64,000 nucleotides of DNA from Candidatus Aenigmatarchaeota archaeon (GTDB taxonomy: Archaea > Aenigmatarchaeota > Aenigmatarchaeia > QMZP01 > QMZT01): assembly GCA_963726265.1 (NCBI GenBank), contig CAVSBQ010000002.1, positions 928,001-992,000 on the forward strand, read 5' to 3'. A program made the translations under genes and the position numbers. Position 1 is the first letter of the stretch. Every line of letters begins with the position of its first letter. The notes beneath the pieces were generated by a model. It was not told the origin of the DNA. It made no database searches and saw nothing but the letters and a program-made list of their open reading frames with translations. Positions 1-64,000 of this stretch are shown here, piece by piece.

Positions 1-243
1 GGCGTAGACCTTGTTCTCCCTGAGGATTTCGCTTAACGTCTTCTTGGTCACGACCTTGACCGAGGGTATGCCGTACTCGTCCCTGAGCAGCAGGCCTATC
101 TGCGCGCTCTGCATGCCCTGCTTCGCGTATTTTATGACAAGGTCCTCGACTTCTTTCGGCTTGTAGTCGACCCACTTCGCGACCTTGTGCAGCGGCTTAT
201 GCGAGCCCGACTTGCCTCTCCTGCCCGAATACATTCTTGCGAT
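1..243 (-). CDS. rps15: 30S ribosomal protein S15 (uS15/S13e), 5' part; runs off the window
   Basis: Manual minus-strand translation gives (I)ARMYSGRRGKSGSHKPLHKVAKWVDYKPKEVEDLVIKYAKQGMQSAQIGLLLRDEYGIPSVK, the archaeal S15 N-terminus. The codon at the usual Met position is ATC (241-243). Confidence 0.95.
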   Translation of the reverse strand, partial: MARMYSGRRGKSGSHKPLHKVAKWVDYKPKEVEDLVIKYAKQGMQSAQIGLLLRDEYGIPSVKVVTKKTLSEILRENKVYA

Positions 244-270
244 ATTCCCACCTTATTTTATTTCGATTTT

Positions 271-327
271 AAGAACAAGGACAAATGTCACGGATACAAG
301 ATAGCCCTGACGAACTGTCCTGTTCTT
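271..327 (-). promoter_or_regulatory. Hairpin in the 5' leader of rps15, candidate S15 autoregulatory leader
   Basis: On the minus strand AAGAACAGGACA pairs with TGTCCTTGTTCTT, with an inner GTCA/TGAC and GGG/TCC stem. A TATA box (TTTTTAAATA) at about 348-357 puts the TSS just before the hairpin. Confidence 0.6.
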
Positions 328-407
328 GAGATTATAGTGGAGGCGCATATTTAAAAAGGTAACTTCCGGCTGCTGCGGAAATGCGTGGAACAATATAGGT
401 TTTTAAG

Positions 408-431
408 ATGTTTAAACATATGTTTAAACAT
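408..431. promoter_or_regulatory. Tandem perfect palindrome (ATGTTTAAACAT)x2, operator-like
   Basis: Two adjacent copies of a 12-bp palindrome lie between a TATA-like TTTTAAG and the ATG at 436. Confidence 0.55.
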
Positions 432-435
432 TACC

Positions 436-681
436 ATGAAAACCCTGAAAACCCTTTTTGACGGCAAGGAGCACAGGATAACCACGGACGGGAAGACGTT
501 CTTCCTCTACAGGAGGTCGGCCAGCGACACCTGGGAGCTGTGCGACAAGAACTCCTTCGACAGCACAATGTACGCAGAAGCGCTGGGGGACGTGAAACGG
601 CTGCTCGCTGCGAACATGCCCGAGGAGGATAAGATACTCAAAATCCTCGAGTCCGGCTTCTTCAGCATTTCCAGCCTGTAA
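436..681 (+). CDS. Small hypothetical protein (81 aa)
   Basis: ORF with host-like codon usage. ATG 436 is preferred over GTG 385 because a promoter-like sequence lies between them. Confidence 0.7.
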   Translation: MKTLKTLFDGKEHRITTDGKTFFLYRRSASDTWELCDKNSFDSTMYAEALGDVKRLLAANMPEEDKILKILESGFFSISSL

Positions 682-750
682 CGCCTTCGCTTTTGGCTCG
701 GCCGCAGCAGGATTGCAGAAGATTTATACAAATCCCCGCAAATATTATGC

Positions 751-1839
751 ATGGCGCTGCCTTCTTCGCTTCTCGGCGTGGTCGAGATGCTACCCCAGAT
801 GCTCCTGCTGGCGCAGGTTGCGATGTATGTTGTTCTTTCGTGGATTTTCGGCTCCTTCGCCTTCCGAGGCATGAAGAGACGCATGCCTTTCGCGCTCAAG
901 CTGGCCGCGCTTTTCGGCGCGGGCTTCCTATGCCTCATAGCGGGTTCTGGCCTGAGGAGCTACATGCCCTTCCTCCGCGGCACGCTTCTAGACCTGCTGC
1001 AGCTGGATCTTCTCATAGGCGGGCTCATCGCCTCGCTGGCGATGGCGGCGGCTTTTTATCTTATTACGCGCAGCAGGGGAGCGGAAAGCGACAGCATGAC
1101 GATAAGGAAGCTGGAGGAAAGGGTCAAGCTGCTTGAGGGTTTCATGGTCAAGAACAAAATCCCGGTGCTGAAGGAGGACGAGGTCCGAAGGACCGCGGAG
1201 ACGCTGGTGCCGGGCTTCACAGCCAGGCAGGTCAGCCTGAAAGGCACGGATTGGGAAATCATACTCGAGAAGGACGGCAAAAAGGCCGCCGTAGTTTTCG
1301 ACGCCTACACCGGAGACGTCAAAGCAGTAGAACGCCCCGAGGGCAAAATCAACCCTCTCATGCTCGTCGGCGTGGCCATCATAATATGCCTGGCAGTTTT
1401 CTCGCTGCTTAGTTTCAAGGGCTTCCCCAGCATAACCGAGGGCATCGCCTCTATGATGGGCATGAACGAGGACCAGTTCAGCAGCCTGATGGGCAGCACG
1501 AACATGCCAGATGGATGCGTGGCAACCGTGCGCATCGTGATGAGCCAGGGCATAAGCGTTATCGGCGGCCAGGACATGCTCACGGACGACAGCGCGAAAG
1601 ACGTGATAGAGAGCGCGACCGGAAGGAGCGTAATGCTCATGTACAACACGGATTACGAAGGGAAAAGTTATATCATCTCTATAACGCTCCCGCAAGAGAT
1701 GAACATGACGGGTATAAGCAACGACGAGATAATGCAGAACGCGGAGATATGCACGTCGACCTCCGAAGCCCTCTGCGACTGCATAAAGCTGCCCGAGCTC
1801 AGCAAGACGCCCATGACGGGCTTGATAATCGCGTCTTAG
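751..1839 (+). CDS. Hypothetical membrane protein (about 4 TM, PepSY-like segment, Cys-containing C-terminal domain)
   Basis: Three N-terminal hydrophobic helices, a WEIILEKDGKKAAVVFDAYTGDV PepSY-like pattern, and a further TM helix. Confidence 0.75.
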   Translation: MALPSSLLGVVEMLPQMLLLAQVAMYVVLSWIFGSFAFRGMKRRMPFALKLAALFGAGFLCLIAGSGLRSYMPFLRGTLLDLLQLDLLIGGLIASLAMAAAFYLITRSRGAESDSMTIRKLEERVKLLEGFMVKNKIPVLKEDEVRRTAETLVPGFTARQVSLKGTDWEIILEKDGKKAAVVFDAYTGDVKAVERPEGKINPLMLVGVAIIICLAVFSLLSFKGFPSITEGIASMMGMNEDQFSSLMGSTNMPDGCVATVRIVMSQGISVIGGQDMLTDDSAKDVIESATGRSVMLMYNTDYEGKSYIISITLPQEMNMTGISNDEIMQNAEICTSTSEALCDCIKLPELSKTPMTGLIIAS

Positions 1840-1874
1840 AATCAGGCAGAAAAAGCTTTGTTTTATGCTACGGC

Positions 1875-2288
1875 TCACACCTTTTTGATGGTGTGTTTTG
1901 AGCCGCAGGCCTCGCACTTGAGGAAAAGCAAGCGGTCGTCCTTCATGAACTTCGTGTCCGGCTTGCCGCAGTCTCGGCAGAGGACATACTCCTTGGCGTA
2001 GAGCTCGATTTTCTTGTCGACGACTTCAGGCCTGAACTTGCCCTGCACGACTAGCCTCGTGCCCTGCATTTCGCCGGAAGTCGCGAGTTCCTTGAGGATG
2101 AATTTCTGCAGGTGGTCGGGCTCGCGGCGGAAGGCGCTGGCAATATCGTTGAAGTTGATTATGACGGTGCGCGCGCCGGCGGGCTGGATGTTCGCGCGCG
2201 GCATCTCGAAGCGGTCGCTGCCCTCAGTATTCTTCGGCAGTTTTTCAATTGCCCTGTCCAGCAGCTTTTCGTAGGCGTCCATAAGCAT
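1875..2288 (-). CDS. eif2b: Translation initiation factor aIF2 beta subunit
   Basis: YEKLLDRA, RFEMP, TVIINF, KELATSG and a C-terminal CRDC..CEAC zinc ribbon. Confidence 0.95.
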   Translation of the reverse strand: MLMDAYEKLLDRAIEKLPKNTEGSDRFEMPRANIQPAGARTVIINFNDIASAFRREPDHLQKFILKELATSGEMQGTRLVVQGKFRPEVVDKKIELYAKEYVLCRDCGKPDTKFMKDDRLLFLKCEACGSKHTIKKV

Positions 2289-2331
2289 CAATTATCATAA
2301 TTAACATCCCCGAATTTAAAACCGTTTGCCG

Positions 2332-3180
2332 TCAAGAATGTGCTATAAGATATTCTATAAGCTCTTCGCCGCATGAAAAGTCCGGAATGAGTATGTCGCA
2401 TCCGGCCTTGGTGAGGCGCCTTATTTTTTCCAAGTTATAGCCGCTTCCGGTGGTCTCGTCCGAGGCCACGCCCACCGCTATCGCCCCGTTTCTTTTCGTG
2501 TCCGCTATTTCCACGGGACCGTCGCCGAATACCACGAGCTCCGAACCTGAGTTTTGAGACCTTACGAGCCTTTTGATTATGTTTCCCTTGGTTTCATCCA
2601 TCGAGGGGGTCGCCCCGTGGATGTTGCCGCCAAAAAGCCCGGAGAGCTGCAGGGCATCTGCCTCTTCGAACACGTCATCACTGTCCGTGCCGCTGGCAAG
2701 GTGCATCACGACTCCTCTCTGCCTAAGCTTTGGGCAGAATGAAGGCGCGCCCTTCACCATGAAATCAGCCGGGGTCTTCTCTCCGGATGAAAGACGGGCA
2801 AGCCTTCCCTTCACCTGCGTTTTCAGGAGTTTGCAGTATTCGCCCTTGTAATCCCACTCGTTCTTTATCTGCCCTTCCGGAACCATGCCATATCTTCTTA
2901 CCATCTCCGTGAGGGCTTTCATCTGGTTAATCGTGTAGCTGCCAGTGGAGGCATCTATGTAGCTGCGGACGTCTTCAACAATCTCCGGCCGTGGCTCCGT
3001 GCCGTTGCATATGGCCTTGAGCATGAAATCTTCCATCACTATTTCCCAACCGCGGCGCAGAAGCGAGAGGGTGCCGTCAAAATCGAAAAGCGCATTCCTG
3101 ACACGACCTTTCCCTTCCAGCTTATTATATATCCTTATGTCGGTTCCTGCCAGAATCTGGTATGGACACTTGGTGTTCAT
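2332..3180 (-). CDS. HAD-superfamily hydrolase
   Basis: FDFDGTLS motif I, LASGT motif II, FGDGPVE motif IV. Confidence 0.85.
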   Translation of the reverse strand: MNTKCPYQILAGTDIRIYNKLEGKGRVRNALFDFDGTLSLLRRGWEIVMEDFMLKAICNGTEPRPEIVEDVRSYIDASTGSYTINQMKALTEMVRRYGMVPEGQIKNEWDYKGEYCKLLKTQVKGRLARLSSGEKTPADFMVKGAPSFCPKLRQRGVVMHLASGTDSDDVFEEADALQLSGLFGGNIHGATPSMDETKGNIIKRLVRSQNSGSELVVFGDGPVEIADTKRNGAIAVGVASDETTGSGYNLEKIRRLTKAGCDILIPDFSCGEELIEYLIAHS

Positions 3181-3217
3181 ACATTTAATTTACATAAAAT
3201 TTTAAATTGCTTGCCTG

Positions 3218-4987
3218 TCATTCGCAGAAATCCTCGGAGAAGGAAAGCTTCGTTTCCCGTTTTGATGCGAACTCGTCGAGGAGGCGCTTCTCATCTTCTG
3301 GAAGCTTCTGCTTGAGCCTTTCGAGAATCTCGAAGTCGCGCTCGTAAAGCACGGTCTCCAGCTCGTCGCCCTCGCTAATCTGTCTGCCGATGGTTACTCC
3401 GTCCATCGAGACCGCGACATTCTCGCCTATCTTCGCCCGGTCGACGTTCTCGCCTTCCGCCTGCAGCTCCTTTATCTCCCCGACAAGCTTGTCCCCCTTC
3501 CTCAGCTTGTAGCCGGGCCTTATTACGCCTGCGACCACCTCGACGCCGAATATCGCGGGCTTAGACTGGCGGAAGACGTAGCCCTGCATTACCCTTATCC
3601 TTCCAGGGTGGGTAACGCTGTCGAGCATCATGGCATCCGCGTTCTTCTTCATGTCGCTTTCCCATTTTTTGTATTCCTCGACGAGGCGGTAGATGATGTT
3701 CGACCTGAAAATCTTCGCCCCGAGCTTTTTCGAGCATTCCTCGGCGTCGGGGAGCACGTCGACGTTGAAGGCGAATATGACCGGCTTCTTCATGTTCGAG
3801 CTTTCCATCACGTCCGCTTTCAGCACGCTGCCGACCTTCGCCTTGCGTATCGGCACGGCCATGTCCTGCATCACCTTGATGAGGCCTTCCAGGCTGCCGA
3901 GGGTGTCCGCCTTGAGAATCGCTCCATCATTCTCCGTTTCTATTTCGACTTCCTCGATTTCCTTCTCTATGTCTTTCTTCGCTTCCTCGATGCGCTTCTC
4001 GCTGCTCACGAACCTGACCGGAGAGCCTGCGACCGCGTCCGCCAGGTCGGGCGCGGATATCTTGACGCCGCACGCCGCCGAAGCGGAATCGATGGGCTGG
4101 AAGACGCGTTCGACTCGCATCTCCTTGAGCGGCTCGGGCTTGAGCAGCGCCTTGACTTTCGTGACCATCGTGCTGCGGCCGCCGATTATCATCGTATCCC
4201 CGCGGCTGATGACGCCGTCGTAAAGTATGACATCTATGGTCGTTCCCATGCCCCTGTATTCCCTGACTTCGAGTATCGTCCCTTTCCCCATCCCTTCGGA
4301 GACCTCGAGCCGCTTTTCAAGATATCTTTGCGCGAGTCCGGTCAGGACCATGAGCAGGTCGGGGATGCCCTCGCCGGTCGTGGAAGAAACGGGGACGATG
4401 CAGACGGCCTTTGCGAAGTCGCCGACGCGGTCGTAGCGCTCGGATTTTATGCCGCGCTCTGCCAGCTGGCCGACGATCCTGTAGATTTTCTCCTCAAGTT
4501 CGTCCTGCGCCCTCGCGTCCTGCGACGCGTAGCCTTTCAGGAAGCACCCGTTCTCCTCCGAATGCCAGCCCAGGATGCGGTCGATTTTCGTCGCGGCGAT
4601 GACGAACGGCGTCTTGAACTCCTTCAGGAACGTGAGGCTTTCCTCGGTCTGCTTCTGGAAGCCCTCGTTGACGTCGATAATCAGGATAGCCAGGTCTGCT
4701 ATCGCGCCCCCGCGCTTGCGCAGGGTGGCAAAGGCCTCGTGGCCGGGCGTGTCTATGAAAAGCAGGCCGGGGAGCTTTATCTCAACGTTCATCCGCTTCA
4801 TCAGGTCCCCGCAGACGCGGATGATGTTTTCAATCGGCACTTCGCTCGCACCGATGTGCTGGGTGATGCCGCCCGCTTCGCCGTGAGCGACAGCGCTTCC
4901 CCTGATGCGGTCGAGCAAAGTCGTCTTCCCCGAGTCCACGTGACCCAGCACGGATATTATCGGCTGCCGTATTGGCATAGGCATCAC
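3218..4987 (-). CDS. infB: Translation initiation factor IF-2 (aIF5B)
   Basis: RQPIISVLGHVDSGKTT, GGITQHIGA, DTPGHEAF, TKID. Confidence 0.97.
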   Translation of the reverse strand: MMPMPIRQPIISVLGHVDSGKTTLLDRIRGSAVAHGEAGGITQHIGASEVPIENIIRVCGDLMKRMNVEIKLPGLLFIDTPGHEAFATLRKRGGAIADLAILIIDVNEGFQKQTEESLTFLKEFKTPFVIAATKIDRILGWHSEENGCFLKGYASQDARAQDELEEKIYRIVGQLAERGIKSERYDRVGDFAKAVCIVPVSSTTGEGIPDLLMVLTGLAQRYLEKRLEVSEGMGKGTILEVREYRGMGTTIDVILYDGVISRGDTMIIGGRSTMVTKVKALLKPEPLKEMRVERVFQPIDSASAACGVKISAPDLADAVAGSPVRFVSSEKRIEEAKKDIEKEIEEVEIETENDGAILKADTLGSLEGLIKVMQDMAVPIRKAKVGSVLKADVMESSNMKKPVIFAFNVDVLPDAEECSKKLGAKIFRSNIIYRLVEEYKKWESDMKKNADAMMLDSVTHPGRIRVMQGYVFRQSKPAIFGVEVVAGVIRPGYKLRKGDKLVGEIKELQAEGENVDRAKIGENVAVSMDGVTIGRQISEGDELETVLYERDFEILERLKQKLPEDEKRLLDEFASKRETKLSFSEDFCE

Positions 4988-5088
4988 TTAGCATGGTAAT
5001 TATGTATGATTGATTGAGGTAATTAAAAAGTAACTCAGAGGGCGTTTGGCAAAAGTAGTTTTATATTTACACATTTTAACCATTAATC

Positions 5089-5607
5089 ATGCTAACCGAC
5101 GAGACCATACGCAAGATATTCGACGAGGAGAGGAATTCCCCCGGCCTGACGAATCTGCCCGACGATTTCTTCGAGCAGCTGAGGGAATACCTTGAGAAGA
5201 AGAGGAAGATGACGCGCGACGAGACCGACCAGTGGGCCATGGAGGCGGTGAAAAGGCGGCTCGACACGATATTCGCGAGGCGCGAGCGCAAAATCCTCAA
5301 TGCCGCCCACGGTTTCATTGATTCAGCCGTGATTCCGGAGAACATGACTAACGAGGAACGCGCCTTTTTCGAAAGGATAGTCGCGTGCGTGAACGGCTAC
5401 AGGAAGGACAGGGAGGGGAAGCTGGAGAAGCAAGAGGAGAAGCTGGCGCTGGTCACGCTCCTCGGCGAAATCCCGCGCTTCGTTGGCATCAACATGAAGG
5501 GCTACGGCCCGTTCAATAAAGGCGATGTCGCGACCCTGCCAGAGCTCAACGCCGAACTGCTCGTGAAAAAGGGCCTCGCCGAAAAGATAGAGACGAACGA
5601 CAACTAA
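5089..5607 (+). CDS. DNA replication GINS subunit (Gins51/Gins15 type)
   Basis: LTNLPDDFFE helical A domain, RERKI, and a C-terminal B domain IPRFVGINMKGYGPFNKGDVATLPELNAELLVKKGLAE. Confidence 0.85.
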   Translation: MLTDETIRKIFDEERNSPGLTNLPDDFFEQLREYLEKKRKMTRDETDQWAMEAVKRRLDTIFARRERKILNAAHGFIDSAVIPENMTNEERAFFERIVACVNGYRKDREGKLEKQEEKLALVTLLGEIPRFVGINMKGYGPFNKGDVATLPELNAELLVKKGLAEKIETNDN

Positions 5608-5659
5608 GGAACATGCTGGTTTTATAAAATTTTTTCCGAGATTAGAAGCAGGTGATAAG

Positions 5660-6289
5660 ATGAAAAAGCCGTTTGAACAAATATTTGTTGAGCCTATCGT
5701 TCACCCAGTTAAGCACCGCGTCGCTGAACCATATCTCAAGACTCCTGATCAGATATATCTATCCGATACTTCGCCTGTTGCAGTGGTGGTGAGGGAACTG
5801 GCCTATGCCTCCCATACCGGAGACCAGAAATTACTGATTGCTGTAATGCGCAAATACAGAGGGCTGCTCAATAAAGCTTTTGGCGTCAGCGAAGATGGCT
5901 CGTTACAATTAGATTCATTTATGGCGGAATGTGAAAAGAAATTACCCGACGACGTCTTCCCTTCTTACGCTGACGGAGGTATAAGAATCGGTGATTTTTT
6001 TAAAGATAATTTGAGAGGCTATGTTTTAGAAAAACATCCAGATTTTTCTTCTTCCAGTCCGCTGGAACCGATGTCTTACCTTTCCATGAAACCGGAAAAT
6101 TTGTCATCTTCTTTGATATTGGCCCAGCGTCCCATGAGAGATGATGACGGGAAGCCTTTTGGAAAAAAATATGGCATATCTGAAATAATACCTCTTGCCG
6201 TGAAAGCAAAAGAAAGGCCTTTGCGACAACGTGTCGAGATGTCAATGAAAAAAATACCCAGGAGAAAAAAGCAGATGACATTCCCGTGA
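5660..6289 (+). CDS. AT-rich orphan hypothetical protein
   Basis: 209-aa ORF with its own TATA (TTTATAAA about 5621) and GGTGA SD. Codon usage differs from the flanking genes. Confidence 0.7.
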   Translation: MKKPFEQIFVEPIVHPVKHRVAEPYLKTPDQIYLSDTSPVAVVVRELAYASHTGDQKLLIAVMRKYRGLLNKAFGVSEDGSLQLDSFMAECEKKLPDDVFPSYADGGIRIGDFFKDNLRGYVLEKHPDFSSSSPLEPMSYLSMKPENLSSSLILAQRPMRDDDGKPFGKKYGISEIIPLAVKAKERPLRQRVEMSMKKIPRRKKQMTFP

Positions 6290-6296
6290 TGCTTGA

Positions 6297-6911
6297 CTAG
6301 TTCTTGCCCTTTCTTATCTTTTTCTTCTTGACTTCCTTGGGCTTCTCTTCTTTCTTGGGCGCGGCTGCAACAGGCGCTGCCGCTGCGGCTTCCCCTTCTG
6401 CGCCAGGCACCGCAGCTGGCGCGGCCGCCGCCATCTTGGCTTCCGTCGCCCTCTTCTGCGCGTCCTTGAACGCCTTCATTTCCGCGTCCGTGAGGGCGCC
6501 TTTGCCTATGCTCACGCCCATGCTTCTCGCGGAACCCCTGACCTGCGTCACGAACCTGTCAGCATCAGAACCGAACTTGGCAAGCGCGATTTTCACGACC
6601 TGCTCCTCGCTGAGGTCGCCCGCCCTGGCTTTTCCCGCTTCGCTCGAGCCGCTCTCGAGGCTGAGCTCCTTTTTTATCAGCGCGCTCACGGGCGGCGTGC
6701 CGACCTTTATCTCAAAGTTCTTCGTGGCGGTGTCGACTATGACGGTGACCGGGACCTGCATGCCCTCGAGGCTCTTCGTCTTGGCGTTTATCTCGTCTAT
6801 TATCTTCTTTATCGGGACGCCAAGCGGGCCGAGCGCCGGTCCTAGCGGAGGCGCGGCTGTCGCCTTGCCTCCTTCCACCATCACGCTTACCTTTTCTCTC
6901 GACATAATCAT
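6297..6911 (-). CDS. rpl11: 50S ribosomal protein L11 with Ala/Pro/Lys-rich C-terminal extension
   Basis: VEGGKATAAPPLGPALGPLG, GMQVPV, GTPPVSALIKKEL. Confidence 0.95.
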   Translation of the reverse strand: MIMSREKVSVMVEGGKATAAPPLGPALGPLGVPIKKIIDEINAKTKSLEGMQVPVTVIVDTATKNFEIKVGTPPVSALIKKELSLESGSSEAGKARAGDLSEEQVVKIALAKFGSDADRFVTQVRGSARSMGVSIGKGALTDAEMKAFKDAQKRATEAKMAAAAPAAVPGAEGEAAAAAPVAAAPKKEEKPKEVKKKKIRKGKN

Positions 6912-6939
6912 CAGTATTGCATGCCCTGATTTTTAAGCA

Positions 6940-7410
6940 TTACTGGCCCTGCGCAGGCCCCTCGCCGGGCGCGGGCTTATCCCTCTTGATGAGCTTAAGG
7001 AGCTCGACCGAGATCGTGACGGGGATGGGTATGCTCGCCTCGAGCAGCTCGACCGTGACCTCGTCCTTGACCTTGTCTATCCTCTGCACCCTTCCCTTTT
7101 CTCCCTTGAAAGGTCCGCCTATTATCTCGACTATGTCCCCATCGCTCACCGCGATCTTCACCTTCTTGGACTCGAAGAAGTGCTGTATCTCCGGAAGCGT
7201 CACGGGCTTCTCTATGAGGCCCTTGATGTGCATTATCCCCTGGATGGCCTTCCTGACCTCGCCCTCCGGGCCTTCTATGAACACGTAGCCTTTCAGCTCG
7301 CCCGGGTGGGAAATGCTCTTGACGCGCAGGTTGTCCATCCTTATCTTGTTGCCTATCATGTCGATGACGATGTGCTCCCTGCCGGACGTCGTCCTGATAG
7401 TATATATCAT
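6940..7410 (-). CDS. spt5: Transcription elongation factor Spt5 (NusG)
   Basis: IYTIRTTSGRE, LKGYVFIE and a KOW motif GDIVEIIGGPFKGEKGRV. The start ATG at 7410 overlaps the secE stop. Confidence 0.95.
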   Translation of the reverse strand: MIYTIRTTSGREHIVIDMIGNKIRMDNLRVKSISHPGELKGYVFIEGPEGEVRKAIQGIMHIKGLIEKPVTLPEIQHFFESKKVKIAVSDGDIVEIIGGPFKGEKGRVQRIDKVKDEVTVELLEASIPIPVTISVELLKLIKRDKPAPGEGPAQGQ

Positions 7411-7592
7411 AAGCAGAAACCCCCGAACGAGCACGCTATAATAGAGGCTATGAAAATCACGAAGCCGATCACTCCTATGAGCACCAGGCCTATCGCGCAT
7501 ATCTTGCTCGTCGAAGTGAACTCATATCTGCTAGGCTTCCTGGCTACCTGCAGGACCCTCTTCCAGTTGCCGACCAGTTCCTTGAAACCCAT
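7407..7592 (-). CDS. secE: Protein translocase SecE / Sec61 gamma
   Basis: RVLQVARKPSRYEF plus a single TM helix, in the conserved ftsZ-secE-spt5-rpl11 order. Confidence 0.93.
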   Translation of the reverse strand: MGFKELVGNWKRVLQVARKPSRYEFTSTSKICAIGLVLIGVIGFVIFIASIIACSFGGFCL

Positions 7593-7701
7593 GATGATAC
7601 CTTATTCTGTATTATATAGGTTATCTGTTTAAATAACTGCTTTAAAAAGGTTTGAAGGGGGCCCAGAAAAGTGTCTGGTCACGCCCCACCTGTCATGCTG
7701 T

Positions 7702-8808
7702 TTACTCGATGAAGTCTATGCCCAGGACCCTTTCTATTTCCTTCTGCTTCGCGTTCGTGAATCTCTTCTCCACAGCGAACACCTGGCCCGACTTCACACC
7801 GGTGATTATCAGCATCGCCCTTATGGTGTCGCCGAGCTCCTTCACTATCTGCGCCCCCCAGATTATCTTCGCGTCCGGGTTGAGCTTGGTCGTCACGGCC
7901 TCGACGATTTCCTGGCATTCCTTTATCGTGATGTCCTCGCCGCCCGCGACGTTTATCAGCGCGCCCGTCGCGCCTTCGATGTTCACGTCAAGCAGCGGGT
8001 TGTTCAGCGACTTCTCGACCGACTCGAGCGCGCGGTTCTCGGTGTCGCTCTCGCCCATGCCTATCATCGCCACCCCGCCCGAGCCCATCACAGCGCGCAC
8101 GTCAGCGAAGTCGAGGTTCACAAGCCCCGGTTTCGTGACCAGCTCCGTTATGCCTTTCACCGCGTTGACGAGGATTTCGTCCGCGACCTTGAACGCTGTC
8201 GTTATCGATACGTCCGGGACGATTTCCAGGAGCTTGTCGTTGGGTATGATTATAATGGTGTCCGCGACGGCCTGCAGGTTTTCAAGGCCGTCCTGCGCGT
8301 TCCTCATCCTTTGCTTGCCTTCCATGGTGAACGGCAGGGTCACGACTCCGACAGTCAGAGCGCCCGTCTTCTTGGCAATGTCCGCGATTATCGGGGCGGC
8401 GCCGGTTCCGGTTCCGCCTCCGAGCCCGCAGGTGACGAAGATGAGGTCAGCGCCTTCGACGGCCTTCTTGACGTCCTCCTTCGACTCTTTCGCGGCCTCG
8501 GAGCCGACCTTCGGGTCCGCTCCTGCGCCTAGGCCGCCCGTAAGCTCTTTGCCTATGAGGACCTTCATGTCGGCGTCAGTGTAAAGCAAATCCTGGGCGT
8601 CGGTGTTCATGGCGACGGTCTCAGCACCCACTATGCCGACCTGGGTCATGCGCGATATCGTGTTGCCTCCCGCCCCGCCGACACCGATGACCTTTATATC
8701 GGCCCTTTTCGACTCGAGAATCTTCCTGAGGTCCTCGTCGACCTCCGGGTGCTGCTTCCTCTTGTATTCCTTTACCTCTTCTTTAACATCAACGCTTCTG
8801 ACGCCCAT
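7702..8808 (-). CDS. ftsZ1: Cell division protein FtsZ1
   Basis: GVGGAGGN, GLGGGTGTG tubulin signature, NLDFAD. Location in the secE/spt5 cluster is typical of FtsZ1. Confidence 0.96.
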   Translation of the reverse strand: MGVRSVDVKEEVKEYKRKQHPEVDEDLRKILESKRADIKVIGVGGAGGNTISRMTQVGIVGAETVAMNTDAQDLLYTDADMKVLIGKELTGGLGAGADPKVGSEAAKESKEDVKKAVEGADLIFVTCGLGGGTGTGAAPIIADIAKKTGALTVGVVTLPFTMEGKQRMRNAQDGLENLQAVADTIIIIPNDKLLEIVPDVSITTAFKVADEILVNAVKGITELVTKPGLVNLDFADVRAVMGSGGVAMIGMGESDTENRALESVEKSLNNPLLDVNIEGATGALINVAGGEDITIKECQEIVEAVTTKLNPDAKIIWGAQIVKELGDTIRAMLIITGVKSGQVFAVEKRFTNAKQKEIERVLGIDFIE

Positions 8809-8955
8809 AAAAAATCCCTCCCTCAAATCAAATGACTATTAGTTTCAATATATTCATAACAAAATAATGGCAATAAACTATTTAAATTTTATTTAATCCA
8901 AAACGCAAAAACCAGCAGCACCTAAAATGATTTTCTGCACGGCTTCAGTTCGCAT

Positions 8956-9663
8956 CTAAGCTTCCTGGCCGGTTTTTTCAGCTTCTTTTTCCTCTTTGGC
9001 ATCGTGTCCGGCTCCGGGTTCGTGCTTGTCCATGAATTCGACCTTCTCCATGCCCTTTATCCATCTCGTTATCATGTCGCCGACTATTCTCTTGGCCACG
9101 GGGCTTACCGGCTTACTGGCATGGACTTCGACGCCTTTATCGACCATCCTGATTTCGGAATGCTCGACCATGTAATATTTGAGAAGGGCTTCTATCTTCT
9201 CCTTCTCGCCGTCGATTTTCCTCAGGACCTTCACGCTGTAGTCCAGCGCCTTGCCCGCGAGCGGGTTGTTGAAGTCGACGCGCACTCGCCCGCCTGAAAC
9301 GCTCTGCACCTTCGCCTGCATGCCGTCTATGTCGAAATACGCGCCCGGCACGGGGTTTATCTTGTTCTCGATGAACTTCGATGCAGGCAGTATCTTTATC
9401 AGCCTCGGGTCGCGGATGCCAAAACCCTCGGAAGGCGCGACTTCGAACGAGCGCTCCTCTCCGACTTCCATCTTTTCCAGCTCTTTCATCACGCCGTGTA
9501 CCGTCATGCTCGAGCCGACTATCACCAGCGCCGGCCCGTAAGGCGCTTTCGGATCGTGGAGCTTCTCCTGCTTCGCGACGTCCTCGTTCGTAAGGTCGAA
9601 AATCTCCCCGGTGAGCTTCAGCCTTCCCACGTAATCGATCTCGACGAAATCTCCGTGTTGCAT
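8956..9663 (-). CDS. slyD: FKBP-type peptidyl-prolyl isomerase (archaeal long SlyD type)
   Basis: GDFVEIDYVGR, GEIFDLT, GGRVRVDFNNPLAGK. Confidence 0.92.
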   Translation of the reverse strand: MQHGDFVEIDYVGRLKLTGEIFDLTNEDVAKQEKLHDPKAPYGPALVIVGSSMTVHGVMKELEKMEVGEERSFEVAPSEGFGIRDPRLIKILPASKFIENKINPVPGAYFDIDGMQAKVQSVSGGRVRVDFNNPLAGKALDYSVKVLRKIDGEKEKIEALLKYYMVEHSEIRMVDKGVEVHASKPVSPVAKRIVGDMITRWIKGMEKVEFMDKHEPGAGHDAKEEKEAEKTGQEA

Positions 9664-9770
9664 AGCTTATAATACCAGCGTTTGTTATAAATTGGTTTCG
9701 GTCCTGCATCCTGCAGCCCTGCGTCTGCCAATGAACAAAATAAAAAGGCCTGGAAAACCAGGAACGTCCT

Positions 9771-10079
9771 TTATTTTTTAGCGACTTTCGTTTCCTTGAG
9801 CAGCATCTTCGCTATCATGAAGATGACGAAGGCGATTATCACGAAGTTTATTATGGCGCTGAGGAACGAACCCCATTTCAGCGTTATCGGCCCGATCTGG
9901 AAAACTGATGTCTTCCAGTCGCCAGTCGCTGAAAGCGCAGGCGAAATCACGGGCATTATTATATCGTTAACAAGCGACTGAACCAGCGCGGTGAGCGCTG
10001 CGCCTATGATGAACGCTATGGCGAGCCCCATCACCTTGTACTCATCCAGAAACTGCTTGAACTCCGCTATCAGACCCAT
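9771..10079 (-). CDS. mscL: Large-conductance mechanosensitive channel (short form)
   Basis: EFKQFL, GLAIAFIIGAA, LVNDIIMP, GSFLSAIINFVIIAF. Confidence 0.9.
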   Translation of the reverse strand: MGLIAEFKQFLDEYKVMGLAIAFIIGAALTALVQSLVNDIIMPVISPALSATGDWKTSVFQIGPITLKWGSFLSAIINFVIIAFVIFMIAKMLLKETKVAKK

Positions 10080-10207
10080 CAGGACACCTCACTGTAAGAA
10101 TACTGGTTGCCGTCTTAAAAAACCTGATGCCCGAAAAGAAAACTTTCCGATAAGCCTTTCCCTGAAAGGCATGCCGGTGCAGACGTGTCTGCGCCATTCG
10201 CTTTTAG

Positions 10208-10327
10208 TGGTCCCGCTGGGACTTGAACCCAGGACCTCTCGATATCAGAACCTGCGGTTCCGATACCTCCCTTACGGAGGCTTCGCCTTATCAGTCGAGC
10301 GCTCTAGCCAAGCTGAGCTACGGGACC
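10208..10327 (-). tRNA. tRNA-Ile(GAT) with 45-nt intron at 37/38 (10244-10288)
   Basis: GGTCCCG/CGGGACC acceptor stem, CTCGA-CTGATA|intron|A-TCGAG anticodon arm, TTCAAGT T-loop. No encoded CCA. Confidence 0.9.
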
Positions 10328-10410
10328 AATGCTAGGTTATATCCATATAAGAGAATTTTTAATTTATAAGTTTCTTTTCGCTTCATGCGCTGGGCTCTGC
10401 CTGTCAGAAC

Positions 10411-11334
10411 TCATGCCTTCAGTATGAACGTTTCCGCTCCCCTGACCTCTTCGAGAAGCTTCGACGTCTTCAGGATGCGCGCGGCCTCGTCCTTGCCTAT
10501 GTCCAGCGCCTCCGCGAAGTCCTTCACGGCAACGACCCTGCTGTCCGACACGGTTTCCGCCACCGTCTTGAGGAGGTCCGAAAATCTCAGCGGGGTTTTC
10601 GCCGGGTCGAACCAGCACGCATATTTCTCGGTGATTTTCTCCCGCGCATTGAAATGGGCGCTGCCGTTCTCCGTGTTGAACGCGAAAAGCGAAAGCCTTT
10701 TGTTGGAGAAGCCCTCGGCGAACCTGATGATTTTCTGGCTGAGCGACGCGGCGTTGCCCACGAAAACGACCACGTCATAAACCCCTTCCAGGGGGGTTTC
10801 GAGGAAGCCGTTGACCTCGTCCGCCGCCGTATCCGAGGCGGGTCTCACGAGAATGCGTATCTTCGGCTTTTTCGAGAAAAAATGCTTCTCGTAGACCATC
10901 ACCTCGAACTGCCTGTATTTTTTGTCCCTGACCTTGGTCTTCGTTTTCCTGATGAAGCCGTCGGGCGACCAGTCCAGATGCGATTTTTTCAGCCGCTGCT
11001 CGACGAACTCCATGTAGTTGAGCGTGACGTTCTTGACGTCGTCTTCAGTCGTTTCCTCTTTTTTAACAAAATCTTTTTCATGCTGTCTGCAGAAGCGCTT
11101 CTCTTCGGAAGACCAGCACTCGAGGCATACGAGTTCGCTGCAGCCGTCGTGGAGGCAGCGGCCTCCCCACTCTTCGTGCGAGCCGACCTTCCTGCCGCAG
11201 CGCGGGCAGAATTCCATCTTCTTCTTCGGGAGCAGCTGGTCGAGCTTTTCGTCGGCCTCGCGCTCCTTCTCCTCCGCCTCGTCCTCGAGCTCTATGATTT
11301 CTTCCTCTAACTCCTTGTCCATATCACTTCCCAT
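10411..11334 (-). CDS. Hypothetical protein with acidic N-terminus and Cys/His zinc-binding cluster
   Basis: CPRC...CLHDGC..CLEC..CRQH; host-like codon usage. Confidence 0.75.
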   Translation of the reverse strand: MGSDMDKELEEEIIELEDEAEEKEREADEKLDQLLPKKKMEFCPRCGRKVGSHEEWGGRCLHDGCSELVCLECWSSEEKRFCRQHEKDFVKKEETTEDDVKNVTLNYMEFVEQRLKKSHLDWSPDGFIRKTKTKVRDKKYRQFEVMVYEKHFFSKKPKIRILVRPASDTAADEVNGFLETPLEGVYDVVVFVGNAASLSQKIIRFAEGFSNKRLSLFAFNTENGSAHFNAREKITEKYACWFDPAKTPLRFSDLLKTVAETVSDSRVVAVKDFAEALDIGKDEAARILKTSKLLEEVRGAETFILKA

Positions 11335-11384
11335 GGTTTATTCTTGAAGGCGTATTTTAAAAAACAAACTGCGAATAAATCACC

Positions 11385-12212
11385 ATGGCCGGGAAGAAAA
11401 GAGGGAAAGGCATGAAAAGGACGGGAAGCGAGGCGGCAGCAGGCGGGATAAGGTTCGTGACAGGGCAACCAGCGTTACTCGCCGGCGATACGCTCGTCGT
11501 CGCGGACCTGCACATCGGCGTCGAATACGGCTATTACAAGTCAGGCATACGCATCCCCTCGAACACGGGCAGCATGCTCAAGGCGCTAAGGGAGCTGATA
11601 AGGCTCACGCGTGCCAGAAACCTCGTTCTTCTGGGCGACGTGAAGCACAAGGTGCCCGGCTCGACGTTCCAGGAGATGCGCGAGATTCCGGAATTCCTGG
11701 TGTCGCTGGGGAAAGAGACCGCGGTTGACGTCGTCCCGGGCAACCACGACCCGGACCTGAAGAACTTCCTTCCGGAAAACGTGCGCCTCCGCCCGAGCAG
11801 GGGCTTCGCAAGGGGTAATTTTTATTTTGTCCACGGGCATACATGGCCCGACCCGGCGTTCATGAAGGCGGCTTATGTCATGGTCGGGCATGAGCATCCC
11901 CAAATCGAGTTCCGCGACAAGCTCGGTTACAGGTTCTTCGAGCAGGCATGGCTGCGCGCGGAGCTCGACAGGAACGCCCTGCGCAAAAGATACGGGAAAA
12001 TCCCCGTCCGCCTGCCGGAACTCATAATCATGCCGAAGTTCAACCGGCTGTCTGGGGGGATTTCGATGAACTACCCGGTTACGGCCATAGACAGGGCGCA
12101 CGGGTATGACAGCAGCGGCATAGGACCGCTGGTGAGGTCGGCGAAGCTGAAGCAGGCGAAGGTCTATCTGCTCGACGGCACGTTTCTAGGGAAATTAAAG
12201 GACCTTTTATAA
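11385..12212 (+). CDS. Calcineurin-like metallophosphoesterase
   Basis: ADLHIG, LGDVKH, GNHD, HGH and GHEHP motifs. Confidence 0.9.
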   Translation: MAGKKRGKGMKRTGSEAAAGGIRFVTGQPALLAGDTLVVADLHIGVEYGYYKSGIRIPSNTGSMLKALRELIRLTRARNLVLLGDVKHKVPGSTFQEMREIPEFLVSLGKETAVDVVPGNHDPDLKNFLPENVRLRPSRGFARGNFYFVHGHTWPDPAFMKAAYVMVGHEHPQIEFRDKLGYRFFEQAWLRAELDRNALRKRYGKIPVRLPELIIMPKFNRLSGGISMNYPVTAIDRAHGYDSSGIGPLVRSAKLKQAKVYLLDGTFLGKLKDLL

Positions 12213-12261
12213 AACTTTTTTAATCCGCTTTTCAAATAAAACCTAGTCAAGGCTGATAGAC

Positions 12262-12942
12262 ATGAAAAACGTCGCAGTGCTTTTCTCCGGCGCGAAGGAC
12301 TCGACCTTCGCAGTCTACAAGGCCATGGGCATGGGGCTGCACGTTAAATTCCTGCTCACGCTTCTGCCCAAGAGGGACGATTCATACATGTTCCACCACC
12401 CGAACGTGCAGTGGGCAAGGCTGCACGCCGAGGCCATGGGCATCCCCATAGTCTTCAGGGAAGTGAGCGGAGAGGAGGGAAAGGAAGTCGAGGAGATGAA
12501 AGGCATCCTCGCGTCGCTGAAGCCCGAGATAGACGGCGTCGTTTCCGGCGCCCTGGCGAGCCGCTACCAGAGGACAAGGATAGACAACGCCTGCAAGGAG
12601 CTCGGCCTAGAATCCATATCGCCCCACTGGAACAGGGGCATAAAGGATTACCTCGAGGACCTGATAATATCGGGCTTTGACGTCATATTCATCGCGGTCG
12701 CGGCAGAAGGCCTCAACGAGAGCTGGCTGGGCAGGAGGCTTGACCGCGAGGCGCTGAAAGACCTGGAAAAGCTCCATGAAAAGCACGGCGTCCACATGGG
12801 TGGTGAGGGAGGCGAATACGAATCGTTCGTCCTCGACGCGCCGATTTTCAAAAAGAGGGTGAGAATCCTGCATGCCCACAAGGAATGGGACGGCGCAAGG
12901 GGCGCTTACATCATAGACAGCGCGGAGCTTGTCGAGAAGTAA
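12262..12942 (+). CDS. dph6: Diphthine--ammonia ligase (PP-loop ATPase)
   Basis: SGAKDS PP-loop, SYMFH, GEGGEYESFVLDAPIF. Confidence 0.9.
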   Translation: MKNVAVLFSGAKDSTFAVYKAMGMGLHVKFLLTLLPKRDDSYMFHHPNVQWARLHAEAMGIPIVFREVSGEEGKEVEEMKGILASLKPEIDGVVSGALASRYQRTRIDNACKELGLESISPHWNRGIKDYLEDLIISGFDVIFIAVAAEGLNESWLGRRLDREALKDLEKLHEKHGVHMGGEGGEYESFVLDAPIFKKRVRILHAHKEWDGARGAYIIDSAELVEK

Positions 12943-12951
12943 TAGTCGGTT

Positions 12952-13686
12952 TCACATTCTGGAAATTTTTCCAGCCTTTGCCAAAACCGCCTCTGCCTTG
13001 ATTTTTTCAGCTTGCCTGCGAGTAAAAGCAGCATGCAGATTTTGTTCTTTTCTAACCACCAACATCTCAGATTCATAGTTTATATAACGCAATACAGGCG
13101 TCTCGCCGTCCAGACGCAGACAAAAAAGATCAGGCCCGTCATGATGAAATGAAATTTCAACTGTCTTTTTGTAAGCTAATATTTTGGCGTAGTCACCAAA
13201 AGGAAAGATATCTTCAAACATCATTTCAAAAAGATTTTTATCCAGTTTTGGCAGTTTGAAGGCCATTCGTATAACGCATTCTTTGAATTTTCCCACGTTC
13301 CTGATTTCCATTCCATCCGGATAAAATTCCAGGCCCAGTTCCATGGGATTTTTATTGTAACCAAGTCTTTTACCTACCGATTTGCAGGATAAATCGACAT
13401 AACGCGTGTTATTATAAGAATCGACATAATCACCGCATCTGCCATAAGGAACAAATTTATCGCAACCACCCTCCGGATATGAGCATGGCTCAGGTTTAAA
13501 ATCCTTTTCCGACAGGCCTGTAATTAAAAATTTATTAATTTCTGTTTCCCCGAAAATCCGGGGAGGAGAATAAAAATCGCCGTCACCGATTCCGAATGCA
13601 GAATTAGGTTTTACCCCCAAAATTCTCAAGGCATACGTTTGAGCAAATTTCGCAGGTAAAAATGTTTCTATTGCCCTATTTGTCAT
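12952..13686 (-). CDS. AT-rich orphan hypothetical protein (cassette A)
   Basis: 244-aa ORF with a TATA (TTTAAAA about 13706-13712) shortly upstream and atypical composition. Confidence 0.7.
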   Translation of the reverse strand: MTNRAIETFLPAKFAQTYALRILGVKPNSAFGIGDGDFYSPPRIFGETEINKFLITGLSEKDFKPEPCSYPEGGCDKFVPYGRCGDYVDSYNNTRYVDLSCKSVGKRLGYNKNPMELGLEFYPDGMEIRNVGKFKECVIRMAFKLPKLDKNLFEMMFEDIFPFGDYAKILAYKKTVEISFHHDGPDLFCLRLDGETPVLRYINYESEMLVVRKEQNLHAAFTRRQAEKIKAEAVLAKAGKISRM

Positions 13687-13749
13687 ATTTTATTTTGATA
13701 ATTAGTTTTAAATCCGCATTTTTCCAGAATTTTTGCCGTTCCTGGATTT

Positions 13750-13791
13750 CTATAATCTGCGGTCCAGAACCTGGTTTACCATCCTGTCCGC
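13750..13791 (-). pseudogene. Duplicated 3' end of rnhA (ADRMVNQVLDRRL*)
   Basis: GCG GAC AGG ATG GTA AAC CAG GTT CTG GAC encodes the same 10 aa as the rnhA end at 14275-14304. The stop is at the same distance. Confidence 0.85.
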
Positions 13792-13794
13792 ACT

Positions 13795-13830
13795 CAGAAG
13801 AAATGGGATAGTGCAGAGCTCGTCGAAAAA
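13795..13830 (+). pseudogene. Duplicated 3' end of dph6 (QKKWDSAELVEK)
   Basis: GAT AGT GCA GAG CTC GTC GAA AAA encodes DSAELVEK, identical to the dph6 end at 12916-12939 with only synonymous changes. Confidence 0.8.
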
Positions 13831-13837
13831 AATAATT

Positions 13838-14185
13838 TTATTTTTTTTGATATTTTCTTATGATGATGGATTCGGGATATCTAATGTCACCAATGAAGCC
13901 GCTAATTGACAGAACATCCCCTTCCCTGACATTCTGGATGCCACTGCGCCTGCGTAAAAGAGGGTTATAGCTGAAAACAACACCTCTTTTTTCATCTTCT
14001 AATAAGAGACATTCTGTGCTATATTCTACCCTCTTTACTTTCAGTTTATCAATCTGATACCAATGATCTCGGGTATTTTTTAGAGATTTTATTATTCCTG
14101 GTGCATTATCAATAGCGTCACCAAGAGAATCGAAAATGTAGAATGTTTTCCTCCACCAACCCTTGCCAGTTGTTGTCGTTTGCAT
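13838..14185 (-). CDS. AT-rich orphan hypothetical protein (cassette B)
   Basis: 115-aa ORF with atypical composition and AT-rich upstream sequence. Confidence 0.65.
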   Translation of the reverse strand: MQTTTTGKGWWRKTFYIFDSLGDAIDNAPGIIKSLKNTRDHWYQIDKLKVKRVEYSTECLLLEDEKRGVVFSYNPLLRRRSGIQNVREGDVLSISGFIGDIRYPESIIIRKYQKK

Positions 14186-14262
14186 GATTATATGTAAGAA
14201 ATTAGTTTTTTATTGTTATTTTCACGCTTTGGTGCTATGCATGAACTTATACTGCTCATTAG

Positions 14263-14700
14263 CTAAAAAATTTTATCAAGAACTTGGTTTACCATGCGGT
14301 CAGCCCGCTGGATTACAGGGTCCGTCCTGCGCACGCTGACATAGCCGACTTTCGCGAATTTCTTCTCGAGCGTTTTCGCTTCGTCATGCAGCTCCTTCAG
14401 ATGGCCTTTCTTGACCTTGTATTCGCCCTTCATCTGGCTTATCATGAGCTGGCTGTCGGAGAAACACGTGATTTCAGCGCCTCCGCTTTCGCCTACGAGC
14501 TTCGCGGCTTCTTTCAGCGCCAGGATGAGCGCCCTGTATTCGGCGATGTTGTTGGTGCAGGCACCAATGAATTCGGCGCGCTCCTTCAGCAGGTTGCCTT
14601 TCTCGTCAGTTATTATGAACGCCGCCGCGCCCGGGCCCGGGTTGCCGCGCGATGCGCCGTCGGTGTAAATCTTCAATTTTTCGCGTTTCATTTTTTCCAC
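14263..14700 (-). CDS. rnhA: Ribonuclease HI
   Basis: YTDGASRGNPG, TNNIAEY, SDSQL, ADRMVN. Confidence 0.93.
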   Translation of the reverse strand: MEKMKREKLKIYTDGASRGNPGPGAAAFIITDEKGNLLKERAEFIGACTNNIAEYRALILALKEAAKLVGESGGAEITCFSDSQLMISQMKGEYKVKKGHLKELHDEAKTLEKKFAKVGYVSVRRTDPVIQRADRMVNQVLDKIF

Positions 14701-15506
14701 TGGTATCCCTCCTTCTGCAGGATTCCGAGCATTTTGAGCGAGTCCTGCTCGAGAATCGGGCTTTCGGAAATTATGGTTATGTTTTTGATTCCGCTCTTCA
14801 AAAGGCTTTGTGCCAGTTGGACGAAATCGGGTTTCCTGTGGTCGATGGTCAGATGTCTGCGCTCGCCTTTCGCCGTGTATTCGATGCCTGAGAAATGGCA
14901 GTGATGGTGTGCGATGTCCAGCGCTTCCATTTTCTTCAGCGTTTCGCTGAAATCTATACTGCCGGCGTTCCTGGCGAAGATGTGGGAGAAATCGACGGCT
15001 GGCATGCAGTTTTTGATTTTCTTGTGGACGGCGATGTTCTCATCAAGCGTGCCGAACTGCGAGCCCTTGCCGGTCGTCTCGAGGCCGAGCTTCACGTCCC
15101 ATCCTTCTTTCGCGATTTTGTCGTTCATGTCCCCGCAGGCCTCCAGGACCAGCTCGAACGCCTTCGTTTTATCCAGCGTCCCGTAGAAGCCTGAATGGAA
15201 GACCACGACCCACGCGCCGAGGTGATGCGCCCTCTCGCACGAATCGAGGATGCGCTTCTTCGACGCTGCGACTTTTTCCGGGTTGCAGAGGTTTATGAAA
15301 TATGGCGCGTGTATCGAAAGCAGGATCCCCTCGTCTTTTGCAGCCTTCCCTGCCTGCTTCGCGGACTCGACGCTCATGTGCACGCCGCGGACGAACTCGA
15401 CTTCCATCGCGTTGAGGCCGAGCTCGGCGACGTGCCTTATGCCATCCGCCGTCGAAGAGCCTTTTAATGTGGTCGGGATGCCTGCAGGGCCGAGGAAAAT
15501 GCGCAT
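14688..15506 (-). CDS. nfo: Endonuclease IV (AP endonuclease family 2)
   Basis: MEVEFVRG, SIHAPYFINL, VFHSG, ETTGK, DFSH, HFSGIEY, ISESP. Confidence 0.92.
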   Translation of the reverse strand: MRIFLGPAGIPTTLKGSSTADGIRHVAELGLNAMEVEFVRGVHMSVESAKQAGKAAKDEGILLSIHAPYFINLCNPEKVAASKKRILDSCERAHHLGAWVVVFHSGFYGTLDKTKAFELVLEACGDMNDKIAKEGWDVKLGLETTGKGSQFGTLDENIAVHKKIKNCMPAVDFSHIFARNAGSIDFSETLKKMEALDIAHHHCHFSGIEYTAKGERRHLTIDHRKPDFVQLAQSLLKSGIKNITIISESPILEQDSLKMLGILQKEGYQWKK

Positions 15507-15581
15507 GATTTTTTATTGGAAAAGCTGCATAAAAACGCGAGCACGCAAAAAATGCCGCAAAGTAAATTCTATATTCGCGCA

Positions 15582-15631
15582 AAAGCTTTATATTCGCTTT
15601 CCCCGGGCAGTGAAAGGAAAGCTTTATATTC
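15582..15631 (+). promoter_or_regulatory. Two tandem BRE-TATA-like elements AAAGCTTTATATTC
   Basis: Identical 14-mers at 15582-15595 and 15618-15631. The AAAGCTTTATA core recurs at about 25974 (+) and about 29178-29188 (-) upstream of genes. Confidence 0.6.
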
Positions 15632-15738
15632 TGGTTCTGTATATTGAAATCATCAGCAGGCGAGCCATACGCGGCGTTAACGACGGCTGAAATGGGGTAA
15701 AGAGCGGAGCACTTTTTAAGCAAGAGGAGGTTGAGGCC

Positions 15739-15825
15739 ATGAACAAGAAAAAGGACAAGAAAAAAGTAATTGAAGAGGAAGAAGAAGACACGGAAACAGA
15801 AGAAAGCGAGGAAGAGGAGTTCTGA
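15739..15825 (+). CDS. 28-aa basic/acidic peptide MNKKKDKKKVIEEEEEDTETEESEEEEF
   Basis: Strong SD-like GAGGAGGTTGAGG directly upstream, upstream promoters and a downstream terminator-like hairpin. Too short for the ORF track. Confidence 0.65.
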   Translation: MNKKKDKKKVIEEEEEDTETEESEEEEF

Positions 15826-15856
15826 GTTTTTCCGAAAGGACATCATAATCAGTGGC

Positions 15857-15895
15857 GTGGCGAATTCCGGAAATTGCGCCACATTTTTTCTTTTC
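15857..15895 (+). terminator. Hairpin plus T-tract terminator-like element
   Basis: GTGGCGAATT...AATTGCGCCAC followed by ATTTTTTCTTTT. Confidence 0.5.
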
Positions 15896-15959
15896 CCCCT
15901 ACGTTTTTCTGCAAGCTGCAAGCGGAAATTATTTAAGCTGTTACCTACAATTCTATACG

Positions 15960-16442
15960 ATGAAGCTCAATCATTCGCTCAAGACGGGCCTTAGCTTTGG
16001 CCTCACTTCCGCGACCATCACCACGCTGGGCCTTATGGTCGGCCTGGAGTCCGGGACGAAATCGAAACTCATAGTCATGGGAGGCATACTGACGATAGCG
16101 ATAGCCGACGCCTTCTCCGACGCGCTCGGCATTCATGTCTCCGAAGAATCGGAAAACAGGCACAGCTCCCGGGAGATATGGATGGCGACCGTCTCGACTT
16201 TCGCGGCCAAGTTCCTTTTCGCCATGACGTTCCTGATACCGGTCATACTGATGCAGCTTTCCACTGCGATTATCGTGAGCATATGCTGGGGCCTCGTAAT
16301 AATGACATTCGCTAGCTACCAGATCGCGAAATCCGCGAAGCAGAAGCCGCTGTATGTGATTGTTGAGCATGCCGGCATAATGCTCGTGGTCGTCCTGATA
16401 ACGCATTACGTAGGCGACATGATAGCCTTCCTTTTCGGATGA
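15960..16442 (+). CDS. VIT1/CCC1-like membrane protein
   Basis: GLSFGLTSATITTLG and IAIADAFSDALGIHVSEESE. Start ATG 15960 lies downstream of a TTATTTAAG TATA. Confidence 0.75.
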   Translation: MKLNHSLKTGLSFGLTSATITTLGLMVGLESGTKSKLIVMGGILTIAIADAFSDALGIHVSEESENRHSSREIWMATVSTFAAKFLFAMTFLIPVILMQLSTAIIVSICWGLVIMTFASYQIAKSAKQKPLYVIVEHAGIMLVVVLITHYVGDMIAFLFG

Positions 16443-16542
16443 CCTGCCAACCTAACTTGCAACTTGCCTAAAAACTATTTAAAACCACGGGCATATGTAT
16501 TGTCTTCGAGCGGGTTATTTTAGAAATGCACGGCTGATGATT

Positions 16543-17547
16543 ATGAACGCGATAAAAGTCGAAAATCTGACCAAGAAGTTCAACGGTTTCACGGCAGTCG
16601 ACGGCATATCCTTCTCCGTCGAGGAAGGCGAGCTCTTCGGCCTTCTCGGGCCGAACGGTGCGGGCAAGACCACGACCATAAACATGCTTTCCACACTTCT
16701 TAAGACGACCTCAGGCCACGCAGAAGTCGCGGGCTTCGACGTGACGAAAAGCACGGACGACGTACGCAGGAGCATCGGCATAGTCTTCCAGGAGCCGGCG
16801 CTCGACAACAAGCTGACTGGAAAGGAGAACCTGGAATTCCACGGCATGATGTACGGCATGGCGGCTGACGAGCGGAGGAAGAGGATAGGCGAGGTCCTGG
16901 CGCTGGTCGAGCTGACCGACAAGGCAGGCGTGCTGGTCGAGAAATATTCGGGCGGCATGAAGCGCCGCCTGGAAATAGCAAGGGGTTTAATCCACAGGCC
17001 GAAAGTCCTTTTCCTGGACGAGCCGACCCTTGGCCTCGACGCGCAGACCCGCCGCCGCATCTGGGAATACATAAAGAAGCTCAACAAGGAGGCGGGCGTG
17101 ACGATAATTCTCACCACCCATTACATGGAGGAGGCGGACTACCTCTGCGGCAGGATAGCCATAATAGACCACGGCAAAATCGTCGCTCTAGACACGCCGA
17201 AAAAGCTGAAAGACGTGCTCGGCGGCGACGTCGTGTGCCTCGAAGTCGAAGGCGACACCGCAAAATACATGCAATACGCGAAGGCGCTGAAGTGGGTAAG
17301 GAACGCGAAAATCCATGACGGCGAGCTCTGCCTCACCATGGAGCACGGGGAAAAGAGGATTCCCGAGCTTGTCTGCGCGGCGCCGAAGCACGGCATCAGC
17401 ATACGTTCGGTCAGCCTGCGCAAGCCGAGCCTCGAGGACGTTTTCCTGCACTTCACCGGAAAAACCATCAGGGAGCATGAGGCTAGCCAGGGTGGCTTCG
17501 GCAGGGAGATGATGAGGATGAGGGCAGGGCGTGGGCACGGGATGTGA
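16543..17547 (+). CDS. ABC exporter ATP-binding subunit (DrrA-like)
   Basis: GPNGAGKTT, YSGGMKRRLE, LDEPT, TTHYMEEA. Confidence 0.93.
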   Translation: MNAIKVENLTKKFNGFTAVDGISFSVEEGELFGLLGPNGAGKTTTINMLSTLLKTTSGHAEVAGFDVTKSTDDVRRSIGIVFQEPALDNKLTGKENLEFHGMMYGMAADERRKRIGEVLALVELTDKAGVLVEKYSGGMKRRLEIARGLIHRPKVLFLDEPTLGLDAQTRRRIWEYIKKLNKEAGVTIILTTHYMEEADYLCGRIAIIDHGKIVALDTPKKLKDVLGGDVVCLEVEGDTAKYMQYAKALKWVRNAKIHDGELCLTMEHGEKRIPELVCAAPKHGISIRSVSLRKPSLEDVFLHFTGKTIREHEASQGGFGREMMRMRAGRGHGM

Positions 17548-17558
17548 AGGTTGATATC

Positions 17559-18323
17559 ATGATAAACACTAACGCGATTTATGTGTTGTGGCTCAGGGAA
17601 ATGAAGAGATTTGTAAGGGCTAAATCCAGGATAATAGGCATGCTCGCGATGCCGCTGCTGTTCCTGTCGTTCATGGGCATGGGTTTCTCGGGCATGGCAA
17701 TCCCCGGTCTAGGTAGCGGATTGAACTACATAAGCTTCCTCGTGCCCGGCATAATAGGCATGGGCATGCTTTTCACCTCGATGTTCGCAGGCATCTCGGT
17801 TTTGTGGGACAGGGAGTTCGGCTTTCTGAAGGAGATAATGATAGCGCCCGTGAACCGCGTCTCCATCGTGCTGGGCAGGATAGCGGGCGGCGCGACCACC
17901 GCCCTTATTCAGGGCATATTGATACTTTTGATTTCGATGGTCATCGGCTTCAGGGTTCCTGGCGTTCTTGCAGTCCTTACAGCAGTCGTGTTCATGACGC
18001 TGATAGCGACGACGTTCATAGGCCTCGGCCTCGTCTTCGCGTCCAAGATGCGCGACATGCAGGGCTTCAACCTGATAATGAACTTCGTGATTTTCCCGTT
18101 GTTCTTTTTGTCCGGGGCGTTATTCCCTCTGGACAACCTCCCATGGTTCATAAAGGCGATATCGTTCATAGACCCGCTGACATACGGCATCGACGGCATG
18201 CGCGCTGCGCTCATAGGCTTTTCGACGTTCAGCATAATGGTCGATCTTGTAGTGCTGCTCGGCATGTCAGCGACCATGGTTTTCCTGGGCGCGTATTTCT
18301 TCGAGAAGAGCGAGAGCGTGTGA
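17559..18323 (+). CDS. ABC-2 type permease (DrrB-like)
   Basis: DREFGFLKEI, FLSGALFP, DPLTYGIDG; six TM helices. Confidence 0.92.
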   Translation: MINTNAIYVLWLREMKRFVRAKSRIIGMLAMPLLFLSFMGMGFSGMAIPGLGSGLNYISFLVPGIIGMGMLFTSMFAGISVLWDREFGFLKEIMIAPVNRVSIVLGRIAGGATTALIQGILILLISMVIGFRVPGVLAVLTAVVFMTLIATTFIGLGLVFASKMRDMQGFNLIMNFVIFPLFFLSGALFPLDNLPWFIKAISFIDPLTYGIDGMRAALIGFSTFSIMVDLVVLLGMSATMVFLGAYFFEKSESV

Positions 18324-18378
18324 GCCGCGGGCGACCAACGCTTAATTTTATTTAAACCGCTGAAACAATATTGATATC

Positions 18379-18927
18379 ATGATTGATGCCATGGAGAAAG
18401 CAATCGACCTCAGGGCGAAGATACGCACGGTCCCCCATTTTCCCAAGCAGGGCGTTATGTTCAGGGACATCACCACGCTGCTGCAGGATTCCGGGGCGTT
18501 CCGCCAAGCCATAAAGGAAATGATAAGGCACTTCGAGGGGAAGCGCATAGACAAGGTCGTTTCGGCCGAGAGCAGGGGCTTCATCTTCGGTTCTGCTATA
18601 GCGTATGAGCTGGGAGCGGGCTTCGTCCCGCTCAGGAAGCCGGGAAAGCTGCCGTGGAAAAAGATACGCGAGGAATTCGATACAGAATATTCGAAGGACG
18701 CGTTCGAGATGCACGAGGACGCTATAAACAAAGGCGAGAACGTCCTGGTGGTCGACGACCTCCTCGCGACCGGAGGAACGATGGAAGCGGCCGCGAAGCT
18801 GATAGAAAGGCTCGGCGGCAACATAATCGGCATGGCCATACTGATAGAGCTCGGCTTCCTGAAGGGGCGCGAGCGCCTGAAGGGGTATGATGTTTTTACC
18901 ATAGTGAATTACGAGTCAGAGGAATGA
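18379..18927 (+). CDS. apt: Adenine phosphoribosyltransferase
   Basis: PHFPKQGVMFRDITTL, ESRGF, RKPGKLP, VVDDLLATGGT. Confidence 0.95.
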   Translation: MIDAMEKAIDLRAKIRTVPHFPKQGVMFRDITTLLQDSGAFRQAIKEMIRHFEGKRIDKVVSAESRGFIFGSAIAYELGAGFVPLRKPGKLPWKKIREEFDTEYSKDAFEMHEDAINKGENVLVVDDLLATGGTMEAAAKLIERLGGNIIGMAILIELGFLKGRERLKGYDVFTIVNYESEE

Positions 18928-18970
18928 TAATTTTCTTGTTCACGTTTAAAACCGGATGAGTTAAATATTA

Positions 18971-19013
18971 ATACCTTTAAAGGTATAATATTATAACAAA
19001 AAAGGTATAATAT
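18971..19013. promoter_or_regulatory. Operator-like palindrome and direct repeat upstream of MNT-HEPN
   Basis: Perfect 16-bp palindrome ATACCTTTAAAGGTAT (18971-18986). AAAGGTATAATAT is repeated at 18979 and 19001. Confidence 0.6.
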
Positions 19014-19632
19014 GGAAAGGCTATCAAGGAACGGGATTGGGATATTGAACCTGTTCAGAAAAAACATTTTTTTAAGCGGCTCCATCAGGGAGATAGCAGC
19101 CTTGCTGAAAAAGCCGTACCCGAAAGTTTACGAGGCGGCCAAAGAGCTTGAGAGACGAAACGTCATACATCTGAGGAAAGCCGGGAACGCCAGCCTGTGC
19201 GAGATCATGCTTTCGAAGGAGGCTGTTTCTGTTCTGTCCTTCCTGGACGGGCAGGAGGCAATCTCCCGGAACATCCCGAACATGGAAAAGATACTCGAGT
19301 TCAGGGAATTTTTGGATGACATAATAGTAGTCGCGGGAAGCTACGCAAAAGGCAGGCAGACCCCGAAATCGGATATAGACCTGGTCTTGATAACCAAGGA
19401 AGGCGCTGCCCGAAAGCAAAAGCTGCTGGAGAACATGACCATGACCTTCCTTCCCAGAATACATGCGGTTACATTCAGCTACAAAGATTTTGTAGACATG
19501 CTTTTGAGCAGAGACGAGAATTTCGGGAAAGAGGTTTTCAGGAATCACCTGATATTCAGGAACACCGAAAGATATTATCTTTTGCTCAAGGAGGCAATTG
19601 AAAATGGATTCAGAAGCAAAAATCTATCTTGA
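19012..19632 (+). CDS. wHTH-fused minimal nucleotidyltransferase (MNT antitoxin)
   Basis: N-terminal HTH (SIREIAALLKKPYPKVYEAAKEL) and GSYAKG..SDIDL pol-beta motif. Confidence 0.85.
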   Translation: MERLSRNGIGILNLFRKNIFLSGSIREIAALLKKPYPKVYEAAKELERRNVIHLRKAGNASLCEIMLSKEAVSVLSFLDGQEAISRNIPNMEKILEFREFLDDIIVVAGSYAKGRQTPKSDIDLVLITKEGAARKQKLLENMTMTFLPRIHAVTFSYKDFVDMLLSRDENFGKEVFRNHLIFRNTERYYLLLKEAIENGFRSKNLS

Positions 19633-20113
19633 ACGGGCGGACAGCAAAATCCTGCTTGCGAAAACCGTTTTTGACATATCCATGAGCAGGCAGCTGAAGG
19701 GGATATTGGGCATCACGCAAGACAAGACCTTTTTCAGCGACGTCATTTCCATGGCGTATTACGGCATATTCTATGCGGCTAAAGCGTATCTGCTCTCGGA
19801 GAGGATAAAGACCTCTCCGCCGGAGGAGCATAAGAAAACGTATGACGAATTCAAAAAATTCGTCGCCTCGGGGAGAATAGGCAGGCAGCTTCTGGACATT
19901 TACGATGAGGAGACTCAAAAAGCGGAAGCCCTGTTGAAAATATTCCACGACGAGAGGAGAAAAAGAGGCATTTTTACATACAACGTGAAATCCGAGGCGA
20001 ATATCCCCGCTGCGCGGGAGTCCATCGACAACGCAAGGGATTTCATTTCGGCGGTCAAGCTTGTGATGGGACAAAACGGGCACTTTATTAAAAACAGGCT
20101 ACAAAAGAAATAA
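19604..20113 (+). CDS. HEPN-domain protein (putative toxin)
   Basis: YLERA, AYYGIFYAAKAYL, H..T, R(GIFT)Y; overlaps the MNT gene. Confidence 0.8.
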   Translation: MDSEAKIYLERADSKILLAKTVFDISMSRQLKGILGITQDKTFFSDVISMAYYGIFYAAKAYLLSERIKTSPPEEHKKTYDEFKKFVASGRIGRQLLDIYDEETQKAEALLKIFHDERRKRGIFTYNVKSEANIPAARESIDNARDFISAVKLVMGQNGHFIKNRLQKK

Positions 20114-20130
20114 TATGGTGGGATATTATT

Positions 20131-21518
20131 ATGCTTGACATACAGCTTTTCAGGGAGAACGCCGACGTCATCCGCGAATCGGAGAAGAAGCGCTTCAAGG
20201 ACGAGGCGCTGGTCGACAAGGTCGTGGAGCTGGACAGGAAATGGCGCGAGGCTCTTAAACAGGCGGAGGCGCTGAGGCACAGGAGGAACGTCGTTTCCAT
20301 GGAGATTGCCGGCCTGAAGAAGGCAGGCAAGCACGCCGACGGCAAAATAAGCGAGATGAAGAGCGTCAACATCAGGATAGGCGAGAACGAAAGCCTGGCG
20401 AACGAGCTGCTCGCGAAACGCGACGCCTGCAGGTATAAGATAGGCAACGTCCTGCACAGTGACGTCGTCACGGGCAGGGGCGAGCACGAGAACAAGTTCA
20501 TCCGCGCCTGGGGCAAGCCGCTCGTCCTTCTCAACGACATGGAAAGCTTCAAGCGAGATACGAGGGGAACGCTCGCCTTCGAGCCGCTCCACTTCAAGCC
20601 CAGGAGCCATGTAGAGCTGCTCGAGGAACTCGACCTCGCCGACATCGAAAGAGCGGGAAGCTTTCCGGCGCGAGATTCTATTATCTGAAGAACGAGCTGG
20701 TCATGCTCAACCTCGCGCTCATACGCTTCGCCTTGGACTTCCTCGTGAAAAAGGGCTTCACGCCCATGTGGACGCCCTTCATGCTGCAGAAGGACGCGAT
20801 TTCCGCCGCGGCCGAGCTCGGCGACTTCGAAAGCCAGCTCTACAAAATCGAGGGAGAAGACCTGTTCCTTATAGCGACGGCCGAGCAGACGCTGGCGGCG
20901 TATCACATGGGAGAGACGTTCCAGGAGAAAGAGCTGCCCAAGACGTATGCGGGATTCTCGACCAACTTCCGCCGCGAAGCGGGTTCGCACGGCAAAGACA
21001 CGAAAGGCATCTTCCGCGTCCACCAGTTCGACAAGGTCGAGCAGTTCGTCTTATGCAGGCGCGAAGACTCCGGGGCATGGTTCGACAAGCTGATCGCGAA
21101 CGCCGAGGCGCTCTACCAGAAGCTCGATATTCCATACAGGATAATGTCCGTGTGCTCGGGCGAGATGAACGACAACGCGGCGATAAAGTATGACCTCGAG
21201 GCATGGATGCCGGCGCAGGGGCAGTTCCGCGAGATGGTGTCATGCTCGAATTGCACGGATTACCAGCCGAGGAAGCTGGGCATAAAGGTGATGAGGAAGG
21301 ATGGTAAGAGCGAGACGCTCCACACGCTCAACTCGACTGCGATAGCGACGGAACGCGCTCTCACCGCGATCCTCGAGAACTGCCAGCAGAAGGACGGCAG
21401 CATAAAGATACCCAAGCCGCTTGCCGCATACGCCGGCTTCAGGGAGATAGAAAGGAAGGCGGTCAAGGAAAAGACGAAGGGAAGACGCGAAGAAGAGATA
21501 GCAACGGGGATGGCATGA
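20131..21518 (+). CDS. serS: Serine--tRNA ligase, with one-base frameshift near 20657 (probable sequencing error)
   Basis: MLDIQLFREN coiled-coil arm joins GKLSGARFYYLKNEL if one base is restored; ATAEQ, FRREAG, FRVHQFDK, SCSNCTDYQ, HTLNST. Confidence 0.93.
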
Positions 21519-22558
21519 TTCTGGACGACGCGAAGGAGATAGAAAGGCTCGACCTGTCCAAGGTCGTTGCCTCGCTGGAGAGGTTTCCGGAGCAGTGCGA
21601 GGAGGCCATCCAGCTGGGGAGGAAGTTCGCCAAAAAACTGGAGGCGCCGAGGCCGGAAAGGGTCTTCATATGCGGCATGGGCGGCTCCGGCATAGCCGGG
21701 GACATAGTCTCCGGGATTTTCCCCGAAAGAGACATACGCGTCTTCAAGGACTACGGCCTTCCAGGCTACGTTAGCAGCAGGGACCTTGTTTTCGTGGTGA
21801 GCTATTCCGGCGACACCGAAGAAACGCTTAGCTCGTTCAGGGAGGCGCTCAAGAGGGGCAGCAGGCTGATCGCCATAACGTCCGGGGGCGAGCTCGAAAA
21901 TGAATGCGCGAAGCGCGGCGTCGCCTGCGTCCAGATACCCAAAGGCATGAAGCCGAGATTCGCCATAGGCTACCTTGTTTTGCCCATCATAATCGCGCTC
22001 GAGAAAATGAAGTTCGTGGAGAAGCAGAACCTCGAGCTGGTCGTGAAGAACCTGAAGGAGACGAGGGACGAGATAAGGGTGGGGACGCCCGCGCAGGACA
22101 ACCCGGCCAAGAGGATAGCCATGAAGCTGGCGGATTCCGTGCCCGTGATCCACGGCTTCGGCATATACGAGTCCGTGGTCTACAGGACGAGGACCCAGTT
22201 CAACGAGAACTCCAAGGTCATTGCGCTTTCCGAGACGTATCCGGAGCTGAACCACAACTCCATAATCGGCTGGGACGGCGGCGGCCCGACCAAGAATTTC
22301 TCGGTCATAATAATACGCGACAACAGCGAGAGCGAAAGGATAAGGAAGCGGATAGAGTTCACCAAGGAGCTGCTGAAGAAGGCGGCGCGCTCTGTCATAG
22401 AGGTCTGGTCCGTCTATCCTTACGGGCTTTCGCGCGTGCTCTCGACCATGTACGTGCTCGATTTCGCGAGCATCTACCTGGGCCTGCTCAGGGGCAGGGA
22501 CCCGGGTGACGACAGCATAATAGCGAAGCTCAAAACCATTTTAAAGGAACAGCAGTAA
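21515..22558 (+). CDS. Bifunctional phosphoglucose/phosphomannose isomerase
   Basis: GMGGSG, SYSGDTEETL, TSGG, QFNENSK, PELNHN. Confidence 0.92.
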   Translation: MILDDAKEIERLDLSKVVASLERFPEQCEEAIQLGRKFAKKLEAPRPERVFICGMGGSGIAGDIVSGIFPERDIRVFKDYGLPGYVSSRDLVFVVSYSGDTEETLSSFREALKRGSRLIAITSGGELENECAKRGVACVQIPKGMKPRFAIGYLVLPIIIALEKMKFVEKQNLELVVKNLKETRDEIRVGTPAQDNPAKRIAMKLADSVPVIHGFGIYESVVYRTRTQFNENSKVIALSETYPELNHNSIIGWDGGGPTKNFSVIIIRDNSESERIRKRIEFTKELLKKAARSVIEVWSVYPYGLSRVLSTMYVLDFASIYLGLLRGRDPGDDSIIAKLKTILKEQQ

Positions 22559-22610
22559 TATTTATAATCCGGATACAATTGGTTATATCGGATTCGGAGG
22601 GTGTGGTTGC

Positions 22611-23135
22611 ATGAAGCTGATTTTCGTCGCGGGCCTGCCGGACATAGACAAGGCGACCATAATAGACCTCGCGCTCCAGCGGGCGGGGCGCAAGCAGGAG
22701 TTCCTGCTGGTCGATTTTGACGCAATAGAGGACATAGTCCAGAACGCCGCGGAAGCGGACGACATGGAGGCTTCGAGGCTCATGCTTGCGAAGTTCTACG
22801 ACAAGACGGAGAAGGCTCTGATAGCGAAGCTCAAGGAGCAGAGGGGCAGCATCATTGTGAACGGCTACCTAACCTTCGGCACGAAATACGGCTATTCGAG
22901 AGGGGCGACGGACGACTTCTTCCGCACTTTCAACCCGGACATCATAGTCATTCTTGAGAGGTACGCCGAGACCGGAGAAAAAACCGACGCGTCGACGGTA
23001 GACCAGCAGCGCATCAACAGGTATTACGGCACGATATTCTCGTCCATGTGCGGCTCCTCGCTCAAGATAATAAAGTTCAGGGAAAGCAGGATGATGGAGG
23101 CGGTCGCGGAGCTGGCCGACGTCCTGAAGCATTAG
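22611..23135 (+). CDS. Archaeal adenylate kinase-like protein with degenerate P-loop
   Basis: GLPDIDKAT in place of GxPGxGKT/S; TKYGY, FNPDIIVILE and QQRINRYYG resemble AdkA; adjacent to DUF106. Confidence 0.7.
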   Translation: MKLIFVAGLPDIDKATIIDLALQRAGRKQEFLLVDFDAIEDIVQNAAEADDMEASRLMLAKFYDKTEKALIAKLKEQRGSIIVNGYLTFGTKYGYSRGATDDFFRTFNPDIIVILERYAETGEKTDASTVDQQRINRYYGTIFSSMCGSSLKIIKFRESRMMEAVAELADVLKH

Positions 23136-23147
23136 GAGACGAAACTT

Positions 23148-23810
23148 ATGATCCTGCCTTACCAGTATGTTTTCCTCTGGGCGCTGCTGCTGTCGTTCCT
23201 GGTCGCGCTCATATACAGGCTCTTCACCAAGCCGGAGCAGATGCGCCAGATAAAGGCGGACATGAAGCTTTACAGGGAGAAGTCGAAGGAGGCGCAGAAG
23301 CAGAAGGACCTCAAGAAGGCGAACGAATACATGAGCGAGATGATGAAGCTCAGCCAGAAGCAGATGCGCCAGACCATGAAGCCCATGTTCATAACGCTGG
23401 GCGTGGTCCTGATCCTCATCGGCTTCATAAACCAGGCCTACAGCGGCGTGGCGGTCGAGACGAAAGCGGTCGACGCAACAACCGCTCTCGGCCAGTTCTC
23501 ATACGCGGACTTCAGCCATCAGCTCAGGGCCGAAAAGATAAACGAAACGGATATCATAGTCACGGTCGACGCCAACGCCAACGGCGATTTCACGGACGAC
23601 ACGTCTTATGCGAACGGCCAGATCGCGCGGTTGGAAGGCATAAACTGGCAGGTTGCGCCGCAGAGCCTCAACGTCACCAAGATGGACACGATAGTCATGC
23701 TGCCCTTCAGCATGCCCTTTTTGGGCAGCCAGCTCACCTGGATAATGTGGTATATCCTCGTCTCGCTTCCGGGGACCTGGATGTTCAGGAAGGCGCTGGG
23801 CGTCGAGTGA
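23148..23810 (+). CDS. DUF106 / EMC3-TMCO1-Oxa1 superfamily membrane insertase
   Basis: TM1, coiled coil, MRQTMKPMFIT, C-terminal WIMWYILVS..FRKALG. Confidence 0.88.
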   Translation: MILPYQYVFLWALLLSFLVALIYRLFTKPEQMRQIKADMKLYREKSKEAQKQKDLKKANEYMSEMMKLSQKQMRQTMKPMFITLGVVLILIGFINQAYSGVAVETKAVDATTALGQFSYADFSHQLRAEKINETDIIVTVDANANGDFTDDTSYANGQIARLEGINWQVAPQSLNVTKMDTIVMLPFSMPFLGSQLTWIMWYILVSLPGTWMFRKALGVE

Positions 23811-23831
23811 GAATTATAACGGGCGGGTCTT

Positions 23832-24527
23832 TTATCTTGGAGTAAAAACTAGATGACTGAATTTTACAGGAGTCTTTCCGTCTGGAGCTGGTTTAAATGC
23901 GGCTCTTGCAACTTCCCTTTCTTTCCAAGCCTCCTCTCCGTCTACCAAAAGATAGCTTTGAATATGGAACTCTTTTGGCTGTTTTGTCGTTATAGAAGGC
24001 CTATTTATATCAAATGCATAGGTAAAATCTCCAGTTTCTTCATAATTGGAAGAGTCAAAATTTATTAAAAGATGCTCATTTGGAATTGTCCTTCGGTTTG
24101 ATGTCCCGCCATAATTACTCTTTCTTATACGAACACCTGTAACAATTGTTCCATCTCCTAAGTCGATAGTTGTTACTCCTAACCTTTCTTGCATTTTTGA
24201 TTCTTCTTCACAAATTTGTTTAATTGCATCACCAAAATCCATGGAAAAAATAACTTCTAAATCACCCTGTGGTATTAACAACTCCCCTCTCCTTTGCCAG
24301 ACAGGATTTCTTAATACGTATACTTCTGCTTTATGCGCAGAAAGCTTATCGTGTTCTCTGTTTGGTGGAAATCTTTTGAGAAAATCCAATCCTGCCTCAG
24401 CCACTTCTTTCTTAACTCCGACTTCGGCAGCTTCTTCGGGATGTGATAAACAATGTCGGTAAAAACTGGTATTATCTTCAATTCTGCATTTCGTGTAATT
24501 AAATCCGTTATATTTCGCGCCTCTCAT
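23832..24527 (-). CDS. AT-rich orphan hypothetical protein
   Basis: 231-aa ORF with strongly atypical composition and its own TATA (TTTATAAA about 24550-24557). Confidence 0.7.
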   Translation of the reverse strand: MRGAKYNGFNYTKCRIEDNTSFYRHCLSHPEEAAEVGVKKEVAEAGLDFLKRFPPNREHDKLSAHKAEVYVLRNPVWQRRGELLIPQGDLEVIFSMDFGDAIKQICEEESKMQERLGVTTIDLGDGTIVTGVRIRKSNYGGTSNRRTIPNEHLLINFDSSNYEETGDFTYAFDINRPSITTKQPKEFHIQSYLLVDGEEAWKEREVARAAFKPAPDGKTPVKFSHLVFTPR

Positions 24528-24605
24528 GTAAATTATAATCTTGACAATCTTTATAAACCTATAGATTGTTTACTACTTTATCATTACTAATTTTATACGT
24601 TCTAG

Positions 24606-24860
24606 CTATCTGCTGTACATGAAGAGGTCCGGGACCCAGCTCTTCATCATCACGTAAACGACCAGCGTGTCCACGAAAAGGAAGATGCCCACTATGACTA
24701 TGCCGAAGATGATGCTCGTGTTGAGCTCGCCCACGTTGCAGACGAACTTCTCCTTGTAGTCGCATATCAGCTTGGTCTTTATCATGGAATCGAAGGTGAA
24801 GAAGATGAAGACGCAGGAGATGAACACGACGAGCATGCCGAGAAAAAGGACGATTTTCAT
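24606..24860 (-). CDS. Small two-TM membrane protein
   Basis: Two hydrophobic helices flanking a Cys pair. The start overlaps the rnp4 stop. Confidence 0.7.
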   Translation of the reverse strand: MKIVLFLGMLVVFISCVFIFFTFDSMIKTKLICDYKEKFVCNVGELNTSIIFGIVIVGIFLFVDTLVVYVMMKSWVPDLFMYSR

Positions 24861-25207
24861 GCTTTCTTTCTCCTCTTTTTAATAATTCCCCTTTCCCTTA
24901 TATAAGGATGCCTCGCCACAGAACCGCACGCGAGGCACGTGACGACGACGGCCTGCTTGTCATCACGTAAGCGAATTCTGCAGCTCACGCCGGGCCTGAG
25001 ATACGCATTGCACTTCCTGCAGAACTCGCTTTTTTGTCGCTTGCCCAGCCTCACGTTGTAGCGCATCGCAATCCTGCGCGCGAGTTCGACGTAGCGCTTC
25101 GCCCGCTCCGGATGCTTCCTGAACTCGCGCTCCGCCTGCTCGAAGAGAAGCGCGATCCGTTCCTTCGATATGTTCGTCCAAGCCTCGGGCTTCTTCCTGC
25201 TGCGCAT
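24857..25207 (-). CDS. rnp4: Ribonuclease P protein component 4 (Rpp21)
   Basis: KERIALLF, AKRYVELARRIAMR, CRKC...CLACG zinc ribbon. Confidence 0.9.
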   Translation of the reverse strand: MRSRKKPEAWTNISKERIALLFEQAEREFRKHPERAKRYVELARRIAMRYNVRLGKRQKSEFCRKCNAYLRPGVSCRIRLRDDKQAVVVTCLACGSVARHPYIRERGIIKKRRKKA

Positions 25208-25289
25208 GAATAGGTTTTGTTTCGCAAAATAAAAAGCGTTCCTGCTGCTATGGCTATCAAAAATAAAGGTAAAAAAAATCAAAAGGGAA

Positions 25290-25832
25290 TCAAGTTTTCG
25301 GTTTTTCAGCTGGTGCTCCGCCCTTGTTGCCTTCCTGCCCTAGCCAGAATATCACTATCGCAAGTATTACGATGAAGAACAACACTGTCCAGAAGTCAGA
25401 ACTCATGGTCCATCCTGGTATGTTCACAAGCCACGCGCCGCCAGCTCCGAAGAACATCACTATGCCTATGAAAACCAGCAGGAGAACCAGCACCCATTTG
25501 GTGGTTTTTCCTTCGGTCAGCGTCTTCACGTCAAAGCCGACAATGGCCAGCAGGATCACTATGAACAGAAGTCCCGTAGCGACCACTAACCACATGCCGG
25601 AAAGGTTGGCGAAGAAGCTGACTATCATTGAGTTCCAGCTGGAATACAGCATCACGAAGAACGCCACTATGAGGGCTATCACTCCCGTCGCTGATTTTGG
25701 CAGCCTGTCCTTAAGCGCCCATGACATAAGTCCGTAGACTATCGCTAGTGCAAGCAGGAACGGAAACAAGAACTGGAAGAAGCCCAGCCTTGACATGTTC
25801 TGCAATAATATGCCGAATGCTCCGTCTGCCAT
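25290..25832 (-). CDS. Multi-pass membrane protein (LFPFLLALAIVYGL family)
   Basis: About 5 TM helices; similar in sequence to 26439-26900. Confidence 0.8.
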   Translation of the reverse strand: MADGAFGILLQNMSRLGFFQFLFPFLLALAIVYGLMSWALKDRLPKSATGVIALIVAFFVMLYSSWNSMIVSFFANLSGMWLVVATGLLFIVILLAIVGFDVKTLTEGKTTKWVLVLLLVFIGIVMFFGAGGAWLVNIPGWTMSSDFWTVLFFIVILAIVIFWLGQEGNKGGAPAEKPKT

Positions 25833-26056
25833 AATAATCTATTGTGACATAACCTTTATAAGTATATCCTTCCCCGTCTCTTTTCCCGTTTATTTTCCCG
25901 CCTGATGCCGCTTTTGCGCGCGGTTTCGGGGCGGCTTTTTCATGTTCTAAAATGCGCCCGGAAAGGGGCCTGAAAAGCTTTATAAATAGTAAAAACTACT
26001 ATTAAGTAATAAAAATTAACATAGATGTAATTTGTTAGGGTGTCATTGGCGATAAA

Positions 26057-26425
26057 ATGGTAAAGGAAATTGATATCGGTAAATATCTGAAAACACTAGA
26101 AGATGGTTTGAAGGAGCTTTACAGCGACAAGATAGATCTCAGCAGATACAAATTCAAGGAAGAGACACTCGAGGCTTATGAAATTCTGATGCAGGGATTC
26201 AAAAAAGGAGACAGGGAATTCGTAAGCAAAGGCCTTAGTGCCCTTTATACTTACACAAATCCGGATATCCCAGAAAACGAGATAATGAAAAACTACAGCG
26301 GCGACAAAGTCGTGCTGGATCTGTTCTACAAAATATCAGGCGCCGTAAAGGGAATGGCTGACGAGATTTCAAAGGCATTCAGTGAAGCGCAAGCCCACCA
26401 GGAAGCGCTCCCGCAGGCAGCCTAG
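26057..26425 (+). CDS. AT-rich orphan hypothetical protein
   Basis: 122-aa ORF with a strong BRE-TATA at about 25974. It sits antisense within the membrane-protein cluster. Confidence 0.7.
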   Translation: MVKEIDIGKYLKTLEDGLKELYSDKIDLSRYKFKEETLEAYEILMQGFKKGDREFVSKGLSALYTYTNPDIPENEIMKNYSGDKVVLDLFYKISGAVKGMADEISKAFSEAQAHQEALPQAA

Positions 26426-26438
26426 TTCTCTGTTTTTG

Positions 26439-26900
26439 TCACGCGCCCGTCTTGTATGCCTTCCACAGGATGACGGCCACTATCAGTATGCCTATTATCC
26501 ACACGAGGTTCGTGTTCGAAAGTAGGCTGCTGCTCGGCAGGATGTCGGTCGTCTGCATCCTCGCCAGTATGATGAGAACCAGCACTAAGATGACTATGAT
26601 AAGGACGGGATCTCCTTTCTTGCCTTCCTTGCCGCTGCCCCTCAGCGGCTTCAGGACTATCCATATCAGGAACAGCACAACGAAGAAGCCGGCTGCGTAA
26701 GGCAGAATCGAGTTTATGAACGAGACCACCTGCGAGTTCATCACAGAGAAGAACGCGAACACCACGGCGATTATCCCGTTCACGGCGCGGTTCTTGAAGA
26801 CCTTCGAGACCTCGAGGGCGCCGTAGATTATCGCCAGCACCAGGAAGAACGGGAGCAGGATTTCCATCGAAATGAGGTCGAACGGGAACATAATTACCAC
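26439..26900 (-). CDS. Multi-pass membrane protein (LLPFFLVLAIIYGAL family)
   Basis: About 5 TM helices; paralog-like to 25290-25832. Confidence 0.8.
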   Translation of the reverse strand: MVIMFPFDLISMEILLPFFLVLAIIYGALEVSKVFKNRAVNGIIAVVFAFFSVMNSQVVSFINSILPYAAGFFVVLFLIWIVLKPLRGSGKEGKKGDPVLIIVILVLVLIILARMQTTDILPSSSLLSNTNLVWIIGILIVAVILWKAYKTGA

Positions 26901-27566
26901 TTTGGAGATTCTCCTTTCATTGCTCTTATAAGATTATTTCTTAATTTCGTGATTCCAGGATTTTTTCGCTTAAAATGGAACCTTTTTTTCCAGCTTATCA
27001 ATTTCTTCGTGCGTGCTATTTAAAATATCTTGATAGTGTCCCTTTATCCCCGTTTTCTTCTCCGAGGATACTTGTTCATATATATACTGGATATTATGTT
27101 CAATCATCTCCGCTTCGCTTTTGTATTCGCCAAAGGGGTTAACCTGATCTACAGCGCCTGCAACAGAAAAAATACTTCTCATACCTTCAATCGCACTCCC
27201 GTGCGCTGGGCCGTGGCCGCCCCCGCCTCCTCCCCCACCCCCTCCACCGCCTCTATATGTGATGAAGTAGATGAAGCCGAGGAACAGCAGCAAGAAGAAC
27301 CAGTATTTGCTGAGCATCACGAAAAAGCTGTAATAGCCCTGTAAAACTATGAAAGCGTAAATGCCGGCGGCGAGCACCGCCCTGAGGCCTTTGTGCTGAC
27401 CCATTATCTTGTTGGAGAGAATCCATACGAAAATTACTATGACCAGCGTCGGGAAGATGAAAAGGTAGAATAGCTGGTAAAGCGACCCCTGGCTGGCGTA
27501 TTCGGAAACGAGGCTTTGGTTTATTTTCAGGATGTCGACCAGCATTCCGAATATGTCCGTAGCCAT
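26894..27566 (-). CDS. Membrane protein with poly-Gly linker and helical tail; probable +1 indel near 26972
   Basis: 3 TM helices, then RGGGGGGGGGGGH. Removing one base extends the ORF by KRKNPG...ESPKW* to a stop overlapping the next start. Confidence 0.7.
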
Positions 27567-27603
27567 GTTAATTTATTAGGCAGACAGGTTTAAATTTATG
27601 GGA

Positions 27604-28564
27604 TTAATTAAGCAGCTCTGATGAATGATTTCCAAGCATGGCCTTCAGTCTTCTGTTTATCTCTTCATCTTGCCGTATGCCTTTCTGGTCACTCCGGTCG
27701 CTATGCCACAGCCGCTTTACGCAAAAAGCTCTGCTGTTGTTTCTGCTGAATAAGACTTTCAGTACTACCGCATGTTGGTGATTTCTCTCTTGCCGGCCCT
27801 CCGGGTAATAGCCGAGGCCTAACAAAGCGTCAGTGAAACCTTCCCATGTCTCGATGCACTCTTCCATGACTGGCATTGAGGTTGATCCCACACTTTTCCA
27901 CCATGTTTGCTATCCACCCGTAAAATTTATGAAGTGGCTTGAAGATTTTTTCATTGCCATACTAAATATGCCCAGCGTCAGAGCCATGTTGCGTGCGGCA
28001 TCATATTTGTCAACGGCCATGGCTATCTTTCGCTTTTTTACCTTTACCGTCGCCGCCTATTTCGCCTGATTGGCAGCGCGTAAAGTTCCCGTAACGCGGG
28101 TTCCTTTTATCTGCTCTGCTACGAGAAATCAGGGGCTTCTATGCCTTGATATCTTTTATCTTAAAGGGAGCCGATGTCGTCAGTCAGGGCATCGACTGCT
28201 TCTGTTGCGTTCACGAAATCGCTGAAGTGGGGATCTGTCAACGCCTTTTCCTGTCCGAAAACCAGCGTTTTGACATCGTTTATGTATTTATCAGAAGCTC
28301 CGAGGAAATGCGAATTCCCTTCACAATCGAATTTCATAATACAGCCATGTCTTATTCTGGACACCGAGCAAAATAACCCAGATGATCGGTTGATCTGTCT
28401 AGCACACCGCCCTGTCTGTTGGCCCACGTAATCGGGACGTATTTTAGAACATCATAAACTATTTCCCCGGCCAACCTGGGTACAGCTGTCGCTATCCTTT
28501 TAAGGCTATCCGGTCCAAATGACGCGTTTCCATGGCTCGAGTTTACATGACCTGACATGATCAC
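27604..28564 (-). other. Fragmented short ORFs (small genes, degraded genes or frameshifted sequence)
   Basis: Several overlapping 70-95 aa minus-strand ORFs, one with a GGTG SD at 28564-28567. No recognisable motif. Confidence 0.35.
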
Positions 28565-28574
28565 ACCTTTCTCT

Positions 28575-29054
28575 TTAGACGAATCCCCTTACACCTCTGA
28601 GTGAAGTATTGTTATAAATTTTTTCTGATACTTCGTCAGCCCATATTTCCTCGTTAACATAATCCGGAACTTTTACCCATCCTTTGGCCTTTGCCCTATG
28701 AGCTCTTTCATGTAAAAGCACCTTGAAAGGATCATGGCCGTATTTTGTCGCATCCTTAGCTATCCTAATCTTGTCATCATCTTCTGTGTAAAGGCCGACA
28801 TGCTTTCCAGGAAGTCCGTAACGGTTTGCAATTCTCGTTACATCTTCAACATCAAGCAGCTCGACATCGGAATCTCCATCTACGTATCTGATTCCAGGAC
28901 CGTTCTTGCCGAATATGAAATCTTTTATGTATTTCCAGCCCTTTCCTGCTATTTCCAGAATCGGTTTGTATGGATTTTCAGTGAACTGTGGAAACGGCTG
29001 AGCACGTGCTACCGACTCTCCGCCTGAATAATTTTTAAATCTTTTTCTTGTCAT
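28575..29054 (-). CDS. Putative zinc metallopeptidase-like protein (HExxH, ImmA/IrrE-like layout)
   Basis: GLY..IRI, VLLHERAHR, downstream EEIWAD. GGTG SD 6 nt before ATG 29054. Confidence 0.6.
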   Translation of the reverse strand: MTRKRFKNYSGGESVARAQPFPQFTENPYKPILEIAGKGWKYIKDFIFGKNGPGIRYVDGDSDVELLDVEDVTRIANRYGLPGKHVGLYTEDDDKIRIAKDATKYGHDPFKVLLHERAHRAKAKGWVKVPDYVNEEIWADEVSEKIYNNTSLRGVRGFV

Positions 29055-29329
29055 CTCAAGCACCCTTTTCTGCTTCGTCTTTTTTATTTTCTCGTTTTTT
29101 ATTTTGTATAAATCTGAGATGCCACACCCTTTACCCTCATGGATGTGTTGTCTCTGATAAGTAATTAATTCTGGTATATATAAAGCTTTCTTCGGGGATT
29201 TTTCGATATGCATCGCCGCTGCTTTTGACGGGTAAGCGCTTCCTGGGCGTGGGCAAAGAAGGCTGGAAAAGCCTTATTTTCGCCAAAGCGGGCCGTAAAA
29301 CTTTATATAGCGAAAAAGGAATTATCTAG

Positions 29330-29608
29330 CGTAACTGTTTGAACTGACGTTGCAACGGTGTGAGAAATAGGGGATTAGACGGCAACTTTTGGCGAAGTTG
29401 CCTTCGTGCGAACCCAATTCGTTTGGCGACGAAGAGGGTTCATTGAATCTGATTTTCGTGTGTTACTCTTGAGTATAAGCTATTTCTTGGAAAATAATTG
29501 AAAAAAGAACATAAATACATTTCGCTTCCAGAAAACAGACGATTGGAAATATATTTTCCAGTGGAGTTTTCGGCGGCGGGATGGGTTGTAAAGGAGGGGT
29601 GAGTGAAA
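29330..29608 (+). promoter_or_regulatory. Long structured 5' leader (or ncRNA) upstream of ftsZ2
   Basis: TATA CTTTATATA at about 29301. Hairpins GGCAACTT-TTGGCG-AAGTTGCC and GAACCC..TTCGT-TTGGCG-ACGAA..GGGTTC, plus TGGAAA-TATAT-TTTCCA. No plus-strand ORF in the track. Confidence 0.55.
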
Positions 29609-30946
29609 ATGGACGCAATTGAGGATAACGCGGGAGGAAACGCGGCCGAAGCTATGGCAGCCATAGACGCGGTAACAGCGGCCGCAGAAACGGCGCCAGC
29701 AGCCGTAGCCACAGAACCGGTAACGGTGGAAGCGGCACCTGTGATAGCAGAAGCAGCGCCAGTTGTGCAAGTTACGCTGGCTGCAGAGGCCGTGGTGGAA
29801 GCCATGCCGGTTGTGGTGAATGTCGCGCCTGCGAAGGCAGACGTACAGTTGAAGGAAGTGAAGGCTGCGAAAGCGACGGCGGCAGGCGAGTGCGTCGAGG
29901 ACAGGATAAAGGACGAATTCGGCCTCGAGATGATGAACGCCAAGATAATGGTCATGGGCGTCGGAGGGGGCGGCAGCAATACGGTGACGAGGCTGACTGA
30001 GCTCGGCATAAGCGGAGCGAAGACCATGGCGATAAACACGGACGCCAGGCATCTTGCGACTTCGAAGGCGCACGCGAAGTTCCTGCTAGGCAAGGATATC
30101 ACGCGCGGCCTCGGAGCGGGAGGCTACCCGGCGATAGGCAAGAAAGCCGCTGAAGAGAGCGAGCGCGACCTGCGCAAGATCCTGGAAGGGGTCGACATGC
30201 TGTTCCTCGTGGCCGGCATGGGCGGAGGAACCGGAACGGGCGCAGCGCCGGTCCTGGCAAGGATAGCGAAGGAGCAGGGCGCGATAGTGATAGCGAACGT
30301 GACCATGCCCTTCAAGGTCGAGGGCGCGAGGATGGGCAAGGCGGAAGACGGTTTATACAATCTTAGGCAGTATTGCGACACTGTTATAGCCATAGAGAAC
30401 GACCGCCTCCTGAGGATAGCGGGCAACTTCCCGCTGAAGCAGGCATTCTGCGTCGCGGACGACCTCGTGGCAGGCATGATAAAGGGGATAACGGAAACGA
30501 TTTCCATGCCTTCGCTGGTCAATCTCGACTACGCCGACGTGCGCGCGATAATGCATTCCGGCGGGGTCGCGACGGTCGGGTTCGGAGAGGCGGACTCGAA
30601 AGGCCGCGCCGAGAGCTGCATCGTAAGGGCCATGTCCAACCCGCTGCTGGACGTCGATTACCACGGCGGCACGGGCGCGCTTATCCACATCACGGGCGGG
30701 CCAGATCTCCGCCTGGACGAGGTGAGCCTGATAGGCGAATACGTGTCGAAGCAGCTGGACCCGGACGCGCAGGTCATATGGGGCGCCAGGATAGACCCGA
30801 GCTACGGCAACAAAATGAAAGTCATAACCATCGTGACGGGCGTCAAGTCGCCTTACATCATGGGCAAGTTCGGCTGCGAGAGGCATGCGGATTTGATGCC
30901 GGAGCGCAGCCTGCACGCGGAGCTTGGCATACCGCTGCTTGCGTAG
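29609..30946 (+). CDS. ftsZ2: Cell division protein FtsZ2 with Ala/Val/Pro-rich N-terminal extension
   Basis: GVGGGGSN, GMGGGTGTG, PSLVNLDYADV (FtsZ2-type). Alternative GTG start at 29603. Confidence 0.93.
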   Translation: MDAIEDNAGGNAAEAMAAIDAVTAAAETAPAAVATEPVTVEAAPVIAEAAPVVQVTLAAEAVVEAMPVVVNVAPAKADVQLKEVKAAKATAAGECVEDRIKDEFGLEMMNAKIMVMGVGGGGSNTVTRLTELGISGAKTMAINTDARHLATSKAHAKFLLGKDITRGLGAGGYPAIGKKAAEESERDLRKILEGVDMLFLVAGMGGGTGTGAAPVLARIAKEQGAIVIANVTMPFKVEGARMGKAEDGLYNLRQYCDTVIAIENDRLLRIAGNFPLKQAFCVADDLVAGMIKGITETISMPSLVNLDYADVRAIMHSGGVATVGFGEADSKGRAESCIVRAMSNPLLDVDYHGGTGALIHITGGPDLRLDEVSLIGEYVSKQLDPDAQVIWGARIDPSYGNKMKVITIVTGVKSPYIMGKFGCERHADLMPERSLHAELGIPLLA

Positions 30947-31003
30947 AATCCCGGGAACGCACGGATGCTCAAGCCGGCAATCTGAGAAGCGCCAGGCAAG
31001 GCT

Positions 31004-31112
31004 TGCAGAAAGGGGAATATAGCGGGACAAGCGCAGCTCACCCCTCCGCCGTTTCGCTACCCATCCCTACCGCCTGCCTTTACTTTCTTTCATTTTCCGC
31101 TTTGTTTTTTTA
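31004..31112 (+). ncRNA. Structured 3' element of ftsZ2 with anti-RBS loop, followed by T-rich terminator
   Basis: TAGCGGGAC/GTTTCGCTA and GCG/CGC stems enclose the loop CAGCTCACCCCTC. Complementary to 29572-29603. Confidence 0.55.
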
Positions 31113-31136
31113 TGCAGGCCTGCCCAATTATTCCTC

Positions 31137-31538
31137 ATGAAGGGCCAGCTTTTCATGGTCGCCATAGTTTTCCTCATAGGCATGGTCTTCGTCGTGCAGC
31201 AGGCGCTTTTCACATATTCATCCATCGACGTTTCCCAGCCCTTCAACGCGAGGGGCGGCGGCCTTTTCCGGGACATGGTCGGGATAGTCAACCAGACGAT
31301 TAAGGATACCTATTACTGCAACGAGACCAGGGACAGCTTCCAGGACAGGCTCGATGACATAAAGACTTTGTTTCTCGCAGAGCACGGCAGGGAATATTCC
31401 ATAGAGTTCACCTATTCCCTAAACTGCTCGGCCTGGTCCAATGCTCAGCCGTCGCCTTCGCCGCTGCGCATAACCATAAGCGTAACCAGCCGCGGCAGCG
31501 ACACCAGGGGGACGTTCGATTTTTACCACAAACAATAA
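31137..31538 (+). CDS. Pilin-like protein with class III signal peptide
   Basis: MKGQ followed by a hydrophobic helix; Cys pair and N-glycosylation sequons. Confidence 0.7.
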   Translation: MKGQLFMVAIVFLIGMVFVVQQALFTYSSIDVSQPFNARGGGLFRDMVGIVNQTIKDTYYCNETRDSFQDRLDDIKTLFLAEHGREYSIEFTYSLNCSAWSNAQPSPSPLRITISVTSRGSDTRGTFDFYHKQ

Positions 31539-31564
31539 AAGGGGGTCGCCACCAATAATAAAGC

Positions 31565-31783
31565 ATGCTAGAACAAAACGAAAAACAGATTCTCGGCATT
31601 TTCGGCCAGCGCCTTCTCATCAGGAAGGACGAGCTCAGGTCCGTGCTGAACCAGAACGGCTTGAATGACGGCATCATGGTTGTCAACAGGCTTAGCGGGC
31701 TCGGCTACCTGAAAATGATAGAAGCCGTCGGGTCGCCATGCTACACGATAACCCAAGAGGGGCTTCGCGCCATCAAAAGCTGA
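31565..31783 (+). CDS. Small winged-helix protein
   Basis: VNRLSGLGYL...YTITQEG wHTH pattern. Confidence 0.65.
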   Translation: MLEQNEKQILGIFGQRLLIRKDELRSVLNQNGLNDGIMVVNRLSGLGYLKMIEAVGSPCYTITQEGLRAIKS

Positions 31784-31877
31784 AAACCCCTCTCACTTTC
31801 TTTTTTATTTCAAGCAAAACAAATCAGTTAATAGACAGCAGACCGACAGCCTGCTGCAGGCTGTCCTTCGAGACATC

Positions 31878-32001
31878 AGCCCCGTAGTCTAGTGGCCAAG
31901 GATACCAGGCTTTGGGTTCGCAAAGTCCAAAACTTTGAGCAGGCCTTGCCTGCCATGAAAGAAGAAACCTGGCGACGGCGGTTCAAATCCGCCCGGGGCT
32001 A
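31878..32001 (+). tRNA. tRNA-Gln(TTG) with 51-nt intron at 37/38 (31916-31966)
   Basis: AGCCCCG/CGGGGCT acceptor, CCAGG-CTTTGG|intron|A-CCTGG, CTTT/GAAG central BHB helix. Confidence 0.92.
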
Positions 32002-32004
32002 TTC

Positions 32005-32784
32005 TCAAACTTCCTTGAGCTGCTCCCTGAACTCCTTCGCCTTCTCCTCGAGAATCTGGACTGCCTTTCCGACTATGTATTCGGGCCCGAGGCCTGAAAT
32101 GCTCTCGACCTTGAAGACGAATTTCGTGGCGTCGCCGATCACTTTCGCCTCGCCGCCGCTCGCGTCCTCGCACATCTTGCACTCATCGCATAAAAACGGT
32201 TCGGTAATCACGAGCTTCCTGTTTTTGGTCTCGATTATGCCCTTCGGGCAGGCGCTGGTTATCTTCTTGGCGTCCTCCGAACTCGCAGCCTCGAGCGCAG
32301 GCAGGTTGCTGTAGGAGACGTTCGCCGCCTGGAACTTGGCGTGCTCCCTGCCGGTTCCGAGCCTTGCCGTCGCCTCGAGCTTGAGGCGCTGCGCCTTGAG
32401 AAGCTTGACTATGGGGAAATCCGGCGAAGTCGGCTTGACAGCCTTGTTGGAAGACTTGAGGTCGGAAGAATAAACCATCAAAGGCCCCGTCTTATCGAGC
32501 GCGAAAAACACCTGGCATGATGGACAGCCTTTCCCCTCGCACTTGCATTCATTCTGCAAGTTGAACTTGTCCGGGTCGAACGTCAGGGGGAGCATGCCCA
32601 GCCTGTGCGCGATTATCTCGTCGAAAAGCGCGGACGTGTTGTCGTGGAACTCCGTGGCGTCGATAGTCATGTTCGGGATTTCTGCTATCATTATCCTGCG
32701 CAGGGTGTTGGCGAACGCGGCGTTCGTCCCCTCGAGAAGAAACCTGAAATTCTCTCCCTTCCTGCTGATGACCTTCATTTTCAA
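32005..32784 (-). CDS. rpoD: DNA-directed RNA polymerase subunit D (Rpo3)
   Basis: FANTLRRIMIAEIP, NTSALFDEIIAHRLG, GREHAKFQ, Cys clusters. Confidence 0.96.
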   Translation of the reverse strand: MKMKVISRKGENFRFLLEGTNAAFANTLRRIMIAEIPNMTIDATEFHDNTSALFDEIIAHRLGMLPLTFDPDKFNLQNECKCEGKGCPSCQVFFALDKTGPLMVYSSDLKSSNKAVKPTSPDFPIVKLLKAQRLKLEATARLGTGREHAKFQAANVSYSNLPALEAASSEDAKKITSACPKGIIETKNRKLVITEPFLCDECKMCEDASGGEAKVIGDATKFVFKVESISGLGPEYIVGKAVQILEEKAKEFREQLKEV

Positions 32785-32936
32785 GCAACCACCTTCATGC
32801 CCTTTACACCTTTATTAAATAATAACTATAATTAAAGGAATTAGTGATATAAAAACTTTAAAGTATATAAACTTTAGCAAAGGGCAAAATCAGAAGCCGG
32901 CCGACATGGACGGAGTCTATGTCATGCGCTGGTCAT

Positions 32937-33076
32937 GCGGGGGTACCCAAGCGGTCAACGGGGCTGGGCTAAGGTTCACGGCTTTGTCCGAAATCTAGCC
33001 CGAAGAGAGGCTTGTCCTCTATGATTAGATACCCAGTGGCTTAGTGCCTTCCAGGGTTCGAATCCCTGCTCCCGCA
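32937..33076 (+). tRNA. tRNA-Leu, anticodon reads AAG, with 56-nt intron at 37/38 (32975-33030)
   Basis: GCGGGGG/CTCCCGC acceptor, long variable arm GGC-TTAGT-GCC, A73, CTGGG-CTAAGG|intron|A-CCCAG with a perfect CTAA/TTAG BHB helix. Confidence 0.88.
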
Positions 33077-33077
33077 T

Positions 33078-33662
33078 ATGGATTTTTTTGACTTCTTGGA
33101 AGAGGCCAGGAAGCTGAAGCGCCTTAAGCGCACGGGCTGGGTCCTGAAAGGCGTGAAAGCGCCGGAAAGCGTCGCCGACCATTCTTTCATGCTGGCCGTT
33201 CTCGCTTATCTTTATTCTAAAAACCTGCATCTTGACACGGACAAGTGCGTGAAAATTGCGCTCGTCCATGACATAGGCGAGGCGTTCTCGGGCGACATTC
33301 CCGACCGCGTCAGGGACGAGGAGCGGAGCGTCCCTCTCGCGAGGAAAAGGGCATGGAAGCGAGAAGGCATGGAAAGGATGCTTTCGCTTCTTCCGGCTGC
33401 GGAGGCTAAAGAAGTCCGCGGCCTCTGGGAAGAGTTCACGGAAAGAAAAACGAAAGAAGCGCAACTGGTGAAGGACCTGGACAAGCTGGAGATGTGCATG
33501 CAGGCTTTGGAATATGCCAGGGCGGACAAAAACAAAAACAAGTTCGCGGAGTTCTTTGAGGACGGGAGAAAGAACATAAAAACGCCGGAGATAAGACGTA
33601 TCTTCGAAAAGGTGCGCGCTGATTTTAAGCTTATTGCCGAAAAAAACCGCGATGATATTTAA
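33078..33662 (+). CDS. HD-domain 5'-deoxynucleotidase-like (YfbR/HDDC2 family)
   Basis: LKRTGW, ESVADHS, HDIGEA..GDI, DLDKLEM. Confidence 0.9.
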   Translation: MDFFDFLEEARKLKRLKRTGWVLKGVKAPESVADHSFMLAVLAYLYSKNLHLDTDKCVKIALVHDIGEAFSGDIPDRVRDEERSVPLARKRAWKREGMERMLSLLPAAEAKEVRGLWEEFTERKTKEAQLVKDLDKLEMCMQALEYARADKNKNKFAEFFEDGRKNIKTPEIRRIFEKVRADFKLIAEKNRDDI

Positions 33663-33685
33663 CCGTCCGCAACCAAGATATTTGT

Positions 33686-35155
33686 ATGGCAGCGCTCGAC
33701 CCCTATCTTGTTATAGGCCTGGCCGTTTTCGCAGTGGGGACCATCCTGCTGTGGAAAATGAAGTTCAAGCACTACCTCATTTTCTTCATGCTCGAGACCA
33801 GGCACGGCCTGAATTTCGTTGACAGGGTAGCGAGGCTTTCTCCGTCGTTCTGGAAGTTCTTCGGCGACATGGCAGTCGTCGTTTCGTTCGGCGGCTGCGG
33901 GGCGTATTACGTCGCGAGGCACAGGAACACGTGGCTCATAAACCTCCTGCTGGGCCTGTTCTGTCTATACTTCGTTTATGCGGCCTTCGGCCTTTTCGCA
34001 TCGCTCGCAGGCTTCGCGCTCCTTGCGGCAGGCGTTTTCGCGCTGCGCAAAAAGGAAAGGCCGCTCCTGCATTTCATCGCTTCTGCCGTGCTGATGGGCA
34101 TAGTCATGTTCGCGATATACCCCGGCTTTTCCAGCGTCGACCTTTTCAGACCTTTCGTGGCGCTGATAGTCGGCGTATTCGGCGTTCCTGCTTTTCTGAT
34201 AAGCATGCTTTTCTCCCAGGCCTCGAAGATACTCATCGAGCAGAGCACGATTCCCGGCGTATCGCCGCTGCTGCCGACGGTAAGCAGCGAAGGGCCGGGC
34301 TTCTTCTTCCCCGGGACCGGCATATTCATCCCGCTCTGGCAGGCCATAATAGCCATGATCTGCCTGCTGGTTCCTCACGAGTTCGCGCACGGCGTCGTGG
34401 CCCGCGCGCATAAGATAAGGCTCAAGTCCACAGGCGTTCTTACGGCGGGACCAGTCCCGGTCGGCGCGTTTGTCGAGCCGGACGAGAAGGCGATGAAGCT
34501 GCGCAGGAGCAGGGATAGGATGAGAGTATATGCGGTCGGTTCGTTCACCAACATCATAGTTGCGATAATATCCCTGCTGCTGCTGGCGAACGTCATGGCG
34601 CCGCTGCTGGATGTCATAACCGAGCCGACAGGCATGGAGGTGACGAACGTCCTCAACGCGACGCCTGCATACGGCGTGCTCCAGAAGGGCTACGTCATAA
34701 AGGAGATTAACGGCGTGCCCGTGACGGATGCGGCTTCGTTCAATGCGATAACCGCGGGCCTCAAGCCCGGCCAGGCCGTGGCTTTCGTGACGACGAATGG
34801 CACGTTCAACCTCACGCTTCTGCCGAGGCCCGACAACGCGAGCCGCGGCTACATAGGCATCGACCTGCAGGAGACGTTCGAGCTGAAGGGCGAGTTCAAG
34901 GACAAATACAGGCTGCAGGCGGACGCCGTGTTCTTCCTCACCCCGACGATATTCTGGGTGTTCTTCCTCAGCTTCAACATCGCGCTCGTGAACCTCCTTC
35001 CCATAATGCCGTTCGACGGCGGCAAGATGTTCGAGGAGATGATGCAGGAGTTCAGGGTGAAGAGGAAGCGCAAGGACATGATACTGAAGCTCGTGATAGC
35101 CCTGATACTCGCCCTGCTGCTAGTCAATGCGCTGCCGCTGCTAAAGCTCATATAG
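33686..35155 (+). CDS. Site-2 protease (M50) with PDZ domain
   Basis: HEFAH, GAFVEPDE, NLLPIMPFDGG, PDZ insert. Confidence 0.92.
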   Translation: MAALDPYLVIGLAVFAVGTILLWKMKFKHYLIFFMLETRHGLNFVDRVARLSPSFWKFFGDMAVVVSFGGCGAYYVARHRNTWLINLLLGLFCLYFVYAAFGLFASLAGFALLAAGVFALRKKERPLLHFIASAVLMGIVMFAIYPGFSSVDLFRPFVALIVGVFGVPAFLISMLFSQASKILIEQSTIPGVSPLLPTVSSEGPGFFFPGTGIFIPLWQAIIAMICLLVPHEFAHGVVARAHKIRLKSTGVLTAGPVPVGAFVEPDEKAMKLRRSRDRMRVYAVGSFTNIIVAIISLLLLANVMAPLLDVITEPTGMEVTNVLNATPAYGVLQKGYVIKEINGVPVTDAASFNAITAGLKPGQAVAFVTTNGTFNLTLLPRPDNASRGYIGIDLQETFELKGEFKDKYRLQADAVFFLTPTIFWVFFLSFNIALVNLLPIMPFDGGKMFEEMMQEFRVKRKRKDMILKLVIALILALLLVNALPLLKLI

Positions 35156-35247
35156 CCGGAGGCGCTAAAATAAAGCGTACGGATGCTCAGCATTCAAAAA
35201 GCGTTCAAAACAGTTCAAAGCAGAAATGATGACAGAGCGGAGGTGTT

Positions 35248-35589
35248 ATGATGGAAAAAAGCGTCAACGTCCAGATAGACCACAGGGATGCGGGCTTCTT
35301 CTCGGATGCCGTCAGCATAATATACAACCCGTCGAAGTTCATACTCGACTTCAAGCAGAACACGCCGAGGATAGACCAGATACAGGACAAGCAGCAGCAG
35401 ACCATCGCGGTCAAACACAACGTCATAATCATGGACATCAAGTTCGCGAAAATCTTCCTCGAGACGCTGAAGAAGTCCGTGGCTGGCTTCGAGAAGAAAC
35501 ACGGCGAAATAAAGATGCCCAAGCTGCAAAGGAAAGCGGTCGAAAAGCCTGACGTGTTCACGGGCAAGGAAGAAGGGTATATAGGATAG
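35248..35589 (+). CDS. DUF3467-like protein
   Basis: FFSDAVSI...FILDF....P...IIMD...AK.F...L pattern. Confidence 0.65.
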   Translation: MMEKSVNVQIDHRDAGFFSDAVSIIYNPSKFILDFKQNTPRIDQIQDKQQQTIAVKHNVIIMDIKFAKIFLETLKKSVAGFEKKHGEIKMPKLQRKAVEKPDVFTGKEEGYIG

Positions 35590-35704
35590 AGCCTGAACCC
35601 TGCAACTTTTAGCTGGTTAGAATATAGAAGAATTTAGCCTGGGCTATAAAAGAAAAATAAAAAATGAACCTTTGTTTTTGGTTTTAACTGAGCTGTGAGC
35701 TTAA

Positions 35705-35938
35705 TTAAAACTCAAGTATCTTTTCAGAGATGAATTTCTTTATCTCGTCTTCGTCCGGTACTGCAATAGATCTCTTGAATTTCTTCGTTCCGTCTGGAAG
35801 AAAGAATCCACGAGATATTGCTATGAACTCATTTTCCCCGGTGTCGGTCGTTGCTTTCTTTCTCGCGACTTCGAGGAAGTTGTTCCTACCGAATTTCACT
35901 TCTTCTGCTTTCACAGTTTCGAATGTTACGTTTGGCAT
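35705..35938 (-). CDS. Small hypothetical protein, possible PC4/PUR-like nucleic-acid-binding fold
   Basis: 77 aa with beta-strand pattern then C-terminal helix. GGAGG SD and strong TATA at about 35984-35994. Confidence 0.7.
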   Translation of the reverse strand: MPNVTFETVKAEEVKFGRNNFLEVARKKATTDTGENEFIAISRGFFLPDGTKKFKRSIAVPDEDEIKKFISEKILEF

Positions 35939-36137
35939 ATTTATCCCTCCGTTTATAGTTTAGTAACCTATATACTATATTATATATATATAAAGGTATC
36001 GCCAGGGTGGCCATGGCTGGGTGCAGGGTCCGGGCAGCACTTAACCGCGGCCGGAGCCGTGCGCAAAGCCGCCCCAAAAGCCGCGAAAAGGCCGCATGCA
36101 AAGCTCGTATATAAACCCGGCGGCATAAACTTATAAT

Positions 36138-36587
36138 ATGCCAGCCAGGAGCGACAGCGAATACCTGATAATGACCATTTTCCTGATAGGCATAATAATT
36201 TCTATCTACTACCTCATTTCGATGATGACGGCCGGAGCGGACGCCATGGCCATATTCGAGAAGACCATCCTTATCGGCGTGATAATAGCGATACTCATCG
36301 CCCTGGCCATAGTCCTGCTCAAGCAGATGGAGCTCAAGGAGCAGATCGAGGCCATCGGGCAGCCGCAGCCCGGGGCGGCCGCAAAGAGGACGGCGAAAGA
36401 CGTGAAGAGCGATATGATGAGGATATACAGGGACATGGGCGCCATGAAAATCGTCCTCACGGACAAGCTCATAGACAAGGCGACCTACGACAAGGAGAGG
36501 AAGGACCTGGACAAGAGAATCGCCGCTCTGAAAAAGGAATACGAGAAGCTGACGAAGCCAGCAAAGCCAATAAAGCCGAAGAAATAA
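36138..36587 (+). CDS. Two-TM membrane protein with C-terminal coiled coil
   Basis: Two hydrophobic helices and a SHOCT-like LIDKATYDKERKDL segment. Confidence 0.7.
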   Translation: MPARSDSEYLIMTIFLIGIIISIYYLISMMTAGADAMAIFEKTILIGVIIAILIALAIVLLKQMELKEQIEAIGQPQPGAAAKRTAKDVKSDMMRIYRDMGAMKIVLTDKLIDKATYDKERKDLDKRIAALKKEYEKLTKPAKPIKPKK

Positions 36588-36619
36588 GAAACAGATTTCT
36601 TAATTTTGCGCGCCGGACT

Positions 36620-36871
36620 TCAGAGCATCCCGTTCTCTTTCAGGATTCTGGTTATCTTCTCGAGCGAGAGTACCATCGCTTCAAAACGCCTGTTCAGGTC
36701 GTCCGTGAGCTGGTCCGTGTGGTGGCGCTTCTGGTCGAAAACCTTGAGGTCGCGCATGACGCTCTCGAGAGACGTGCATAGCGTGTGCATCTCAGGCCCG
36801 CCCGACTCGGCGCGCGTGTTAAGAAACTTCAACTCGTCGTCTATCTTCCCCGTCAGATTTTTCCTTCCCAT
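36620..36871 (-). CDS. Small hypothetical protein
   Basis: Starts immediately after the htpX stop; host-like codons. Confidence 0.6.
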   Translation of the reverse strand: MGRKNLTGKIDDELKFLNTRAESGGPEMHTLCTSLESVMRDLKVFDQKRHHTDQLTDDLNRRFEAMVLSLEKITRILKENGML

Positions 36872-37681
36872 CTAATCAACCTCCGTCGCCTCAGGCGGCT
36901 CAGGCATGCCCTCGTGGGCCATGTCCTCCAGGCGCTTCGCTCTTCTTGCTGTCGGCGGGTGCGTGGAGAAAAGCCGCGTCATCCCCTCCCTCTTGAAAGG
37001 GTCTATGGTCCATACGCTTTCGTATGCAGGCGAGCCGGACATGGGGTTCTGCCTCGCGGTCTCGCTCATCTTCTTGAGCGCCGAGGCCAGGTCGGCCGGC
37101 TTGCCCGAATACCTCGAGCCGTAGTAGTCAGCATTATATTCCCTTCTCTCGGAAAGCGCGATTTTCAGGAGCGCGACGGCCAGCGGGATGAAAACGACCG
37201 TGTAGCGCAGCACGTTCGCAAGGACGACCGCGACGTCCTGCACCAGCGTGTCGCTGTTCGCTATGTGGCGTATTTCATGCGCCACTACGCTCTCCTTCTC
37301 GCCTTTGTTGAGGCTGAGCAACCCTTCTGTCACGCATACGCTCGCCTTGTTCCCGCGGCCCGTAGCAAAGGCGTTCGGAACGTCAACGGGCGAGATGTAG
37401 ATTCTCGGCGCGGGGATTTTCGCGTTCATGGCCATGCCATCGACTGTTGCGTTGAGCTCCTTGTTTTCGCTGGGCTTCGCATGGTATCTCCTGAGGATTA
37501 TGCCCGGCGCATAAAGATACGCGGCCACCGTCATGAGCAGCGAAATGAGGAAGGCCAGCGCTCCCAGGAAAACCACCGCCCAGGCGCCGAAGAGGAAGCT
37601 GAGAAGGAAGCCTATCGCAGCGCCTATGGCTGTCGAGATTGCAACGAAAAACAGCGAAATGCCTATTGCCCTGAGCGCCAT
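36872..37681 (-). CDS. htpX: HtpX-like M48 zinc protease
   Basis: PNAFATGR, VTEGLL, HEIRH, REYNAD, FSTHPP. Confidence 0.9.
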   Translation of the reverse strand: MALRAIGISLFFVAISTAIGAAIGFLLSFLFGAWAVVFLGALAFLISLLMTVAAYLYAPGIILRRYHAKPSENKELNATVDGMAMNAKIPAPRIYISPVDVPNAFATGRGNKASVCVTEGLLSLNKGEKESVVAHEIRHIANSDTLVQDVAVVLANVLRYTVVFIPLAVALLKIALSERREYNADYYGSRYSGKPADLASALKKMSETARQNPMSGSPAYESVWTIDPFKREGMTRLFSTHPPTARRAKRLEDMAHEGMPEPPEATEVD

Positions 37682-37834
37682 CAAAACACCTGATTTAATG
37701 CCCGGATTTAACCCCGGGCCCATATGAAATTATTGTGCTGTTAACAATAAAAATGGCTGGCAGGGGCGGTAATAAAACAGGAGGAAAGAATACGGAAGAA
37801 GAGAGCTAAGGGTTGTTTAGGCTCCGCGGCCGCC

Positions 37835-40800
37835 TCACTTCTTCTTGAACTTGTCCTTGTCGTATGACATCGGGAACTCGTTTAGCTTGTGATAGCCTTC
37901 CGTGTAGGCTCTTCCCGGCGGAGCAGGCGGCGCGGCCTTCTGGAACGGCAGCGCCTGCGTTGCCGCGGGCGCGGCGGACCTTGATTTGTCGAACTGCGCC
38001 AAGGTCTTCTGCTTCTTGGGCATCTTTATCTTGGAGAACACGTGCTTTATCTTGTGCGTTATCGAGACCTTTTCCTTAGGCACGTAGCCGAGCACAGGAT
38101 GGTATCCTTTCTTCGAGGGCAGCAGGAGATATGCGAGGAAGCCGCCTATCACCACTATCACCACAAGTATCGCCACCAGCGTCATGGTCCCTCCCATGCC
38201 GGCCGGAAGGAAGCCGAAGCCGCCGCCCAAAAGCTGCTCAACCTGCTGCTTGAATTCCGCGAGCGAAACGTTCGCGTCCTTCAGCAGGCTGTTCGCTTCG
38301 AGGTAGTTGCCTGCCTGTATCTTGCTCTCTATGTCCTGGAACATGTTGAGCAGGCGCGCGTAGGTCCTGTTCGCCATCGTGTAGTTGCCTTCCTGGCTTA
38401 CCGGCAGCTGGCTGAACTGCGCCGCTATGGAATTGAAAAGCGTTTTCAGGTCATCCTTGGTCTTGTTTATCTCCGCCTTGGCCTGCTCCTGAGGCTCGAC
38501 CGCGACGGTTATGTCCTGCGTCGCGTAGACGCTCGAGTTCTCGTTCGCATACGTCTTTAACGTTATGGTATGGTAGCCTATTTCAGCCGAAGCTGAGACG
38601 TTGAGGTTGACGGTGAATATGCCCGAATTGCCCGTGTTCAGCGAATAGCTTGCCGGTATGATTTCGCTGGACAGGCCGTCGAAGCCGGTCGCGACTTCCA
38701 GCTTCACCGTATATGAATAGCCGCCCGTGTTCTTGACTGTGATCTTCGTCGAGTTGGAGCTGCCCTGCAGGGCGTAGACCTTTGACGTGTAGTCGGTTAT
38801 TTCAAGCTTGCCCGCGTTTCTGACGCAGATGTGATTGGACGCGGTCCATCCGCTGGGGCAGGTCACGGTCGTGCACGCGCCGTTCTTGCAGTATTGCGTG
38901 CTGGCGCAGCTGGAGTTGCTCGAGCACGTGCTCTGCTGGTTGCCTCCGCCTTCATCCGGGGTATATGACGCGTTGTTCCTCACGGTTACCGTGATGCCGG
39001 TGAGGTTGCCGAAATTGGCCAGGTTTCCCACGCCAATCATCATGCCGCACGGGTCCTGGGTCGTGTCCACAGAGTTCGCCGTTACTCTCCACGTAGCGAG
39101 CAGTTCGTGTCACCAATCATGTGCGCAGGGACATCTATGGAATCACCTGCGGTGTGCTAAGAATCCATGTCGAGCCGGTCGAGTTGCTCAGCGTTAGTTC
39201 CCATGCACGTGCTGTTCGAGCGGTAGATAGTTACGCCCACCTCGCAGGAATACTTGCTGAAAACGACATACGTGTTCGTCGCGGCGAGATGGCCGTAGTT
39301 CTTGAGGTAGACCGTGTAATATGCGGACGTGCCTTCGTTCAGGTCGTCGCCGTAGTTCAGCACGCCTTTCGGCGTGATGGTAAGGCCGGTGTTATTGAGC
39401 TCGATTTGCGTCGTAGCTTGTCGCGCTTCCGCTTATGTTTGCGCCGGTGCCCCCGCCTCCGAGCGCGCTGGTGTTAATCCTCGCGCTGCCCGTGACATAA
39501 TACGCGCCTCCGGGCCTGTTGGAAAGCAGCGTGCCGTTGAAGCTGCAGAAGCTGACGCCTGCCGGGCACACGCTGCTCCACGTCCCGCCTGTGGCGACAT
39601 GCGTGAGATTCTGTCAGCGTCTGGAGCGCGATAAGGTCGAGGATCCGAATAAGGATAGGAAAGATTCCCTTCAATAAGATAAACGCCGTAGAAGTCGCCC
39701 TCGTTCATGAGCCCGTTCGCCGAGAGGACGGTCCCGTTCGCAAGCGCGACGGTCATGTTCACCGTGATGTTGGTGTTGTTCTGGTGCGTCGCGTTCGCGA
39801 GGAACAGCGGGCTCACGCTGGTTATGTTGACGGTGAGGCTGCTGGAAAGGTTGACGTAAAGGTCTATGGTAAACACGTTGAACGGATAGGACGAGTACGA
39901 CGCGTTGGTCGAGTTGGTCGTGTTGAGCCTTATCCAGCCGTGGTAAAGGCCTCCGTCGTTGAGCGTGTTGCTCGTGTTTATGGATATGTTCACCTTCAGC
40001 ACAGCGTTCGAGTTGGCCGTTATGGGATTCGAGGGCCATTCAACGCTGAAGTTCATGTACTGGCCGGTATCCAGCGAAATGTTGTAGCTTGAAGTCGTGT
40101 TGACGAAGGAGACGTCGTAATAGCCGGTGTTGTTTATGGGAAGCGTCAGCTGGAGCACGTCAGCGCCGAGCCTGTTGAAGGCCGTGTTGTCGTATTTGGT
40201 CGTGCTCACGCTGCCCACGCTGTTGTTGACCAGGAGCGTCCCGGCCTTCACGGAGAACGAGAGCGGGATTCTCTTCACCCATTCGGACGTCCTGTAATAA
40301 TCGATGTAACCTGCGTAGGTTCCGTTGGTGACGTTAGGCTGCGGCAGCGAGAGCCTGATGGACACGTTCCTGCTCGCGTTCGCTGCGGAGCCGGTCGCAT
40401 TGAAGGCGAAGCCGTCGGCCGGGTAGTCGGTCGTGAGCCAGAACGACGAGTTGTACCACACGAATATCGTGACGTTATACTTGTCGTCGCTTATGGCCGA
40501 AAGGTTGCCGATTGTGAGCTTCCAGAGCCCGTCATTCGATTCCGTTATCGCTCCGGTGTAAAGGATGTTCTCCTCCTGGGTCGTGGCAGTAAGGTTGCCG
40601 CTCTGGTATTTCCTGGAGATGTTGCCGATGAAGCCGTCGGAGGAATCGTTAAGTCTTATGAACCATTTTGTGGCGCCCTTCCATTCTATCTTCGCCTTTA
40701 TTTTCGTGGCGAAGTGCGGGACCAGGAAGTAATAGGTATCGGTCACGTTCTTCGAGTTCCACGTGTCGACGCGGTAAATCTCCGAGCGCTCCCTGACGCC

Positions 40801-41751
40801 GGACCATTCTCTCGTGTCGAGGTTGGAGATGGTTACGTTGGTCTCGTTCTGGCTGTTAATGGGGTCGAGCGCGCCGAAGTTTATGGACGTTATCTTCTGC
40901 GTGTTATCGCTCCTGCCGGTCACGTTGAGCGTGGTGAAATACATGTCGGCCCTGTAGGGCTGCTGGCTTGTGACGTTGCCCCAGACCCAGAGCTGCCACA
41001 CGTCGCTCGCCGCGGGCAGATCCTTGTTTATCTCCTCGCGGGCGGTGCCGTTCTCGACCGAGCGCACGAGAAGCGTGCCTGCGGAATCGAAAAGGTAAAG
41101 GTCCACGTCTTCCGAGTAGGATGAAAGGTTGAGCGTCACGCCGGTCATGTTCTCCGTGACGCTGGTGTTGAAATAATATTTGTGTATTACGTTCGAATTC
41201 GCGGGCAGGCTGCCTTTCAGGAAGGCGGTCTTGTTGACCGCAACGAACGTGTTGTTCTGGTTGACTGGTATGTTCATGGCCACGCTTACATTGACATGGC
41301 CATAGTAGCCGCCGGTGGCGTTGGTCACGTTGAACATGCCGAAATAGTAGCCGGGCGGGCAGGTCTGGAAAGCGGTGATGTTAATGACGGCGCTGCTGCC
41401 CAGGTTAAGCACAGTACTGTTGTAATAGCCGCTCGCATTCTGCACTATGAATTTCGTCCCGTTCGTGAAGCACCGCACGAAATCAAGGCCGGTATATTCG
41501 CCGGCGCTGTAATTGTTCTGGTCGAAATACTGGGATGCTATGCTCGTGCTCAGGTTGTTTACCTGGAGGTTTTCGCCGTTCAGGTTGGAGCTGATGTTGA
41601 TGAAGGAGGCCGTCCAGTTCAGCGATATGTTGGCGGGCGTCACGTTGAACGTGCCCCCGATGCTTGTTATCGCCGAGCCAGGCAGAACAAAAGCGAATGC
41701 TGCAATCAATACCGCAAAAACCCCCAACAACAGATTGCGTTTAGCCAACAT
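37835..41751 (-). CDS. Large secreted, membrane-anchored glycoprotein (S-layer/adhesin-like, about 1300 aa), broken by several frameshifts at 39070-39660
   Basis: Sec signal peptide, very many N-x-S/T sequons, Ig-like beta repeats, Cys-rich module, C-terminal TM and basic tail. Coding-like text continues across frames. Confidence 0.75.
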
Positions 41752-41848
41752 GACAACCCCCCAACCCATCTACTCCAACCCATCAACTCAAGGTTTGTAA
41801 AATTACAACCGGCCTTAATTAATATTCTATATGATTTATAATATATTT

Positions 41849-42430
41849 ATGCGCGCTAGCACGCTGTCCGCGTTTTTAGGGAAAAGAAAGCTTTTTTTCG
41901 CGCTCATTGCCCTGATTTTTCTGGCATCCTGCGCTTTTATCAGCACGCTTCAGGTCTCGCATGGACCGGTGAAGCTGGAGGGCGACGCCATCGCAGCCGT
42001 CACGGACAGGGATTATTTCCCGTTGGCGAGCGAAGCCATCGCCTCGGCCGAGGAAAGCATCCGCATGATTGTATATGATATGAATTATTACGTTGATTAT
42101 CCCGACAGCAGCGTCAACCTGCTGATAGGGGCGCTGGGCGACGCGGCCGCGAGGGGCGTGGACGTCCGCGTCATCGTAGACGGCAACGCCACCGAAAAGC
42201 CGGTACTGTCCATACTCAAGGAGAGCGGCGTGAACGCGAAATTCGACTCCAAGGAAACGACCACGCATGCGAAACTTATAATAATCGATTCCAAGATAGT
42301 TATAATAGGCTCGACGAACTGGAGCTACTATTCTGTCGAGAAGAACCACGAGGCGAATGTGGTGATAAACTCGCCTGCGCTGGCACGCCAGTTCGAGGCT
42401 TATTTCAACGGCATATGGATGGAAACATGA
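41849..42430 (+). CDS. Phospholipase D / Nuc-like protein (single HKD)
   Basis: HAKLIIID..IIGSTNWS...NHEAN; N-terminal TM or signal. Confidence 0.88.
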   Translation: MRASTLSAFLGKRKLFFALIALIFLASCAFISTLQVSHGPVKLEGDAIAAVTDRDYFPLASEAIASAEESIRMIVYDMNYYVDYPDSSVNLLIGALGDAAARGVDVRVIVDGNATEKPVLSILKESGVNAKFDSKETTTHAKLIIIDSKIVIIGSTNWSYYSVEKNHEANVVINSPALARQFEAYFNGIWMET

Positions 42431-43998
42431 GCGAAAATGTCAAGGAATCCGCGTCCGAAATAGAGGAGCGAAGGGCGAAGCTCGAAGAGCTCAGGAAAAC
42501 GAAAGGCGAGCGCGCCGAGCCCTACAAGAGGCGCTTCGATAAGACGCACATGCTCGCGGAGATAGCTGAAAAGGCGAAGAAGCTGAAGAACGGCGCCTCG
42601 GACAAGAAGTTCGCCGTGTCAGTCGCCGGAAGGCTCAGGTCGATACGCAAGCACGGCAGGCTCATGTTCGCGGATCTCGAAGACTCGTCGGGAAAAATAC
42701 AGCTGTTCGTCGAGGAGAAGGCGCTCGGCCCCGAGAGGTTCAGGTTCTTCGACGCCATGCTCAACACGGGCGACATCGTAGGGGCGAAGGGCTTCGTCAT
42801 GCGCACGCAGCGCGGCGAGCTGAGCGTCGTCGTCAATGATTTCGAGCTGCTCACAAAGTCGCTGCTCCCCCTGCCGAAGGACTGGTACGGCCTCAAGGAC
42901 AAGGAGCTGCGCTATCGAAAGCGATACGTAGACCTGATACTCAACCCCGAAGTGCGCAGGACGTTCGACAGCCGCTCGAAAATCATGCAGGCAATCCGCG
43001 ATTTCATGGGTGAGCGCGGCTTCACGGAAGTCGAAACTCCCATGATCCAGCCTATTTACGGCGGCGCGGCCGCGAGGCCTTTCGAGTCGAAGCTCAACGC
43101 GCTCGACATGAAGGTCTACATGCGCATATCGAACGAGCTTTATCTGAAGCGGCTGATAGTCGGCGGGTATGAAAAGATATTCGAGTTCTCGCGCGACTTC
43201 CGGAACGAAGGGATCGATAAGCTGCACAACCCCGAGTTCACGCAGGTCGAGACCATGTGGGCCTTCGCCGACTACAGGGACAACATGAAGTTCTGCGAGG
43301 AGATGGTGGGCCACATCGCGAAAAGCGTTCTCGGCAAGACGAACATGGTCTATCAGGGGACGGTCATAGAGCTGAAGCCGCCGTGGAAACGCATTCGTTT
43401 CCTCGACGCGGTGAAAGAACATGCGCATGTCAATTTCGAGAAGATGGAGAAATTCGAGGAGGCGAAGAAGGCGGCCGAAAAGCTGGGCGTCGATGGAACG
43501 AAGCTCGCGAAATGCGAGACGTGGGGCGAGGTCGCGATACTCGTCTTCGAGGAACTGGTGCAGCCGAAGCTGATACAGCCCACGCTGGTTTATGATTACC
43601 CAATAGAAGCGGCAGGCCTCGCCAAGATAAAGAAGGAGGAGCCGCGGCTCGCCGAGTCGTTCGAGGCGATAATAAACGGCTGGGAGATGGGCCTTTCCTA
43701 CTGCGAGGAGAACGACCCACAGCGTCTTCGAGCGTACTGGCAGGAGGCGGAGAAGGAGTTCAGGCGCGGCGACGAGGAGGCGCAGCGCTTCGACAGCGAT
43801 TTCATAGAGGCGCTGGAATATGGAATGCCGCCGACCTCGGGGCTGGGAGTCGGCATCGACCGCCTGACGATATTGCTTACGGACTCTGCATCAATCCGTG
43901 ACGTCATCCTCTTCCCGTTCATGAGGCCCGAGGCGCAGGACAAGCCGCCGGAAAAACCCCACGAAAAGAAAAAAGAAGTCGAGGATGAAAGAGAATAA
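42427..43998 (+). CDS. lysS: Lysine--tRNA ligase, class II
   Basis: OB domain, RYRKRYVDLI, EVETPM, YGGAAARPF, FRNEG...HNPEFT, YGMPPTSGLGVGIDRL. Confidence 0.96.
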   Translation: MSENVKESASEIEERRAKLEELRKTKGERAEPYKRRFDKTHMLAEIAEKAKKLKNGASDKKFAVSVAGRLRSIRKHGRLMFADLEDSSGKIQLFVEEKALGPERFRFFDAMLNTGDIVGAKGFVMRTQRGELSVVVNDFELLTKSLLPLPKDWYGLKDKELRYRKRYVDLILNPEVRRTFDSRSKIMQAIRDFMGERGFTEVETPMIQPIYGGAAARPFESKLNALDMKVYMRISNELYLKRLIVGGYEKIFEFSRDFRNEGIDKLHNPEFTQVETMWAFADYRDNMKFCEEMVGHIAKSVLGKTNMVYQGTVIELKPPWKRIRFLDAVKEHAHVNFEKMEKFEEAKKAAEKLGVDGTKLAKCETWGEVAILVFEELVQPKLIQPTLVYDYPIEAAGLAKIKKEEPRLAESFEAIINGWEMGLSYCEENDPQRLRAYWQEAEKEFRRGDEEAQRFDSDFIEALEYGMPPTSGLGVGIDRLTILLTDSASIRDVILFPFMRPEAQDKPPEKPHEKKKEVEDERE

Positions 43999-44053
43999 AC
44001 AATCCTGACTGTTTTTAAATTTTTAAAGCATCGCTGATTCATTATATTACTAT

Positions 44054-44128
44054 GGCCGCGGTGGTGTAGCCTGGTCAGCACAAGGGACTGTGGATCCCTT
44101 AGCCCGAGTTCAAATCTCGGCCGTGGCC
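44054..44128 (+). tRNA. tRNA-His(GTG), intronless, G-1 encoded
   Basis: G-GCCGCGG/CCGTGGC-C, AGGGA-CTGTGGA-TCCCT, TTCAAAT T-loop. Confidence 0.95.
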
Positions 44129-44175
44129 CTTTTTCTTTCAGAAAAAATTCAAGTGTTTTTCAGCTGTTTGTCCGG

Positions 44176-46283
44176 CTACCCCGCGATGCTGCTGACGGCC
44201 TGCTCTATCATGCCGCCGAACATTATCGACGCGCCCAGCGCGACGAGGAAATACATGGTCACCGCGACGATGAGCATCTTGCCCGCGGAATACCACATGT
44301 AGACCTTGTTCTCGCCCTGCGAGATTTTGGTCATGAACATGGCGAGGATTATTATGACCTCTATCAGGTATATGCCTATTATCATCTGGAACATCTCGGG
44401 CGATACGGATGCGCTCCCGCCTCCGGTGAACAGCCCGCTGCTTATGTTTATGGGCAGGCTGCTGCCCGTGCTGAGACTCTGCAGCCGCTGGCTGAGGATT
44501 GAAAGGACCTTTATGATGACCTGCGCCATCGAGACTATGAGGCCGGTCACCATGGGCGTGAGAAGGTAGGCCTGGAACTTCATCGACGAAACCGACTCCT
44601 GCAGCAGGTCGCGGATGTATTCCTGCGTTTCGCGGATGTTTCGCAGGTATTTCGAGACGGTGAGCATCCCTCCGCCGCGTATTTCACGCCCTTCTTCGCG
44701 ATATCGACTATCATGTACATTATGTTCCTTATCAGGCTGCTCGGGTAGAACCTTATCGCTCCCCATTTCTCGTTGAGCATCGCCTCCCTGAAGGTCATGC
44801 CGAGGTTGCGTATGTTGCGCAGGGTGATGGTGAACAGGCCGGTTATGCTCATGTCCTTGACGTCCTCGACGGTCTTCTCCAGCGCAAGCTCGGTCGGCGT
44901 CCCGCCGGAAATCCTGTTGCCCAGCTGGAAAAGCGCGAGTTCGAATTCGCTCTCCGTCTTCAGCACGTCGTCCTGTATCCTCGCCCTCTGGAAGTTCGAT
45001 AGTATGAAATAGCTGGCCATGCCGTAGGCGCCGCCCATTATGAAGAGCATGGACATAATCATGGACATTATGTCATGCGTTCCCCCTCCGGAGAACATGA
45101 CCTCCGGGCTGTTCGAGAAGAACAGCAGCGGGGGCATGATGAACGCCAGGCCTATGACGAGCGAAATCGGCAGCACGGGCATGCTTATTTTCTTGCCGCC
45201 GAATTTCATCATGAAGCTGCCCTTGGCCGGCAGGTCGGGATGCGAGGACGTGTCGACCTCCGAGAAGGTCGTCGGCCTCTTCTTCAGCACGTTGTTGATG
45301 AACCAGATTATGAACAGGGGAAGGATGATGTCGTAGCCGACGAAGAAATACTCCGGTTTCGCGACGTCCGACAGGAACACGGCCGCCATCGGCGCCATGA
45401 CGCTGCCGAGGATGGGGAGCACTATGCCCATCATGTGTATCACGCTGACCGGCATGGTAAGGTCCTGGGCGTAATGCTTCATGCGCGTCTTCGTGCCGTT
45501 GAGGATGACGTCCAGCGCCTCGTCGAGGATTATCTCCGCCTTGTCCGTCGTGTGCGTGCGCGAATCGCGCACGAGCCTCAGCGCCTCGGCGAATTCCTCG
45601 TTCTCCGGCTTCCACTTGGCTATGTAGTCCGTCAGGGCGTGCGAAGCCGAATAGTATTTGCCCATCTCGATGTCCCACAGCAGCTTGCGCATGTCCCAGG
45701 CCAGCGGGCCGGAGACGTTCGCGGCGGAGAAGCGCAGCGCCTGCTCGAGGTTCGGGGTGACGCGCATCGAGACGACCATGTAGAGCACGGCCAGCACGAC
45801 CTGGGAGGACGCTTCGATCCTGTAGGCCTTCATCATGTTGACGGGGTATTTCAGTAAATAGTAGCCCAGCCCGACGCCGGCCATGGACATGAACAGGATG
45901 CCCATCAGCGGGATTATGCCCGCCGCAACAAGCACGACTGAAAGTATGCAGACGAACATGATGGTCAGGACCGTGAGGGACATCACGTCCTTCGGCGTTA
46001 TCCTGATGCTCGTGAATGAGATGGAGTTTTCCAGCTCCTTCCTCGTGCCCTCGTCCGGCGGGTTCACGGAAATGACTTTGCCGGCGAGCCTCGCCAGCCT
46101 TTCGAACCACATCAGCGGCATTTCGTCTTTCTTCTTGAACAGCTTGAACTCCCTTGAAACGATGTCCGGCTGCGCCTCGCCGCGCGGGAAGTAAAGCCGC
46201 TGGCGCCTCTGCATGTCGCTGTCAGGGACGTAGGCCTCGGCTTCCTCGTCCTTCTTTTTTTTCTTGCCGAAAAGGAGCACCAT
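44176..46283 (-). CDS. TadC/ArlJ-like pilus platform membrane protein; one-base frameshift near 44669
   Basis: Two T2SSF-like halves (PNLEQAL..GPLA; LFQLGNRISGGTPTE). KYAAEG joins MLTVSKYL if one base is restored. Downstream of the secretion ATPase. Confidence 0.8.
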
Positions 46284-46363
46284 GTTTATTAATTGTTCTG
46301 GACCGCTTATATTTCAGAAAGCCTTTTGCCCCAAAAGGCCTTGGCAGAAAAATCGGGCGCTTT

Positions 46364-48631
46364 TTATTCAGCGCTCTTCATGCCTTTTAATTTAAGCCTA
46401 AGCCACTTTTCCCATTCGTCGTAGACGGCTTTCGGCTCGGCGGCGCCGATCTCGTCCCTGAGCTTCTCCACGATGAGATGGTATTCCGAATTCGAAAGCG
46501 TGACCCATTCGGCCTCGATGAGGTCGGGCATCTTGAGCTTCTCGGAGAGCTTCACCAGCGTATCCTTCATCTTCGCGCGCAGCTTTATGTTTTCCCAGAC
46601 CGCATCCCAGTTGCCGGACCATTCCTTGACATACGAAGATATCCTGTTTATGACTTCCGACTCGCCGTTGACCAGCGTGTCGGTAGGCTTGAGCGTGTCC
46701 TCCTTGCCGGAGTATTCCATGAGGTTGACGAATCCCCCTTCTTTTTGCGGGTTCGAATCCCAGTGCTTGCGCACCTCGGTTATCTCGGTCATCCTCCTGT
46801 ATTTGCGCAGGCTGTCCGCCGAGCGCAGCGACTTGCATATCGCGATAATATCGGTCGCCTTGAAGCTCGTCGGCGGAACGCCAAGATCGTTGACGACCCT
46901 GTCGTAGACGCCGTAAGGCGACTCGCCGTGTATCGTCCCGGCGACGATGTTCGACAGCGCGCCGATTCTCATCGCCTCGTAAAGAGCGGATGCCTCTTTC
47001 GAACGTATCTCTCCTATGATGAGCGCCGAATCGCCTAGGCGCAGCGCGGTCCTCAGCGCCTCCTCAGCAGGCATCTCCGACTCGACCATCGTTATCACCG
47101 AGCGCGATTTTAACGATTCCACGTTATAGCCCAGGTCCCTGAGCTGGTCTATCGGGAGTTCAAGAGTGTCCTCTATACTAACAATTCTGACCTTCGGCAG
47201 CAGCTCCAGCATCACCGAACCGAGGACGCTCGTTTTGCCCGAGCCCCTGCCGCCCGCGACGAGCAGCGAGACCGAGCCGTCGACGAGGAATGAAATGAGA
47301 CCCGCTGCGAGCGGGTTGAGCATGCCTGATTTTATGAACAGGGGAAGCGTCCAGGGCCTGTCCCTGTGCCTCCTTATCGCGAAGCCGAAGCCGTGCGGCG
47401 ACAGACCCTTGGTTATCACCGCGAACCTCGCCTTCCCTCCGGGGACTGCGATGTCTGTGTCTAAAACAGGATTCGCTTCGTCAAGCGGGCGTCCCGACTG
47501 GATGCGCAGGCGCGTGGCCCATGACTCGGCGTCCTCGCGCGTCGGAATAAGGTTGGTCTGGCACTCCTGGTAATCCTGATGGTTGATGAGGATGGGCTGG
47601 GTCTCTATCGGGGAATTTATGTAAATGTCCTGTATCTTCTCGTCCGCGAGCAGCACTTCAAGAACGCCCAGGCCGGCGGTGTATCTCGTCAGGATGTTCG
47701 CCATCTGGTCTATGTCCTTCGATGTCAGGTAAATGCTCATCTTGTCCGCGACCTCGCGCAGCATGTCCTTGCCGATGTTGTAGAAGATTTCGCGGACCTT
47801 CTCCGAGCGCACGAACTCCGCTGTCTTCGGCCTGTGCGTGGCCATGTATCGCCTCGCCGCGTCCATGACCGCGTATTTCTCCTCGGACAGGTTGAATTCG
47901 GGCGGGGTGACGTGGTAGACGTAATGCGCCGAATGGGGCAGCTTGTAAATCTCGACCTGTATGTCCCCGACCTTATATCTGTCCACCGATTTCCCGCCTT
48001 CGGGAGGCGTAATCATGTAGCGCGTGAGCATGAAGTTCGGCCTGACGCTCGGCGTGAAGACCTGCCTGTAAATCTCGCGCGAGCCGACGTGGTAGCCTGA
48101 CAGATGGGGTTTCGCCAGCTGGATTATCTTGGTCGCCTCGAGCTTTCTCCTGAGGAAGTCGATCACTTCCTCCTTGTAATGCCTGTAGCAGCGGTGGCAC
48201 GGGTCCTTCCTGGCCATCTTCACGAGAAGCTCCCGCCCCTCGCGTATCAGCTCGACATACGCCCCGACGGGATCGCGGCGCAGCAGGTTTATCGCGATAT
48301 ACTGCACCCTCTGGGAGAAGTCGGGGTAGCACCTGCCGCACGTGTCGGACTTGAGGGTTGAGTAGGAGATTATCTTTTCCCTCACGACGTCCTCTATTAT
48401 CTTCGCTATCTCGAGCAGCATCTTGACCTGCTCGCCCGAATACTCGTATTCCCTCTCTTTCGCGAGCACGATGGAGTCGACGTTTTTGTTAGAAAGGAGC
48501 TTGTCGATGACGAGCGCCATGCAACTGTCGTAGTCTTCGACAGACGCCCCATACACGCAGCCCAGGCAGTCTATCTTCAGCCTTCTCGATTCCTCGTCAT
48601 ACGTGTAGTCACAAACAGCGATAACAGACAC
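46364..48631 (-). CDS. Type II/IV secretion system ATPase (VirB11/CpaF/ArlI-like)
   Basis: GGRGSGKT Walker A, IEDTLEL, LRLGDSALIIGEIRS, GTIHG. N-terminal Cys-rich domain. Confidence 0.92.
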   Translation of the reverse strand: MSVIAVCDYTYDEESRRLKIDCLGCVYGASVEDYDSCMALVIDKLLSNKNVDSIVLAKEREYEYSGEQVKMLLEIAKIIEDVVREKIISYSTLKSDTCGRCYPDFSQRVQYIAINLLRRDPVGAYVELIREGRELLVKMARKDPCHRCYRHYKEEVIDFLRRKLEATKIIQLAKPHLSGYHVGSREIYRQVFTPSVRPNFMLTRYMITPPEGGKSVDRYKVGDIQVEIYKLPHSAHYVYHVTPPEFNLSEEKYAVMDAARRYMATHRPKTAEFVRSEKVREIFYNIGKDMLREVADKMSIYLTSKDIDQMANILTRYTAGLGVLEVLLADEKIQDIYINSPIETQPILINHQDYQECQTNLIPTREDAESWATRLRIQSGRPLDEANPVLDTDIAVPGGKARFAVITKGLSPHGFGFAIRRHRDRPWTLPLFIKSGMLNPLAAGLISFLVDGSVSLLVAGGRGSGKTSVLGSVMLELLPKVRIVSIEDTLELPIDQLRDLGYNVESLKSRSVITMVESEMPAEEALRTALRLGDSALIIGEIRSKEASALYEAMRIGALSNIVAGTIHGESPYGVYDRVVNDLGVPPTSFKATDIIAICKSLRSADSLRKYRRMTEITEVRKHWDSNPQKEGGFVNLMEYSGKEDTLKPTDTLVNGESEVINRISSYVKEWSGNWDAVWENIKLRAKMKDTLVKLSEKLKMPDLIEAEWVTLSNSEYHLIVEKLRDEIGAAEPKAVYDEWEKWLRLKLKGMKSAE

Positions 48632-48722
48632 CCATGCGTTCTAACCCTATAATATAATATTCCCAATTAAATTAATTAAAGGCTCTTGACAGAATTTACA
48701 GAAGGATATACCTGGCGTTTCA

Positions 48723-49025
48723 CTATTCGACTGCCCAGATTGGCGGTATGCTTCCGATTCCAGGCGGCCCGAGAATTGCGAATGGCTTGTCCGGTTCGTC
48801 CGGTTTGCCCACGTCCTTTCCTGATATTTGTATTTTTGTTTGTTCGAAGGATGGGTTTGTATGCCATTCAAAGTGAAATGCCGTGTTGTCTCCGACCCGG
48901 CCGAGTGTTAAAGCAGATGCTAAGAAACTCTCTTTGTAATCAGATGCCAAATCAGATGGCACATGAAAGTATTTTCCGTCAATCCTTCTCATGATGACGA
49001 CGCCATCGGGGTCCAGGTATTTCAT
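48723..49025 (-). CDS. AT-rich orphan hypothetical protein
   Basis: 100-aa ORF with a TTTATAAA promoter about 25 nt upstream (leaderless-type). Confidence 0.55.
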   Translation of the reverse strand: MKYLDPDGVVIMRRIDGKYFHVPSDLASDYKESFLASALTLGRVGDNTAFHFEWHTNPSFEQTKIQISGKDVGKPDEPDKPFAILGPPGIGSIPPIWAVE

Positions 49026-49145
49026 AAAAATATATTCTCTCCAGCGGATTTTATAAAGGCATCTGCCGCAAAATCGTCAATTGCCATAAAGGGCAAGATA
49101 CCCAATCGAAACATTCTTTAAAAATTCCGGATTCAAGAACTTTTA

Positions 49146-50417
49146 ATGAAACTGAGGGATTCCAGCTTTTCCGATTTCTCCGCCGAGCTCGAGGACTTGG
49201 AGATAAAAAAGACTAGCAGCCTTGTCACCAGGATTTACAGTGCCAGCCCGGGCGGCAGCATCCACTGCATGCCTGCGGTGAAGGACGGCGTGGTTTACTT
49301 CTGCTCCATGGACAATTACGTATACGCCCTCGATTGCAGGACGGGTAAAGTTGCCTGGAAGCTGAAGACGGACGGCCAAATGGCAGGCAACTCGCCCGAA
49401 ATTATCGGCGATACGATGTATATCGGCAATCTTGCCGGCTCGATGTACGCCCTGGACATAAAGACGGGCCGGATAATATGGAGGTCCAAGGTCAGCGAAT
49501 CCGCGTCCACCAAGACCATCTTTTACAAAAAGAGGCTTTATTACGCGTCGCTCGATGGCAATTTCTACTGCCTTGACAGCGAAGGCGGCAGGGAGCTGTG
49601 GAGGTTCCGCACGGGCGGGCCCGTCTTCTACGCGCCCAGCTGCTGGGAGGGAAAAATATATTTCGGTTCGGGCGACGGGAACTTTTACTGCATAAACGCC
49701 GAGAGCGGCAAGGAGGTATGGCGCTTCAAAACGGGAGACGAGGTTTACAGCGAGGCACCGAGCGAGGTCCACGACGGCATCATATACTTCGCGTCCCTCG
49801 ACAACAACATTTACGCTGTGAACGCGCGGACCGGCAAGGAAATGTGGCGCTTCAAAACTGGAATGTATGGCAACTGCTTCTCGCCCGTCGTGCACGATGG
49901 CATTATCTATCACGGCTCAAGGGACGGAATTTTGTACGCGCTCACGCTTGAAGGCAAAGAGCTCTGGCGTTTCCGCGCCGAAGGCCTGATAGGCGTCAAG
50001 CTCTTGGCAGACGGGAATAGGTTGTATTTCGGCTCCGAGGACACGAACCTTTACTGCCTCGACGCGAAAACCGGAAAGGAAATATGGCGTTTCAAAACTT
50101 CCGGTCCTGTGTGGTCCCCTCCTTCGTTGTGGAAGGCCTCGCTTTTCTTCGGTTCGTGGGACTGCCACCTCTACTGCCTCGATATTGACGGCAAGGAGAA
50201 ATGGAGGTTCGCCACCAGCGACAAGACCATCTGCAGGGTCGACCCGCCCTACAAAGTCTTTGAGATGGTCGTGAAGAAAGCGATGGATGAGGACAGCGAA
50301 GCGGACGAGAAATACGACCTGGATTTCTCAGGCATGGGCAGCGGCAACGTCTACAACATTGAAAGCGAATACGTGGTCGAGACGACCTACGCGACCGGCA
50401 AGGATTACGGCGAGTGA
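49146..50417 (+). CDS. PQQ-like (BamB-type) eight-bladed beta-propeller protein
   Basis: Eight repeats of roughly YxLDxxxGKExWRFxT; no signal peptide. Confidence 0.88.
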   Translation: MKLRDSSFSDFSAELEDLEIKKTSSLVTRIYSASPGGSIHCMPAVKDGVVYFCSMDNYVYALDCRTGKVAWKLKTDGQMAGNSPEIIGDTMYIGNLAGSMYALDIKTGRIIWRSKVSESASTKTIFYKKRLYYASLDGNFYCLDSEGGRELWRFRTGGPVFYAPSCWEGKIYFGSGDGNFYCINAESGKEVWRFKTGDEVYSEAPSEVHDGIIYFASLDNNIYAVNARTGKEMWRFKTGMYGNCFSPVVHDGIIYHGSRDGILYALTLEGKELWRFRAEGLIGVKLLADGNRLYFGSEDTNLYCLDAKTGKEIWRFKTSGPVWSPPSLWKASLFFGSWDCHLYCLDIDGKEKWRFATSDKTICRVDPPYKVFEMVVKKAMDEDSEADEKYDLDFSGMGSGNVYNIESEYVVETTYATGKDYGE

Positions 50418-50487
50418 AAAACAAAAAACAAATTTTTGTTTTTAAGACGTTCAGGCAAAGTATATATATTGCGGGTTGGGTGTTCGC

Positions 50488-51768
50488 GTGCGGAGAGAAT
50501 ACGTCGATTTGGATTACGTCCCGTCGAGGGACGATGTCATAGCGGAATTCTACCTCGAGCCGAATAAAGTCTCTTTCGAGAGCGCGTGCAACGACCTGGC
50601 AGGCGAGAGCTCGATAGGCACGTGGACCGAAGTCGGCACGATGAAGCCGCGCATATGGCGCGACCTCAGGCCGACCGTTTTCGCGTTTAGGAAGAGGGAG
50701 AAAATAATAAAGATAGCCTATCCGCTAGCGCTCTTCGAACAGGGCAGCGTGCCGCAGCTGCTGAGCTCGATTGGCGGGAATGTTTTTGGCATGAAGGCCA
50801 TCGCGAACCTCCGCCTTCTCGACGTCCGCCTTCCGGAAAAATACATGCGCCACTTCGAAGGCCCGAAGTTCGGCATACCCGGCATAAGGGACAAGCTCCA
50901 TATCCGGAAGCGCCCGCTCCTTGGGACGATAGTGAAGCCGAAGCTCGGGCTCAGCGAAAAGGAGCACGCGAAATCCGCGTATGAATCATGGGTCGGCGGT
51001 CTGGATATCGTTAAGGACGACGAAAACCTAACGGACATGGGCTTCAACCGCTTCGAAAGGCGCGTGGTCGAAACGCTCAAGATGCGCGATCTGGCCGAGC
51101 AGAAGACAGGCGAGGGCAAGTTCTACATGCCTAACGTCACGGCCGAAACGAACGAGATGCTTAAACGAGCGGAATTCGTCAAGCGCCACGGCGGCGAATA
51201 CGTCATGGTCGACATCATCTCGGCGGGATGGTCCGCTCTCGAGACGCTGAGGAAGGCGAATGACGATCTGAATCTCATCATCCATGCCCACAGGGCAGGC
51301 CACGCGGCCTTCACGAAAAACCCGAAGCATGGCATTTCCATGCTAGTGATCGCGAAGCTCGCGCGGCTGATAGGGGTGGACCAGATACACATAGGGACGG
51401 CGAACGTGGGAAAGATGAGCGGTAACGAGACGAGCGAAATAGAGGACGAGATTGAAGGCAAGTTCATCACGGAGCTGAGGAGGGGTCATTCGCTGGAACA
51501 GTTCTGGTTCCACATAAAGCCGGTCTTCGCCGTCGCATCCGGCGGCCTTTATCCGGGCAGCCTTCCTAGGCTGCTGGAGATCATGGGCAGGAACGTCATA
51601 ATCCAGGCGGGCGGCGGCGTCCACGGCCATCCGGGAGGCAGCGAGGCCGGGGCGAGGGCGATGCGCCAGGCGCTGGAGGCGTGCATGAAACGCGTCCCTC
51701 TCGAGGAATACGCCGCAAGCCACCGCGAGCTTGCGGAAGCAATAAAAAAGTGGGGCGTCAAAAGATAA
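50488..51768 (+). CDS. rbcL: Form III ribulose-1,5-bisphosphate carboxylase
   Basis: ESSIGTWT, GTIVKPKLGL, GLDIVKDDENL, HAHRAGH, GKM loop 6, SGGL, GGGVHGHP. Confidence 0.95.
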   Translation: MRREYVDLDYVPSRDDVIAEFYLEPNKVSFESACNDLAGESSIGTWTEVGTMKPRIWRDLRPTVFAFRKREKIIKIAYPLALFEQGSVPQLLSSIGGNVFGMKAIANLRLLDVRLPEKYMRHFEGPKFGIPGIRDKLHIRKRPLLGTIVKPKLGLSEKEHAKSAYESWVGGLDIVKDDENLTDMGFNRFERRVVETLKMRDLAEQKTGEGKFYMPNVTAETNEMLKRAEFVKRHGGEYVMVDIISAGWSALETLRKANDDLNLIIHAHRAGHAAFTKNPKHGISMLVIAKLARLIGVDQIHIGTANVGKMSGNETSEIEDEIEGKFITELRRGHSLEQFWFHIKPVFAVASGGLYPGSLPRLLEIMGRNVIIQAGGGVHGHPGGSEAGARAMRQALEACMKRVPLEEYAASHRELAEAIKKWGVKR

Positions 51769-51806
51769 TAAGGGTCTGAGGGATTGGCAGATTTCACTTT
51801 GGGGTT

Positions 51807-53351
51807 ATGGTTATGTTTTTGCGTGCGAAGTTCATACAGCTCGAGGCGGACAAGCCGATAGTCATCCTCAACAGGGAGGACGCCGCCGAGCTCGGCGTCA
51901 AGCCGCTCGAAAGGGTCGAGCTGTGCTTCAGGAACACGAGGCTTGTCGCAATAGTCAACGTCGCGAAGAGGATAGTCAGAGAGGGGGAAATCGGCCTATA
52001 CGAGGAAATACAGGAGCATTTCGACGTCAAGCCGAACGACAAGATTCACGTCGAGACGGCGAGCCCGCCGAAGTCCATGGCCTTCATAAAGAAGAAGCTC
52101 GCAGGCCAGACGCTCACGCACAAGGAGATATACGCGATAGTCAAGGACACGGTAAACCACAGGCTCTCGGACATAGAGTTAACGGCGTTCGTCACCGCGC
52201 TATACAACAAGGGCATGGACATGGACGAAATCGCGTGCCTTTCCGAGGCGATGTTCAAGACCGGAAAAAACCTCAAACTCAGGACCAAGGCGGTTTACGA
52301 CAAGCATAGCGTCGGCGGCTGCCCCGGAGACAAGACGACAATCCTCGTCGTCCCGATAGTCGCGGCAGCCGGCCTGACCATACCCAAGACCTCGTCGCGC
52401 GCGATCACGTCGCCCGCGGGCAGCGCTGACCGCGTCGAATGCATAATGCCCGTGAACCTCTCGCTCGAAGAAGTCCGCCGAGTGGTCAACAAGACGAACG
52501 CGTGCATGGTCTGGGGAGGGGCGGTCGACCTCGCGCCGGCGGACGACATTTTCATCCGCATAGAATACCCGCTTTCCATAGACCCGTTCCTTCTGCCGTC
52601 GGTCATGTCGAAGAAGAAGTGCGTTAACGCGAAATACGTCGTGATAGACGTCCCCACGGGCAGGGAGACCAAAATCCGCACGAAAGAGGAATTCGAAAGG
52701 CTCGCGGCGGAATTCATACAGCTCGGCAAGAGGCTCGGTATAAAAGTCGAATGCATTTCCACTTTCGCCGACCAGCCCATAGGCCACGCGGTCGGCCCGA
52801 TACTCGAAGCGAAGGAGGCGTTCAGCACGCTCGTGAATGGAACGGGCCCGAAAGACCTTGTCGACAAGGCCACGACCCTGGCCGGCGTGCTGCTGGAATT
52901 CGGCGGCGCAAAAAACGGGAAGCAGGCCGCGCTGGAAATCCTGAAGTCCGGAAAGGCCTACAAAAAATTCAGGGAAATCATCGAGGCGCAGGGCGGCAAC
53001 CCCGCCATAAGGCCCGAGGACCTCTGTCCAGGCAAGAAGGTTGCAGAGTTCAAGTCCAGCAAGTCCGGCAAGGTTTTATGGATAAGCAACAAGTGCGTGG
53101 ACATGCTTGCCAGGGAGGCAGGCGCACCCAGGGACAAGGGGGCAGGCATCTATTTCAGGAAAAAGCTCGGCGACAAGGTCCACAAGGGCGAGATTCTCTT
53201 CGAAATATATGCGGAGAAAAACGACAAATTCAAGCGCGCCATTGAACTCGCGAACAAGCTCGACGTGATGGGCATAGGGAAGGAACGCGGCATGCTGCTG
53301 GATAGGCTTCCGGCCGCGGAAGAGGAAACCTATTTCATCCTGGAGAGGTAG
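51807..53351 (+). CDS. deoA: AMP phosphorylase
   Basis: N-terminal extra domain, DKHSVGGCPG, PKTSSRAITSPAGSAD, LAPADD; adjacent to rbcL. Confidence 0.93.
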   Translation: MVMFLRAKFIQLEADKPIVILNREDAAELGVKPLERVELCFRNTRLVAIVNVAKRIVREGEIGLYEEIQEHFDVKPNDKIHVETASPPKSMAFIKKKLAGQTLTHKEIYAIVKDTVNHRLSDIELTAFVTALYNKGMDMDEIACLSEAMFKTGKNLKLRTKAVYDKHSVGGCPGDKTTILVVPIVAAAGLTIPKTSSRAITSPAGSADRVECIMPVNLSLEEVRRVVNKTNACMVWGGAVDLAPADDIFIRIEYPLSIDPFLLPSVMSKKKCVNAKYVVIDVPTGRETKIRTKEEFERLAAEFIQLGKRLGIKVECISTFADQPIGHAVGPILEAKEAFSTLVNGTGPKDLVDKATTLAGVLLEFGGAKNGKQAALEILKSGKAYKKFREIIEAQGGNPAIRPEDLCPGKKVAEFKSSKSGKVLWISNKCVDMLAREAGAPRDKGAGIYFRKKLGDKVHKGEILFEIYAEKNDKFKRAIELANKLDVMGIGKERGMLLDRLPAAEEETYFILER

Positions 53352-53490
53352 CGCACCTGAGACAAATCAAATAGTATATTCGTATAAAAAATAAATAAAT
53401 TTTTTACCCGTTCCAACAAACGGTTAATGTTCCCGGAAGGGGGGTGGGTCCGGACGGCGGGTTTATTTATGGTATTTTCATATAAATTAT

Positions 53491-54693
53491 ATGATGAAAA
53501 TTCTGATGCTCGTGCTTGACGGCGGCGGCGACGTCGGGGAGAAAACGCCTTACCAGACAGCACGCAAGCCGCATATCGATTCTCTCGCGGCTAAAGGGAC
53601 GTGCGGCCTGCTGGACATGCGCTACAGCGGAACGCCGCAGTCCGATTTCGGCTATCTCAATATCCTGGGTTTTTATTCGAAGGAAACGTACCCCGGCCGC
53701 GGCTATCTCGAGGCGCTGGGCCTGGGCATGGAAGACGTCCGCGGGAGCGACGTCTGCATCCGCGGCAATTTCGCGACCCTCGGAGCGAACGGCAACCTCC
53801 TCGACCGCAGGGCAGGCCGCGACGAGACGGGCCTGGAAGAGCTGACGGCAAGGATAGACGGCGTGGAGATAGACGGCGTTCATTTTTTCATCAGGAAATC
53901 CGCCGGCCACAGGGTAGTCATCGTGATGAGGCCGCTGGAAGAGCGCATAAAACTCTCGGAAAATGTCGAATCCAACGACCCTGAAAGCGACGGAGCGCCT
54001 GTCATGCAGTTCAGGCCGAAAGGCGCGGAGACGAGTGCGAAGTTCACCGCCAGCGTCCTGAACAAGTTCGTTTTCAGGACGGGCAAAATCCTTTCCGGCG
54101 ATGAAATAAACAGGGAAAGAAAATTCCCCGCGAACGTCCTGCTGCTCCGCGGCTTCGGCAGGAAGAGCGAAGTGGAGACTTTCAAAAAAAGGTATGGCAT
54201 GAAGGCCTGCTGCATCGCCGGCATTCCCGTCATCAAGGGCGTCGCTGCCTTTCTGGGCATGGACCTTATCACCGTCCCGGGCGCGACAGGCTACCCGGAC
54301 ACGAACCTCGTGGGCAAGTTCGAAAAGGCCGCCGAAGCGCTGAAAACTTATGACTTCGTCCTGCTCCACGTCAACGGCACGGACATACTTTCCCACGACG
54401 CGAAGCGCGAGGAAAAAGCGAAGTTCATAGAGAAGATTGACGCCAACCTGGGCAGAGCGCTGGAAAAAATCGACCTGAAAAAAACGGTCGTTGTAATCAC
54501 GTCCGACCACCGCACGGCGAGCGACCCGTCCTACAAGCAATACAGGCACACCAGCGATCCCGTCCCCGTCCTGATTTCAGGAGACGGCATAAGGCCCGGC
54601 ATCGCCAGGAAGTTCAACGAGAAGGCCTGCAGGGACGGCTTCATGCTCAAGGGCAACGATCTTATGCCTTTCGTTCTCAGGCAAATTAAATAA
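53491..54693 (+). CDS. apgM: 2,3-BPG-independent phosphoglycerate mutase (archaeal type)
   Basis: LDGGGD, SD (catalytic Ser), GRGYLEALG, DRRAGR, TD..SHD, TSDH, HTSDPVP. Confidence 0.9.
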   Translation: MMKILMLVLDGGGDVGEKTPYQTARKPHIDSLAAKGTCGLLDMRYSGTPQSDFGYLNILGFYSKETYPGRGYLEALGLGMEDVRGSDVCIRGNFATLGANGNLLDRRAGRDETGLEELTARIDGVEIDGVHFFIRKSAGHRVVIVMRPLEERIKLSENVESNDPESDGAPVMQFRPKGAETSAKFTASVLNKFVFRTGKILSGDEINRERKFPANVLLLRGFGRKSEVETFKKRYGMKACCIAGIPVIKGVAAFLGMDLITVPGATGYPDTNLVGKFEKAAEALKTYDFVLLHVNGTDILSHDAKREEKAKFIEKIDANLGRALEKIDLKKTVVVITSDHRTASDPSYKQYRHTSDPVPVLISGDGIRPGIARKFNEKACRDGFMLKGNDLMPFVLRQIK

Positions 54694-54714
54694 GCAGGCT
54701 TTCAAATAATTATC

Positions 54715-56685
54715 ATGGAAAAATACGAGATGAGCTCCCTTGACTTCCGCTTCCTCGTCAGGGACTTGAAGAATTCGCTGGTCAACGGCTATTTCAGGAA
54801 AATCTACCAGTACGATGCCACCATCCCCGGGGAGAAGGAGAAAAGAACGCACCAGTTCCTGTTCGAGATTTTCGTGCCGGGGAAAGAGAAGCTCTGGCTC
54901 TACGCCGACAGGAACAAGATGTTCATCACGGCTTACAGGAAACCCTCGCCATCCGAACCTCCGAGCTTCTGCCAGCTGCTGAGGAAGCACATGGAGAACA
55001 CGAAAATCCTCGACATCCGCCAGCACGAGTTCGACAGGATAGTCGAGATCTCGACCGAGCACAACGTTCTGATTATCGAGCTGTTCTCCGACGGCAACAT
55101 AATACTCTGCGACAAGGAGCGCAAAATAATCATGCCTCTTTATTCGCAGCAGTGGAAGGACCGCGATCTAAAACCCAGGATACCCTATGTTTACCCGCCG
55201 CACAGGATAAACCCGTTCGCGGTCAGCTTCGAGTATTTCCGCGAATACCTGTCCGACTTCGACAAGAAGATCGTCGCGGTCCTAGCGGCAGGTCTCGGGC
55301 TGGGACCCGTCTACGCGAAGGAGATGCTCCTCCGCTCGCATATAGACGAAGCGATTCCAGCCCAGCGGCTCAGCGCGAACCTGTGCGTCCAGCTGTTCAA
55401 TATCATAAGGGACACGGACAACCTGTCGGTCGAGCCGACGCTTTACGCGGGCTTCGTCTCCCCGTTCCCGCTCCAGAACGCGGACGTAGGCGGCATCAAG
55501 AAGCAAGGCGGGGATTTCTCCGCCGCGCTCGACGAGTTCTTCTCCGAGCAGCAGATAAGGCTTGCCGAGGATTTCGACGAGCGGCTCAAAACCGGCCACA
55601 GGGACAAGTTCGGTAGGATGCTCATGGAGCAGGAATCGTCGCTGCAGAAATGGTCCGAGAAAAAGGAAGAGAAGAAATCCAAGGCCGACCTGATATACAG
55701 CAACTACGCGTCCATCGACGGGATGCTCGGCGCGATTAAGCGCGCCAAGGCATCCGGCATGGAGTGGGAAGAGATAAAGGCCATGGTGAAGGAAATCCCG
55801 GACGGCAACCTGGTCAAGGAGATAAGAGAGGGCGAGGCAAAAATCATTTTCGCGCTCCAGGGGAGCGAGATAGAAATCGATTTCCGCAAGTCCGTCATGG
55901 AGAACGCGAAAGATTATTACGAGCGTTCGAAGTTCGCGAAGCGGAAAATCGAAGGCGTCCACGAGGCGATGCACAAGACGCGCAAGAGGATGGAGGAAGA
56001 GCCGCAAATCGAGAAGGTGGCGAAGCTCGCGAAGGCCGAGAAGAAGGAGAAGAAGTGGTTCGAAAAGTTCAGGTGGTTCACGTCCAGCGGCGATTTCCTC
56101 GTCGTCGGCGGCAAGGATGCGACCTCGAACGAAGTGCTGATTAAAAAATACACGGAAAAAAACGACGCCGTCTTCCACTCCGAAATCCAGGGCTCGCCCT
56201 TCGTGGTCATAAAGACCGGCGGCAAATACGTCCCCGAAACGGCGAAGAAAGAGGCAGCCGAGTTCGCGGCCGCGTATTCGAAGGCGTGGCAGTCCGGCCT
56301 TGGAGCGATAGACGTCTACTGCATAAGGCCGGAGCAGGTCTCGAAGCAGGCGCAGGCTGGCGAATACCTGCCCAAGGGGAGCTTCATGATTTACGGCGAG
56401 AGGGAATGGTTCAGGGGAACGGAACTGAAAGTCGCCATCGGCATCAAAACGGAAAAGGGAAAGCCGCCCGCCATCATCGCGGGGCCGGTCGCCTCGGTCA
56501 GCAGGCAGACAGACGCATTGATTATAGTCAAGCCCGGTTCCAAGGAAGCCGCGAGCCTGGCGAGAACGATAAGGAACACGCTGCTCATAAAGGCCGCGCC
56601 GGAGGACAGGGAGGCCATCGGGCGCATCCCCCTGGACGACTTCCAGAAGTCCATCCCAGGCGGCAAAGGCGAAATCATGGACTAG
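54715..56685 (+). CDS. rqcH: Ribosome quality-control protein Rqc2/NEMF/RqcH (NFACT family)
   Basis: PPSFCQLLRK, FDRIV, ELFSDGNIIL, WFEKFRWF, GGKDATSNE, GSFMIYG. Confidence 0.92.
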   Translation: MEKYEMSSLDFRFLVRDLKNSLVNGYFRKIYQYDATIPGEKEKRTHQFLFEIFVPGKEKLWLYADRNKMFITAYRKPSPSEPPSFCQLLRKHMENTKILDIRQHEFDRIVEISTEHNVLIIELFSDGNIILCDKERKIIMPLYSQQWKDRDLKPRIPYVYPPHRINPFAVSFEYFREYLSDFDKKIVAVLAAGLGLGPVYAKEMLLRSHIDEAIPAQRLSANLCVQLFNIIRDTDNLSVEPTLYAGFVSPFPLQNADVGGIKKQGGDFSAALDEFFSEQQIRLAEDFDERLKTGHRDKFGRMLMEQESSLQKWSEKKEEKKSKADLIYSNYASIDGMLGAIKRAKASGMEWEEIKAMVKEIPDGNLVKEIREGEAKIIFALQGSEIEIDFRKSVMENAKDYYERSKFAKRKIEGVHEAMHKTRKRMEEEPQIEKVAKLAKAEKKEKKWFEKFRWFTSSGDFLVVGGKDATSNEVLIKKYTEKNDAVFHSEIQGSPFVVIKTGGKYVPETAKKEAAEFAAAYSKAWQSGLGAIDVYCIRPEQVSKQAQAGEYLPKGSFMIYGEREWFRGTELKVAIGIKTEKGKPPAIIAGPVASVSRQTDALIIVKPGSKEAASLARTIRNTLLIKAAPEDREAIGRIPLDDFQKSIPGGKGEIMD

Positions 56686-56754
56686 TTCTTACAGTTGGTT
56701 TTAAATAAGTTCGTGCCTAAATAAACTTCTTGGATTTTTGATGAGGCTGGTAAA

Positions 56755-57114
56755 ATGTGGTATGGTCAATTCGATGACAATTTGCCTTTAATGTCAGGCA
56801 TGAAAATTGGAAGATCAAGAAAAGGCATATACCAAGACATGACATTAGACCAGATAGAAGAGCATATAATAGATCGGTTAACCCAAAAGTTTGGAACTGC
56901 TCCGACCGAAGTCCATATTAGAGACGCACTCGTTGGTTACGCGGCCGGTCAGATTGCAAAGGGCCACATACTTTCTGGGGAGGTTTTCATTGATCGCAAA
57001 CGCTTAATGCCTTATGTTACCGAAAGGCAAAAATTATCAGATTTTTTACAAGAAGCTTATAGAATAGGGGACGAAGCCCAAACCAGAAACTCCAGAAGTT
57101 TATGCCTTGACTGA
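56755..57114 (+). CDS. AT-rich orphan hypothetical protein
   Basis: 119-aa ORF with its own TATA (TTTTAAAT about 56699) and atypical codons; overlaps the acyP stop. Confidence 0.65.
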   Translation: MWYGQFDDNLPLMSGMKIGRSRKGIYQDMTLDQIEEHIIDRLTQKFGTAPTEVHIRDALVGYAAGQIAKGHILSGEVFIDRKRLMPYVTERQKLSDFLQEAYRIGDEAQTRNSRSLCLD

Positions 57115-57375
57115 AAAATCACTGAACTCATCCCTGAACTTTTCCCATGCTATTTCAATCTCGTCCACCTTCGCGCCCTGAGGACCGCTCCTGCAGAACT
57201 CGATGAGGCGGTCGAGCTGCGGTTTCCTGCCTTCTGCGACGACCTCGACCATGCCGGTTGGCGTGTTCCTGACCCAGCCGGTCACGCCTATCTCGCTCGC
57301 CATCCTTCTGGTGGCCGCGCGGAAGAAGACGCCCTGGACGTCGCCCGAAATAAGAAGATGAATCCTGGCGTTCAT
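57100..57375 (-). CDS. acyP: Acylphosphatase
   Basis: GDVQGVFFR, GWVRN. Confidence 0.93.
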   Translation of the reverse strand: MNARIHLLISGDVQGVFFRAATRRMASEIGVTGWVRNTPTGMVEVVAEGRKPQLDRLIEFCRSGPQGAKVDEIEIAWEKFRDEFSDFSVKA

Positions 57376-57425
57376 GCCTGTCACACTCAAACTATATTTA
57401 ATTTTAACACCCTTATCTTATATCT

Positions 57426-59651
57426 ATGAGCCATGACGCGGGCCATGAAACGAATCCTGCGGTAAAGCAGGTTCTCGAGAAGTCAGGCATCGCCCAGCTC
57501 AATCCAGTCCAGGAGGCCGCGCTGAAGGCTGGCCTTCTCGACGGGAAGAACATGGTTCTCGCCGCTCCCACCGCGAGCGGCAAGACGCTCGTCGCGGAAT
57601 TCGCTGCGCTGAACACGATAAATAAGGGCATGAAGGTCGTCTACATCGTCCCGTTACGAGCTCTAGCGAGTGAGAAGTATCACGAGTTCAAGGAGAAGTA
57701 CGAAGCGCTCGGCATAAAGATCGCGCTGAGCATGGGCGACTTGGATTCGAGCGACCCGTGGCTCTCGAGGTCAGACATCATCATCGTCACTTCTGAGAAA
57801 TTCGACTCGCTGCTGCGACACGGGATTCCGTGGGTCGGCCAGATAGGGCTGGTGGTCATCGACGAAATCCACCTGCTCAACGACCCTGGCCGAGGCCCGA
57901 CGCTCGAAGTCACCATCACAAAACTCCGCCAGCTCGCGAAGCCGCAGCTGCTCGCTCTTTCAGCGACGATAAAGAATTACAGGCAGATAGCCGAGTGGCT
58001 CGATGCCGAACCGGTTTATTCGGAGTACAGGCCGATAAAACTCTACAGGGGCGTGTGCTTCAATCGCAGCATCCACTACCAGCCGAAGAAGGCTGCGAAG
58101 GAGATTGGCGACGAGCATCCGCCGGATTTCGAAATCGCCCGCGATACGCTGAAGATGAACAAGCAGGCGCTCATTTTCGTTTCGACGCGCAGCAGCACGG
58201 AGTCGCTTTCAGGCAACCTGGGAAAAGTCATAGGCCCGCAGATCGGAGCGGAGGACAGGGAAAAGCTGAAGCGCATCTCGCAAAAGGTTCTGGGCGCGGT
58301 CGAGCGCCCGACTCTGCAGTGTGAAAAGCTTTCCAATCAGGTGCTGAACGGCGTCGCGTTCCATCATGCAGGCCTTGCCAATGAGCAGAGGAAGGCGATA
58401 GAGGACGGCTTCAAGGAAGGCGCGATAAAGTTCATAACATGCACGCCGACCTTGGCGTGGGGAATAAATATGCCTGCATACCGCGTCATCATCCGCGATT
58501 TGAAACGCTTCTCTTCTGGATACGGAAGCGATTACATACCAGTTCTCGACGTGCAACAAATGATGGGAAGGGCAGGCCGCCCGAAATATGATCAGGAAGG
58601 GGAAGCGATACTCATTGCGAAAAGCGAGGGTGAGGCCGAGTATGTTTACGACAACTACATCAACGGCGAGCCAGAGGAAATCCAATCGAAGCTCGGCGTC
58701 GAACCCGTTCTCCGCATGCACTCGCTCGCGCTGATTGCGGGCGGCATGGCCTTTTCGAAACAGCGGCTTTTCGACTTCTTCTCCAGGACGTTCTACGCGC
58801 ACCAGTACGGCGACGTCTCGCAGCTGGAAGGTAAGCTCGAAAAAGTGATAGTGATGCTCAGGGACTTCAGCTTCGTCAGGAAAGACAAAGTAAATTCCGA
58901 GACGAAGGACAATCCTTTCCGCTCCGCGCTCGAGATGGCGAAGGGCAGCAGCAGCGAAAAGCTGGAGGCGACGCCGCTTGGCAAGCGCGTTTCCGAGCTT
59001 TATATCGACCCGCTCACAGCGGATTTCCTGATCAAAAACCTGGCCAAGGCCAAGGACTTCATCCACCCGTTCGGTCTGCTCCAGCTCATTGCGAGGACGG
59101 TCGAGATGCGACCCGCGCTCTCGCTGCGCAGAAAGGATTTCGAGAGCATAAACGAGGTCATCGCGGGCAACGAGAACTTTCTTCTGGAAAAGCCGCCTAA
59201 TCCGTGGGACATCGAATACGACGATTACCTGCGCTCGATAAAGACTGCATGGTTCTTCTCGGAATGGATGGACGAGCTGGGCGAGGACATGATTCTCGAA
59301 AAATTCGGGGTCGCGCCCGGCGAGCTGCATGTCCGCCTCGCGAACGCAGACTGGCTCATCTATGCGAGCCACGAGCTCGCGCTGCTGACCGAAAGGAAGG
59401 AGCTGCTCAAACACATAAGGAAAGCGCGCATACGCGTGAAATACGGGATACGCGAGGAGTTGCTGCCGCTGGTCATGCTGAAGGGCATAGGACGCGCGAG
59501 GGCGCGCGCGCTTTTCGGCTCGAACCTGCGCTCGCTGGCCGATTTGAGGAAAGTCCCGCTGGAAAGCCTATCCAGGATAATCGGGCCGAAGGTCGCGAAA
59601 GACGTCAAAGAGCAGCTGAATCAGATGAAAGACGAGCAGAAAATTCTGTGA
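57426..59651 (+). CDS. hel308: Hel308/Hjm Ski2-like DNA helicase
   Basis: PTASGKT, DEIH, LSAT, FHHAGL, QMMGRAGRP, RARAL motif with HhH. Confidence 0.93.
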   Translation: MSHDAGHETNPAVKQVLEKSGIAQLNPVQEAALKAGLLDGKNMVLAAPTASGKTLVAEFAALNTINKGMKVVYIVPLRALASEKYHEFKEKYEALGIKIALSMGDLDSSDPWLSRSDIIIVTSEKFDSLLRHGIPWVGQIGLVVIDEIHLLNDPGRGPTLEVTITKLRQLAKPQLLALSATIKNYRQIAEWLDAEPVYSEYRPIKLYRGVCFNRSIHYQPKKAAKEIGDEHPPDFEIARDTLKMNKQALIFVSTRSSTESLSGNLGKVIGPQIGAEDREKLKRISQKVLGAVERPTLQCEKLSNQVLNGVAFHHAGLANEQRKAIEDGFKEGAIKFITCTPTLAWGINMPAYRVIIRDLKRFSSGYGSDYIPVLDVQQMMGRAGRPKYDQEGEAILIAKSEGEAEYVYDNYINGEPEEIQSKLGVEPVLRMHSLALIAGGMAFSKQRLFDFFSRTFYAHQYGDVSQLEGKLEKVIVMLRDFSFVRKDKVNSETKDNPFRSALEMAKGSSSEKLEATPLGKRVSELYIDPLTADFLIKNLAKAKDFIHPFGLLQLIARTVEMRPALSLRRKDFESINEVIAGNENFLLEKPPNPWDIEYDDYLRSIKTAWFFSEWMDELGEDMILEKFGVAPGELHVRLANADWLIYASHELALLTERKELLKHIRKARIRVKYGIREELLPLVMLKGIGRARARALFGSNLRSLADLRKVPLESLSRIIGPKVAKDVKEQLNQMKDEQKIL

Positions 59652-59670
59652 ATTTTTTAACTTTTTAAAA

Positions 59671-60741
59671 TTATTTTCCCTTACCTTTGCCGTAATATAT
59701 CTTCCTGACGGGGAACGAGATGTCTATCTTTTCTTTGTCATAGCGTTCTTTCAGTGCCTTTATGAATTCGTGCCTGACGATGAAGCGCTCCCTGATGTTC
59801 TTGAGGCGGAGGGACACGGAGAAGTTGATGTTCGAGTCGGCAAAGGTGTGATAGCGCATGCTCGGCTCGAAGCCTTTGACGGCGCCGGGAACGGTTTCCT
59901 GTATCTTCCTCGCGACATCCAGCGTGACTTTCTCGACTTTCTTCAGGTCCGAGCCGTAACCTACACCGCACTGGACGACGATTTCCGTCTCCTGCTCGGG
60001 CAGGGAGTCGTTGACTATCGTGCTGCTGGCCAGCTTGGCGTTGGGGACGATGACGATCGTGTTGGCGGCGGTCTTTATCCTCGTCGAGCGCCAGCTTATG
60101 TCCTCGACCGTGCCCATGATGGCGCCGTTCTCCAGCTCTATGAAATCGCCCACGCTTATGGGTTTGTCGGTGATTATGTGGAGCCCGGCGAAGAAGTTGG
60201 AAAGCGTGTCCTGCAGGGCTAGGCCAACCGCAAGGCCACCCAGACCGAAAGTCGCGATTATCGGCGTTATCTCAATCTTGAAATAAGCTAGTATTATCAT
60301 GCCCGCTATCAGGTAGAACACTATTGCGACAATCTTGCTTATCAGCTTCGGCGTCTGTTCGTATTTCTTCTGCACGTGCAGCCAGTGGTTAATCAGCACG
60401 CTGAAAATCCTCGCGACCAGGAACGCGGCGGTGAACGTGCACAGCACGAAGAAGCCGTTGTCAACAAAAACTGCGTGCGGGTTTAGCATCGATATTCTCT
60501 TGAAGGCGAAGTAAAGACCGACGAAAATTATAAGTATGGAAAACGGTTTTGTGACGGCCTTCAATAAGAGATCGTCAAAATCGCTCTGCGTTTTCTGGGT
60601 CAGTTTCTTTACGTATGTCTTGAGTATGAAATTCACAATCAGGGCAATAATGACCGACCCTACGAATATCATAAGGGCTATGAAATACTCGCTCTGCATC
60701 AGCTCTTCCAGCGTGATTATACCCGTTACCATGTCAGCCAT
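59671..60741 (-). CDS. mscS: Small-conductance mechanosensitive channel
   Basis: GLGGLAVGLALQDTLSNFFAG, GDFI, WRSTRI, VPN, ISFP. Confidence 0.93.
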   Translation of the reverse strand: MADMVTGIITLEELMQSEYFIALMIFVGSVIIALIVNFILKTYVKKLTQKTQSDFDDLLLKAVTKPFSILIIFVGLYFAFKRISMLNPHAVFVDNGFFVLCTFTAAFLVARIFSVLINHWLHVQKKYEQTPKLISKIVAIVFYLIAGMIILAYFKIEITPIIATFGLGGLAVGLALQDTLSNFFAGLHIITDKPISVGDFIELENGAIMGTVEDISWRSTRIKTAANTIVIVPNAKLASSTIVNDSLPEQETEIVVQCGVGYGSDLKKVEKVTLDVARKIQETVPGAVKGFEPSMRYHTFADSNINFSVSLRLKNIRERFIVRHEFIKALKERYDKEKIDISFPVRKIYYGKGKGK

Positions 60742-60860
60742 GAAACCGCCATAACTTATGTATGCCGCAGGCAGTATAAAAATTTTATATCCAAAAGATT
60801 CGGTGCGTGGCCGGCAGATTTATTAATATAATATCATAATATAGGTTCTGTGTGATTCCG

Positions 60861-61355
60861 ATGGTCAGGAGCAAAAGGAAAAAAACCGCAAAAGCCGCGG
60901 GCAAAAGCAGAAACAACCGCCCCACCTGGGACGAATACTGGATGAACATCGTCGAGCAGGTGGGCAAGCGCTCGACGTGCATGCGCAGGAACATCGGCGC
61001 CGTCATCGTTAAAGACAATATCATAGTTTCCACGGGCTTCAACGGCGCGCCAATGGGACTTCCTCATTGCATCGAGATCGGCTGCTTACGGGACGAGCTT
61101 AAAATCCCGTCGGGCACGATGCACGAGGTATGCCGCGGCGTCCATGCCGAGCAGAACGCCATAATCCGCGGCGACCCGCTCAGGATGGACGGAGCGACTT
61201 TGTACGTCAACGCGAAGCCGTGCAAGATATGCGCGAAGATGATCGCCAACTCCGGCATAAAAAAGGTCATCTACGTCGAAATCTATCCCGACGACGAAGG
61301 CGTCAAGGTCCTGAAGCAGGCGGGCATAGAAACCGTCGTTTACGGGGGCAAGTGA
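60861..61355 (+). CDS. dCMP deaminase family
   Basis: RPTWDEYWM, STGFNG, HAEQNA, PCKIC. Confidence 0.92.
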   Translation: MVRSKRKKTAKAAGKSRNNRPTWDEYWMNIVEQVGKRSTCMRRNIGAVIVKDNIIVSTGFNGAPMGLPHCIEIGCLRDELKIPSGTMHEVCRGVHAEQNAIIRGDPLRMDGATLYVNAKPCKICAKMIANSGIKKVIYVEIYPDDEGVKVLKQAGIETVVYGGK

Positions 61356-61395
61356 AAGCCAAAACAATAATAATGCGCAGGCGATATTTATTTCT

Positions 61396-61767
61396 ATGAA
61401 AATAGTCAATGCCACGAAAAAAACGACGCTCGCGGAAGACGTCGAAGTCGCGGCTTCGCCGTGGCAGAAGACGAAGGGGCTCATGCTCAGGGAAAAACTT
61501 GAAAAAAATCACGGCCTGCTCATGGACTTCGAAAGCGAGAGGAAGCCAGGCATCTGGATGCCTTTCATGCGCTTCCCGCTCGACCTGGTCTTCATCTCCG
61601 CGGACAAAAGGGTCGTCGATGTCAAGGAAAACGTGAGGCCGATTTCCCTCGATTTCAAGACGTGGAGAATCTACGTGCCTGCGGAAAAGTGCAGATGGGT
61701 CCTGGAGATGAATGCTGGAGACGTAAAAAAGACAGGCGCAAAAACAGGCGACATTTTAGCTTTCTGA
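61396..61767 (+). CDS. DUF192 family protein
   Basis: KGLM, IWM..MRFPLDLVF, VLEMNAG. Confidence 0.85.
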   Translation: MKIVNATKKTTLAEDVEVAASPWQKTKGLMLREKLEKNHGLLMDFESERKPGIWMPFMRFPLDLVFISADKRVVDVKENVRPISLDFKTWRIYVPAEKCRWVLEMNAGDVKKTGAKTGDILAF

Positions 61768-61770
61768 TTT

Positions 61771-64000
61771 TTAATTATTTTCTTCTTTAATTGCCTGCAG
61801 CTTTTCCATTCTTTCCAGGCCGTTCTCCCCGGGCAGCTTTATGCCTATGACTTTCGACTCTCCGTCCTCCATCGATACGCCGTACACGATGTCCGCCGCC
61901 TTGACCATGTCGTTGTTGTGGGTGATGATTATGAACTGCACGCCCTTCGATTGCTTTCTTATCATGTCTATCACGCGCTTCGTGTTCGGCTTGTCCAGCG
62001 GCGCGTCGACCTCGTCGAGCACGTAGAACGGCGATGGCTTGAACTTCTGTATCGTGAATAGGAACGCCAGCGCCGTCAGCGCCTTCTCGCCGCCCGACAT
62101 CGAGTCTATGTAGAGCAGCTTCTTGCCTGGCGGCTGCGCGGAAATCATGAGGCCCGAGTTTATGTCATTCGGAGCTTCCAGCCCCAGGTCCGCCTCGCCG
62201 CTCGTCAGCTCCCTGTAGATTTCCTTGAACAGCCTCGACATCTCGCTCATGGTCGTGGAGAAGACCTCGCGCTTCCTGTCCTCTATCTCGTTCAGCGTCT
62301 TCATTATGCTCTCCTTCTCCCTGACGATCTGGTCGACCCTTTCCCTGAACTCCTCGAACTCTTCGAACAGCACGGCGAACTCGTCTATCGCCTTCATGTT
62401 CACCGGGCCGAGCAGGCCGATTTTCGAGAGTATTTCCTTCTCCATATCCTTCAGAACTTGCAGCCCGCGCTTCTGGTACGCTTCTTTCTCCTCCGAAGGA
62501 AGGGCATCCCATCTCTTCTTCCCCTCATCCCATTGCGCGTTCAGGTTGTCGAAGTTCGCCTCGTATCTCGCGCGGTTAATCCTCAGGCGGTTGAGCTCCT
62601 CCTGCATGTTCGCCTTCCTGTCATACGTTTCCCTTCGTTTCTCGCTCAGCCTGCTGATGTCCTCCTTTATCTTCGCAAGCCTGGCTTCGTAATCGAAGCC
62701 CTTCGCTCCTTTCGCGCTCCTGTTCAACTCTGCCAGCTTCTTCTCGAACTCCTCAAGCTCGAGCTTGAGCACGCGGCTCTCTTCCCCGAGCCTCTTTATC
62801 TCGTCGGCGTATTTCCTAATCTCCGGTTCGGAAGACGTCTTCTTCATGTAGTAGCCGCCGAATACCGCGCCGGAAGTCTCGAAGAGGTCGCCGTCCAGCG
62901 TGACCATGCGAACACGATCTTTTCCCGCGATCTGCTTCGCCCTGTCGATGTCGTTGACGCACGCCGTCCTGCCGAACACGAAGTCGACGACGGGCGTGAA
63001 TTCCCTTTCGTGGTGGACCAGGTCGGACATCCAGCCCAACGTCCCGTTCGGAAGCGACGTTTTCGCAGGTGAGCGAATCCTGTCGAGCGGCAGGAAACGC
63101 GCTCGTCCAATCCTCTTCTCCTTGAGGTATTTCACGCAATGAATCGCGGTGTTGAGGCTGTCGACGACTATGTCGTTCATGTGCGTGCCGCCCGCGATGT
63201 CGGCTGCGACCTTGTACTGGTCCGGCACGACCACGAGATCCCTGAAGAAGCCGCGCACCCCGCCCATCTGCAGGACCGGTTTCAAGTCGGATGACACGTC
63301 CCTGCCGAGCGTCCTGAGCCTGCTTATCATGTCGTTCAGGCGCGCTATTTCCCGCTCGTTCGAGTCGATGAGGTTCTCCTTGCTTTCCAGCGAAGTCTCG
63401 AGCTTCGAAATTTTCTTCGTCGTCTCGATTTCGCTTTTGCTCATAACTTCCTTCATGAGGCCTTCCATCTCCCCGTCCCTGGCGGCCATCTCCTTGTCCA
63501 GCCTTCCAAGTTCGCCGTCGAGCCGCACGAGTTCCTTCTCCTTTTCCTGTATCTCGCCGCCGATGCTCCCCATGTTCTTCTCGGCCGAGGAGAATTCCTT
63601 GAAAATTATGGTCGCCTTCGCGAACTCGAGCTCCGTCTGCAGCTTGCGATATTCGAGCGCGGCGTCCCTCTCGCCCTTCAGCTTGTCGACAATCTGCTCC
63701 TTCTGCTGGAGGATTATCTCGGCCTCGCTCACCTTCTGCTGCACCTTCTCCAGTTCCTTGAGCGCCTTCTCGCGCTTCTCGTCGTATTCGGTTATGCCGG
63801 AAATCTCGTCTATTATGCCCCTGCGTTCGAGCGGGTTCATGTCTATGACGCGGGAGACGTCGCCCTGCTTGATTATGTTGTGGCCGCCCGGATTCAGTCT
63901 CGCTTGTGCAAAAATGTCGAGAATCTGCTGGCGCGTCGATATCCTGCCGTTCATGCGGTAAGAAGAAACGCCTTCCTTGTTGAGCGTTCTAGCGACTGTC
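61771..64000 (-). CDS. smc: Chromosome segregation protein SMC (5' end outside the window), short-armed
   Basis: Q-loop IIKQGDV, hinge (GRARFLPL, VTLDGD..SGAVFGG), GPVNMKA, MSGGEK, LDEVDAPLD, ITH. Confidence 0.95.
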   Translation of the reverse strand, partial: TVARTLNKEGVSSYRMNGRISTRQQILDIFAQARLNPGGHNIIKQGDVSRVIDMNPLERRGIIDEISGITEYDEKREKALKELEKVQQKVSEAEIILQQKEQIVDKLKGERDAALEYRKLQTELEFAKATIIFKEFSSAEKNMGSIGGEIQEKEKELVRLDGELGRLDKEMAARDGEMEGLMKEVMSKSEIETTKKISKLETSLESKENLIDSNEREIARLNDMISRLRTLGRDVSSDLKPVLQMGGVRGFFRDLVVVPDQYKVAADIAGGTHMNDIVVDSLNTAIHCVKYLKEKRIGRARFLPLDRIRSPAKTSLPNGTLGWMSDLVHHEREFTPVVDFVFGRTACVNDIDRAKQIAGKDRVRMVTLDGDLFETSGAVFGGYYMKKTSSEPEIRKYADEIKRLGEESRVLKLELEEFEKKLAELNRSAKGAKGFDYEARLAKIKEDISRLSEKRRETYDRKANMQEELNRLRINRARYEANFDNLNAQWDEGKKRWDALPSEEKEAYQKRGLQVLKDMEKEILSKIGLLGPVNMKAIDEFAVLFEEFEEFRERVDQIVREKESIMKTLNEIEDRKREVFSTTMSEMSRLFKEIYRELTSGEADLGLEAPNDINSGLMISAQPPGKKLLYIDSMSGGEKALTALAFLFTIQKFKPSPFYVLDEVDAPLDKPNTKRVIDMIRKQSKGVQFIIITHNNDMVKAADIVYGVSMEDGESKVIGIKLPGENGLERMEKLQAIKEENN

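Follow-up and report, generated by a model that had tools for sequence, protein, structure and literature searches.

The ftsZ2 locus of an uncultured archaeon raises the question of whether the message for a core division protein can be silenced by its own 3' end. The DNA analyzed (the window) is a stretch of 64,000 nucleotides from Candidatus Aenigmatarchaeota archaeon (CAVSBQ010000002.1, positions 928,001-992,000; assembly GCA_963726265.1), and all coordinates are window positions. The closest named records of the locus belong to Ca. Aenigmatarchaeota, and the order consists of tiny, uncultured archaea. An earlier, sequence-only reading of the window had proposed that three blocks flanking ftsZ2 pair across the gene and mask its Shine-Dalgarno (SD) sequence, either as a switch joining the two untranslated regions (UTRs) or as a small RNA derived from the 3' end.

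Gene identity and gene neighborhood

The genome of 1.1 Mb contains four ftsZ copies. The window gene belongs to the FtsZ family by its TIGR00065 match (Table 1), and another copy on the contig lies beside genes that, judged by eye from the sequence, we take to be nusG- and rpl11-like. FtsZ1 is linked to secE-nusG-rpl11 as a rule of synteny, so the nusG/rpl11-adjacent copy is FtsZ1 and the window gene is FtsZ2, as the sequence-only reading had named it. Translation most likely starts at ATG 29609; an alternative GTG at 29603 falls within the SD. The N-terminal extension of FtsZ2 (about 95 aa, window 29609-29900) is rich in Ala, Val, Pro and Glu, has repeats at 15-nt spacing and differs widely in length among orthologues. 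Two additional FtsZ2-type paralogues were found at G000:C2:42771-43814 and G000:C2:133572-134606, and congeners likewise have extra copies. A small ORF divergent from the second paralogue looked ribbon-helix-helix-like by eye and was not matched by the RHH_1 search, whose single match in the genome is distant from ftsZ2.

The 133-aa gene downstream of ftsZ2 probably has its own leaderless promoter, and a TATA-like box lies upstream of it near 31107-31114. The N-terminus of its product (KGQ, then a hydrophobic run) resembles the pilin-type (class III) signal peptides of archaea. The gene follows ftsZ2 in 18 of 21 loci of the family. The neighbor and its strand differ between families, yet the anti-SD element is kept regardless, which places the 133-aa gene outside the putative switch. 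Farther downstream, a tRNA match (31878-32001) spans 124 nt, so an intron is probably present; tRNA was the only Rfam family above threshold when the window region and 10 orthologous loci were compared with Rfam.

Table 1. Features of the ftsZ2 locus (window positions)
Feature	Position	Strand	Remarks
Promoter-like motifs, conserved	29473-29523	+	Alignment of 28 leaders; putative promoter role
GTATAA box	29473-29480	+	28-leader alignment
AT-rich box, TTG at end	29491-29500	+	28-leader alignment
A-rich box	29511-29517	+	28-leader alignment
TTTCG, near-invariant	29520-29524	+	28-leader alignment
Leader hairpin	29518-29583	+	Structure conserved across the order; begins at near-invariant TTTCG
Outer 5' blocks	29572-29576 (GGCGG) and 29578-29586 (GGGATGGGT)	+	Exact; extend the duplex; species-specific
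Extended SD region, 5' helix arm	29593-29604	+	-16 to -5 relative to ATG 29609
ftsZ2 CDS	29609-30946	+	445 aa; TIGR00065 397.8 bits, over cut-off; Pfam Tubulin and FtsZ_C
3' UTR hairpin, anti-SD in loop	31012-31068	+	Local fold; layout in this genus
Anti-SD element, 3' helix arm	31036-31047	+	89 nt past stop; order-wide conservation and covariation
Outer 3' blocks	31059-31067 and 31070-31074	+	Exact; species-specific
U-rich tract, putative archaeal terminator	31079-31111	+	From sequence; termination predicted
Downstream gene	31137-31538	+	133 aa; family without NCBIfam or Pfam match

Complementary sequences at the two ends of ftsZ2

Each of the three blocks is the exact reverse complement of its partner, and the SD block can be extended to a 12-bp helix that ends in one G-U pair (29593-29604 with 31036-31047). 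The duplex of the 5' region with the 3' region had a predicted energy of -77.6 kcal/mol. When the 3' side was dinucleotide-shuffled 1000 times, 2 shuffles did as well; of 1000 shuffles of the 5' side, none did. In a ranking of 1009 ORFs, crudely called across the genome, the duplex energy came second, the first-ranked ORF looking like a shadow ORF, and the locus ranked first among the 193 genes of this genome with a strong SD. In another gene, at G000:C2:357149-357952 (rank 4 of 1009), 10 nt of the 5' flank are exactly complementary to the 3' flank.

The duplex of 25 bp described by the sequence-only reading is exact in this genome, but the conserved unit is the SD helix of 8-16 bp and not all three blocks. 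The outer blocks were absent from four congeners, each of which has its own, shorter extension, and in a comparison of outer blocks within the genus the own partner or extension was best in two of five rows. Pairing of the outer blocks in this genome would encroach on the base of a hairpin in the leader.

Distribution and specificity of the SD helix

Flanking sequences came from 30 loci, 31 named loci and 100 more regions, and the genomes of the order covered were a subset of those listed. Left out of the set were duplicates, one partial locus, one locus without a start and one whose 3' flank was shorter than 60 nt. Loci were scored by the best uninterrupted helix, with short-loop closure, that positions -20 to -1 can form with the 150 nt past the stop. 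The score serves for ranking, and its cut-offs (-15 and -12) were chosen after the first loci had been inspected.

The helix reached -15 or below in 35 of 57 ftsZ2 loci of the order and -12 or below in 42 (the strong loci), with a median of -17.2; a strong helix was missing in 15 of the 57. The corresponding counts were 4 and 5 of 37 for ftsZ1 in the same order and 7 and 24 of 193 for the strong-SD genes of this genome; among 40 FtsZ2-like genes from other orders, 1 and 4 reached the two cut-offs. Three of 73 scorable metagenome ftsZ loci (80 taken) and none of three extra FtsZ2 paralogues reached -15. By these counts, the feature is concentrated in ftsZ2 of one order. An SD partner of similar strength was found within the CDS in only 3 of 57 loci and in the interval from +150 to +300 in only 2 of 56. 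The element was a stronger partner of the SD than the host 16S tail in 42 of 42 cases, a comparison that carries little weight and is partly circular because the element was chosen as the best helix.

One FtsZ2-like gene of another order (L108, G063) has an 11-bp SD helix 5 nt past its stop and is possibly an independent case. Among ftsZ1 genes, a short C-run before a T-tract is common at the 3' end (L077, L078, L088, L091, L092), and a few of these 3' ends pair well with their own SD.

Covariation of the two arms

The arms vary in sequence between clades and match within a locus, as in the pairs GGAGGGGTGA/TCACCCCTCC, GGAGGGGG/CCCCCTCC and GAGGGAAGA/TCTTCCCTC. Further clade-matched arms are GAGGAGAGG/CCTCTCCTC and ATCAGGAGGGA/TCCCTCCTGAT, and the pair GGGAGGGA/TCCCTCCC was present in six of six members of one family; clades were read from a quick tree used for that purpose only. 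Own pairs had a mean helix score of -16.5 vs. -12.5 for swapped pairs, a difference reached in 0 of 100,000 permutations overall and in 0 of 20,000 among 31 hand-picked clade representatives, although related genomes are not independent and the permutation p-values therefore overstate the support. The own-vs.-swapped signal was missing for ftsZ1 (p 0.26) and for the other orders (p 0.20). Compensatory change between the arms, for which the sequence-only reading had pointed to related genomes, was thus found there, and the complementarity is conserved and covarying in the orthologues of the order. A lack of complementarity in orthologues, which would have refuted the sequence-only reading, was not observed, and its interpretation is supported in part.

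The own 5' region was the best or tied-best partner out of 57 in 11 of the 42 strong cases and in the top tenth in 29; the low number of best matches is due to near-identical SDs that are common to many relatives. Taken together, the comparative sequence evidence indicates that the helix that the 3' UTR forms with the SD of ftsZ2 is a real feature under selection.

Structure of the leader and the 3' UTR

The conserved promoter-like motifs suggest a transcription start at about 29500-29524. The leader that would follow contains a hairpin that was absent from the sequence-only reading and overlaps its outer 5' blocks: the 3' arm takes in GGCGG and the larger part of GGGATGGGT. The hairpin had a predicted energy of -28.6 kcal/mol (z -5.8, 0 of 200 shuffles), and two-sided changes occurred at 4 of 12 consensus pairs in an alignment of 12 hand-picked leaders. 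The leader folded better on the plus strand than on the minus strand in 35 of 48 loci and worse in 11.

The 3' UTR of this genome has a local fold (31012-31070, -21 kcal/mol, z -2.5) in which CTCACCC (31037-31043) forms a 7-nt loop with a weak closing step of 2 bp, and the mean unpaired probability of the anti-SD element is 0.69. The earlier claim that the anti-SD is displayed in a hairpin loop is approximately right for this genome and holds for five of five genus members, whose stems differ; it does not extend to many other orthologues, in which the element comes right after the stop. The consensus fold of the genus hairpin was weak (-1.84 kcal/mol), with two-sided change at 8 of 21 pairs. 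Three loci had an element that is locally occluded, with an unpaired probability of 0.03-0.15. In one genus (L023, L024, L029) two tandem C-rich, anti-SD-like elements followed by a hairpin were observed 3' of ftsZ2.

The 3' arm begins 5-98 nt past the stop, and within 16 nt of it in 18 of the 42 strong loci. The T-tract said to follow the element is present here as a U-rich stretch, and a T-rich tract occurs within 46 nt past the element in 39 of the 42 strong loci, directly adjoining it in several. A scan for sigma-70 promoters and intrinsic terminators is of no informative value for an archaeal genome.

Energetics of the closed state

The loop between the two arms measures 1.1-1.4 kb. Unconstrained folding of the whole transcript gave the helix a probability of about zero in this genome, and when the 3' piece was lengthened in a fold of two strands, both local hairpins persisted in place of the helix. 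A closed-state model was also used that held the CDS free of pairs, the state toward which translation would push it, and penalized the loop at its true length. This model favored the closed state by 21.8 kcal/mol in this genome; it favored closure in 33 of 57 ftsZ2 loci vs. 8 of 37 ftsZ1 loci, and closure was marginal in the four congeners (+0.8 to -2.5 kcal/mol). Fold models of this kind are no proof that the arms pair in the cell, nor do they rule it out.

Proposed mechanism and alternative explanations

The ends of ftsZ2, changing together, point to a putative RNA brake on FtsZ2 synthesis in which a long-range helix under selection would close the mRNA. During transcription the strong, extended SD would be free and ribosomes would load. 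Once the 3' UTR was complete, the C-rich element before the terminator tract would pair in cis with the SD over 8-16 bp; in this genus the pairing may nucleate at the hairpin loop and zip on toward the leader hairpin. New initiation would then be out-competed and the closed transcript would probably decay sooner. We consider it probable that occlusion of the SD in cis, once the 3' UTR exists, limits the FtsZ2 made per transcript, in which case a single division gene would carry its own limiter of dose or pulse. The sequences themselves establish complementarity, specificity to ftsZ2, conservation, covariation and position; the transcript ends, the pairing in vivo, its cis geometry, and repression with its purpose are predictions.

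CdrS, the usual regulator of ftsZ2, is reported to be absent from DPANN (PMC7439475), and we infer that an RNA lock may act in its place. A possible but doubtful extension of this idea is a closed loop gated by ribosomes that stands in for CdrS, with busy mRNAs open and idle ones shut, so that FtsZ2 would be made in on/off pulses. The lock lies 5-16 nt past the stop in many members; a ribosome ending translation there would unwind it and expose the start site next to it. Silent, stored mRNA would possibly be the source of the FtsZ2 pulses in these cells, which presumably depend on a host.

An unlikely alternative to a dose limiter is storage, in which the SD helix, with the leader hairpin at one end and the 3' hairpin at the other, makes a stable, silent mRNA that is activated later by 3' trimming or a helicase, comparable to full-length hok mRNA or to the protective pairing of hbs. 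Both ends of the mRNA are structured, the leader hairpin is conserved, and the exosome core (Rrp41) is present in the genome, whereas RNase J had no match over the cut-off and RNase III (PF00636) had no match in the genome, which is 88% complete. However, no conserved processing site was seen and the element often lies directly before the T-tract. The half-life of mRNAs with a distal anti-SD was shortened in the Bacillus experiments (PMC12697547).

The loop display in the genus would also suit an element that acts in trans, as the small RNA of the sequence-only reading or by pairing between mRNAs, on ftsZ2 and perhaps on ftsZ1 or other messages with an SD. The ftsZ2 3' UTR pairs fairly well with the ftsZ1 SD of the same genome (median -12.9), and icaR dimers were observed in vitro (PMC3868564). 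The own 5' region was nevertheless preferred over that of ftsZ1 in 25 of 33 genomes, with 2 ties, and ftsZ2 was the top partner of the element among the 5' regions of this genome. The short distance between stop and element in 18 of 42 loci leaves little room for a separate RNA, and the compared loci gave no Rfam match for one. As the element tracks the SD of its own gene, the small-RNA half of the earlier proposal was not upheld, and action in trans is quite unlikely.

The frequent T-rich tract after the element, together with the short C-runs often found at ftsZ1 3' ends, could instead point to termination or 3' processing, by a giant-loop hairpin of SD and element before the U-tract or by a C-run within a local terminator. 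Several loci, however, have a separate local hairpin between element and tract, and a local signal alone would not track an SD 1.2 kb away. Archaeal termination relies on U-tracts and aCPSF1 and not on hairpins, and this explanation is very unlikely. Its generic form, a terminator C-run, was rejected because a C-run precedes the T-tract in only 20 of 454 T-tract genes of this genome.

An inverted repeat acting at the level of DNA, with no role for RNA (the ends of an inversion, a protein-bridged loop or arms homogenized by template switching), is highly improbable. The helices are nearly all Watson-Crick, with 12 internal G-U among 386 pairs, but pairing is kept via G-U in some arms. The arms are short, variable in sequence, centered on the SD and offset by +5 to +98, and the gene order with the downstream neighbor is kept in most loci of the family.

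G-rich SDs pair somewhat with any C/U-rich tail, and in this genome an antisense ORF of 225 codons begins 8 nt from the element, yet chance pairing of a purine-rich SD with a pyrimidine-rich terminator, or an SD serving an antisense ORF, can practically be dismissed, since ftsZ1 of the same genomes, windows within or downstream of the CDS, and other genes stayed at background, the arms are clade-matched, and an antisense ORF of at least 50 codons follows in just 4 of 57 loci. Circularization at a bulge-helix-bulge motif, which has 3-nt bulges on opposite strands flanking a 4-bp helix, was rejected because inspection of the predicted duplexes by eye did not reveal the motif.

Comparison with known systems

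The cis brake proposed for ftsZ2 would work like that of icaR of Staphylococcus aureus, in which a C-rich motif of the 3' UTR is complementary to the SD of the same message (PMC3868564). In ftsZ2 the complementarity of the 3' UTR motif to the SD of its own mRNA is conserved beyond chance and specific to that SD; a block of initiation after transcription is complete is proposed in both, and in both the pairing may be in cis or in trans (PMC3868564). What appears new is the archaeal setting, the core division gene, recognized here from sequence, and arms that covary across an order, whereas icaR has one fixed motif. The ftsZ2 3' UTR is also short in comparison. RNase III was not found, so a decay step like that of icaR is not to be assumed, and must differ if the enzyme is truly absent. 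As no RNase III for that step was found in the 88%-complete genome and repression is predicted, we do not class ftsZ2 as a full member of the icaR type.

Reporters in Bacillus subtilis make the same pairing plausible: a distal anti-SD occluded the SD in vivo, shortened the half-life and cut translation (PMC12697547). The Bacillus anti-SDs are synthetic and such sequences are depleted from CDSs, whereas in ftsZ2 one has been retained and adjusted within a natural 3' UTR, across the longer loop. The effect in Bacillus fades with distance, to 44% less protein beyond 500 nt (PMC12697547), and by analogy the length of the ftsZ2 loop would speak against a strong effect.

Other messages share single features with ftsZ2. 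The ends of hbs mRNA of B. subtilis pair over a long range in a 14-bp helix, which affects a cleavage site within the leader (PMC5737220). Fold-back inhibition of hok likewise pairs the ends and needs 3' processing and an antisense partner (PMC3868564), neither of which was seen at ftsZ2. In haloarchaea both UTRs jointly set translation; that paper gives no pairing mechanism, and "base pair" and "complementar" have 0 occurrences in its text (PMC2636863). CdrS also controls the dose of FtsZ2, but as a DNA-binding protein that acts on transcription (PMC7439475, PMC8406309). The bacterial riboregulators StfZ and DicF control the dose of FtsZ and are reportedly separate RNAs outside the 3' UTR of the ftsZ message. 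A search of the main texts of open-access literature gave no 5'-3' UTR pairing for any archaeal or ftsZ mRNA, in agreement with the sequence-only reading, which had recognized no described control of archaeal division of this kind.

Significance

For bacteria, reports of natural mRNA interactions over a long range are few (PMC12697547), and in haloarchaea the cooperation of the UTRs is known and its mechanism is not (PMC2636863). The ftsZ2 helix is an evolutionarily supported candidate for such an interaction in an archaeon, defined to the base pair. It is placed on a core division gene of a group that is reported to be without CdrS, the usual ftsZ2 regulator (PMC7439475). The naturally matched and mismatched arm pairs would provide ready material for disrupt-and-restore experiments on the dosing of FtsZ2 in DPANN-type cells.
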